A model generated the notes under the pieces. That model ran no database searches, was not told the origin of the DNA, and saw nothing but the letters and a program-made list of their open reading frames with translations. A DNA stretch of 63,208 nucleotides, the filler included, from Reclinomonas americana ATCC 50394 (taxonomy: Eukaryota), in the NCBI GenBank assembly GCA_048213135.1. It is 5 parts of 3 records of this genome, joined end to end, with 100 filler letters (N's around TTAATTAATTAA, not from the genome) between each part and the next. Parts side by side here need not be neighbours in the genome. Positions count along the whole stretch, not along the records: positions 1 to 12,559 come from PS015127.1; 4 more parts are not named here. The stretch is one strand, 5' to 3'. Of the stretch, positions 1-63,208 are shown in pieces (within the stretch, counting starts at the first letter, position 1; each line of letters starts with the position of its first letter). A program made the translations under genes and the position numbers.

Positions 1-3000
1 CGGGGCCGGTGCAAGCCTTGTCGCTTAGCGTTTCGGGCCTCGTGAACGGCGGGTCGATAGCCACCAACGGCACACTGCAAGTCACGGGACAGATTTCCGG
101 AGGCAGTATCACGAGCAGTGGCACGCTTTCGGTTGCCGGGGTGGTGACTGTTGGAAGCCTAACAACGACTGGATCGCTCATTGGCGCATCGATCAGCGCG
201 GCTGGCCTTCTGTCAGCCGGCAGTCTCACCACGACTGGTGACCTGCTGGCAGCCGGGAACTTGTCGGTCAACAATGGCACCGTCCGCGGTGCGCTCAGCA
301 GCAGCGGATTGATCACTAGCGGTGGGCTCTCTACGGCCGGCACGGTGATCGCCGCGGGCATGATGATGGGTGGCAACTTGAGCACCGCCGGCACCATTGG
401 TGCCGCCGGTCCCATTACCGTCGGTGGTGTGACTACGACAGGCGTCGTGCAGGCAACTGGTGTAATCAGCGGCGGCAGCTTGTCAACCACCGGGCGCCTG
501 GATGTCACGGGCATTCTGTCGGCCGGTAGTATAACGTCGGCTGGCATTGTTTCTGGTGCTTCGCTGAGTAGTGCCGGACTGGTTATCGGCGGTTCGCTCA
601 GCACGACTGGCACTGCAGTGGTCAGCGGTCTTGCGACGGCCGGCAGCATTGTGTCGCTGAGCACAATCGATGCCAGTGGACTGATCTCTGGTGGCAGCTT
701 CAGCTCGGGCGGCTCCGTGCGTGCCGCATCTGTTACTGCAAGCGGTCCTGTGGTGGCGAATTCGGTCACCGGCACCTTGTCGGTTCAGTCTTCCGGGGTG
801 ATCACTGCCGGCAGCTTCACCACTAGCGGCGCCGTGGACGTGGCAGGTCGTGTCACCGCTGGCAGCATGTCGTCCTCGGGTACCGTTACTGTTGCCGGTC
901 TTGTCAGTGCCGGAAGCCTGTCTACCACTGGCTCTCTGGTGGTTGTCGATGTAATTAGCACCGCCGGTGGGCTATCTACGACGTCCACTATCAGTGCTGC
1001 TGGTGTGATTACTGGCGGCAGCGTCACCACTGGCGGCTCCGTGTTGGCGTCCTCGATTAGTACTGCTGGCATTGTCAACAGCGGGTCATTCACGACGGCA
1101 GGCACTATTTCGGCCACCGGTCTCATGTCTGGCGGCAGTTTGTCGACCAATGGCAACCTCACAGTGGCCGCTACCATCTCTGGCAACCAGATGACGCTTT
1201 CGTCGACGGCCAGTGTAACTGGTCTTATCACTGGCGGCAGCGTGACCACAGGCGGTACTGTGAGTGCCGCCGGTGTAATCATTGGCGGCAGTTTCTCCAC
1301 CAGTGGCACGCTTGATGTGGTTGGTCTCATCACTGGTGGGAACATCACAACGGCTGGCACTGTCAACGCCAATGGCATTATTGTGGGCGGCAGCTTCTCG
1401 AGTGCCGGCACCGCGATCATTGGTGGTGTAGTTACCGTCGGCAGCCTTTCTACGGCTGGCACAGCCACTGTTGCTGGTCTGGTCACCGGTGGCAGCTTGA
1501 CAACTGCCGGCACAATTTCTGGTACTGGTCTGTTGACCGCGGGCAGTGTCACCACAGCGGGTTCAGTTGCCGCGCTGTCTGTCAGTGCGTCGGGTGTGAT
1601 TGCTGCTGGCAGCTTGACCACGCAGGGATCGGTTGTCGTTGGTGGAGTGATGCAGAGTGGCTCAGCGTTGGTGAACGGCGCTGTCAGCGCCGCCGGTTCC
1701 ATCACTGCCACTGGTGGTGTGATTAGCGGTGCAGTATCGATCAGCGGCCTCCTCACTGGCGGCAGCTTCACGACCACCGGTAGTCTGACGGCTGCCAATG
1801 TGATTGTCGGTGGCAGCTTCACCGCCAGTGGCAGTCTCTGGGCATCGACTGTGAGCACTGCCGGTCTCATGGCGGGCGGCAGTCTCTCAACAAGCGGCAN
1901 NNNNNNNNNNNNNNNNNNNNNNNNNNNNNNNNNNNNNNNNNNNNNNNNNNNNNNNNNNNNNNNNNNNNNNNNNNNNNNNNNNNNNNNNNNNNNNNNNNNN
2001 NNNNNNNNNNNNNNNNNNNNNNNNNNNNNNNNNNNNNNNNNNNNNNNNNNNNNNNNNNNNNNNNNNNNNNNNNNNNNNNNNNNNNNNNNNNNNNNNNNNN
2101 NNNNNNNNNNNNNNNNNNNNNNNNNNNNNNNNNNNNNNNNNNNNNNNNNNNNNNNNNNNNNNNNNNNNNNNNNNNNNNNNNNNNNNNNNNNNNNNNNNNN
2201 NNNNNNNNNNNNNNNNNNNNNNNNNNNNNNNNNNNNNNNNNNNNNNNNNNNNNNNNNNNNNNNNNNNNNNNNNNNNNNNNNNNNNNNNNNNNNNNNNNNN
2301 NNNNNNNNNNNNNNNNNNNNNNNNNNNNNNNNNNNNNNNNNNNNNNNNNNNNNNNNNNNNNNNNNNNNNNNNNNNNNNNNNNNNNNNNNNNNNNNNNNNN
2401 NNNNNNNNNNNNNNNNNNNNNNNNNNNNNNNNNNNNNNNNNNNNNNNNNNNNNNNNNNNNNNNNNNNNNNNNNNNNNNNNNNNNNNNNNNNNNNNNNNNN
2501 NNNNNNNNNNNNNNNNNNNNNNNNNNNNNNNNNNNNNNNNNNNNNNNNNNNNNNNNNNNNNNNNNNNNNNNNNNNNGATGTGTTTGCGAGTGGGCGAGTG
2601 GCGGCCGTGGGGTTGGTGCAAGGCGGCAGCTTGTCGACAGCTGGCCAAGTGCTGTCGGTGGGTGATATGATAAGTGGCGGCAATGTGTCTGCCAGTGGAG
2701 CCGTACGAGGCGGCAGTGTGAGCACGAGTGGTGGTGTGATTGGCGGAAGCATGTCGACGTCGGGCACCGTGAGTGCGCAGGGTGTGATGAGCGGCGGCAG
2801 TCTGACGACTATTGGCACGATTGTGGCGGGAGGACTGGTTAGTGGAGCCAGTCTGAGCACCACGGGTACGGTAATGGCTGCCGGCACTGTGTCCGGCAGC
2901 AGCTTCACGACCGACGGAGCGCTGACTGTGGGTACGATCATTCGCGGGACGTCTGTGACCGCAACCGGAAGCATTGTGGCGCTGAGTGCGTCCACCTCTG

Positions 3001-6000
3001 GCGCCATTGCTGGTGGCAGCTTGTTTACTGACGGCGCGCTCGATGCTGGCGGTGTGGCCACATTGCGAAGCTTGTCGGTGGGCACCACAGCCAGTATTAC
3101 TGGTCTGGTCACCGGCGGGTCATTCACTTCGGCCGGCCCCATGTTCGGCTCCAGTGTGAGCTCCGCTGGCATGGTGACTGCCGGCTCATTCACGACCTCG
3201 GGTCAGGTGCTGGCACTTGGTGACGTTGTCTCTAGTGGCACGGTGCGAGGCGGTTCTCTGTCGAGTTCATCTGCCGCCACTGTGGTCGGCTTGATCACCG
3301 TCGGCAATCTCACGACCGCTGGTTCGGTGCAAGCGGCACTCACTGTCAGTGGCGCAGCACTGAGCTCGTCGGGCACCGTTACTGCCAGTAGCCTGGTCTC
3401 CGGTGCCACACTCTCCACGAGCGGCCTGGTGATCTCTACGGGCATGGTTGCGGGCGGTAGTGTGACGGCGAGTGGTGGCGTGTACGGCAATCTGGTGAGC
3501 ACGGCTGGCGCGATCACCGGAGCTTCGTTCTCCTCCACTGGCAACGTTATCGTCACGGGCGTCATTGCGAGTAGCTCGCTGTCGTCTTCGTCTGCCTTGC
3601 TGGCCAATGGGCTCATCGCCGGCGGTAGCATCTCCAGCGGCGGCAGCATCTTCAGTTCGCTTTCTGTCTCGGCGGTTGGCATGATTGCCGGCAGCGATCT
3701 GTCCACGGCCGGCACGGTTATGGCCGCCGGTCTCGTCAGCGGAAACAGCTTGTCATCGTCTGGCTCGATCTCGGCTGCCGCATCTGTCAGCTCGACCACA
3801 CTGCAGACGTCGGCAGCGGCCACGATCGGTACCACACTCACCGCTGTGCAGGTGATTGCGACCGGCAGCGTTAGTGCTGCCGGCGGTGTGGTGTCGGGTG
3901 GCAGTATGTCGTCATTTGGTGCCATTCTCGGTGGCAATGTCAGCACGGCAGGAATCATTACGGGCACGAGCTTGACGAGTTCGGGATCGCTGACTGCTGG
4001 TGGGACAGTGTCTGGCGCGCAGCTTATCAGCTCATCTTCGGTCAGCGCCGCCGGCTTGTTGACTGCCGGCAGCATGACAACCGCCGGTCGCATTCTGGCC
4101 GGCGACACCGTGACCGCCGCCAACATTGTTTCGGGCGGCTCAATGAGCACTGCCGGCACGCTGAACGCCGGCAGCACAGTACTGAACGGAACGCTGCTGG
4201 TTAGCGGTCAAATTACTGGAAGTACTTCCTTGTCTGCCGCCGGCATTGTACAGGGCTCACAACTCACCACGGCTGGCCTCGTGGCCGGCTCCGGCCTGTC
4301 CACCAATGGCTCCGTGTTTGCTGGCGGTGATGTGAATGCGACACGTGTGCTGACGAGCGGGCCAATGGTTGCCGGCGGTACGTTGACTGCCGCCGGGCTG
4401 ACAACCAGCGGCAACGTGCAAGCGTCCAGCATTTCTGGTTCCTCGGTATTGGCGTCGGGTACCATCAGTAGCGCAGGCACTATGACGGCGTCTGCGCGGA
4501 TGACAGCCGGTGAGCTGTCGTCCTCTGGTAACATCTGGGCCCTCACAGGCACCATCGGTGGCAACAGCCTCACCGCCGTGGGCGCCATCACGGCTGCAAG
4601 TCTCAGTGTCTCCGGTAGTATCACCACTGGTTCGGCATTCTCGACTAGCGGTACCATTAGTGCTGGCGGTCTCGTGAGTGGAGGCAGCATCACTGCTGGC
4701 GGTATTATTGTCGGCAGCAGCTTTAGCACTGCGGGGTCGGCCACTATTACCGGCCCGCTGACTGCCGAGACGCTGACTGCCAATGTGTCGGTGTCGGCGT
4801 CTGGCCTCGTCACTGGTGCCACGCTGTCGACAAGTGGAGCGCTGTTTGCCGGTACCGCCGCCACTGTGGGATCGCTCAGCACAGCCGGTTCCGTTCAAGG
4901 CGCGATTCTCTCATCGGCCGGCGTTGTCACTGGCGGTAGCTTCAGCACTGCCGGCACTCTCGTGTCTGGCTCCAACATCAGCACCAGTGGCGCTCTGATC
5001 AGCGGTGTGAGTGTGAGCACCGCCGGACAACTTGTCGCCAACACGGTGTCCACTATCAACGGCTCCACGATTGGCGGTACTCTGTCGGCTGCTGCGCTTG
5101 TCACGGGGGGCTCTCTCACCGTGACGGGTGTGATCTCGGGAGGCAGTGTAACGACTGTCGGATCGCTACAGAGCAGCTCGGTGAGCACGTTTGGCCTGGT
5201 GAGTTCCGGCAGCATTGCGACTAGCGGCACAGCGACGGTGACGGGCCTGATGACTGCTGGCAGCTTCGAGACGGCTGGTACGATTGGTGCCGCCGGCGCG
5301 GCATCCGTGGGCAGCCTGGCTAGTGCTAACGCAGTGAGTGCTGCTGGTCTGGTCACGGGCGGTGGCGGATTCACGACGAGTGGCACCGTGGTCGCTGGCG
5401 GTCTGGTGACGGCGGGTAACCTGACGACAGGCGGCACAGTGCAGGCCGCTGGTGTGATTACGGGCGGCAGTGTGACAACTGTGGGGTCGCTGCAGAGCGG
5501 TTCGATGAGCACGTCGGGCCTGGTGAGCGGCGGCAGTTTTGCGACTGGCGGCACGGCGACCGTGACGGGCGCGGTGATGGCCGGCAGTTTCACGACGGCT
5601 GGCAAGATTGATGCCGCCGGCACGGCGACAGTTGGCGGTCTCGCCACTGCGGGAGTGGTTAGCTCTGTCGGCCTGATAGTCGGCGTTGGAGGCATCACCA
5701 CGAGCGGCACGGTCGCAGCTGGCGGTCTGGTGACGGCGGGCAACTTTACGACGAGCGGCACCTTACAGGTGGCCGGTATTATCACTGGTGGCAATGTGAC
5801 GACCGCGGGCGGCGTGCAAAGCCTGACTGTGAGCTCGTCAGGTGTGGTGAGTGGCGGCACTCTGTCGACGGCCGGTCTGCTGCAGGTGGAAGGTGCGGCG
5901 ATTCTGGGAAGTGTGTCGACGGCCGGAGCGATCAGCTCTGCTGGCCTGATCACCGGCGGCAACATGACGACTGCTGGTTTCGTGCTAGGATTTGCAGTGA

Positions 6001-7077
6001 GTTCATCGGGGCTGATCAGTGGCGGAACACTGAGCACCGCCGGGTCTATTTTGGCCGGTGGTGTTGTTTCCTCCACTGGCGTTTCGACGGGCTTTGTCAA
6101 TGCAAGTGGCCTCGTCTCGGGAGGTGGCCTGTCGACGTCGGGCTTGACGCAAAGTGCCAGCATCACGGCCACTGGTCTCATTGCCGCCAGCAGCTTCTCC
6201 ACCACCGGTACCATGATTAGTGGCGGCCTGCTGACGGCGCTGAGTGGCATCTCTAGCGCCGGCAATGTGCAGGTTGGAACCCTTAACAGCACCAGCAATA
6301 TCTCCACGGGCGGCTTCCTGTCAGTTGGCCTGAGCGCCAATGTAGCTGGCGCGCTTACGGTCGGCAATGTCAGCGCCAACAGTCTGGCAGTTAGTGGCTC
6401 TGCGACGGCGGGTTCGATCTCTTCTGCCGGCTTCTTGCTGCTTGGCGGCAACGCTTCTGTGGGCACGCTGAGCAGTGCGGGCGACATGACTGTGTCCGGT
6501 GTCATTGTGGGCGGCAGCCTGTCGACGGCTGGCTCACTGACGGCCTCGACGCTTACAGTCAATCAGCTGAATCTGACGACTTCAGCCGTGAGCACCAGCG
6601 GTCTTGTGACCAGTGGCAGCTTCACCACGGCCGGCTTTGTTCTGGCCGCCGGCCTCGTGTCTGGCGGCTCGTTGACGACGTCGGGTCTGGTCGTCGGCGG
6701 CAGTGTGAGTGCCTCTGGCCTGGTCAGCGCCGTGCGCTTGGCCGTTGGTACCGACGGCGCTTCCGTCAATGGCGGATTCACTGCGAATGGTGAGTTGATT
6801 GTGTTTGAGTGGAGGGAGAGGAGGAAGAGAGAGGGGAGAAGGAGGAGAAGGAGGGAAACTTGCATGGAGGCAGTGACTTGAGATTTTGAATGTTGACTCA
6901 TTCTCGTGTTCATGCAGCTGCGGCCACGTTCAACAATCTAATCAATGTGGAGAGTCTGCTTCGCTTGCGGTCGACCNNNNNNNNNNNNNNNNNNNNNNNN
7001 NNNNNNNNNNNNNNNNNNNNNNNNNNNNNNNNNNNNNNNNNNNNNNNNNNNNNNNNNNNNNNNNNNNNNNNNNNNNN

Positions 7078-7163
<86 letters not shown>

Positions 7164-7739
7164 CGCAGAGCGGAGCATCGCAGCCGTCCGATCGCCAACT
7201 CAAGCACAACGTGCAGCCCATTCAGGGCGCTCTCGACAAGGTTCTGCAGCTCGGCGGGTGGACATTTGAGTGGAACGATGTGCGTGACCGGGAGGAGAAG
7301 ACAGCGCAGAGTTGCAATCGCTGACCCCTGAATGCGTTTTTTATTGTGTTTTTTAGTTGGCCATCAAGGCAGGCATGAAGGCTGGTACTCGGTCACTCGG
7401 TTTCATCGCCCAGGAATTCGAGCAGCACTTCCCCGACCTGGTCGTTCATCAGCAGCGCCCAGATGGATCGGTGCGTGTTTCTGTCCCGCGCTTCGTCGGT
7501 CATTGCCCACACTTGCTCACGTCTTGTTGTTGTCACAGATGATCCGCCGTGTTTCGTATGGTCCATTCGTTGCGGTGCTGGTCGAGGCCATCAAGGAGCA
7601 GCAGCATGTGATTGAGCGGCAAGAGGACGAGCTGCTGCGACTGAAGGAGTCCATGTCCACACAGATGGCCGCAATGCAGCAGCAGCTGAATCAGTTGCAA
7701 GCGCAGCTGCAGCTCGTGTTGCAGCAGCGACTTCAATAG
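1..7739 (+). CDS. Giant G/S/T/A/V-rich repeat (beta-helix/tail-fibre-like) protein with C-terminal Peptidase S74 intramolecular chaperone/autocleavage domain and coiled coil; 5' end outside window
   Basis: Open frame to the GTGAGT donor at 6790, with an N gap at 1900-2576, made of GGSLSTAG/AAGLVT-type repeats. Exons 6918-(gap), 7169-7279, 7357-7470 and 7539-7739 splice to ...SQPSDRQLKHNVQPIQGALDKVLQLGGWTFEWND|LAIKAGMKAGTRSLGFIAQEFEQHFPDLV...|MIRRVSYGPFVAVLVEAIKEQQ..., matching the S74 motifs SDxRxK, GFIAQE and Y...LVEAIKEL. Confidence 0.9.
7078..7160. repeat. (TG)n microsatellite in intron
   Basis: Pure TG run next to an N gap, just before the acceptor at 7168. Confidence 0.95.
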
Positions 7740-7806
7740 TGAACGTCGATGTATGATGATGAGTAGGACACCTCAATCACAGTCGATCCGTCACAATCAA
7801 TCAGAC

Positions 7807-8818
7807 ATGAGTGGAAGACAAGCCAAGCCCGTGCATCCCCGCAGCCGCAACGCGCGGTACATCTCCTCCCAAGTGCACCACCAGCAGAAGCTCAAGAAGC
7901 AGAGACACAAGCGTGATGTGAGCACGTCTGTCAGAGGTGAGTGTGTGTGTGTGTGTGAATCTGCACATGTCCGTGCATGCACGACCTCAGCCCACAACCT
8001 CGGCCTCCCTCCCGTGTGTGCGACGTACAGCCGACAAGTTCCTCTGGCTTCAGCAAGTACTTGCCGCCGAGTTCCCCAACTCGATGACCTACGGCGACGC
8101 CCGCGCAATGCTGCCAAGGTCTGTGTCTCTTTCTCCCTCTTCCCTCTCTCTCTCTCTCTTTCTCTCTGATGTGGAAGAGTGGAGTCCAGATACATTGCCC
8201 GCCACGACGATGAGATTGCGGAGCTGGAGGAGAAGCGACGAGGCCGTCTGCCGCTCACTGCACGCGAGTCACTGTTGCGGGAGCAGAAGCGTGCAGAGGA
8301 GGCAGCGTGCATGCGACGAGACTTTGGTGCGCAGTGTGTGTCTCTTCGAGTATGTCGATCTCCGCCGCTGAAGTGTGTGTGCGATTGCAGAGTTCCCCGA
8401 TGTGTTCTCCAAGGCTCGCCTGCGCGACTTTCTGTTGCGTCTCTGTCGTTGTCGTTGTTGTTGGTCCCCTGATCTCTGGTGGCTGACGTGTGGGTGGAGA
8501 GCAGGCTGTGGGACGGGAAGCCGACCAAGGTCGAATCGTTCAAGGTGATCAAAATGGGCTTCGCGGCCGCCGACGACGGCACCGACGACGACGATGATGA
8601 TATCGCCGACGGGGAAGCTGCTGGTGAAAAGACGCCGATTGCGTCGGTGTGTGTCTCTGTGTCTGTGTATGCGTGCGCGATGGCGTCTCGTCTGTCTGTG
8701 TGCTGACTGTGCTGACCATGTGCTGCAGTCGGCGACATTGTCTCTGAGTGGCACCGATCCGAACAAGCCGAGTCCGTTTGGGAGCAGGAAGATGGAGGTG
8801 ACAGCCGCTGCTGAGTGA
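7807..8818 (+). CDS. TMA16: Translation machinery-associated protein 16 (multi-exon)
   Basis: Spliced product MSGRQAKPVHPRSRNAR...DKFLWLQQ...RYIARHDDEIAELEEK...EFPDVFSKARLRDFLLWDGK resembles the TMA16 motifs HPxSRKA, KLLWFQ, YLxRFDEEL, EIPD and FREWDG. Confidence 0.75.
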
Positions 8819-8868
8819 AGACGCACGGCAACCACAGTACGCGATACGACGATGAGGGTGTGTGGCCT

Positions 8869-11800
8869 TCATTTTGATCCGCGGCGTTGTGCTGCCGCCA
8901 AGGCCTGCGCCATGAGCTCGTTCAACACGCGTTCCACGTCCGCCACATCGTCCACGGCCGTCTGGTCTTTCTTCGGCAGCAGGGTGAAGGTCTCCGGGCA
9001 CTTGGGTCGGACCTGGTACTTGCGCAGATGCGCCGGTTGCAGGAGTCGCGTGTCGGGAGCCTGCGTTGAGGATTGTGAGGGGGAAAGTCACTACCAGCAG
9101 CAGCAGGATCGCTGCAGAACGCACAGAGTTCGGCTCAGAGAATGCCGGATCGCGGTTGCCGTCCAGATAACGCACGAACACGCTGGCCCACTCGAGGAAG
9201 CGGATACGCCGCTCGGCTGTCGCGTTCTGCAACGCAGTGACCAATCCGACTTGTCGCACCTCGGCGAAGAAATCCTGCGCAGCGGGGATCGCACTGAGCA
9301 ACGATCCATCACTGGGAATCGGTTCTCGCAAACACACACCTGCGTCAATGGCGGCTTGAAAAGAGGCGCCTGGAACGTGCGAGTGGTCATGTAGCCGTGC
9401 GGCGAGAACAGCGGCAGCATGGCCCAGCCGGCCGATTCGAACTTGTCCAGCTGTGCGACGTTGTAAGAGACACAACTGCAGCAGCGCAGGCGACTCGAGA
9501 AAAGGGCTCACTCACCGTCGGCGCAAAAGCAAACACCTCGATCACCACAATGCCCTTGGGGTCAAACGGAATCTCCTCAAAGCGCTGTGCATCCGCCCCC
9601 AGCAGTGAGGGTTCTTTCTCTCTCTCTCGCGTTTGTTGTCAAGTACCACGGCACACGCTTACCCACGGCGAGTCGAGGAATCCGGGATGACGTTGCGGAG
9701 CACTCCAATCGGGCGATGTCGTGAATGCCTGAATGGCAGTGGGCGAGCCGTACGGATGCGCGGCCGTGTCTAGGGTCATGAGGGCTTTGAAGTGCAAGCT
9801 CTTTGGCATATTCTGCAAGCCATCCACGGCGACCTGCCACGTCGACGTGCGCGGTCAGCACGACGATCACACAAGAGCAAGCGCACCGGCGCCACGCAAC
9901 GCTGAAACCGGCTGTTGGATTGTACCGAGCGATAAAGGTGGGATCGAGCAGCGTGGTCGGCTGCCCTGTTCCCAGCGATTCACGGATCCAACCGTCCACC
10001 GCCCGCGTGTCGTCCTGCATCATTGAGAGAAATAGATGTCACCATGACGCTCCTGACACTCTCGAGTCCAGGCACCACCACACCTTGTCAATGCCGCTGT
10101 TCATGATTCCGACCAGTGCACGCAACGGTTTGTCGACGCGCAGCAGCCGCTTCTTGTACAAGAGGCGCTCGTGCGGCTGCGGCTCGCACAGTGTCGAATC
10201 GTAGGCTCCAGAACGATAGTTGGGAGACGGCACCGCCAAGCCTAACCGGGGGCGGCAGGCGGGGGTGAGAGCGAAGCAGGATGAGCGACGACTGCGACAG
10301 CCACGTACCCCTCGATACCCATTCCTCGCGTGGCACCAGAGTGCGCGACAGTACGCGTCCAGGCTCGTTGTTGATGAAGCCGCGTGGAGCTACGAGAACT
10401 CGCAGCAGTATCGAGCACGTCGGCACTCTGCAGGACGACACAGAATGAGGAGACAGAGCACTTTGTATATCAGCAGTAGATACGGCGACACACCGCTCTT
10501 TGCCGTGCGCCGAGGCAGCGGAGATGGGTCCCTGGTTCGGCGACCCCATGTACACCGGCAGCTGGTACAGGCCAGCGCGAAGAAGACCAGTGTCCGTAAA
10601 CAACTCAAATACGCTGAATCCGACAACCTGCGATGCAAGCACGGTGAGTCACGTGCACATGCACTCTCGGCGACAGCGCCCGACTCACCCGCAGTTGTCT
10701 TCCAAACAATTCAATTGTGTCAATCTGTACATATAATACACCGTCGCGAGGTACAGTGCCCCGCAGACCGAGATAGCCCTGCATATGTAGAGAAAGAGAA
10801 AGAGATGTGAGTATGGTATGCAGCATCGACTTGGAGGGAGAGCCAGCAAACGAAAACGAACATCATAGGCAGGCGAATACGAGTCGCCGTCGACACTGGC
10901 ACACGCATCCGTGTAGCCCACTGGCGTCCAGTCTGGCTTGTACATGCGGATTTGCACCTGCACGCCAACACCACGCAACGTAAGGCTCTCCCATCGCCGC
11001 ATTGCGACACAATCACAGACGGACCTTGGAGATTGTGCAACTGTCGGGCAGATACCGAGCACCGTCCACATAAATGTCGACGCCGTCGTCGTCTTGGACG
11101 CGCACACCTAATCGTGGAGCATCAGCCACAAAATTCTACCCACACACACACACACAACCTCCTTCTCTCTCGCGCACCAATCTGCTGCAAATCGACTTTC
11201 CGGAATGCTTTGCGTGGCACACCCTCCACGTCCTCGGCCAGATCGTCTCCCTCGGGCAGTGCATCGCACACTCGCGGTGGATGATCTTCCCGGAATATCT
11301 GCGCCCAGACATCATTGTCATTATTCACAGGTCACGATACATCTGCGTGACACGCCCGGCCGCCATACCACTAGCTCCACTTGCGGGTCGGTCGCCGACG
11401 GTTCACTGCCTGCCATGCGCTGTTGCTGAATCGTGACCATGCTCAGTAGCACGTTGCGCGAGCTGCACACACATCACATGACAGGGTGTGGTGAGCAGAT
11501 GGCCACCGCAGCATGGGTGCGGGGCATACATTCAACCAACCTGCCGCCGCCGCCACCGACCATGTCGGGCCGACGTCCGGGCACCAGCGGCAGGTGAACG
11601 GGGCCCGCATTGAGCACTGCATTCGAACACAGTCACCTACAGTTGATCACTGCGCCGACGAGACAAACATGTCGACGTACCCTGGGCTCCTGTTGCTGGA
11701 TCAGCAACCAGAAGAGACATGGCGGCCCAGCCCACTGGCACCACCTCCTCGTCGACAGAGGAGATGCTGGAGGCTGACTTGGGTCGTCCCTCGCTGTCAC

Positions 11801-12350
11801 GCTGGGAGGGAAGCGATCACACACTGGCAGCACGCAATGCGGCGTGTTGTCGACACGCACTCACCGGCGCCTCGAGAACTTCGACCAGCAGTTCAGCCGT
11901 GGACAACAGCCGGGCATCGTGGAAAATGGTGCGCTCTTCAAAACTGTACAAACCGCGCGACCACGACATCTGCACCAGAGACCGTGAGAGATGAGTGCAC
12001 ACCTTTCGTATCTTGAGGGACACTTACATCGCGTACACGAGTGCGCCACGTGTATGGCAGGCCCTGGTCATTCTTCAGCACACGCCGACTGGACACGAGG
12101 CTAAACTTTACAAAGACACGCTCGGAGCCAAACAGCTCCTTGCAGGCGACACACAAGACGCCGACTCTGCACACGAGCACACATTAGCATGAGAGATATG
12201 GGCGTGTGCGCGCGTGTCTCTATCTTTGCATAGCTGCATGCCGCAACGATGATACAAGTGTCGCCGCCGGTGTGGCAAGTCGAGCGGCCGCCGACGAAGG
12301 CACCAGCATTCGTGACGACTCAGCGGTTTGAGGAACTGCGAAAAGGCGCA
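8869..12350 (-). CDS. Multi-exon conserved hypothetical protein with C2-like beta domains
   Basis: Exon peptides GVDIYVDGARYLPDSCTISK, VGFSVFELFTDTGLLRAGLYQLPVYMG, YDSTLCEPQPHERLLYKKRLLR and FIARYNPTAGFSVA|VDGLQNMPK...PDWSAPQRHPGFLD. Last exon ends ...AAAQRRGSK* at 8869. Start uncertain. Confidence 0.6.
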
Positions 12351-12559
12351 TGTCAGGGTCGATGATGACTCTGCGGCAACAATGCTGTCGTCGACGCCAC
12401 TCCACCTGTCAGTGGTGTTACTTCTCGCGAAATAAGCACCGAAGGTCGATGAGCTGAGCCAGGAGGCTCAGCAGGTGGCGGTGGAGACCGCGGGAGTTGC
12501 TGTTGCGAGTACGCCATTTTAAGTCAGCACATACTAACCAGTAGCGGTACGTACACACA

Positions 12560-12659
12560 NNNNNNNNNNNNNNNNNNNNNNNNNNNNNNNNNNNNNNNNN
12601 NNNTTAATTAATTAANNNNNNNNNNNNNNNNNNNNNNNNNNNNNNNNNNNNNNNNNNNN
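12560..12659. other. Artificial scaffold spacer
   Basis: 44 N + TTAATTAATTAA (stops in all six frames) + 44 N. Confidence 0.95.
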
Positions 12660-12664
12660 TGCAG

Positions 12665-13104
12665 AGGATCAGAACAAGATCATCATCACACTACTGAAGG
12701 CCAAGAGCATGGAGTGGTGGAAGGCGGTGTGTGTCGGTGATCCGGAGATCAACACCAAGAAGATCGAGCCGGAGAATTCCAAGCTCGGCGATCTGGACCC
12801 GGAGACGCGCTCCACTGTGGAGAAGATGATGGTGGGTGCTTGGAGAGGAGTGAGAGGGAGTGTGAGTGTGCACAGTCGCTCATTGTTGTGTGCTTGCGTG
12901 CAGTTCGACCAGCGGCAGCGTGAGATGGGTCTGCCCACCAGCGACGAGTTGCAGAAGCAGGAGATGCTGAAGAAGTTCATGAAGTCGGTTCGTGCAACTC
13001 TCCGTCTCTCTCTCTCTCTCTCTCTCCCTTTTCAACAGCCTGCTCACCTGTGTGGTGTCGTGCAGCATCCCGAGATGGACTTTTCGCAAGCCAAGTTCAC
13101 GTAA
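12665..13104 (+). CDS. NUDC: NudC C-terminal exons (on an inverted contig)
   Basis: [96 protein letters not shown] is the diagnostic NudC C-terminus. Confidence 0.95.
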
Positions 13105-13275
13105 ACGCAAAGAGAGTCACTCATTGTGCATGTGTGGCTACGCGCGGTTACTCGCAGAGAGTGAAGATGCGGATGTTTGATGGCACCATTTTACTTGCGC
13201 CTCCTCTCTTTTCTTTTTTTGGTGTGTGAATACAGGTGGGAGATTGCGGCCGACTCCTCTTCCTCCCACCACAAT

Positions 13276-14231
13276 CTAGTCTTCATCAGCCTCGAACGCA
13301 TCGTCCTCTTCATCGTCGTGGCGGTGGGCGGCGGCACCGTCGACATTGTCGGGTGCAGGAGCGGGAATAACCACGCTCCGCAGGGCGCGTACAGGTGGAT
13401 CCTCCAGGGCCGGAGTGGACTCCATCATGTGCCACGTTTCTTCGGCCTGTGTGCGCGCACGAGTCAAGCGTGTGTGCTCGACGGTGTATTGCGGATATAC
13501 AAGCTACGAGCTTACCATGTCCACAATGGCGGCTCCAGGAGTCGGCAGTCGGCGACGAGCCGGACTGCCGAAACTCATGCTCGACATTGAGTGTGTGCTG
13601 TCGTCGCCCCAGTCGCTGGATCCTCGTGCTGGCGACAGCCGTCTGTGCGAGTGGTGATCCTGTGTGATGAGGAAAGGTGAGCTCGTGGACTCGGGGAGAC
13701 AAGGGCAAAGGGAGAGTGAGTGCAACACACCTTCATCGTCTTGGTTCCGTGTGCCGTCGCCTCGTCGGGAGTCGAACGCAGGTCGATGCTGATCGACTCA
13801 TGAGTAAGACGAGAGCGGGCGGTGAGGAAGCAGAAGCACTTGATTGGCTGCGTACCTGTCGTCAAAGTTGTACCGCAGGAAGCAGGCCTCGCACACCTCA
13901 ATGTAGCGATTGACGGCCGGCGGTTGTGCCACCAACGCGAGGTACTCTTCGCGTGTCATTTCTGGCGCAAGCGATCGGAGAATCGTCGGCACTTCGTCGC
14001 TCTCCTCGCCAGCTGGCGACGCACTTCGATGCGGTGCACCGCCGCTACCACCGGCACCGCCACCAGCGCTGCTCTCGCTATGTGAGGTGCCGGGACGCTG
14101 TACCGCCGAGGCGGGTGATGCGGCAGAAGGCCGACGAGGCGGCGATTGCTGTTGCGACTGCGTGAGACGTCACTCGACCCACCCCTCGCTTCCCCGAGCA
14201 CCTCAAACCTTTGGCGATCGACGAACAGTGG
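13276..14231 (-). CDS. Hypothetical protein, 3' exons only
   Basis: Coding-like exons (PTILRSLAPEMTREEYLALVAQPPAVNRYIEVCEACFLRYNFDD; ...DDEEDDAFEADED*) flanked by GT-AG signals; truncated by a gap. Confidence 0.45.
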
Positions 14232-15224
14232 NNNNNNNNNNNNNNNNNNNNNNNNNNNNNNNNNNNNNNNNNNNNNNNNNNNNNNNNNNNNNNNNNNNNN
14301 NNNNNNNNNNNNNNNNNNNNNNNNNNNNNNNNNNNNNNNNNNNNNNNNNNNNNNNNNNNNNNNNNNNNNNNNNNNNNNNNNNNNNNNNNNNNNNNNNNNN
14401 NNNNNNNNNNNNNNNNNNNNNNNNNNNNNNNNNNNNNNNNNNNNNNNNNNNNNNNNNNNNNNNNNNNNNNNNNNNNNNNNNNNNNNNNNNNNNNNNNNNN
14501 NNNNNNNNNNNNNNNNNNNNNNNNNNNNNNNNNNNNNNNNNNNNNNNNNNNNNNNNNNNNNNNNNNNNNNNNNNNNNNNNNNNNNNNNNNNNNNNNNNNN
14601 NNNNNNNNNNNNNNNNNNNNNNNNNNNNNNNNNNNNNNNNNNNNNNNNNNNNNNNNNNNNNNNNNNNNNNNNNNNNNNNNNNNNNNNNNNNNNNNNNNNN
14701 NNNNNNNNNNNNNNNNNNNNNNNNNNNNNNNNNNNNNNNNNNNNNNNNNNNNNNNNNNNNNNNNNNNNNNNNNNNNNNNNNNNNNNNNNNNNNNNNNNNN
14801 NNNNNNNNNNNNNNNNNNNNNNNNNNNNNNNNNNNNNNNNNNNNNNNNNNNNNNNNNNNNNNNNNNNNNNNNNNNNNNNNNNNNNNNNNNNNNNNNNNNN
14901 NNNNNNNNNNNNNNNNNNNNNNNNNNNNNNNNNNNNNNNNNNNNNNNNNNNNNNNNNNNNNNNNNNNNNNNNNNNNNNNNNNNNNNNNNNNNNNNNNNNN
15001 NNNNNNNNNNNNNNNNNNNNNNNNNNNNNNNNNNNNNNNNNNNNNNNNNNNNNNNNNNNNNNNNNNNNNNNNNNNNNNNNNNNNNNNNNNNNNNNNNNNN
15101 NNNNNNNNNNNNNNNNNNNNNNNNNNNNNNNNNNNNNNNNNNNNNNNNNNNNNNNNNNTGTGCACCAGCATGAGTACGACGATCTACATACGCATTGGTG
15201 GCGGCAGATCAGACAACTGCTCAC

Positions 15225-15779
15225 CGACGGACCACAAGCAATCGTCCGGCAACACGGCACGTGTCAACTCAGCCTGCACAAACACACACTTGTCAACAAA
15301 ACATGACACGCGCTCTCCCTCCCTCTTCTCACTCAACATCGACTATTGGCGGGCGTCCCTTCAGTCCCGCACGCAGTCTCTTGCTCTCAATGTCGACCGT
15401 CACATCACGACCACGCGTTCCCTGAGGCACAGCAATCTCCACCACCACATCCGACAATGTCTGCGTCCACACATAGTGATCCGTGTGCCCGCCATTGTTC
15501 ACCGGAACTGTGTGTGCGCGAGTGAGAGCAATGACGCAACATGTTCGCACGCGCACACAAGAGACACGCTCTCTTCTGCACACACGTATGTGCGTGCGCG
15601 TGTATGTTCATGTGCGACACGTGTCTTGTGTGCGTGCAGTGTGTGCTGACGCAACTCTGCTTTCCGGCCTCCTCCTCGTCCTCGGCCTCCTCGGTCTTCT
15701 TGGTGGCTGGCACCGTGGGGATGCGGTCCTCCTCCTCCTCCTCGTCAGTCACTTCCTCAACACGCGGACGGCTGGCCAT
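15225..15779 (-). CDS. NUDC: NudC N-terminal exons (CS/p23 domain)
   Basis: MASRPRVEEVTDEE...PVNNGGHTDHYVWTQTLSDVVVEIAVPQGTRGRDVTVDIESKRLRAGLKGRPPIVD|AELTRAVLPDDCLWSV. Confidence 0.92.
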
Positions 15780-15821
15780 GACACGCTTTCTGACAACAAA
15801 AAGTCTAAAAGTGATTGTCGA

Positions 15822-15829
15822 TGACGTCA
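15822..15829. promoter_or_regulatory. TGACGTCA palindrome in an 81-bp divergent promoter
   Basis: Lies between the NudC ATG (15779, -) and the putative LRR gene ATG (15861, +). The same motif precedes RPS14 and the ankyrin gene. Confidence 0.5.
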
Positions 15830-15860
15830 CCACGGGTATTGTCACCTACCGTCGCCTCAC

Positions 15861-18800
15861 ATGGATGTGCAGCTGCCACCACGACCCAAACGCAGCAGAA
15901 AGGCGTGCACATGATCGCTCTTCTTCTTCTCACACACTCGCACTCTCTGTCTCACACTCGTGCACAATGACAGCTCTCCGATGTGCTTCGCCAAGTGCCG
16001 CAGTTGCCGAAAGACGGTCGTCTGCTCCTCAATGTCAAGGAGCTGGGCTCACTTGACGACATTTCAGCGGTATGTGTCTGTGTCTGTGTGTGTGACTCTC
16101 TCTCCCCCGTCTGTCTGCGTTCATCGATGATCATGCATTTCGATCATATCAGTTCCCGCGCGAGTTTCGCGCCGTGCGATGGCTCGGCATGTCGCAGAAT
16201 TTGCTGACATCGCTGCAGGGCATCGAGCAGGTGCACTGGTCACCCTTTGCTGTGCGTGTCTGTCTGTTTGTGTGGTTCTCATCGCTCGTCGCAGTTTTCG
16301 CGCGTCGAGTCGCTGAGCTTGTCGTTCAATCAGTTGTCTGACTGGGCGGAGCTCGATCGCATCCCGACGCGCGCCACCCTCAAGCGCATGTCGTTGGAGG
16401 GCAATCCGTTGTCGTCGCACCCCGATTGTTGCGTCTGGTGCGCCGATTGTGTCACAGGTCGATCACACACGCTCAAACATCCTGCACAGATCGCTACATT
16501 GTCATTGGCATCTTCCCGCAGCTGGTGGAGCTCGACGGCAAGCCCGTGTCGGCGGTGGAGCGAGCGGCGCTCGGTATGTCTCGCTCATTTTTGCACGCTG
16601 CGTGTGTGTGCGGCGCTCCGTTTGCCCATCCGCGTACTGTTGAACAGAGGACGGAGTGGCGTTGCAGCGCGAGTTCTTGGGCTGGTGGCGCGAGCGATCG
16701 AATGGTACGCGTGTGGCGTGCATGGCTAACAACGAGTGGTGCATCAGCTCACTCTGTTCCGCTTCTCTTCTCGCATGGCAGAGCTCATCTTTCTCAGTCA
16801 GTACTTTGTCAAGACGGTGGTGTGTCTGGAGCTACTCGATCGCTTCAACCCGTTCAAGATTGCCGGTGACATTAGCGCCTACTTGCCACCGCCGCTGGAG
16901 ATGAACGATGCACACATTGCGGTAGGAGTTGTGCTTGTTCTCGTTTCATGCTTTGCTGCCTCTCACCTGGCGTCAACAGCACGGAAAACTGGCGGCAGCC
17001 ATTACTCCTGGGCAGGTTCTCGAGTTTGTGCGCACGCACGGCGGAGTGCATGCGCGCAGCTTGGGAGGTGTCATCACTTCGCGTGATGTACTGCATGCCA
17101 TGGAGCACGAATCGTTCCCGTCGCTGACGCCTGCCGAGTCACTGCAAGAGTTTGAGGTCGGCGAAAACTCGATGGACGAGCGTGGTTTGACAGCTGACCC
17201 CTCTCTCTGCACATACACAGGGTAAGATTCGCACTCTGCGCGCGTACCCAGAGAACGGAATGGCCATGTCGGTTGCCTTTCGCGGTCGTCCTACCGTGCA
17301 GTGGCCACTGCCGTTGATGGAGTCGGCGGCGGGTGTGCACAGTCGACCGAGTGCCGACGAGGTGACGCCGATTCTGCACATCGGCGATCGGCGGTTCATG
17401 CATGCTACACTTGCCGCTGCTCGGAATCTGCATGCGCGACTCATCCATGCGCGAGGCCTGGTGGAGGAGCATCACCGGCGACACGAAGAGAAAGTGGTCT
17501 GTATGTTTTCATTTGGATGAGTGGTGTGCGTAGTCCACTCACTCTCTTAGTACAGCAAGCTGATCTGCGTCGGCAAACCGTGCACCAGCTTCCCTTTCAG
17601 TGTGGCGTCTGCAAGGCTGTCACTGATCGGCACACAGAAGGCATGTATGTGTGTCATAGGGGGAGGGAGACAGCGTTTTTAACTCTTGATTCGCAGTCGT
17701 TCTTGGTCAACAACTGGGTACCGACGACTCGCAGCACGTGTTCAATGTCAGTCGAGAGGACGAGGCGTACGCAGTGCCGACTCACGTGACTTGCGTGTGC
17801 GACTGTGTGGAGATACGGTATGCTCCTTCACAGTCCTCTGTTTATTTCCACCCAACCTCATCGCGCGCACGCGCAGGAACTATCGTCACACACTGGAGCA
17901 GTATGAGCAAAAGATGGAACTGTGCGAGTTGTTGATGAGAGCCAAGGGTTCGTGCATCATCCGCGAGGCTCCAGTGGCGCCGTCGGTTTGTTGACACTCG
18001 CCTGCGCAGGCATCCGACATGAGACCATCGCCGCGGAGAAGCGATCCGTTGCCGAAGTGCTCACTCAGCAGTTGCAAGAGCAGCAACTGCATTGCGTCGA
18101 GTTGGAGCGCACATGTGCAGACCTGGAGGCAGAAATCAGTCGACTGCGCGCACAAGTGCAACAGCTGCAGGATGTTGATGTGCGTTGGATGCGGGGAAGA
18201 AGGGGCGGTGATTTTCGCCTTGTCCTCACCGCGCGCACATCTCGTAGTCGTTGAAAGAGACGGCGCACAAACGTGCACTGGCACAGAGTGCAGCTGTGAT
18301 TGAAGACGCCAAGGCGCAGCTGCGGCAAGTGGCGCGTGACAGTGTCGCGAGTTGCGTGTGCACCTCTTCGCTGTGCTCTCTCTTGCGTCTCCGCTCACAT
18401 TCTTCATGATGTGTGTGCAGAGCGATTGGACAGCCCTCCACGACGCTCTCCGCCAGCCGACAGCGTCCGAGAGGCCTCCAAGCGTCCACTGTCGCAAGCG
18501 AGTGCGGCTCCGCGTGCTGCCTGGGAGTCGCCACCGCGAACTCCACCTCGCAGTCGGCTGCTGGGCGGCGAGCAGTCGTCCACGTTTATGCTGTCACCAT
18601 CCGAGTACGACGGTTGCGTCTCCAGTCGCCTATTTCACTCTGTGTGGTTTCCGTTGCTGAACAGCAATGCAGGAAGTGGCATTGGAGGCTACCGACCTCC
18701 GCCAGCGTCGTCCGGTGGCGCTGTGGGATCGCGGCTCCTCGAGCAGGAGCTTTTGGGCGAGACATCGTCGAGTCCGGTGGCCAAACTGGATTTGATGATG

Positions 18801-20030
18801 AGCGACCTGAAGCAGAGAAGGCGTGCCGCGCTGCTGGCCATTGATCCACATCCAGCCACTCAGCGCGTGCGCGAGGCCAAGGCCGACCGCTTGCGCAGTC
18901 GACAGTTGCAGCAGAGATTTCTTCGCTTCTGGCGTGCGCAATTGTACAAGTCTGGCGGGCGCTGGCGCAAGGCAGTGGTGCGCTCCACCGTCGTCGTGAC
19001 CGCATCGTGCAGTGGGAGCGAAACTTAACCTCCTCTTCTCTCTCTCCATCACCCACAGCAACACGAGCGAGGGAGGCGACTGCGCAAGACCTTCAAGATG
19101 TGGCTCGATGCTTGCCGACTGCGACGATTATTGTCGGTGCTGAAGCGGTCAGTGGGGGTCCGCGAGAAAGGGTGTTTTGTGGGGGAAAGAAGGAGAAGCT
19201 CACTCAACTTGCAGCGTGCATCGGCTGAAACTGCTTCGACGTTCGTTTGCTCGCTGGCGGGGACACACCTCGTTCTCCATGTCGTCGACTGTGTCAGCTC
19301 GTTCTCTCCCGTCGTCAAGGTTGCGTTTGTGTTTCTTTTCATGTCCACCCTCTGCCGTTCATGTGAATGACCGCGTGGCGTTCAGGGTCGAGTCGTTGAT
19401 ATCGCATTCACCACCCGTGCGGCAACCGAGGCCAGACGATCGTCTGCTGGCCAGCTCTCCCTCCAGTTGCGCACTCGCACTCTCTCCTCTGCGCACTCGT
19501 GATTCGTTGCACTGATGTTTGAATGATTGAAGCAGGTGGGCGAGCAAGGCGATCACGGTCGGTGCAGTCGACCGCCAGCGACATGTGGGCATCGGCTCCG
19601 CGACACACCAGTCCACAGTCGCACACGCGCTCAACCAGACCGACAGGCGGCAGGCATTTGGTTCTGCAACCTGGCGACAAGCCCGACAATCTGCTGCTGG
19701 CCGCCGAGGATGCCGCTCATCGCTACACGCCTCGTTGCGTGTACTCAGTAGACTGCGGAGACGCAACGAGGTGTGCGCGCCTAACCGTTCATGAAATATA
19801 CAGAAACCACGGCCACGCAGCGCACGCAGACTCCGGAGCGCAGCAGGCAGGTGCTGTACCAGGTGCCGTACGATCAGACACGTTTGGCGATCCCGGATAT
19901 GCAGCCGTTGCGCCTTGAGGAGTCAGCACGCCGTTCACTGCGACCACCGTCGTCGAGGTTAAGCAAGGGCAGCAGCAGCGGTGGCGGTGGTACCAGCGGA
20001 GGAGGAAGCAAGGTGATGCACAAGACTTGA
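15861..20030 (+). CDS. SDS22/U2A'-type LRR + LRRcap protein with coiled coil and Sfi1-like Trp/Arg repeats (centrosomal/ciliary-like)
   Basis: FSRVESLSLSFNQLSDWAELDRI...LKRMSLEGNPLSSHPD|YRYIVIGIFPQLVELDGKPVSAVERAA (LRRcap). Coiled coil LTQQLQEQQLHCVELERTCADLEAEISRLRAQVQQLQ. Later segments RFLRFWRAQL, KTFKMWLDAC and RRSFARWRGH. Many exons. Confidence 0.7.
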
Positions 20031-20177
20031 TCTCTCGTGACGTCCATCCGTCCACCAGCTGAATTATTCGCGCGTGTGTGTGTACGCACCTGCAGAGTCT
20101 GGGCGATTTCGTTCGACGACCAACACCACCGAGATGACAATCATAATGGACACCACACTAATCAGCGAAAGAGAAAT

Positions 20178-21618
20178 CTATGCGGCCCGTCTACTGATGC
20201 GCAAAAGCGCTGGATAACATCGCTCAGTGTCGTACGCCGCCGCTGTCTCATCTCCCGCCTCCTTGCGCTCCAGCAACTGTCGATGCAGCGCAACGAGATC
20301 CTCATCAAAGTCGTGCTCCACCTCCACCGCGAACGCAGCTCCCGCACCCGTCGGCGTCGTGAATTCCAGCAGCCGTTCCAGGAAGAGCTCTCGTGTGCCA
20401 TCGCGACTCGGCGCAAACATCCATGCCTCCCCGCTCACCGACAGCAGTGCGTCCAGCGTCTTCAACAAGTCCGCATGGTAGTCGCGGAAGAACAGGCTGC
20501 GTGGGAGAGATCCTAGTCAGCTGCTGTGTGCGCTGATTTGCAGAGACACGCAAATCGCACCAGTCGGCACACAAAATCAGGTCAAACGCATGGAGGTGCT
20601 CCGGTGGTGGCTCGTCTTGCCACGGCAGTGTCGCGCAGGTGCACTGTGCCGCGAAATGTTGGTACAGCGACGGCAAAGAGCGCGTGTGCAAAAAACGCAA
20701 CTTCGGTGCTTCCAAACTGGTGCGCATTGGCGGCGAGGTTGAGCTGCATGGCTGCAAGACCATGGTGAGGAGAGAAGAAAGAGAAAAAAAGAGCGCAGAG
20801 CAGCAGTCGCAACTCTCCAACACTCGCGGGTTGCCGTCGGTCAAGTGCACCGAACGCGCGTCAGAGACAACTGCACTTACAACACCGGCCAAAGCCACGC
20901 CAGCGCCCAACTCGCACACACGTTTGTCGCTGTCCATGTGTGCGGCGTGAGGGCTTGTGGTTGAGAAGGAGGAGGCACGGGGCATAGAGGCAAACCTCAG
21001 CAGATCTGCGTGCTTTTCAATGTAAAACGCCATTACTTCCTCCGATGGCCACAGGCCTGCAATCGCGTGGCATGGGAGTGGGTTGGCAATGCAAGCGATA
21101 AGAGGGGAAAGCGACACTGACCAACGTTGCCGGTGTTGTCCACGCCGGAAGCAGACGACACGACGAAATCGGAGACGGTCACCGACTTGCGCTCACTTGT
21201 GTGTGGCAACGCGAGTGAGCGACGACCAGCGACAGTGGACACAAACAACGCGAGAGACGACCGAGACTGAACTGCAGAACAATGTGTGCGCCACACTGCA
21301 GCGACACGCACGATGCGTGAAAGCGCGCTGGTTCCAGAGACTCGGCTGACAATGGGGCACAGATGGTGAGGGACACAATGAGGGTGCTCTCTCTCTCTCT
21401 CTCTCTCTCCCTGTCACACTCACTCACCAGGCTCGACTGGATACAACTGGTACGAGCGGAAACGATCTGCATTTTGCGAGTGAGGATGGATGTGTGTGTG
21501 TGGGAGAGGAAAAGCGATGATGGTTCACACCTTCGCTGGCGGCATCGCGGGTGTTGGTCTTGCGTCCACGCGTCACAAACGAGCGCAGTCGTGCCCATCG
21601 CTGCTTTGCATCGCTCAT
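20178..21618 (-). CDS. CAMKMT: Calmodulin-lysine N-methyltransferase (METTL21/family 16)
   Basis: MSDAKQRWARLR...VDNTGNV|GLWPSEEVMAFY...RVCELGAGVALAG...VHLTDGN...FDLILCAD|.LFFRDYHADLLKTLDALL...FAPSRDGT. Confidence 0.9.
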
Positions 21619-21685
21619 CCCGCGCGGGAACGACAGACAACTTCAAAGGACGCTTCTTTCCTCGACGTCAGTCTGGCTTTCCTCA

Positions 21686-22353
21686 TGGCGATGTGTGCCT
21701 CAGCAGCTTGACATCATCATCAACACCAACAAGAAAGAATGCGATTACATTATCAACGGCGAGATTCGTCGTCGCTCCTGTGCGCCGACGCTGCTGCACC
21801 TGCCAATGTCAACTAATGAGTTCAAGCCAGGCTGATACTATGCAGAGGGGCACGCAACTTGCAGTGGCGGACGGTAACCTGCGCTGCTCAACAGTGGTCG
21901 ATGGACGGGGGACGGCGCTGTGGACTGCACACACAGCAAGACGTAAAGATCACAAAGAAACCGACGCAGACGCTTGCCCGCCACGCAACACTCGGGCATC
22001 AGCTCGATGTTGGTCTCACTCAGTGGCTCCAACGGCGGAGGTGGCTCAAACTCGTCCAGTTCTCTGTGTGCACGCAGTGCGCGTGTCAGCGAGCGAATAG
22101 TTATCGTCGAATGCAGTGTGCCGCAACCGTGAATGTGCCGCGCTGCCGGTGTTTCGGTGCTTGGGACTGCTGGTCGGAGTCGAGTGCGCGCTGTTGCTGC
22201 GTGACCGCTGTGCATCTGTGGGAATCGAGTGTCGGTCGCAAGAGAGGCTGCCACACGCACGCGCACATAGACAGAAAACGCACAGGGAAGCGATGCGGCC
22301 GCTTGTGCCACCTCGCTGTCCACCGACGCCACTCCTACACCGACATTGTGTAA
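21686..22353 (+). CDS. Possible small multi-exon hypothetical gene
   Basis: Coding-like segments (LDIIINTNKKECDYIINGEIRRR; QDVKITKKPTQTLARHATLGHQLDVGLTQWLQRRRWLKL) bounded by splice-like sites; no recognised homology. Confidence 0.3.
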
Positions 22354-22357
22354 GCGA

Positions 22358-23330
22358 TCAACGCGAAATGAAAACACAACGGAGTGAGCGGCACGAACCC
22401 AGCGCCAAGCTCGACCGACGACCACTTGGCGGACCCTCACGCGACGATGGATGCAGGTCGCGGGCGGCTCGCGAGAACGGCACCGCGTTGCGCTTGTTGC
22501 GCTCCGTGTCACCCGCCAGCTTCGACTTGTACGGCATGGTCTCCACCCGAGCCCTGCGTGTGTTTTTCATGAGACGCTTCTCACACCTTCGTTCGTGCGC
22601 ATGCACACACGAACCCAATCAGCTCGCCCAATATCCACAACAGCAAGAAGCCGACCACCAGACCGAGCCACCACGAGCCGCTGGTGGGGAATCCACGCAT
22701 GGCGAAACACATGACGATCAAGTGCAGAATCACCAGCGTGAACGCGTAATCAAAGGTCTGCGCGCGAGCGAGTGAGTGAACAAGGAAGGAAGACACGAGC
22801 ATCCACCATGTGCAATGCACACCGTATTCGATCGCTGCTGCACCACGGAGAACGGCAACGACATGAACACCAGCGCCAGCACCAAGCACGCCGTGTTGAT
22901 TCGCCCCCGAAACGTGGCAAACGAGAACTCGGGCGAGTAAAACACCTGCGTCACAAAGTACAGCTCCTGGAACACGGCATCGATGGCCACCACCAGCGCA
23001 AAGTACAGCGCATAGAAGAACGCCTAATGCGCCGATAGATTCAGCATGCAATCACACTTGCTGCTCAAGATCGCATTCCTCACCTGGAAGAGCACAATGC
23101 GCAGAATGGTCTTGCCCACATCCAACTCGAGAATCTCATCCGACTTGCGCCGCGTCTCCGCAATGCCAATCACCAACAGCATGAGACCGATCAGACCTGT
23201 GCCAGTGTGCGCATGAGCATTGAATGTGATGCTCGGGGGGAGACACATACACACACCAAAGCACACGGGAAACATCCACGGTGCGTCATCATTGAGCGCA
23301 TCCAGTGTCGTCACCGACATTGATTGAAAA
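22358..23330 (-). CDS. SYS1/TMEM244-family multipass membrane protein
   Basis: KTILRIVLFQ|AFFYALYFALVVAIDAVF...FDYAFTLVILHLIVMCFAMRGFPTSGSWWLGLVVGFLLLWILGELIG matches the DY/F..T...H...FP....WW...GE pattern. Start uncertain. Confidence 0.7.
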
Positions 23331-23777
23331 GCAGTCGTAGGACACACACAGCGTCGTTCGTCTCTCATGGGTGAGAGCACACGCGTCGCCACTCACTGCT
23401 GTCTGTCTCTCATGTGCTCTCTCTCTCTCTCTCTCTCTCTCGCACACATACGCAGGTAACCTGTGCAGTCGACTGTGCGGATCGCGATCGTCGTCTGCAT
23501 CGGCGCCCAGTCGACGACGATCGTTTCTGGGAGTGGCCGGTGATGGCGGCGAGGGACGCGAGTTGAGTCCTGTGCAGCGACGTCGACGCGGAGGCAGTGG
23601 CAGTGCTGCGGGCGATGATGATGATGACGAGTCGTCAAGTGCGTCTGTTTGACTGGTGTGATTTGTGCGTTGTTGTTGACTGTGTTGTTTGTGCAGGTGA
23701 CCGGGGTGCGACTGTGTTGTGCAGTGTGTGCGTGTGTGTGTATATATGAGTGTGTTCTCATGTGTGCATGCGCAGTG

Positions 23778-26700
23778 ATGCATATGCAGCGGGATGATGT
23801 GGAAGACATTCGCCGGGAAACGCTTGGTGTGTCTGTCTGTCTGTGATCGAACGCGTGTTTGAGTGTTGCTCATCAGTTCGCGTGCACAGTGGCGATGCAG
23901 GTTACAAAGATCCGCAGTCAGGTCATGCATCGCTTGCCAGTGGAGCCGTCTCGTTTCGCGTGGATTCCGTCTTCATTTGCATGCTTGGCTGGCTGTCTAA
24001 CTTGTGCTTTGTGTGTGGACAGCGGACGGCGAGCTGTTGCGGCTTGGTCGCGTCCAGCACGACCACTGTGAGTGGCTCGTCAAGATCGTCGGCGGGTCGT
24101 CGATATACAAGATGATCGAGGTGCAGGGTGAGTAATTTGGACAAGATCGATTGTTGGCGATTGCTTGTTCAGTGCTCACGCGTCATGGCTCTGCAGACAA
24201 CGCCGCTGGTGATGCGCTGATTGATGCGCTGGCCGACATTGTGCCTCTGTGTGCGGGCATCAAGAGTCTGCGAGTCAGCGGTGAGTAGATTGGCTTGCTC
24301 GTGATCACGTCGCCCCACCTGATCTGCGATACTCCACAGGGCGAGGCGCCGGCGATCGCTCACTTCGACGGCTAGCGGGTGCCCTGGAGCGCAACCCGAC
24401 AGTGGAAACGTGCACCGTGTCTCGTTGCGTGAACACTCACACTCGGCAAAGAACCAAGCGTATTCACGCATCTTTTCTTCTTCCCCCGTCGCCAGAGTCG
24501 AATGCGAGCGATGCCACCGTTGTCGCCTTTGGTCGAGTCTTGGCCACGCACCCAGCTCTGGTCAGCGTCAGCCTGAAGGGTTCGTGGTTGATACAGGAGA
24601 ATGTGTGTTCCTCCCATGAATTAACCAGTGGCATCTCCTGCAGACAACACGGCAGTGACTCCGGCGAGTGCGCCGGCGCTGCTAGATGCTCTGCTCGGGA
24701 ATCCGCGATTGGAGACTGTCAACTTTAAGAGTTGCATTTCGGCGTTGGTATAGTCGACAGTGCACACTTGTTGGTCGCTCATTTTGGTGTGTCACACAGG
24801 AGCAAGCTCAAGTCCCCTGCCGCTGCAGTGTACGCCGCCGGTGGCCGACGAACTTCGGCGGGTGGCCGACGCCGTGTGGGCGCATCCGCGACTCAAATTC
24901 TTCATGGGGCACCAGCTCACGATGCTGGCACAAATGGCCAACGAGCCTACTCTGACGTTGCTTCGTTGCGTTCTCCTCTGTGTGCGGTGACCGGAGCAAA
25001 ATAGTTGCCTGTGTGCTCACCCCTCTCTCCTTGGCAGGTGCATGCGACGATTTGGATCTGGCGCTGATTAGTTCACGCATGGCGCAAGGCGAGGCACAGA
25101 CCAAGTCTGTGAAGCTGTCCGGTGAGCCGATGTGCAACGAGATGGCATGGTGGTCGTGTGAGCTGATTATTACTGGCACAGGTCCACTCACCGACGCCGG
25201 TCTGGAGCTGCTGGGTTCCGCGTTGCGCGCCGTCACCACTCTGTTCCTCATTAGTTGTGTGCATCAGCGCTGCTTGATATCCTCCTCTTCCTTCTTCCTG
25301 TGCTAATTAATACGTGATGCGCGACAGCGTGCGGCATCTCGAGTGGCGGACTGCGTGCGGTGGTCGCTCATCAAGTACGGCTGCAGACGCTGCGAGATTT
25401 GTGCATTCACGGTGTGCTGCGACGAGCTGTTTGTGCTTTCGATGATGCTGGTGTCTCACACGTTCAATGTGTGTGCAGATTGCCCGGACGTTGGCGATGC
25501 CGGTGCGGAGGCCATTGCGCAGCTCATTAGCGAATCAAGTGCATTCTCGCGACTGCAATTATCGGGTGCGCACATCCAGATCGCCACTTGATGTTTGCGG
25601 GTGGGCTGCTCACGTTGCTTGCACATGGCAGGATGTGGCATTGGCGACCGAGGTGCACGGGCTCTGGCACACGCTGTGGCGTCATCGACATCGCAGGTGA
25701 CGCATGTGGATCTGTCGAGTTGCGTTCTATTCTGTCGTGCTTTCACCGTCTCTTCTCCTGACGTTGTGTGGGCGATAGGCAACCAAATCACTGTTATTGG
25801 CATGGGTGAGTGGCAGCAGACCACAAAGAGTGATCCGGATACGCTGGAGTGGCTGGGGTTGGCGGGTGAGTTGATAGAGGGGGAAGGGAGAGAAGGGGGA
25901 AGGGAGGAAGGGGAAAGGAAGGGGGGCAAAGGGAAGGGGAGGGAGGCGAATAAAAGAGACTGATGGAGAAGGGGGAAAGATGAGAAGGAGAGGAATGTGA
26001 GAGGGGAATGGGGAAGCGGGAAGGTGGAAGACAAGGTTGAGAAGAGCAGGAGAGAGAGGGAGAGGGAAGAGAGAGTGGATGAGATTGAGAGGTGGGGAGA
26101 CAAGCCAGAGAAGTTATAAGCGTTGAGCACGAGTGAGTGGCGCGACCAATAGTTTGATGCAACTCTGAGATCTATTTCGTTTGTGAGGGAAGCAAGGCTG
26201 AGAGGGGAAAGACGAGAGTGAGAAAGGAGGCCAGTGGGGAAGATCTCGCAACTTCGTTGTTATTACCGTTCAATTCCTGATTCTCGTTCCGCCCAGGCAA
26301 CGAAATCACCGTCGCCGTGCTGTGCGAGTGGCTCGGCTCGCTGGTCCCCAACTGTGGACTGGAGTTCGTCAATCTATTCCACCCCAACATGCACGCCCTC
26401 AGCACCGACCTGAAGGACGTGCGCAAGGTGCTGTTCAACAACGACATTGTGCGGACGGTGGTCGAGGCCTCGCACGCCAATCCGCGCCGGTTATCCGTGG
26501 CCAGGTGAAAATGCGCGGCGTGTCCCCTTGTTCTCTTTGCTTCTCCGGCCCTCACTTTGCGGGATCGCAGGCAAGAGGCCGAGTCGGATCTCGTTCGCAA
26601 GGCCGTGTGTTGCGTGCTGCTGCTGCTGCTGCTGCACTTCACTCCCCTTCTCCTTTTTTGACACGCCCGACGCAGACACGGCCAACTTCTTCATGCTGCT

Positions 26701-26899
26701 CAACTCGGAGGTCCGCCTGACGCGCATCGTGCTGCGTGCGGCCAAACGAACGCTGCTCACCGATCCCGACAAGCGCGACACGCTGCAATCGTTTGTGCTG
26801 CCGGTGCTCGAGCTCGTACTCGAAGAGCAACGTCTCGTCAAGTCGCGTCTGTGGAGAGAGTTTTGCGAGGTCCGAAGACAGAGCGAGGCGACGCATTGA
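23778..26899 (+). CDS. RNI-like (NLRC3/RanGAP-type) LRR protein, multi-exon; may have a further exon near 27010-27220
   Basis: CPDVGDAGAEAIAQLISESSAFSRLQLS|GCGIGDRGARALAHAVASSTSQVTHVDLS|SNQITVIG...LEWLGLA|GNEIT. Confidence 0.75.
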
Positions 26900-27385
26900 A
26901 GGCAAACGAAGCATCCTGTGGACAAGGCATTCAATGTGTCGGATTGTGACATGACAAGTTGGCGCCCGATTCCCCGCGAGTGAAAGCGTGAGAGCAGCAA
27001 CATGTCATCAGCAGAGGAACCCACTGGGCTCCCCGCACGTCGCGACCGCCGCGATCGTCGACGTGAGGAGCGTGAGCAGAGAGCACGAGAGGAGCTGCGA
27101 ACAGAGAGGGAACGCGAGGCTGCGTTGCGCGAGTCTGATCCTCTGGAGGGCGCAGGCGACGATGAGCCCGACGACACTGCGGTGTTTGAGATGCTCAAGA
27201 GCAGGCCCGTGAAGTACGAGTGTGAGTGGAGGAGACAGAGACCGAATCAAGACTCCAGCTCTCTCTCCCTGGTGTGCTCACTGCTCTCTCTCTCTCTCGT
27301 GCGNNNNNNNNNNNNNNNNNNNNNNNNNNNNNNNNNNNNNNNNNNNNNNNNNNNNNNNNNTTTCTCTCTCTCGTGACCACTCGCC

Positions 27386-30300
27386 ATGTCATCGGAGGAG
27401 AGCGGAGTCGTCGCCGCCGTTGCGGCTGGTGCGCCAGCAGCAGCGGAGCCAGCGACCCCGAAAGCGCACCATTCGCACGTTCCGCTGCAGCAGTCGTCGC
27501 CGGCGCACAAGCCCGCTGCGTTGCACAAGGACCTGACGGATGTGGATGCCGGTGACAATGAGGAGTATTCTGACGGGTTGACCTCAGCCGAGGCCGAGGA
27601 ACTGTTGCGTGTGTGTGGGAAGTGTGTTGCGCAGAGTGTTTTTTTCGGGCACGCCTTTCACCTAAATAGGCGACGGTTTACCGATCGCACGCACACGGAC
27701 ATGAGCATGTCTATTTCTCGCTCTCACTCGCTCTCTCTTTCCTCGCCCTTGCCTTTGCCTCTTCTCTGTGGGCGAGAAGTTGTCTCGTGTGTCGTGTTCG
27801 TTTCTGTACATTAGATTGATGACGGTAGAGTGTGACATGGCGGCCATGAAAACTGACCTTCTTCTTTCTGGCATACAGCATTCAGCAATGGGGCCCCAAC
27901 GCCATTCCGGAGAAGACGGAGAGCGTATGGATGCAGCTGTTCAAGCACTACATCCACGGGCCGATGCAGTACATGATTCTGGCGGCTGCCATTCTCTCTG
28001 GCATCATCAAGCACTACGAAGGTGCGTCTCTTCAGAAGAACCCCCGTCTTGTTGCCTGCCTGTCCACTCACACCCACTCACCCTGGCGATCGTCGCAGAT
28101 CTGGTGATCATGATTGTGCTGCTCGTCATCAACGGCACCTTGTCGTTTGTCGAGGCACGCAAGGCCGGTGATGCCGTGGCTGCGTTGAAGAACTCGCTGG
28201 CGCCGCAGAGTCGCGTGTACCGCGACGGCCGCCTGACTGAGCTCGAGGCTTCGCGTCTGGTGCCTGGCGATAAGATCCTAGTCAAATTAGGAGACATTGT
28301 TCCGGCCGACGCTCGCCTGTTGGTCTGTCGCTCTCTCGTGTCCGTTTCTTGTCGACTTCTTCTGACGAAAGTACTGTGTCTCTACATACGTGCAGGCTGG
28401 TGAACCAGTTACTGTCGATGAAAGTGCACTGACGGGCGAGTCGTTGCCGGTGACGAAGCGCTGCGGTCAGCCGATTTTGGCTGGCTCCATTATGAAGCTC
28501 GGTGAAATCGATGCCGTGGTCACCAACACGGGTGTCGTTGCGTACACGCTCTTCCTCTTTCATCATCATTCATTGCTTACTGATGATGGCGTCGACAGCA
28601 CTCGTTCCTCGGCAAGTCGGCGGCGCTCGTGGCGTCTGTGGAGAACGTCGGCCACTTCCAGCGTGTGCTGTTCTGGATTGCCATGATCATGGTGTTCGCC
28701 GCCATTCTCCTCGTCGTTATCATCCTCATTGTGCAGCTGACGCGCGGTGCGCCGCTGGGCGAGACCGCCCAGCTGTGCGTCATTGTGCTTGTCGGTATGT
28801 TGCCATTCATCTTGTTTTTGTAAATGGTAACAGTCGTATTCACTTGTTTTTGTCACCCACAGCCTCGATTCCGATTGCGCTGCCGGTGGTGGCCACGGGA
28901 ACCATGGCCATTGGTGCGCGCAAGCTGGCGCGTGCCAACGCTATTGTGGCTCGCCTGTCGGCCATTGAGGAGATGGCTGCCATGGAGATTCTGTGCTCCG
29001 ACAAGACTGGCACGCTCACCAAGGTACCCTACCCACTCGCCACACGTTCTGTCTCTTCTGACATGTATTAACTTTCATTTTTCGCTCGTGCATCACAGAA
29101 CATCCTCACGGTGAAGGAGCCATTTGTGATCAACGGAGTGCAGCCGGGCGAGTTGTACCTGGCGGCGGCTCTGGCCTCCAAGCACGAGCACGCAGATGCG
29201 ATTGACACGGCCATTAGCCAGATGATCCCCGACAAGAGCGTGCTGGCCGATTTCCGCGTCGAGAAGTTTGTGCCGTTCGGTCCCATTACCAAGCGCACGG
29301 AGGCCAGGATCTTCCACACCGCCACTGGTCGTACGTTCACAGTCACCAAGGGCGCGCCGCAGATGCTGTACGAGCTCGACGGCGAGCGACAGTCGCAAGA
29401 GATTATTGACCAGATTGAGCAGTGGGTGGTGGCACTGGCCGCTCGCGGACTGCGCCCTCTTGGTAAGTTTTCATGTTGTGGCAACTGGGGAAAGCGTGTG
29501 TGCGGATAAGTGATTGTGTGTAATGCGCAGGTGTCGCCCGCAAGGACGAGGGTGGCTCGTGGGAGTACCTCGGCCTCATCTCCATGTTTGATCCGCCTCG
29601 CGACGACACTCGCCAGACGATTGAGCGCGCTCTGGAAATGGGCGTCGACGTGAAGATGGTCACTGGCGATCACTTGCTGATTGGACAGGAGACTGCTCGC
29701 GTGCTCGGCATGGTGAGACACCATGTTCTCCTTGCCTGTACGACGATGCTTGTCGCTCATCTTCCCTCACAGGGCGACAAATTCTACGGCCACGATTTCT
29801 TCACGCTGATCAGCACCATGCCCGAGTCGTACATTGGCGAGCTGGTCGAGAACGCCGACGGTTTCGCACAAGTGTACCCCGAGCACAAGTTCTTCATTGT
29901 AGAGTCGCTGCAAAAGGCCGGTCACGTCACTGGCATGACGGGCGACGGTGTCAACGATGCTCCGGCGCTCAAGCGTGCCGATGTCGGGTGTGTTATAATT
30001 GTCAACTCGTCTTGTTTACTGTGGCCGTTTGTCCTCACATTTCTAATTTGCAGTATTGCTGTGCACGGCGCCACTGACGCTGCGCGTGCGGCCGCCGATA
30101 TCGTGCTGCTGACACAGGGTCTGTCGGTGGTCATTACGGCGCTGCTGCGCTCCCGCAAGATCTTCCAGCGCATGAAGAACTACATCATCTACCAGATCAA
30201 CCGCACGGTGCAGATCCTCGTCTTTGTCTTCATCGCCGTCATCTTCCTCCACGACATCGACAGCAACTCGCCGCTGGCCATCCCCGCCATTATCCTCGTG

Positions 30301-31914
30301 CTCATCACCGTCATCAACGACGGCACCGTCATCAGCATTGCCTTTGACAATGTGCAGACCAGCGATCGTCCCGAGCGCTGGAGCTTTGCCGTCATGCTGC
30401 CGTCGGCCATTGCCCTGGGCGTGGTGGGCGTGGTGGAGAGCTGGATCGTGTACTACAGCGCCGCGCACCGCATCTTCCTCTTCAACGACTCGCACTTCCC
30501 GCAGCTGCCGGCCGGTGCGTCGCCGACGACGTGCACCGATTACGAGAGCAACACCAGCCTCGCCGCCAACCTCAAGACTCTGTGCTCCGACAACACCGCC
30601 ATGCTCAAGGCGTGCCTCTTCTGCAGTCTGTCTATCGGCGGACAGCTCTCGGTGTACGCCTCGCGCACCAAGAGCTTCTTCTTCAGCCGCCGCCCTGGCT
30701 ACTCCCTGCTCTTCATGTCCATGTTGGTGGGTACCTCCATGGCATTGCGCCTCCTTCCTGTGTGTTTGTTGTGTGTACTCATTTGCTCTTTCGTCCTGCC
30801 ACAGGCACTGCTGATCAACTGGGTCCTCTCGGCGTGGTGGTTCCTCGGCTCTGACCTGAAGGGCATTGGACCGCGCAGCGCGGCGGTGATTTTCGGGTTC
30901 ATGGTGGCCACGTTCCTCGTCAAGGATCTGATCAAAGTGATCATATATGCTGTTGCGTGCGAAGGGGGGAAGGAGGAAGGGGGATAGGGGGAAAGGGGAG
31001 GGGAAAGGGGAAAGGGGGATGGGGAAGGGGGAAGGGGGGAAGGGGGAAGGGGGGAAGGGGAAAGGGGGGAGGGGGGAAAGGGGAAGGAGGAGGGGGAAGA
31101 GGGAAGAGGGAAGAGGAAAGGAGGAGAAGGGGGACAGGGGATAGGAGAAGGGAGGAGAGAGAGAGAGAGAGGTAGGAAAGGAAAGGATACGATGAAGTGG
31201 GATAGAAGAGGGAGGGGAGAAAAGGTAGAGCGATATAAAGGGAGAGAGAGGGGTAGTGGAATGGAGGAAGAGGGGACGAGTGGAAGAGAGACGTAGAAAG
31301 GATGAACCATGGCAAATCAGGAGAGGCAAAGGAGGAAGGGACTCGAGAAGAAGATTTCAAGTATAGACTACAATACAAGCACACGGAACAGAGGCAGTGA
31401 CGAAGCAAACGCAGCGACTAGGAGGGCGAGAGAGATAGAAAGGAAACTGGAGTCGCATCGTGAGAACATGTCCGCGAGTGAAGGAAGATGTCTGCACGAT
31501 CGAGAGATGAAGGAAGCTGTCCTTTGGTGGTATTGTTGCTCACTATTGTGGCGATCACAGTTGATCAAGGAGGCACCGTCGGCCTGGTCGGAGAAGATGG
31601 CTCGCCGCACAATGATCCGCTCGATCCACATGGGTGCGTTGGCCATTTAATGCGGCTCTTCCACTTTGTTGGTGCTCATTGTATACGATTCTGCAGCCGG
31701 CACCAATCCCGACAACATTGCTCTCGGCGTGCACGACATCAAGGTGGAACGCCGTTCGTCAAACGCCACTGGCACACCCAAGATCCGCGCCATTTCCACT
31801 CCCAGCCTCGGCGCCCGCCGCTCGCCGAGTTCCCGCCAAACTCCGCGCCAAGATGCCACCGTTGCTCACCCCGCGTCGCTGCCACCGCTCGACCTGGCCG
31901 CTGATCGCATCTAA
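27386..31914 (+). CDS. PMA1: Plasma-membrane P3A-type H+-ATPase
   Basis: [43 protein letters not shown] (phospho-Asp), [40 protein letters not shown] and the M6 motif INDGT. Confidence 0.96.
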
Positions 31915-32259
31915 TCCCCGCGAACATGCATTCATGTTTTTCTATGCATCTCCAATCTCCCCTAACGTCAAATGCCTCTGAGTTTCGCACTGCAACTGTT
32001 TTTTCCTTGCGCCCTTCTTCTTCTTCCATCTCGTTTTCTTATTTTTGTGTGATGGTTGAGTGGTGGGGGGTGTGTTTGTGGGGAATTGTGGTGAGCGAGT
32101 GTGACAGATGGCACCCTGTCGAAAAAACAAAAGAACGAATTCGAAAATTATTGAAGCAATTGTGATGTACAAAGTTGGGGCAAAGGGGTGCAGAGGGGAA
32201 GGAGTGGGACGGGGCGGGAAAGGGGGGGGGCAAAGGGCACAGAGGAGGGAAAGGAGGGG

Positions 32260-32387
32260 AAGGGGCAGCGAAGAGAAAGGAAGGGGCAGCGAAGAGAAAG
32301 GAAGGGGCAGCGAAGAGAAAGGAAGGGGCAGCGAAGAGAAAGGAAGGTGCAGCGTGGGAAGGTGCAGCGTGGGAAGGTGCAGCGTGG
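32260..32387. repeat. Minisatellites: 21-mer AAGGGGCAGCGAAGAGAAAGG x4 followed by 15-mer GGAAGGTGCAGCGTG x3
   Basis: Direct head-to-tail repeats with no spacers. Confidence 0.85.
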
Positions 32388-32588
32388 GGAAGAAGAAGAG
32401 ATCTGAATTGCAGTTGTCCCCGGCTCTTCGTACTCGTCGTTGAATTTGTCTGCGATTGCAGTGTTGCAAGCTTCTCATTACGAAGCACGCAGGCATACAC
32501 CACGAGTGTGCTGCTGCAGTTTCCGCGCCTTTTATCGCGTCCGGCTCGCGCGAAAACCTCCCACACACGCACCAATATCACATCCAAC

Positions 32589-32695
32589 ATGACGATCACA
32601 CGCACACCGCTCCTCCTCCTCCTCCTCCTCCTCTCGGCGACGCTCATCGTCACCCTCGCCGCCATCAGCGCACATGCGCGCGTCTTCCCCAGTGG
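32589..32695 (+). CDS. N-terminal fragment of a secreted protein (signal peptide), truncated by scaffold end
   Basis: [35 protein letters not shown]. Confidence 0.55.
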
Positions 32696-32795
32696 NNNNN
32701 NNNNNNNNNNNNNNNNNNNNNNNNNNNNNNNNNNNNNNNTTAATTAATTAANNNNNNNNNNNNNNNNNNNNNNNNNNNNNNNNNNNNNNNNNNNN
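32696..32795. other. Artificial scaffold spacer
   Basis: N44-TTAATTAATTAA-N44. Confidence 0.95.
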
Positions 32796-33217
32796 AAGCA
32801 CCGGTACTCGACGCGGTACTGTCGCTGCTCAAGGAGCTCGATCGGGAGAGTCTGGAGATTGTGCGCTTCCGCGTCGACTCGCAGCTCATGAGCTTGGCCG
32901 GCGGCGCCGGTAACGGTGGCAATCGCAATCGAGGTGGCGGAGGACAACAACAACAGCAGCAGCAGGCTCAACCACGTCGTCCATCCACACACTCACATGC
33001 ACCGCCTCCAGCACCGCCACCCGCCGCCGTGCACGATCCACTGCCGCCACACATGCGTCGCCAGTCGGCTGCTCCCGCTCCCGCTGCTGCTGCTGCCATC
33101 GCTGCAGAGAGCTCCCCCGGTGCCTACTCGGGCGACGGAGGTGGAGGCACTAGTGACTCGTCGCCCGAGTACGTGCGTCAGAGGAGAAGGCAGGAGCGCC
33201 CTCTGGTCTTCATGTAA
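32796..33217 (+). CDS. C-terminal fragment of a hypothetical protein
   Basis: PVLDAVLSLLKELDRESLEIVRFRVDSQLMSLAGG...low-complexity G/Q/P/A tail...RPLVFM*. Confidence 0.55.
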
Positions 33218-33221
33218 CCGA

Positions 33222-33229
33222 TGACGTCA
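33222..33229. promoter_or_regulatory. TGACGTCA motif upstream of RPS14
   Basis: Perfect CRE-like palindrome about 60 nt before the ATG at 33287. Confidence 0.45.
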
Positions 33230-33286
33230 TGGCATGAACAAATGTAACATTGTCCCACTCACAAAATAACACAAACACACGCGAGA

Positions 33287-34362
<1,076 letters not shown>

Positions 34363-35258
34363 TCTCGCGCATCCCCCCCTGGTCTCGCTCTTTGTCTCTT
34401 GCTTGCAGATTCGTGGCCGGCAGCTAGTTCTCTCCTCTTTTCTCTCTCTCTCAGTCCCCACGTATTGCTGGTAACTGCACACATTGTTGTGGTGGTGGTA
34501 GTGGAATGCGTGAGTGAGTTAAGGGCGGTAGCGGCNNNNNNNNNNNNNNNNNNNNNNNNNNNNNNNNNNNNNNNNNNNNNNNNNNNNNNNNNNNNNNNNN
34601 NNNNNNNNNNNNNNNNNNNNNNNNNNNNNNNNNNNNNNNNNNNNNNNNNNNNNNNNNNNNNNNNNNNNNNNNNNNNNNNNNNNNNNNNNNNNNNNNNNNN
34701 NNNNNNNNNNNNNNNNNNNNNNNNNNNNNNNNNNNNNNNNNNNNNNNNNNNNNNNNNNNNNNNNNNNNNNNNNNNNNNNNNNNNNNNNNNNNNNNNNNNN
34801 NNNNNNNNNNNNNNNNNNNNNNNNNNNNNNNNNNNNNNNNNNNNNNNNNNNNNNNNNNNNNNNNNNNNNNNNNNNNNNNNNNNNNNNNNNNNNNNNNNNN
34901 NNNNNNNNNNNNNNNNNNNNNNNNNNNNNNNNNNNNNNNNNNNNNNNNNNNNNNNNNNNNNNNNNNNNNNNNNNNNNNNNNNNNNNNNNNNNNNNNNNNN
35001 NNNNNNNNNNNNNNNNNNNNNNNNNNNNNNNNNNNNNNNNNNNNNNNNNNNNNNNNNNNNNNNNNNNNNNNNNNNNNNNNNNNNNNNNNNNNNNNNNNNN
35101 NNNNNNNNNNNNNNNNNNNNNNNNNNNNNNNNNNNNNNNNNNNNNNNNNNNNNNNNNNNNNNNNNNNNNNNNNNNNNNNNNNNNNNNNNNNNNNNNNNNN
35201 NNNNNNNNNNNNNNNNNNNNNNNNNNNNNNNNNNNNNNNNNNNNNNNNNNNNNNNNNN

Positions 35259-37114
35259 CTTTGCCGGTGCCAATGGCCCACACCGGCTCGTACGCAATCA
35301 CCACGTCAGCCCAGTTGCTGATGCCAGCTGCGCGGCGGTGAGAACTCAGACAGCACCACCAAGGAGACACAGAGTGTGCACACCAGCAAAAGCGGCCAGT
35401 TGGCGCTCGACGACCTCGATCGTCTGCCCGGCCTCGCGCTCCGACAGCAGCTCACCGACGCACGCCGCCACCTTCAAGCCCGCTGCTTGTGCCGCGCGGA
35501 TCTTATCGGTCATCAGCTGCAATAATGGGGAAAGGGAAACGGGGGAAAGGGGGGAGGATGAGGGAAAGGGGAGGGGAAAGGGGAAGGGAGGGGAGAAGAG
35601 GATTAGTGAGGCAAAGGATGAGAACTACAAGACGTGCAGAGAAGACGGGAAGCGAGACGAGTATGGAACAGGGGGAGGCGGGAAGAAGGTGAGGAGAGAG
35701 AAGAACAGGAGGAAAAGGGGAAGAGTGAGGGAAATGGAGGCGAAGGATGAGAATGGGGAGAGTTGGAGAAGGAGAAAGAAGAGTTGGAGAGAAGAAAAAG
35801 GGAGGCGAGACGAGTATGAGAACACAAGGAGGTGGGGAGAAGGAGAAGGGAGGGTGAGGCGAGAGGAAAGGGAAAGAGTGGGAGCAGAAAGGAGAGGGAA
35901 GAGGCGAACGGCAAAGAAAGAGGCAGGAAAACAGGTAGAACGGGATGTGACATGAACGAGAAGGGAGGGGAGAAGGGCGATGGAATTGTCAGAGAATGAG
36001 TGAGCGAGGCGATGAAAGAGAAGAGGACATGGAGAAGGGAGAAAGGACGAAGGATCACGCACCGCATCGGTCTCGCCAAACACATGACGACGCTCCGAGT
36101 GACCGAGAATGACCCAGGGGATGCCGGCATCGCGAATCATGGCGACCGTGACCTCGCCGGTAAAGGCGCCGTCCTTGATGTAGGCGTCTTGCAGGGCGAC
36201 GGCAATGCCAGGCCGCACAGTCGCCTGCACAGAGAGCGCGTACAGTGCAGGAGGTGCCACCACGACCTCTGTGTGAGGACACAGGGAGGTGAGGAGGAGG
36301 AGGAGGGGGGAGGGGGAGGAGGAGGAGGAGGAGGAGGAGGAGGAGGAGGAGGAGGAGGAGGAGGAGGAGGAGGAGAAGAANNNNNNNNNNNNNNNNNNNN
36401 NNNNNNNNNNNNNNNNNNNNNNNNNNNNNNNNNNNNNNNNNNNNNNNNNNNNNNNNNNNNNNNNNNNNNNNNNNNNNNNNNNNNNNNNNNNNNNNNNNNN
36501 NNNNNNNNNNNNNNNNNNNNNNNNNNNNNNNNNNNNNNNNNNNNNNNNNNNNNNNNNNNNNNNNNNNNNNNNNNNNNNNNNNNNNNNNNNNNNNNNNNNN
36601 NNNNNNNNNNNNNNNNNNNNNNNNNNNNNNNNNNNNNNNNNNNNNNNNNNNNNNNNNNNNNNNNNNNNNNNNNNNNNNNNNNNNNNNNNNNNNNNNNNNN
36701 NNNNNNNNNNNNNNNNNNNNNNNNNNNNNNNNNNNNNNNNNNNNNNNNNNNNNNNNNNNNNNNNNNNNNNNNNNNNNNNNNNNNNNNNNNNNNNNNNNNN
36801 NNNNNNNNNNNNNNNNNAGGAGGAGGAGAAGAAGAAGAAGAAGAAGAAGAAGAAGAAGACAAGGAGAAGTAGAAGAAGAGGAAGAATGTGACAGAGGAGG
36901 CAGAGAGGGAGGAGCAGGAGCTCACCAACATTGGCGGGAAGATCAGCCGCGTTGAGGCTGTCGACAAGTGCAGCAGTGGATGCCTTGTTGCCGTTCTGTT
37001 TTGCACACAAGCTGTGAGTGGCAGCACATGGTGGCGTGGCGTTGTGTGTCATGTGCACGAAACGGCTTTCCAGTTGCCGCCGACCCAGGGAGTGCGAGAT
37101 GCGGATGCGGCCAT
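35259..37114 (-). CDS. TPI1: Triosephosphate isomerase (3' end in gap)
   Basis: [11 protein letters not shown]..., [31 protein letters not shown]. Confidence 0.98.
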
Positions 37115-37653
37115 TGTCGATGAAAGGAAAAGAATGTCCTGCCGTGTACGGCTTTCTTCGTAACTTCGGATGGTATGTCGGGCAGCTGCTGGTGGATCGG
37201 TAGAAGAAGCGCCCATGTACATCGACCGCTGTAACCACTGCCGGTTTGCTGCAAACGTCGACGTCGACGTCGATTGCGTCGACGTCGCCAAGGGAACGAA
37301 TTCGTGTGAGAAAGAGTCAGACGTGTGTGTATAACGGTGCACGCAGAGGAGCTGTTGTTCTTCATTGACTGGCATCAAACACGCAGCGAGACTTCGCGAG
37401 GACTCAAACGAAAATTCACGCATCTTTCATTGTTTGCAACGCGTAGCGCGTTCGTGCTTTGTGTGTGTGTCACAGTGCGCGAGAGAGTGCATTGTGCAGG
37501 TTTGTGTGCGCGCGCGTGTGCGTGTGTGTGCATGTTGTGTAAGTTGCTGACATGGAATCTATATTGTGCGTTGGCAGCTCTTCCCCCCACACTCTCTCTT
37601 CTCTCTCGTGCGTGTGTGTGTGTGCATCAGTGTGTCTCTGCTGAGCTGATATC

Positions 37654-41970
<4,317 letters not shown>

Positions 41971-42970
41971 TCTCGATTCCACTTTCTCTCTGTCTCTTTT
42001 TTATCCTTTCGTCTGCATTCTCCTTTCGTTTTTTTGGTTCCCTTTCATTACGTAGTTGCAACAACCAACAAAAGAAAAACGCAATTGCTTGCAGTAGAGT
42101 TGCTTTCCTTGCGTCGCAGAGGGAGAGAGGGGAAGCCGTCCGTTCATTGTTGAACTTGCTTTTGTGATGCGATCTCTCTGCCTGGCTTTGGCTTTTTCTC
42201 GTCTTGGATGAGCCACGTATGATCGCAGAAAACGGGCCTTTTGATCCCGTGACCCTTGACCGACGATGACGCCGGTGCTGCTTTGCTTGCTTCACGGATC
42301 CGGACCCGGCTTTGCTTTGTTTGCCTGGCTATATGGCCTTTCCCCGAATACGATGTGCCGTGTACGATCGCAGAAAACGCTGTGCGTCTATAGCTATGCA
42401 AGTGCGTCAAATCCACTGGTCAACCACGCTTATGCGGTGAAGATCGCAGTTCTCGACTTGTTCGGAGCTCCGAGAGCGATCACACCTCAACACTGGTGTT
42501 GTTGTTGTGTTGATTTTTGGATACGGTTGAACTTGGTCATCAAGACAGCTGTGCTTGCAATTGTTTGTCGGCACATGAATTGTTGTGGCAACTGTTGGCC
42601 TCCCTGCGAAGGCAGTGCAGAATCAGAATTTCTAGCATCGCTGCACGTTCGAATTCAGTTCATTGAATCGCGAACATTGTGTGCTGCATGCCACGGATCG
42701 CCCGGTCGCACACCCGAGGAGCACGAACGTTTCTAGAACTGCATGTGGGTTGCTGCGTGGTTTCTGTTGCCGGAACGTCGGCGCCGGCACCAGCAATATT
42801 CGATTTTTCGATTTCTCTCACTGTTTCCGTGATGCCTCAATTTCTGGTTCTCACGCACAATGGTCATCGTATGCATGCACCTGTGTTACTGTTTGGATTA
42901 CAGAAGCTATTTGTCGCCGTTGAAAGGATATCTGGATATCGAAAACGCAGTGGACCGACGTCTACAGTGG

Positions 42971-42978
42971 TGACGTCA
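42971..42978. promoter_or_regulatory. TGACGTCA motif upstream of the ankyrin gene
   Basis: 35 nt before the ATG at 43013. Confidence 0.45.
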
Positions 42979-43012
42979 TTCACTCTTTCACTCTGCGCAC
43001 GAGAAGTGAGCC

Positions 43013-45323
43013 ATGCGGTCACCCTCACCTCACCGCAGCACGCACACGCTGCTGCCTTTGCTCCTCCTCCTCCTCCTCGTCGTCGCCATCATCGCGACAT
43101 GCGCACACGCCTCTGTGTACTCGCCCGGTCGCACCCCCGACCAGCAAGGCATCGAGCAGCCGCCTCCAGTCAGTGCCGCCGACCAAGCCATCGACGAGCT
43201 GCACAATGCCGTCTCTCTCGGCTCCATTGCACAGGTACGCAAGCGAAACAAAACAAAAGAAAGAGACGCACACACACAAAAAAAGAGTGATGACGTAACG
43301 GACACGTGTCATGCATGCATAACAACAGGTCAAGGAGCTCGTCAAGGAAAAAGGCGTGTATTTCAACGCAGTGCATCCGGCCTCCAAGTTGACTGCGTTT
43401 GCGATCGCCTGTCGCAGTGGGCATGAGAAGATGGCGCGGTATATTCTGGCGCTGGCGCAAAAGGCGGTGGATTCGTACAAGAAGGGGGAGCGCGAGGAGG
43501 CGCCGCAGGAGACGGTCAAGGAGATTTTGAATTTCCGCGATGAGGAGCAGAAGATGTCGGTGTTGTTGATGACGGTGTTGCTCGGCAAGGAGAAGATGGT
43601 CAAGGTGAGAAGGAGGGGGAAGGAGGGGAGAAGGAGGGAAGGGAGAAGGGAAAGGGGATGGGGAAGGGGCTGGCGAAGGAGGGGAGGCGAGTGCAAGAAG
43701 GGAAGAGGAACAGGGAAAGAGGGAAAGGAGAAGGAAAGGTATGACGGGGAAGGGAGACAGGAGGGGAGAAGGAAGGAAAGGAGAAGGGAAAGGGGATGGG
43801 GAAGGAAGAAGGGAGAATTGGGCAGGGGCTGGGAACGAAGGCGAGTGATATAGAAGGGAGAGTAGAAGGGGAGGCAAAGAGAGGGTGAGAGAAAGGGGCT
43901 GTGAGAGGAGAAGGGGAAAAAGAGAGCAGCGACTGGCAAGAAGGGGAGAGGAACAGGGAAAGTGGGAAAGGAGAAGGGACAAGGTAGATGGAAGGGAAGG
44001 GAAGGTGAGGTGAAGAAAGGAGGGAAAGGGGATGGGGAGAGGAGAAGGGGAGGAAAGAGAGCAGCGGCTGGGGAAGGAGGGAAGGCGAGTGAAAGAAGAG
44101 GAGAAGAAAAGGGAAGAGGGCAGGGATGGCGAATGATATATAGGGGGACAAGGGGGAGAGTAGAAGGGAAGGCGAAGAGAGGGTGAGAGAAAAGGGATGT
44201 GAGAGGAGAAGGGGAAAAAAGAGAGCAGCGACTGGAGGCGAGTGAAAATAGGGGAGAAGAAAAGGGAAAGAGAAAGGAGACGGAAAGGTATGACTGTGAA
44301 GGGAGACAGAAAGGAAGGGAAGAGACATAGTCGATGGAGGGAAGACGAGGAGAGGGAGGGGGAAGAGGGCAGAGAAGGGATTAGGAGAGAGGGAGAAGAC
44401 GGGGAGAAGAAAAGGAAAGAGGGCAGGAGAGCTGGAAGTTAATGGGGAAGGTATGAATAGCGGAGCAGAGGGGTTGAGAGGCTGGGGGAGGAAGGAATGG
44501 GGAAGAAGAGGATGGGGAAGGGGAGAAGAAAAAGGAAGAGAGGTCTCTTGTCTGCGAGTGAGCTAGCCAAGTGCCGTGACCAAACTCTCCGCTTCTTTCA
44601 CCAGCATCTGCGCACTCTGTGTCAGCATACTTGCGTGTGAGAGTGCATGTTCTTCCGCAAAGGGACAGCGAGGATGGAGTGAAGCGGGCAGGATTACTGG
44701 GAAGTGTGGTAGTAGAGGGCTGGGTATGGAAGAAAGGCACCGATCACACGTGGAGTGTGGACGAAAAATGAGATGCTCACTCTCCCCTCCCCTCCCTCTT
44801 GCCTGGCAGCTCCTGTTGGAGAAAGGCGCGGACCCGACGATTCCCGACATCAAGGGATACACGCTGTGGCATGCGGCGTGCTTTGCCGGTCACGTCGAGG
44901 TCGCTCGAGTGTTGCATCATTTCGGACTCAATCATGTTGCGTTGCCTGATTGTTCGCTGCTTTCACGGCGATCTTCTCACTGCGACTGCAGGAGGAAGTG
45001 CATGCGGAGGACGGCTACGCACCAGTGTTCCGCGCGACGTGGAAGGACACGCGTCAGCATGCGGCGGTGAGTCTGCAGAGAGAGAGAATGATTGCTGTCG
45101 TTTGTGACGAACTGGACACTTTCAAAGGCACTATCTCGATCGTTTTTCATTCTTGCTCTCAATTCTCTCTGCGCCTCGGCGACAGGGAAAGTGTTTGTTT
45201 CGTTCTCTTTGTGTTTGCATCTCAGTGTGGCCTCTGGTGCTGGTTCACATGTCACTTTTTTCTCTCTTCCAATCTTCTCTCCCCGTCTATCACTCAGTCT
45301 TGTCCTTCCCAGTCTCTGGCCAC

Positions 45324-45366
<43 letters not shown>

Positions 45367-46188
45367 CTCCTCGATTTCGACATCGCCCACTCCTTCCTCC
45401 CCGTCCCTTGCCTCCCCCTTTGCCACCACTCACTCTTCTCTCTTCTCTCTCTCTCTCTCTCTCTCTCACTCTCTCCTCCTCGATTTCGACGTCACCCACT
45501 CTTTCCTCCCTGTCCCTTGCCTCCCCCTTTGCCGCCAGTCACCCTTGTCTCTCTCTCTCTCACTCTCATTCCCCCCCTCCTCCTCCCTTCCCCCTTGACC
45601 TTCCCCCCTCTCCAGGTGCTTGAATACCTGATCGTGACCCTCGGCGTCAGCCCGAGCCACGTGAACCTCAAGACCGGCTCCTCGCTGCTCATCGAGGCCA
45701 TTACGCACGAGAACCTGAAGGGCGTGCGCATTCTGCTGGCCAACGGCGCCGACCGCGAGTACAAGGACTTTTCAGGCAAGAAGGCGCGCGACTACGCCAA
45801 GGTGACGAAGATGTTTGGGCATCTGTTCGACAAGTACAGCTACGTCGACCCCAAGCCGTGCCCGCAAGCTGCGGAGCTGAAGCAGTTGGCCGAGGCGAAG
45901 GAGGGCGGCAGCGCTGCGGCAAAGGTGGAGGACAAGAAGAAGACGACGAAGGATGCCAAGGTGGAGGCGAAGAAGGAGGACAAGGAGAAGAAGGAGTCCA
46001 AGGACAAGAAGAAGAAGACGACGAAGGATGTCAAGGTGGAGGCGAAGGTGGAGGACAAGGAGGAGGCGAAGGAAGAAAAGAAGGAGGAGGAGACGAAGAA
46101 GAAGGCGGACGAGAGCAAGTCTGCTACAGGAAAGGGAAAGAAGGAGAAGAGTGCCAAGAAGGGCAAGGCACAGAAGACGGAGCTCTGA
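43013..46188 (+). CDS. Ankyrin-repeat protein with signal peptide, K/E-rich tail and C-terminal KTEL
   Basis: Signal [22 protein letters not shown]. Ankyrin units LTAFAIACRSGHEKMARYIL, LLLEKGADPTIPDIKGYTLWHAACFAGHVEVARVL and SLLIEAITHENLKGVRILLANGADREYKDFSGKKARDYA. Ends AQKTEL*. Confidence 0.88.
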
Positions 46189-46254
46189 GCAGGGCTGGTC
46201 GAATGCATGGCATTTTTATAGGAGAGGTCTCGTTCGTTGTAATCAATCCTTGTC

Positions 46255-46941
46255 TCACTGCGCCACATGCTTGATGATCCACTCCAGAGCCTCTTTGAGG
46301 CCATCGCCAGTCAGGCCACAGATCTGCACCACCGTCCAGTTTGCTCGCTCCTTCAGCGCCGGCAGCGTGAACTCCTGCGTGAACTCATTCAACGCCATCG
46401 CCTCCGGCTGATCGCTCATGTTGGCGCACAGGACCAGTGGAATCGAACTCATCGCGGCCTCGTCGAGAACTCTGCGCAATTCCTCGCGCGCTTCGCCGAA
46501 TCGATCCGGCTTTGACGAGTCGACAAAGTACATTAGCGCGCACGTGTCGCCGTAATAGTGCCGCCACAGTGGCCGAATGGGCTCATGCCCGCCAACATCC
46601 CACAACATGAGCTTGTGCTCGCCACACTCCACCTCCTCCACATTGAAGCCGCGAGTGGGAATGCACGTGACGGTTTCTCCCAGCTTGACGAGGAATGAGA
46701 GTGAGAGGAGAGGCCTAGGGAGAGAGAATGAACACGGTGTTTCTGCTAATACGCACGCGAAGTCGGTAGAGCGCGGTTGTCTTGCCCGTCCCGTCGATGC
46801 CGAGCATGAGGACCTTCATCGTGTGCGTGGTCACTGAAAACTGCCAATAACGAATAAATAAATTCGTGGGACTGGACACAACGTCGAGCACGGTGAGCGA
46901 CTCGACCGTGCCGTGCTGAACGAGGCCATTCTGTGCCCCAT
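46255..46941 (-). CDS. Divergent Arf/Arl-family small GTPase
   Basis: MKVLMLGIDGTGKTTALYRLR|LGETVTCIPTRGFNVEEV...WDVGGHEPIRPLWRHYY...FVDS...CANMSD...GDGLKEALEWI. Putative MG start at 46941. Confidence 0.9.
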
Positions 46942-47194
46942 GTGCTTTGAGTCTTCAACATGGACGAGCGTAGGCCGATGGCAGTGTCGTGCGCATGCGC
47001 ATGCGGAAGCGCAGTCCGTGTTTGTCCTTCACCATGTTCTCCGCGGCCGTGGGTCGCTCGCATGCTCTCTGTCGCTCATGCAGTTCTGTTGTCGTTGCTG
47101 TTGTCGTTGCTGCTACGGAGACTTTCACGGCGAAGACGGGGGCGGAGTCCTGTCGACGTCGTCCCGTTTCTCTTCTATTCGAACACAATCAGTC

Positions 47195-47842
47195 ATGCTG
47201 CACCTCATGGCACAGCACGCGCGACCGCTCCTCCGCGCCTCCTTCACCATGGGCACGCTCATGGGCTGCTCCGACGTCCTCGTGCAACGCATCACCTCCA
47301 CAGACAGCAACTGGCGATGGGACGCACCGCGCACCGCTCGCTGGATGTGCGCCGGCGCCACCCTGCAAGCCCCCATGTTCTACGCCGGTTACCGCGTGGT
47401 CGACGCACGATGGATGATCGCCTCTTCCTCGACCAACTCCGCGCGACAACTCCTCACCGTCTCACTCCGCAAGGCCCTCGTCGTGCAGCTGTGCATCTCT
47501 CCCGTCTACCTCGTGCTTCTGTACGGCTACCTGGCCGCCATGGAGGGCCTGTCGTGGCGCGAGTGCTGCAAGTTGCACCTAACATAATAGTCCTCTCTCT
47601 TTTCCTTGCGTGTCTGCTCACCTCCCCGCAGAAGCAGTGTCGATCGCGCTCCAATCGCCTATGCGGCCAGCTGCTGTGTGTGGCCCGTGGCCAACACAGT
47701 GCAGTTTGCGCTGGTGCCGTCGCAGTATCGCATTCTGGTGGCGGCGTTGCTCGGGTTGCTGTTTAACTCGTTTTTGAGTTGGTGGAATGTGGTGGCGGTG
47801 GTGGGAGAGGTGCAGGAGAGAAGGGTGGCGACGAGTGAATAA
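47195..47842 (+). CDS. Mpv17/PMP22 family membrane protein (2 exons)
   Basis: SDVLVQRI...WDAPRTARW...KALVVQLCISP...VWPVANTVQFALVPSQYRILV...FNSFLSW. Confidence 0.9.
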
Positions 47843-47895
47843 TGATAGTTTGTACATTTTCGGGGTGGAGTGGTGGTGGTGGTCAAGGGAGGTGG

Positions 47896-48144
47896 TCAGA
47901 AGCCCTTGAGGAAGGCCGTCACGTCATCGCTGAGCTGTGGGTGGGGAGGAGGATGGTGAGGGGAAAGAAGGGGAAGGGTGAGTGAGGATGGTTTCTCAGT
48001 GGGCACACGTGTGGGCGAGTGTGCGTTGTGTGCAGACGTGGTGCTCGTGGAGCGCGCGTGGCTCTTTCACTCTTCAGGTTGCTTCCTCTCCTTCTTTGTC
48101 TTCTTCTTCCTCTTCTTCATCGGCGTACGAGTCTATACGCATTC

Positions 48145-48188
<44 letters not shown>

Positions 48189-49310
48189 NNNNNNNNNNNN
48201 NNNNNNNNTCTCATCCTCCCTCTCCTCTCCGTGCGCTCCCCATCTCTAACTGCATGTGTGAGTATACGGAGGGTTGCCTGTCACTCCCTACTTCTCACCA
48301 TTCCTGTCTCTCTCTCTCTCTCTGCGTGAATGTGCTTGGGCGAAGAGAAAGGTATGAGCTATCTCATCGCTGCCGTGCGCTCTCTGTCTCTTCTCCTCTC
48401 GCACTGTGTTATGTGGGCGTACGAGTCTGTTCGCGTTGCGTTGTTCTCTCAGTTTCTCTGCTCTCGTCCTCCTCTCTCCAACCGTCGGTTCTGACACTCT
48501 CCGCATCTCTATTCACTAGCTCACTGTGTGTCTTCTCTTCCTTTCCTCCGCGAGTTCCGACACTCCCTATCAGACTCTCTCTCTCACACACTCTACGCGT
48601 CTCTGTTCACTCGCTGACTGTGAGTATTCGTGAGTTCTGACAACATACTCTCACTCACACACACACTGTGCGTGGAGTGGGGTGCATCGTCTCTTCTTCT
48701 TCTTCTTCTCCTTCTCTCTCTCTCCCTCTCTCCCCCTCCTTGTGTATTCACGCACATGAATGAGACGAGGGTGCTGTGGAGTCTGCTGGAGGAGGATCAA
48801 GAACGGCAGCGAGCTGCGAGTGTGGAGAGAGAGAGAGAAAAGAACAAAGAGAAAAGAGAGAGAGAAGAGAGTCATGACACGGGGTCGATCGGGGGTATTT
48901 TGATCAATGTGCGCACACACACTCACCACGCGGGATCCCGAGTCATCGCTGCTGGGACGTGAGTCCGACGAGGAGGTTCTGTTGAGGAGGTGTATGTGAG
49001 TGTATGTGAGGTAAGCAAGGTGAGAGACGAGAGAGGAGGAGAGACGCACGTGCGGCGTTCGATGGAGCTGATGGAGCTCTCCGAGGGAACAATGTTGCTC
49101 TGCTCCATGATGTGTGTGTGGAATGTGGTGTGCGACTGTGTGGGTGAAGAGTGAGCGATGGAGTGATCGTGGTTGTGAGCTCTCGCACAGACCTGGTTGA
49201 TGAGTTGCGATGCATTTGTTGATCGGGGGTTCGCTGCCCTCATGTCACAATCAAACACAGCGCACAAGAGGCCATGGTGGGAGGCATTCTGTGACTGTAC
49301 TTGATCGCTG
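47896..49310 (-). CDS. Low-complexity multi-exon hypothetical protein
   Basis: Series of short AG...GT-bounded exons (SNIVPSESSISSIERR; TSSSDSRPSSDDSGSRV) ending LSDDVTAFLKGF*. Confidence 0.35.
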
Positions 49311-49474
49311 TACCACGAGCAAAGTGAGTGCCTAGGAGAGGAGCTCTCTCTCTCTCTCNNNNNNNNNNNNNNNNNNNNGTACGGTTACGTACGTACGTAC
49401 GTACGTACGTACGTACGTACGTACGTACGTACGTACGTACGTACGTACGTACGTACGTACGTACGTCGTCGTCG

Positions 49475-49551
<77 letters not shown>

Positions 49552-50179
49552 CTCCCTCTTCTTGCTCTCTTTGACGCGTTCATTCTCTCAGCCTCCATCT
49601 CCGTCTTGTGTCTGGTGTGTCCCTCTCAACCTTTTCTTCTTCTTCTTCTTCTTCTTGTTCTCCTCCTCCTCCTCCTCCTCCTCCTCCTCCTCCTCCTCCT
49701 CCTCCTCCTTTCTCGTTCTCTCTCACTCGCACTCTATCTTCTATTGAGTTTTTCTCCCTCTCTCTCTCTCACACACACACTCACCCATCCTCTCCTACCT
49801 TAAACGTGGCCCAGGAATCTGCTCTTCGTTCGTCACAACGCGCCTGAGCTGGTGTCGTGATGATGTTTCTCTGCCTCCTTCTCCTCACGGCGCCGGCCAC
49901 ACACATTGTGAAGCTGGCGCGACTTGGGATACGCTCCGAATTAACAAGGTTGTCAGGCACCACCTGCTACTGCTACGCGTGTGGGCGGGAGGCTTTTGGA
50001 TTGCAAGACGGGACATGCATTGCATGTCGAATTTATTTTCGCCTTGTGCTGCGAAATGCGCTACAGCTTGCGAGAACACGACAGGATGCAGCTTAAAACG
50101 CCGGATTCCGCCGCGCATTCGCCCATTGGTTCTTTCTTCAACCACCTCTGAGAGCTGACAACTTGCCTCGCTCGGCTCA

Positions 50180-53100
50180 TGAGCTGTGAGCATCACACGT
50201 TGCGCATTTTGAACATTCTGGACTCTGCGTTCACTGCCGCCACTGCCAGTTGTCCACGTGCGTTGTTGCACAACTCGAGTGCCACGCTGCCGTTGTCTCT
50301 CTCTCTGTTGTCCGACCATTCTGCTGCAGGTCCTCCTGAGGAAGAAGTACTTCAGCCGACAGCGGCAGGGGTATGTTTACGTTCTGCTGGGTTGTCGATC
50401 TTCCTTGCTCATCACAAATGCGTTCACAGCCGGCCACGGTTCCCTCTGCAATGGAAGCCCACACGCTCTCACTGGCGTTGAATGTGGTGCTGTTGGTCCT
50501 TTTGTTCTTGCATATTCTCAGTCGTCGCTTTGGATTCCGCCTCTGGCCCCGGTCGTGGTCGGGTGCGATTGTCAGCCAGCGGCGAGTGCAGGCGTTGCAG
50601 CATCCCACCGACCAGTACCCCATTGTGTTTGACATTGATCGAGTGACTCCCTCGTGTGAGTTATCATCATGTATACCACCTGGCTCACGTCCTCCGTTTG
50701 TTGACCCTAAGTCTCCGCTCTGCAGATCGCTGGTATGTTCGTCTTGCACGAGCTCTCTATCAGCGATGCGTCGGCATGCTTGCACCGCATCGACAACAGG
50801 CGGTGAATGGCGTTCTCGAGCTCAACGACACACTGATCCGCCAACTCTTTGACATGAAACAGCCCGCGGCAAGTGCGGCCTCTGGTGCAGCGCCAACCAC
50901 TGATCGCGGTGACTTCCTGCGGCGTGTGGTGACAGTGTTGGATCCTGTCGACGGGTTTCCTTTCGGTGCCGGAGCCGTCATCGTATCCGTCCATGGATTG
51001 TTCAAGGTTGGTTGGAAGATGGTGCTGACAGAATCCAGCGCCCCACAACTCACTGTGTGTTTGCTTGATTGTGACAGCGCGGCAAATCGTGGCTGATCGA
51101 GCTGCTGACGAACTCGGAACTTAGACTTCACCGTTGCGTGTGACGTGCTTATTGTCTTCGACGTCTCCGTGTCTCAACGAAAATTTCTCTATCGTCAGAC
51201 GCGGTTGAACACACTCGGGGCCTGAGTGTCGCTGTCATCAGCTCCAATGGTCGCTACATTGTTCTCGTCGATACTGCTGGCATTGGAACACCGCTTACAT
51301 GTTACGTAGTGCTCTCAAATTGTGACTGCATTGCGTAGCTCATTCTCTGACGCCCGAGTACAGTGCCTGAAATTGACATTGTCGCTGCCGATCCCCTGAT
51401 GCTTGGTCTGGAACAACAGCCTCGCGATCGAATTCAAGGGGGTGCCGCTGCACCTCCCGAGGTCGGTGCCGGAGCGGCCCAAATTGGGGGCGACGCAGAT
51501 GAAGGTGCCGGCGCAGCCAGGGGCATGGATATGTCAGTGCCGCAGCCACACGCGAATCCTGCGCGCAAGGACGACAAGCGATTGGCAGCCGAGTGGGCCT
51601 TTGCCGGGAAGGTCGTCACTGAGGAATTCCTGGTTTGCGAAACTGTGGGCTCCATGTTGTGCGTTCTGGAGATCTGACTCCCGTGACATTCGATTGGTAG
51701 GCCCGTGTGGCGGATGACATTGCCGACATTTTTATCGTGGTGGTGAACAACATGACTCGTGCCGATCAGGAGCTCTGCTGGGTGAGCTTGACAAGAGAGT
51801 CTGCGAGGCAATCGAGCATGTTTATGGCTCACACCGCGCATCTTCGCAGACACTGCGTGACAGCCGTCGCCCAGGCCAGCCACTGGTGATTGTGTCAAAC
51901 TTGCTCGACTGCGACAACGAGGACGAGTTCATCCGGCGTCGCGAGGTATGCACCGGGAATCAGATTCTACCAAGTTGACGACAGTGACCACTCATCGCTC
52001 AGTTCCTTCACAGAACAACTTTTGCAGCACATTCAAGGGTATTCGATTCAGCGACCGCCACGAGTTGTCCAAGCGCTTTGAGGACGCTGTCGGCAACCTG
52101 CTCGGGTTCACATTCGCCAAGCAAGGCACCGAATTCGGCAACATGGTCAACGTAGCGTCTGCGAAGGAATTGATCAGCTACATCGACAATGTCGTCATCC
52201 AGCGCCAGACAGACCCGCACACTAATGAGGTGAAGGAGGAGTCGTTCGTGAGCCGCGTTGTCGGCTCCATCCGTCTCTGCCTGCAACACTACCTAGGAAT
52301 TACGGACATCAACAGATGGAAGATCGAAGACACCGCTGTTCTGTACTACGACTTCAACGCCGCCAACCCAGAAGAAGCGTTCTACATTTGCCCTCGTCCA
52401 GGCACGGGATTGACGCCACGTTACGGACGGACGCTACTTCTCGAGGGACACCGTCTGGCGTTGAATTCGACACGAGTGGAGGTGAGAGTCGTGCTGCGGC
52501 GCGATTCAGGAGTCTTTCGACATCTAATCCTGTGTCATTCTGTGTACAGGCCGACGTGTTGGTGAAAACGGATCGTGTGATCCACGTCATTCCGCTACCT
52601 GGCTACTGCGAAGGTGACATTACCGACGCCGACCGCGGCGAAATCGTGGACAGAGCCATCGCCGTGGAGCGTGTCGTGGTGAAGCGGAAGCCGTACTTGC
52701 ACGTGTACGGCAAGTATGATCTCTTCTGGTTGGACAAGCAGGGCGAGCGTCATGCGTACCCAGGTGCACACGAGGAGCATGCTGTCCAGCACCAACATGG
52801 TGTCGTGAAGATCCGACGTCTGGGCACGCCCATTGACATTTATGTCGAGTTGTCGCCGGAGCTGGCGAACTCCCGGAACGCCATCTCACATCACTGTATG
52901 AATGGTTTGTTGCACGTTGAGATTCTCACGGCGGCCGCGTATGATTCTCTGGATGGTGAGTTTGGCGCAGAGCAACTTGTTTGATGTCGACGTAACGCAT
53001 CTTACACTATAATCTTCCAGGTCCTCGTGACCGTCGCCGCCACGATGATGATGACGGTCGCCAAGTGTTTGGTGGAGTGGGGCTCGGCGCTGCAGTCCAA

Positions 53101-53262
53101 CACGCTGTGATGGCACCCGCTGCCGCCGCCGTACCTTTGGTGGTGGTGGCGCCCGCTGTGCCAGTCGCACCCGTTGAAGATGCGCAACCACCGGCTGTGG
53201 CTCCTGTCTCTGTTGCGCCATTCATGGAGGCCATGCCGGAGCTGGAGGACGAGAACAAGTAA
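50180..53262 (+). CDS. Membrane-anchored P-loop GTPase-like protein with C-terminal Hsp20/alpha-crystallin-like domain
   Basis: TM segment LSLALNVVLLVLLFLHIL; G1 SVHGLFK|RGKS (intron 51007-51077); G2 HTRGLS; G3 LVDTAG (51270-51281); IFIVVVNNMTRADQ; LVIVSN; then IHVIPLPGY...NGLLHVEI. Last exon 53021-53262 ends LEDENK*. Start uncertain. Confidence 0.75.
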
Positions 53263-53422
53263 CGGCGATAAATCAAATATTGTGAATTGGCTTGCTGTTT
53301 CTACGTTTGTTCGCTTTGCCCATTCGTTTTCGAAGCGTCTCCTCCGATCCCACCTAAACATTCACCGTGTGTTCTCGCTACAAGAATCGTCACACACTTT
53401 ACAATCTCCCACTCCCCTCCCC

Positions 53423-54039
53423 TCACCCCCCTCCAAACCTCACCACCTCCAACGACCCCCTCCCCGCAAACGTCTCCACCACCGACTCCAACATCGCCCT
53501 CTGCTGATCCGCATGCCCCAACGACAAGTAATAACCAATCGCCGCCACGGCCTTTTCGCGATGCCTCTCGCGCTCCTCCATGCTCGGCGTCAGCGCGTGC
53601 AGCATCAGCAGGTAGTGCCCGACGCCGACCACGCGATGCATGGCATCCATCGTGGCGCGCGACGGCGCATCCACCGGCCGGATCTCGTCGTCCAACGCCG
53701 CCACCGCCCACTCGGCAATGCGCACCACCTCCAGTAGCACCGAGCGTCGCAGTGGGCTGTCCTCCGGGAGTGAGGGGATGTGCTGCAATGGGGGAGGTGA
53801 GGTGAAATGAGGATGATTGGGAGAAGAAGGGGTGGAGACCTTCATCATTCCTCGACTGGCCTTGTCTGTGGGCGAGGGGAGGGGGTAAGTCGTGGGGTGT
53901 ATGTGAAGAGAGAGAGAGAGACAAAGCACGCAACAATACTGAAACACAATCATCTGTTGCCTGGTGAAACGCTCCCACGACTCGCGACGGAACTTGCTCA
54001 GCGGTGGGAGCGGGAGGGAGTCCAGGAGGTGGGGACGAG
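53423..54039 (-). CDS. Hypothetical helical protein, 3' fragment
   Basis: Terminal exon ...LRRSVLLEVVRIAEWAVAALDDE...AVAAIGYYLSLGHADQQRAMLESVVETF...GGG*. Confidence 0.5.
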
Positions 54040-54139
54040 NNNNNNNNNNNNNNNNNNNNNNNNNNNNNNNNNNNNNNNNNNNNTTAATTAATTAANNNNN
54101 NNNNNNNNNNNNNNNNNNNNNNNNNNNNNNNNNNNNNNN
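54040..54139. other. Artificial scaffold spacer
   Basis: N44-TTAATTAATTAA-N44. Confidence 0.95.
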
Positions 54140-54594
54140 GACGTACTGCGCTCTCTCTATCTCTCGCACACACATGCATACACAAACAAGTCTCGATCAT
54201 TCCTCCCTCAGAGAGATGTCAAGTGCCACGAGAGGCATGCACGAATAAGCTCAACAAAGGAACCGAGTCCAACTTTTTCTTCTTCTTCTTCTCTCACTTC
54301 TACCCCTCCACTCAGTAATGTCACACTGCGAGAAGTTTCACTCAACACACAACATGCATGCTGCGTGTGCTGTTGCATCACTTGCCGGCAATGGCGCCGA
54401 AACCGGAGAGGATCTGGTTCACCTCCTCGATGCTGCGCGTGAGACGAGAAGAGTGAGGGGGTTTGGGGGAAAAAAGTGTTGTGTTTGATTTTGTGTGTTT
54501 GTGTGTGTGAACGAAACGCCTCGTTGCCGACTTGGTCGACGAAAGGTGCCGCCTCCTGCTGCTCAATGCCCTGAATGTTGTCGCCGGCGTCCAT
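54140..54594 (-). CDS. Possible 5' fragment of a hypothetical gene
   Basis: MDAGDNIQGIEQQEAAPFVDQVGNE|SIEEVNQILSGFGAIAG; a CGACGTCGACGT motif lies upstream at 54788. Confidence 0.35.
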
Positions 54595-55987
54595 GGTGAG
54601 TAGTTGTTTGTTGTTGCGTGAGAGACGGAGGCGGGATCGGATGAGGACTTGCACAGGACGCATGCTTGACAAGCGACCGGCAACACAGCGTCCGCTTTGC
54701 GCCGGAGCATGAAGTCTGTGTCTAGCAGGGCTGAGAGAGAATGCGCGTTGCAATTGACAGATGATTCTGGGGAACGTCGACTGGCTGCGACGTCGACGTT
54801 GTAAAGAGAAGCGTGGGGAAGAAATGCTAGAACAACAAAGCTTTACTAATCCAAACAGCAACGCAGTTGCATGATGATCACCATCTTGAGTGAGCACCAG
54901 AAACTCAGACATCACGGAAAAACGAGATGTCATGCTAGCGTTTCTGCAGGAGAAACCACGGAGAGAGGTGAGTCAGGAACTGAACAACGTGACTACATCA
55001 TCAACTGCAATTGTTCTCCATGACCAGCACTACATGTCTCTTTGTACAGATCTCTCTCCCTTGTGGAGAGAACATGGATCAAGGGAAGCTGGTGCTGAGA
55101 TGTAATAATGATGAACAACAACTACACGGAGTACTACAGAGTACGTGAGCAGCTGCATCATGGCAGCCGCCTCGACGGACGTCAAGGAATAGCCGCAGCA
55201 GATGCAATGAGAAGGGTCACGATATCGCAATCCAGCAGATAACCACAACCCTGATCGCTTTGAGACTGCGTTCCAACCGCTCCCGCAGAGGTGATGTCGA
55301 GTGCAGGTGCAGGATTATCTGGAGACCCAACACAGCAGCACCTCCTTCTGCTCATCCACGATCCACAAGAACGCGAGTCACCTGCACAATCTCGCGATGA
55401 GTCAGCTAGTGGCCAACATGCACCAACGGTGTGCTGCTATGCCGCTACCATGAACACACGCGAAAATGACATGCATCGTTGTTTCGAATACTGCTGGAGA
55501 TGGTCTACAAGACAGCATTTGTCGTGTTTGTTGTTGTTGAGAGTGAGCACCATCACGAATGCAAATGGATGCCTCCTTGCGGCTGCACACACACAAGCAT
55601 TCATTTGCCTCGTTGGTTGCACTATGGCCTCGGTTGCAATCTTCTTCACCTGTCTTGTTTTTCCTCCTGCGACATTGGCGACAGTCAATTGCATAAAGAG
55701 AAAACGCACATGCAGAGTCCATCCCTCACACATGGCAGGTGCTGAATAGTGTTCCTCTTGGTGCACTGGGATTCTGCTTTCCTCGACAACCATCATCGAC
55801 CTAACAAACAACTTGCTTGTGCCAATTACCCAGTAAAATCTCTTCCCCTCTCCCATCCCTCCCGCTGCCGACTCATTCACACTCCCCCGCCACTCACCGA
55901 CGCAGGCATAACATCGTCCATCCACGGCATTGTCCAGCTCCTCACATACAGCTCTTCCTCCTCCAGAACCATCCTGAATTGCTTGTT

Positions 55988-58900
55988 CTACATGTCCTCG
56001 TCCTCGCCCTCGTCCTCCTCATCCTCCTCCTCCTCCTCCTCCTCCACTTTCTTCACCACCTCCATCTTCACCGGCTTCTCGTCACTCAGCACTGCATCAC
56101 GCATGTCAGTGCTGATGCCGGGACGACATTCAACAACACAAGGTGCTCCCAGATTGTTGCATTTAGAGCACTCACCGGCACGCGCAATATCCGCCTTCGA
56201 AAGGCAGCCGTCTCGAAGCAGGGTGGCCAGCAGGCCAGGACCATCGTGGAACAGATGCATGGCCTGTGTGACGAATGGCAGGAGAACATTAGGAGTGCCA
56301 TTCTTACGCGTCGTCTTTGCTGATTTCTGTCATCCGAGAAACGAGCAAGTGAGTCAATAATATCATCGGAGCAGCTGCACACACAACCAGGGTCCACAAG
56401 CCTCAGAGTAACCGCGCTCGTCAATCACAATCAGTGGTCTTTCGACAGCATCCACCAGCGCAGCTCCTCGAAGATCGCTCTTCTAATGATTCCACATGCA
56501 CACGATGGCAGCTCGGTCAGTTGCCATGCACACCACTAGCAGAAATAACAAACTGGCACTAACCTCGACATAGTTGCTCACGCTCTCGAGCACACCCTCC
56601 ACTGACTTGAGCGTCGTGCAGCGTACCATCTTGGCACTGCTGGCAAGACTCTTGCCAAATGCAGCCATGACTGCGGATGATGGACAGCCCGGTCCCTTCG
56701 ATGGTATTCTGCAGTCATCACAGGCAACTTGGAAGAGAGCGCGCTGATGATGGAGGACTGTAGATTCCATCACCACGGGTGCCATGAGACCGAATGCCTT
56801 CACCAGAATCCTCTTCTTGTTGCAACCCTGCTCTCAGGTGTGACGGATGGGTGGGAGTGAGTGAGGAGTTTATGACAGCAATGTCGGCGATACAGAGAAC
56901 ACGCAACAAGCAATCTCGCCAGCATCAATTGCTCGCTGATGCTCAACTTCGCAGGATCAATCATGCGGCGCTGTGAAACACAGGCCACGCAGCGTTGAGA
57001 CGTACCTCGCATCTCACTGAAGAGAGCGTCGGACGTACCTTTTTTCTCCGACTCCCCTTCGCGTCATCGTCCTCATTCTCGCTGTCGTCATCTTCTTCCT
57101 GCTCACCCTCCCTCTTCTCCTCTTTCTTCACCATCTCCATCTCCCTGACGACTGTTCACTCATGTCTCAGCACAAGTAAGCATCAAAGCCACGAGCACAA
57201 GCAGCCAAACCTCGTTCACTGCACCACACGGCGGTACGTGCAATCTCCGCCTGCGGAAGGCAGCCGTCCCGAAGCAGAGTGGTCAGCAGGTCTGGACAGC
57301 CGTGGAGAGCCTGTATGGCCTGGATAGCGAATGGCGAAAGAACATTGGAAGCGCCTCGCTTCTGCGACTTTGCGGATTCCTACCATCCAAGCCTCAGCAA
57401 TGTGAGCCAGCTTTCCATGACGCGCATCAGCACACACAATTTCACACGCACCTCAGAGTGGCCACGGTCGTCAATCACAATCAGTGGCTTCTCGACGGCA
57501 TCCACCAGCTCAGCTCCCCGAAAACCACTCTTCTGATGGCGACATCCACGTCGAAGTCGAGTCAGGTACCACGCACATAACAATCGGAAGGCTACTGAAA
57601 CAACACACCGACACACTCACCTCTGTGAAGTTGCTCACACTCATGAGCACACCCTCCACTGACTTCAGCGTCTCGCTGCGTGTAGTGTCGGCACTAGTAG
57701 AAAGAGTCTTGACAAATGCAGATATGACTGCGGCTGATGGACACCCTGGTCCCTCCAACGGGATTCCGCATTCGTCACAGGTAAGTTGGAGGAGAACGCG
57801 CTGATGATGGACGACTGTGGATGGCATCACCACGGGCGCCATAAGGCCGAATGCCTTCACCAATACCCTTTTCTTGTTGCAGCCCTGATATCAAGGGGAC
57901 TTCGTGACAGCATTGTCGGTGACATGCAGAGATAACAGTAACACGCAACAAGCAATTTTGCCCGTATCAGTTGTTCGCTGACGCTCAGCTTCTTAGGACC
58001 ACTCTTGCGGAGCTGTGAAGCGCAATCCACACAGAATTAGGACACGAACTCGTCTCGCATCTAACGGAAACGGGCGACGGGCGTACCTTGCCACCGTCCT
58101 CATCCTCCTGCTCTTCCTCCCTCTTCTCCTCTTTCTTCACCATCTCCATCTCCCTCAGTGCTGTCCAATCGTTGTTGAGCACATGCGCACACTATGCAGC
58201 AATGCTAGTCACACAATACCTCGTTCACCGCACCACTCGGTGGCGCGTGTGATCTCTGTCTTCGAAAAACAAGCATTTTGCAGCAGAGTAGTCAGCAGGC
58301 CAGGGCAGTTGTGGAGAGCTTGCATTGCCTGCATGACGAATGGTTGAATAGGTGTCTGCTTGTTGTGCTGCACCCTCGCCAAGCGTGATGATTCCTGACA
58401 ATTGCAACCAAATTCCAGAACACGGAGCATGAGTATATGGCAGCCAATATGTACGACGCACACTGAGTGCAGGGCAGCCACACCTCAGAAATGCCACGTT
58501 CATCCACCACAACCAGGGGTCTCCCAATGGCATTCGCCAGAGCAGCGCCACGCAGTTCACTCTTCTGCATAATGCCACACATACATTAGCGATAATATTG
58601 ATTCAGTCGCGCGAAATGGACGCTGCTCACCTCGATAAAGTCGCTCATGCTCTGGAGCACTCCCTCAACAGACCTGGGCGTCTTGTCGCGTACGTTTTGG
58701 ACGACATGGCCAAGACTCCTGCCGAATGAGCTCACAACTGCCGACGACAGGCAACCTGCTTTCGATGAAGGGATGCCACACTCCTTGCTTGCCAAGTCAA
58801 AAAGAAGGCGCTGATGATGGCAGATTGTGGATCCCATCACAATCGGTGCCATGATGCCGAATGCCATCACCAATATCTTCCTCTTATTGCAGCACTGCTC

Positions 58901-61900
58901 TCGCATGAATCACATGGGCGGTGCGACAAGTACTCAATCACCAAGATGACTACCGAAGATGGACAAGACTGCAAAGACACGCAACAAGCAGCCTCGCCAA
59001 CATCAGCTTCTCGTCCTCGCTCATCGTTGTTGGAGCAGTCCCTTGTCGCTGTGAATGCGCTCCATGAGACGATACCAGTATGCACAACCGCCCCACCATC
59101 CAAGGTCATACCTTGCTCCTGTCACCTTCGCCGGAGTCGTCCGTCGAATTATCCACTTCGTCCTCCTTCATCTCTTCTTTCTTCAGCACCTTGGCCTCCA
59201 GCAGAGCTGCATCTCGCTCGTCAGCACTGACATTTCGCACAATAGAACGAACCTGCTGTAACCAAACCTCTTTCGCTGCACCACTCGACGGCCCGTACGA
59301 TCTCCGCCTCGGAGAGACAGCCGTCTCGAATCAGCGACGCTTGCAAGCCAGGACACTCTCGTAGCGCCTGCAAGGCGTGGGCGATGAGCGGCAGGAGACG
59401 GTCGTGTTTATTCGGCCTCTTCTCCATCGTCTTCCATGACTCCTGCACCACAATAGACATCGTGAAAGACGCGGGTGAGTGGACATAAACCGGAAAATGC
59501 AGAGAGCACACAAAGGAAAGTTTCCACACCTCCGAATGACCCCGTTCATCTACCACAACCAGGGGTCTCTCAATGGCATCCGCCAGAGCAGCGCCGCGCA
59601 GTTCACTCTTCTGCAAGAGTTGCATGTATTAATGCTGGTTCACTTTGCAGTCACGTGTGAGCACATGTCACAGATGCCCACCTTGATGAAATCGCTCATG
59701 CTCAGGAGCACTCTCTCAACTGACTTGGGCGTCTTGGTGCGTGAGTTACTGACGGCATAGCAAAGACTCTTGCCGAATGAGTCCATGACTGCGGATGACG
59801 GACTGCCAGCTCCCGATGAAGGAATACCACACTCGTTGCAGGCGAGTTCAACGAGAACGCGCTGATGACGCAAGACTGCGTTGCCTTTCAGAACTGGTGC
59901 CATGATACCGAACGCCGTCACCGATAGCTTCTTATTGTTGCACCGCTGTTCGCACACACACACGCACGCATCAGGTGTCATTAAATGACAGGCAAGCACA
60001 TGGCAGAGTGCAACTAATCTGCCTTGCTGGGGTATTGCACACGTAACAAGCAGTCTGTCCAGCACGATTCGGTCGTCAATGCTCAAATCCGCATTGAATG
60101 CATAGCGACCGCACTTGACGCGCTGCAAATACGCACACCATGAGACATCAACTATCAACACAACTGCCTCCCAAGCCAAACACAGGCGGCGACAACGTCG
60201 TACCTTACTCGTCTTTGTTTCTTCACCATCATCACTTCCTGCATCCTCCTGTGAACGCAACGCATCAGCGCGTGGCCGAGCCCACGAAGACACACTCAGT
60301 CTCTGTCAATCATGAACTGTTGATGCTCACCTTGGTGTCAACTTCTTCATGCTTGATGGCATCGTCGTCTTTCGTCACCACCATTTTCACATCACCAGAT
60401 TCTGCGTAATGCTGGTCAACACCGATGCAAGCAACAACAACAGCCGCATGAAATCGCAGACCTTTCGCATGGCACCACGTGACGGCGCGTACAATCTCGG
60501 CATCAGAGAGGTGGCTGTCTCGAAGCAGAGTAGTCATGAGACCATCGCACTCGCGCAGCGCATCCATGGCCTGTGTGACAAACGGCAGTCGATGGTCTTT
60601 CTGACTCTTGTTCTGAGGCGCCAATCTCTTCCACGATTCCTATCTCGAACAAGCCGAGAGAATAAATGTCAGGATGATCACAGCTTACACAAAGTATCAT
60701 GCATCACAAACTCACCTCCGAATGCCCGTGCTCATTCACCACAATCAGTGGTCTCTCAACAGCATCCACCAGAGCCGCGCCACTGAGCAGGCTCATCTGT
60801 ATTGTGCAATCATCTGCATGTAGATTTACGTATCACAATCGCCGTAGGCACACGCTTGCTCACCTCGATGTACTTGCTCACGCTCCGCAGCACACCCTCA
60901 ACTGATTTGGGCATTAAGTGGCGTGAATGATGGGCAGTGTCGCCAAGCTTCCTGCCGAATGCACTCTTGACTACAGACGACGAGCAACCCCGCTCCGACG
61001 ATGGAATTCTGCAGTCGTCACAGGCCAGCTCAAAGAGGACACTCTGATGATGGTTGACTGCGGACGGCTGAACAATTGATGCCATCAGGCCAAACGCCTT
61101 CACCAGAATCCTTTTCCGATTGCATCGCTGCGTGAGGCACACCAAGAAAGGCGAGTGCATTGATGGAAAGGAGGAGTGAGCAGGGTTATCATGATGACAG
61201 AGAGCATGCGCACGCAACAAGCAGCTTGTTCAGCAGCAGCTTCTCGTCTGCACTCAACTCCTCTGGCACTTTCGCAGCTCGAGTCTTGCCGAGCTGTGAA
61301 TTCACAACACGCATGATTGACACAAGAGAACCAAATGCAGATCTACGAACAAGCACAACAATGTTAGCGACAGAATTCACACCTTCTTCTTCTTCGTCGG
61401 CGGTGCAAGCTCGTCCTCGCTGGATGCATCCACCTGCAGAGAATGAACAATGCGTCTGGTGTCAACTGCGATGCACAAGCGAGATGCAAGTGAGACGCGC
61501 GCCTCATCGGAGTTCACCTCCAGAGAGCGCTTGCGTGTCGATGTCTCATCTGAGTCACGTGCAGGCAAGTTCTCACTGTGGTCCACCAGAGGCAAGTCGA
61601 CTCGCTGCCTCCTCGCATGTTGCTGTGCAATCATGCCAAGAGAGAGAGAGAGAGAGAGAGAGTTCAGTAAGAGACATGCTCATAATGGGATGACACACAA
61701 TCACTGTACCTCGACGATGCCTTCCATCACTGTGTGTTCCATGTGCTCCTCGCGAGCAGCTGTGTGTAAGAACCAACCAGATGAGACATCACGTAACGCG
61801 AGAACACCAAAGACTGCAGGAGAGAGAGAGAGAGAAGCGTCACTTTGGGCAGCGGCAATCGCGGCCGTGATCTCGTCGGTGTGCTTCTGCTTCTTGTCCT

Positions 61901-61920
61901 TCAACAAGCCAGCTGGTTCT
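55988..61920 (-). CDS. Large protein with five tandem copies of an unrecognised ~200-aa domain separated by acidic/basic linkers (5' end beyond scaffold)
   Basis: Five copies of CNxKRILVKAFGLMAPxV...HHQRxLFxLACxECGIPS...SSAV..AFGxSL...KSVEGVLxSxSxYxE | KSxLRGAAL..AxExPLxVxDERGxSE | PFVxQA..ALxxCPGLLxTLLRDGCLSxAEIxRAxEWC. Core exons end at 60864, 59682, 58631, 57621 and 56564. Confidence 0.8.
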
Positions 61921-62023
61921 GTAACAGGGAATGAAACAACAACAATCTATCAGCAGGAAGAAGAAGAAGGAGAAGAAGAAGAAGAAGAAGAAGAAGAAGA
62001 AGAAAAAGAAGAGGAAGAAGAAC

Positions 62024-62123
62024 NNNNNNNNNNNNNNNNNNNNNNNNNNNNNNNNNNNNNNNNNNNNTTAATTAATTAANNNNNNNNNNNNNNNNNNNNN
62101 NNNNNNNNNNNNNNNNNNNNNNN
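62024..62123. other. Artificial scaffold spacer
   Basis: N44-TTAATTAATTAA-N44. Confidence 0.95.
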
Positions 62124-62183
62124 AAGAAAGCAAAAAGGGATTCATTGGGGGCACGCCTTGATTTGCGGGGGGATCCTCGTGCC

Positions 62184-62607
62184 TCACTGCGACAGCTTCT
62201 TGGTGCGAGCCAGCTGCTCCAGACGCTTGCGCCACGCGCCAGCCACCCACTTGTTGATCTGCTGCACCTCGAGCTGACGGGCGGTGACCACCGACTGCGG
62301 ATCGGCGGCATTGGCCGCGCGCAGGTCGAGGTGATGAGCACCCTGGTCGATCATCACGGCCAGCACCGAGTCGTTGACGGTCTTCAGCACGCCGCCGCCA
62401 GACCACGGGTCGAGGTTGCCGTTGGAGAACACAATGTTGGAGGCGGCCGACAGGTCCGCGCCCCAGAACTCGGTCTCGATCCAGAACGGACGCGGGGTGG
62501 TGCCCGGCCAGCGCTGCTGGCACGACGCAATGTAGGCCGAGAGGTTCCACGGGATCACCGGGAACATGTCGTTCGGGCCGCCCGAGGAGATGGGCATAAC
62601 CATTTCA
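62184..62607 (-). CDS. Serine carboxypeptidase S28 (PRCP/DPP7-like), last exon
   Basis: EMVMPI...DMF...SNIVFSNGNLDPWSGGGV...GAHHLDLR...DPQSVVTARQLE contains the catalytic Asp and His motifs. Confidence 0.95.
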
Positions 62608-63054
62608 CTGAAGGGAGAAGGGTGAGAAAAGGGGGAAGGGTGGGGTATGAGGAGAAGGGTGGGAGATAACGAGAAGGGATAGAGAGAGGGTGAGAGAGAG
62701 AGGGTTGTTGGAAAGCCGTGTGCTTGACCAGGCCGAGTAGGCGAAGAGAGAGAGAGAGAGAGAGAGAGAGGCAGAGACAATGACAAACACAGAGGGATAC
62801 AGGGAGCGAGTTTCACGCACCGCCACAAAAAGAAAACGATGGAAACGCAGATGCAGAGAATGGACGGAGTGGAGAACAACTGCTGAAGTGATGGATAAGG
62901 CAAAGAGAACGCCAGATGCGGTGCAAAATGCATAGGAGAGAACGACAGAAACCAAGCGCAACAGCGACTGTGAAATGAGGAGAGAGGGAGAGAGAAAGAG
63001 AGAAAAGCACATGACGTGGGCAAGTAACAAATGAACACTGAACACAGGTATGCC

Positions 63055-63097
<43 letters not shown>

Positions 63098-63208
63098 CGT
63101 CGTCGTGGTACGGGACGGGAGAGCGCGACTACTCGTGGTGGGTGGGTAGAAGTAAGTGTGTAGTACAACGAACTACCACAACAAACAACACACAACACAA
63201 CGAAGAGT

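Follow-up and report, generated by a model that had tools for sequence, protein, structure and literature searches.

A probable phage-type fibre gene with spliceosomal-type introns in the nuclear genome of Reclinomonas americana

At the beginning of a 63,208-nucleotide stretch of DNA from Reclinomonas americana ATCC 50394 (GCA_048213135.1), hereafter called the window in its whole length, we identified what is probably a resident, intron-bearing nuclear gene of phage-type tail fibre descent, making a self-processing β-solenoid rod. A giant exon of degenerate repeats precedes a set of short exons for a Peptidase_S74 chaperone domain. The complete fibre design, rod and chaperone together, appears to be resident in a nuclear genome, where its introns and codon usage are those of the host and a housekeeping gene lies next to it.

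Results

A giant exon of 17-residue repeats

The gene is already running at the window start, with the N-terminus of the rod protein outside the window. Its repeat exon is laid out as follows.

3..1899, plus strand: first sequenced part of the repeat exon; 632 codons, 632 aa (3-1898), an open frame with a 17-residue period.
1900..2576, no strand: 677-N gap within the repeat exon; the flanking frame is identical on either side.
2577..6789, plus strand: second part of the repeat exon; 1404 codons plus 1 base, 1404 aa (2577-6788).

The plus-strand frame is open over 3..6881, and the exon itself (3-6789) amounts to about 2262 codons, made up of 2036 sequenced codons and the 677-N gap, so that the estimate in a preliminary description of this DNA, about 2000 sequenced residues or about 2260 including the gap, was right. 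It ends at the consensus donor ATG/GTGAGT, the intron beginning at 6790. Between positions 1 and 6789 the coding frame contains no stops, versus 5 to 155 in the five remaining frames. Since the minus-strand frames carry at least five stops each, the long minus-strand ORFs at 785-3193 and 4895-6562, in which no Pfam family was found, are read as mirror images of the repeat.

The translated frame is dominated by G (20%), S (18-19%), T (14-15%), A (12-13%), V (11%), L (8.5%) and I (5-6%), with 0.2-0.5% Pro, no Cys, and D, E, K and R together below 2.5%. These counts bear out the earlier portrayal of G/S/T/A/V/L/I repeats almost devoid of Cys, Pro and charge, and the example repeat peptide then quoted is found in the frame. 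The repeats recur every 17 residues, the sub-periods being 11 and 6, and the glycine autocorrelation at lag 17 is 0.53 in the first sequenced part; the unit follows the degenerate consensus G-G-S-h-S/T-T-x-G-T-h-x-A-A-G-h-h-T. Tandem Repeats Finder reported a single 324-bp x2 duplication (75% identity) and a few rows of 18-20 bp, and the sparseness of these rows indicates that the repeat exon is not assembly stutter. The rod repeats are old and have diverged in DNA sequence. An internal 108-codon duplication (5127-5774) gave a dN/dS of 0.25 at a dS of 0.73, a value from one pair only.

Predicted fold of the rod

The AF2 model of 993-1898 is a single-chain β-solenoid with 17 residues per turn (pLDDT 70.9, about 90 in the regular part). 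It superposes on β-helix adhesins and phage tailspikes (EtpA, Z 21.4, rmsd 2.7 over 287 residues; VIA wide search), and Foldseek against the PDB with the AF2 model returned nothing at E ≤ 0.001. A weak Pfam match to the FapA β-solenoid in the first part of the repeat exon (E 1.2e-5) falls below the cut-off. AF2 tends to over-predict solenoids from regular repeats, and a second model, of 5589-6788, was poor (pLDDT 50.8, pTM 0.38). The triple β-helix proposed earlier found no support, the sole confident model being the single-chain solenoid; a three-copy model of 993-1898, run without controls, scored 0.00 against a mark of 0.32 and was counted neither way.

A Peptidase_S74 domain split over three exons

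Downstream of the repeat exon, the C-terminus is encoded by three short exons separated by two putative introns.

7169..7279 (alternative start 7176), plus strand: S74 exon A; Pfam PF13884 positions 1-32, 34.5 bits; donor GTGCGT at 7280.
7280..7356, plus strand: putative intron of 77 nt, GTGCGT ... TTTTTTAG; AG end after a T-rich tract, length and ends like those of host introns.
7357..7470, plus strand: S74 exon B, with the GFIAQE motif; Pfam PF13884 positions 37-57, 21.6 bits, E 2.7e-4.
7471..7538, plus strand: putative intron of 68 nt, GTGCGT ... CACAG.
7539..7739, plus strand: last exon; end of the ICA (VEAIKEQQ helix), Q-rich helix of about 45 residues, stop TAG at 7737-7739.

The profile comparison with Peptidase_S74, named in advance as a possible refutation of the S74/ICA assignment, gave a match above the gathering score of 22 bits: exon A reached 34.5 bits (E 2.5e-8), exons A and B having been scored separately and not as a single spliced chain. 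Exon A contains the motif SDRQLK, with the Ser codon TCC at 7187-7189 and the Lys codon AAG at 7202-7204 (S-x4-K), which pairs with SD..LK in all eight phage S74 domains aligned. The C-terminus is a genuine Peptidase_S74/ICA domain, and Ser 7187, Lys 7202, GFIAQE, VEAIKEQQ and the Q-rich tail all lie where they had first been placed. The last exon encodes 66 polar, Q-rich residues that match the C-termini of phage S74 domains and gave only weak coiled-coil rows in Pfam. No sialidase or other enzymatic head was found among the Pfam matches of the seen part.

The three exons occupy three different frames, and the order of the Pfam profile is kept co-linear over exons A and B. When joined, residues 5-101 of the 141-residue C-terminus align with the S74 C-termini of eight metagenome relatives (among 87 matches), and a profile built from those eight only matches it at E 6.3e-14. 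The proposal of a spliced gene stands insofar as the S74 domain is readable only with two short GT..AG introns removed; splicing itself is predicted from the DNA. In 75 of 80 metagenome loci the S74 C-terminus lies within a single unbroken ORF.

The same arrangement might instead be a relic without function, left by an old transfer and now unexpressed or unable to process itself, the apparent introns then being frameshifting decay in the S74 part. This would fit the spread over three frames, an exon B just under the Pfam cut-off (21.6 vs 22 bits), insertions of eight and four residues relative to phage S74 domains beside the two junctions, and the outcome of a search of 1.84 billion representatives, in which no orthologue or paralogue exceeded 36% identity. 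Decay, however, is hard to reconcile with 2036 stop-free sequenced codons, with the dN/dS of the internal duplication, or with two spacers that both run GT..AG, share an identical GTGCGT donor and have host-like lengths, and whose removal restores a co-linear S74 domain with Ser and Lys intact. We consider a relic improbable.

The junction between the repeat and S74 exons

Three features lie between the two halves of the gene.

6918..6976, plus strand: candidate small exon, optional; acceptor TTCATGCAG, in phase with the donor at 6789, open up to the gap.
6977..7077, no strand: 101-N gap, with the repeat exon on one side and the S74 exons on the other.
7078..7160, no strand: (TG)41 microsatellite, read as intronic.

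A direct splice from 6789 to 7176 is likewise in frame, so that the junction has two in-frame solutions. Because of the 101-N gap, a point absent from the preliminary description, the join between the repeat and S74 exons rests on scaffolding, and phage or bacterial DNA might have been scaffolded to a eukaryotic contig: N runs (1900-2576 and 6977-7077) delimit the pieces that contain the repeat exon, and the window is stitched from several contigs by artificial N44-TTAATTAATTAA-N44 linkers (at 12560, 32696, 54040 and 62024). Nevertheless, we regard such a chimera or contaminant as extremely unlikely. The intron-bearing S74 exons share unbroken sequence with a Tma16 gene, the repeat exon closes at a consensus splice donor and has a GC content of 0.58-0.63 with host-like codons (vs 0.42-0.46 for the phage relatives), and its identity to any stored protein is at most 36%. 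Furthermore, the repeat exon and the S74 exons match one phage protein family, in the correct order and orientation.

Relatives in myovirus structural modules

Relatives of the window protein at E ≤ 1e-3 numbered 87 with a word index and 229 in an exhaustive search, E-values being inflated for such low-complexity repeats. The nearest are 31-36% identical over hundreds of residues (34-36% for the best). In 64 of 88 relatives the top glycine period is 17, with the unit consensus in register with the window repeat, and S74 is carried by only 18 of 223. For P0089 and P0004 (ranks 1 and 3 in the exhaustive search) and relatives of P0010, five of the six loci examined have genes for the portal, the major head protein, the tail sheath or the head-tail adaptor next to the fibre gene. 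Of the viral or bacterial origin first suggested for this protein, the viral one is backed by relatives that reside in myovirus structural modules.

Other searches were less informative. Among cultured phages, tblastn with the low-complexity filter on gave no match to the window protein, and viral and metagenome contigs yielded pattern matches but no confirmed relative at the sensitivity of the tool. The last exon retrieved 192 generic S74 tails from metagenome contigs (27-68% identity), none of them close. Neither the 37-aa nor the 66-aa exon retrieved anything meaningful from the PDB sequences, the ESM Atlas result was uninformative (recognition 860, best score 0.90), and full-text literature searches brought up no phage-fibre gene described as spliced and nuclear.

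Genomic setting

Between the stop codon at 7737-7739 and the downstream start codon (ATG) of a spliced Tma16 gene lie 67 nt, with no N within 7078-12559. Introns of neighbouring genes measure 66-92 nt and have the same ends as the S74 introns. The GC content of the repeat exon compares with 0.52-0.61 for most of the window; its GC3 is 0.66, that of other window ORF pieces (1144 codons) is 0.72, and relative codon usage (RSCU) correlates with r = 0.84 over 39 codons, the comparison set being hand-picked ORF pieces, some from other contigs joined by artificial linkers. A Pfam scan of 300 of the 311 downstream stop-to-stop ORFs of at least 90 aa found no viral hallmark family and only ordinary eukaryotic ones (Tma16, CS, Methyltransf_16, SYS1, P-type ATPase, TIM, Arf and Ank).

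These data bear on the possibility of an integrated eukaryotic virus, be it a polinton-like virus, a virophage or a giant-virus insertion, whose body lies upstream; the gene would then encode its fibre, and the product would belong to the virion rather than to the cell. The window starts inside the gene and leaves the upstream side outside. Polinton-like viruses integrated in protist genomes are described as commonly having modular fibres, of up to 3.9 k aa, that end in Peptidase_S74 (PMC12220804), a Heterosigma virus genome bin is reported to encode a 1529-aa protein with an FhaB-like β-helix region and a C-terminal S74 (bioRxiv 10.64898/2026.02.06.704369), and 'chaperone of endosialidase' is enriched in giant-virus genomic islands (PMC13620141). 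Against this stand the purely eukaryotic families downstream and the end of the gene only 67 nt before Tma16, which leaves no room for a terminal inverted repeat. The GC content and codon usage are host-like, whereas the cryptophyte elements, whose genes were called with a prokaryotic gene finder, are reported to deviate in GC by 14-28% (PMC12220804), and the gene has introns of the spliceosomal GT..AG type. Finally, the closest relatives were found on phage contigs and not on eukaryotic-virus contigs, and no relative of the window protein emerged from the viral contig collection at the sensitivity of the tool. On balance, we judge an integrated virus to be unlikely, although a more serious candidate than a relic.

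Discussion

Proposed mechanism

For the resident nuclear gene that we favour, a phage-type tail fibre gene would have been acquired directly or via a eukaryotic virus. The giant exon would yield at least 2036 residues of 17-residue repeats, most likely stacked as a narrow β-solenoid of about 120-133 turns. The rise of a β-solenoid is 4.8 Å per turn, from which the rod would be roughly 57-64 nm long. The spliced 3' exons would append the Peptidase_S74 chaperone and the Q-rich helix and, by analogy with endosialidase and MYRF, the ICA may gather three chains. Once the rod has folded, Ser(7187) and Lys(7202) would cut the chain immediately before the Ser, so that the chaperone comes free and a stable trimeric rod remains. 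Like splicing, the assembly into trimers, the cleavage, the geometry of the rod and any role in the cell are inferred.

One could go further and suppose that the protist domesticated a myovirus-type fibre as a cellular structure, with a spliced, host-regulated gene making a self-trimerising, self-cleaving β-solenoid rod of at least 60 nm, outside or on the cell (a hair, coat fibre, adhesin or ejectile filament). We put this forward tentatively, as a doubtful extension; no support was found for the extrusome, surface hair, adhesin or prey-capture roles first suggested, and the N-terminus, with any signal peptide, lies outside the window. If domestication is true, eukaryotes would have co-opted the phage ICA twice independently, in MYRF and here, in this case with the original fibre-building job retained. 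If expressed, the gene would clearly exemplify the conversion of a structural protein of phages into one of eukaryotes, and would offer a natural supply of a self-assembling rod that is very long and free of cysteine. Should it belong to an integrated virus instead, it would document that a fibre repeat of phage lineage occurs in a eukaryotic virus and that a viral gene has gained introns.

Comparison with known systems

S74-capped fibres are standard in phages, and the closest counterparts of the window protein are tail fibres from a single lineage of uncultured aquatic myoviruses (P0089, P0001, P0004, P0010 and P0003; IMG/VR loci L111, L190, L026, L017 and L021). They share the 17-residue repeat of the window protein: glycines occupy positions 1, 2, 8 and 14, positions 4, 10 and 16 are hydrophobic, and Thr stands at 6, 9 and 17. 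Some of them also finish in an S74 domain, to which the spliced C-terminus can be aligned. In contrast, the phage genes are unbroken single ORFs inside phage structural modules, with a GC content of 0.42-0.46, and their products alternate repeats with globular modules and have phage N-terminal attachment regions. The window protein is repeat-only over 2036 residues, with Ser instead of Asn at position 3 and a hydrophobic residue at position 15, and its gene is intron-split, GC-rich and adjoins a cellular gene rather than a phage structural module.

The chaperone itself resembles the endosialidase-type ICA (PF13884) in its Pfam match, its S-x4-K motif, its C-terminal place after a β-structured fibre and its terminal helix, but two introns divide it and the Q-rich helix of about 45 residues lengthens it.

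In eukaryotes, MYRF is the one well-studied cellular use of this domain, and only the chaperone domain survives there. The MYRF/MrfA genes resemble the window gene in being eukaryotic nuclear genes with a phage-type ICA (PMC3742443, PMC8326128) in which Ser and Lys stand five residues apart (S578/K583 in MYRF, the same spacing as in the window motif; PMC3742443). The architecture is nonetheless unlike that of MYRF, as had been anticipated: by Pfam there is no Ndt80-type DNA-binding domain in the 2036 upstream residues of the seen part, the N-terminus lying outside the window, and no hydrophobic stretch follows the ICA, as judged by eye. The window ICA caps a giant repeat rod, as in phages.

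MYRF/MrfA had also been offered as the eukaryotic example of such a domain. It holds its place as the characterised use, but it is not the only occurrence, since S74 fibres are described in polinton-like and algal giant viruses. Such fibres in protist viruses therefore lower the novelty of the window gene and supply a rival reading for it. As reported, they share with the window protein a very large size, a fibre- or adhesin-like character, an S74 end and a location in or around protist genomes, and the FhaB-like β-helix of one of them is the kind of fold matched by our model. They differ in that the architectures given in main-text descriptions include laminin-G, collagen, adenovirus-fibre and other modules, whereas the window gene has no adjoining viral genes in the seen part, a host-like GC content and spliceosomal-type introns.

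Repeat exon and gene model

The fibre gene begins outside the window, whose first base already lies inside it. Its features are as follows.

Features of the fibre gene
3-6789, + strand: repeat exon, a single open frame of ~2262 codons ending at the donor 6789/6790
6977-7077, no strand: gap of 101 N between the repeat exon and the S74 exons
7078-7160, no strand: (TG)41 run between the 101-N gap and the S74 exons
7169 (or 7176)-7279, + strand: S74 exon A, Peptidase_S74 profile positions 1-32, 34.5 bits (Pfam cut-off 22)
7357-7470, + strand: S74 exon B, Peptidase_S74 profile positions 37-57, 21.6 bits (Pfam cut-off 22)
7539-7736, then TAG, + strand: last exon, in a frame different from exons A and B

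The sequenced share of the repeat exon amounts to 632 and 1404 codons with a 677-N run (1900-2576) between them, and its coding frame has no stops, against 5 to 155 in the other five. The product is composed mainly of Gly (20%), Ser (18-19%), Thr (14-15%), Ala (12-13%) and Val (11%), with no Cys and nearly no Pro or charged residues. It repeats every 17 residues, in sub-units of 11 and 6 residues, with the consensus G-G-S-[LF]-[ST]-T-[SA]-G-T-V-x-A-A-G-[LV]-[IV]-T (35 clean units). The repeats and coordinates of the preliminary description are right. Tandem Repeats Finder reported a single 324-bp x2 duplication (75% identity) plus a few short rows; judged from the sequence, the repeats are old and diverged at the DNA level, which rules out an assembly artefact as the source of the array. 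An internal 108-codon duplication, one pair only, gave dS 0.73, dN 0.18 and dN/dS 0.25.

The frame is identical on either side of the 677-N run, though 677 is not divisible by 3, and this gap length may be an estimate. Across the 101-N run, too, a candidate exon starting at 6918 is in frame with the S74 exon of 7169; agreement across each run (1900-2576 and 6977-7077) may reflect chance (1 in 3 each) or exact-length N replacement. Opposite the repeat exon lie two P/A/V/T/L-rich antisense open frames of 802 and 555 codons (785-3193 and 4895-6562, - strand), for which no Pfam family was found, and which most likely just mirror the codon periodicity of the sense strand.

A consensus donor (ATG/GTGAGT) is present at 6790, beyond which the repeat frame soon meets stops. 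The three short 3' exons sit in three different frames, and the spacers between them (77 and 68 nt) each start with GTGCGT and end with AG, the first having a T-rich tract before its terminal AG. Since exon A covers profile positions 1-32 and exon B positions 37-57, removal of the spacer restores a co-linear S74 domain. In its SDRQLK motif, Ser (7187-7189) and Lys (7202-7204) are five residues apart, the spacing that PMC3742443 gives for the catalytic Ser/Lys pair of endosialidases and MYRF. After splicing in silico, residues 5-101 of the 141-residue C-terminus align with the S74 termini of eight relatives from metagenomes, and a profile of these eight alone matches it at E 6.3e-14; insertions of 8 and 4 residues adjoin the two exon junctions. 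The last ~45 residues form a Q-rich helix with only weak Pfam coiled-coil rows. The product is thus an S74 family member, and the ICA domain with a Ser-Lys pair proposed earlier is borne out by the score of exon A, the motif and this alignment. The domain is one uninterrupted ORF in 75 of the 80 metagenome loci matching the last exon, whereas the window copy is interrupted twice.

Because the 101-N gap and the (TG)41 run lie in between, the repeat exon and the S74 exons are linked by scaffolding only. The donor at 6789 is in phase with the candidate small exon at 6918, which is open into the gap, and equally with a direct splice to 7176; read from the DNA, the junction is ambiguous, with two in-phase solutions. 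The direct splice would yield ...GGFTAN-ASQP-SD..., near the ...TAQNVNSL-SD... of the phage relatives.

Phage relatives

Word-index matching against 5.8 billion proteins returned 87 matches of similar length and one longer (3695 aa). Exhaustive HMMER with the last 1200 repeat residues against 1.84 billion representatives gave 229 matches at E <= 1e-3, 42 at E <= 1e-10 and 4 at E <= 1e-30, the best being the metagenome protein P0089 with 34% identity. As no close match was among them, no eukaryotic orthologue or paralogue was found in these 1.84 billion representatives; the window's own product was absent among the matches listed. Among 88 relatives, the top glycine lag is 17 in 64 and 11 in 17, and their consensus, G-G-N-[LIV]-x-T-G-G-T-V-S-A-T-G-[TN]-[VI]-T (122 units, eight proteins), is in identical register with that of the window. 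An S74-like domain was present in 18 of the 223 stored relatives; a nineteenth, P0168, was dropped, as it matched only the repeat-like start of the profile. Elsewhere, the relatives contain modules with matches to cultured-phage tail fibres and to the families Phage_T7_tail and FapA solenoid.

Three relatives (P0010, P0004 and P0089) are each present in IMG/VR viral contigs, and the relatives' viral contigs have a GC content of 0.42-0.46. Neighbouring genes were scanned against PHROGs in two rounds (51 of 65 ORFs of L026, L001, L017 and L021, then 34 of 58 ORFs of L111 and L190), setting aside fibre-internal antisense ORFs, ORFs of at least 1400-1500 aa and the near-duplicate locus L191. Tail sheath and head-tail adaptor genes were found in five of the six loci, a major head protein in L026, L111 and L190, and a portal in L111; the sixth locus, L001 (two ORFs), has phrog_8578 and phrog_9417 in common with L190. 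This places the nearest relatives among the tail fibres of a single uncultured myovirus lineage; as far as repeat type and similarity tell, the fibre protein of the window is related to them.

L026, L017, L021, L111 and L190 have a conserved block in common, made up of tail sheath phrog_11196, virion protein phrog_11591, phrog_11903 and head-tail adaptor phrog_211. Some of the phage contigs with related fibres reach 180-344 kb, suggesting that these are large aquatic myoviruses of a widespread lineage, each genome having several genes for giant fibres.

Genomic context

The S74 exons share gap-free sequence (7078-12559) with a spliced housekeeping gene.

7807-8560, + strand: Tma16 (translation machinery-associated protein 16) gene, spliced, with its ATG at 7807, 67 nt beyond the fibre stop

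On the Pfam profile, exon 1 of Tma16 covers positions 2-33 (E 0.013) and an exon further on covers positions 68-106 (E 3.4e-7). Introns of the Tma16 and P-type ATPase genes (66-92 nt, GT..AG ends) resemble those of the fibre gene. GC3 is 0.66 in the repeat exon and 0.72 in 1144 codons of other, hand-picked ORF pieces of the window, against which RSCU gave r = 0.84 over 39 codons. A Pfam scan of 300 of the 311 stop-to-stop ORFs of at least 90 aa (all except the last 11, at 60.3-63.2 kb) found no viral hallmark beyond 7.7 kb and only cellular families, namely Tma16, CS, Methyltransf_16, SYS1, LRR, E1-E2 ATPase, TIM, SLC12, Ank and Arf. Four identical artificial joins, N44-TTAATTAATTAA-N44 (12560-12659, 32696-32795, 54040-54139 and 62024-62123), are six-frame stop linkers; therefore the window consists of at least five concatenated contigs, perhaps arbitrarily ordered and joined, neighbourhoods spanning linkers are unreliable, and that of the fibre gene is valid only within 1-12559.

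The 67 nt between the fibre stop and the Tma16 ATG are very tight for same-strand eukaryotic genes, suggesting a compact genome or overlapping UTRs. Elsewhere, the GC skew of 34000-44000 is strongly positive (0.25-0.32), and this region has several N runs and long microsatellites of the GA/GGA/GAGA type; many gaps are flanked by TG, TC and GTAC-type microsatellites (27304, 40953, 48189, 49359).

35349-36380, - strand: triosephosphate isomerase gene, spliced, amid GA-type microsatellites

Predicted fold and proposed mechanism

AF2 without an alignment gave a regular beta-solenoid for 993-1898, each 17-residue period having one strand of 3 residues and one of 9 (mean pLDDT 70.9, ~90 in the regular stretch; pTM 0.72); the model of the last 400 repeat residues was poor (pLDDT 50.8). 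Foldseek with the 993-1898 model gave no match at E <= 0.001, and exhaustive structural alignment retrieved single-chain right-handed beta-helix adhesins and phage tail proteins.

Structural alignment of the 993-1898 model
EtpA: Z 21.4, rmsd 2.7 over 287 residues
Vag8: Z 20.7
Phage Andhra upper tail: Z 20.3
Pertactin: Z 19.6
Many tailspikes: Z 12-16

The single-chain model points, weakly, away from the intertwined triple beta-helix first envisaged and towards three side-by-side solenoids, which would be held by the ICA trimer.

The mechanism may be analogous to that of the endosialidase and MYRF ICA domains (PMC3742443 and PMC8326128). The C-terminal ICA domains of three chains would associate and nucleate folding of the upstream beta-structure, upon completion of which Lys 7202 would activate Ser 7187 and the chain would be cut before Ser. 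The ~130-residue chaperone-plus-helix would then depart, leaving a stable trimeric rod ending in ...SQP. A beta-solenoid rises 4.8 A per turn. The 120-133 turns seen here would thus span ~57-64 nm, plus any upstream part. Ser and Thr make up one third of the protein and, speculatively, heavy O-glycosylation is possible if it is secreted.

Comparison with known systems

MYRF has an Ndt80 domain and a membrane segment after the ICA domain, whereas the window product lacks Ndt80 in the part seen and, by eye, shows no membrane segment after its ICA domain. Of the initial interpretation, the S74 domain, a viral origin and this dissimilarity to MYRF are supported, and the triple beta-helix is not. 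Giant fibre genes capped by S74 are not unprecedented in protist genomes or close to them: they are described in polinton-like viruses integrated in protist genomes (PMC12220804), as an FhaB-like-plus-S74 protein of algal giant viruses (bioRxiv 10.64898/2026.02.06.704369), and as other 'chaperone of endosialidase' genes of such viruses (PMC13620141). The main rival explanation, an integrated virus upstream of the window, would fit these precedents, but we consider it unlikely. In contrast to the protist-virus fibres, the window gene has spliceosomal-type introns and a host-like composition, lies next to a housekeeping gene, and has its nearest relatives in phages, not eukaryotic viruses. We favour, with modest confidence, the reading that the gene is resident in the nuclear genome, is spliced, descends from a phage fibre and encodes a beta-solenoid rod that processes itself; what sets it apart is the combination of the four features above.
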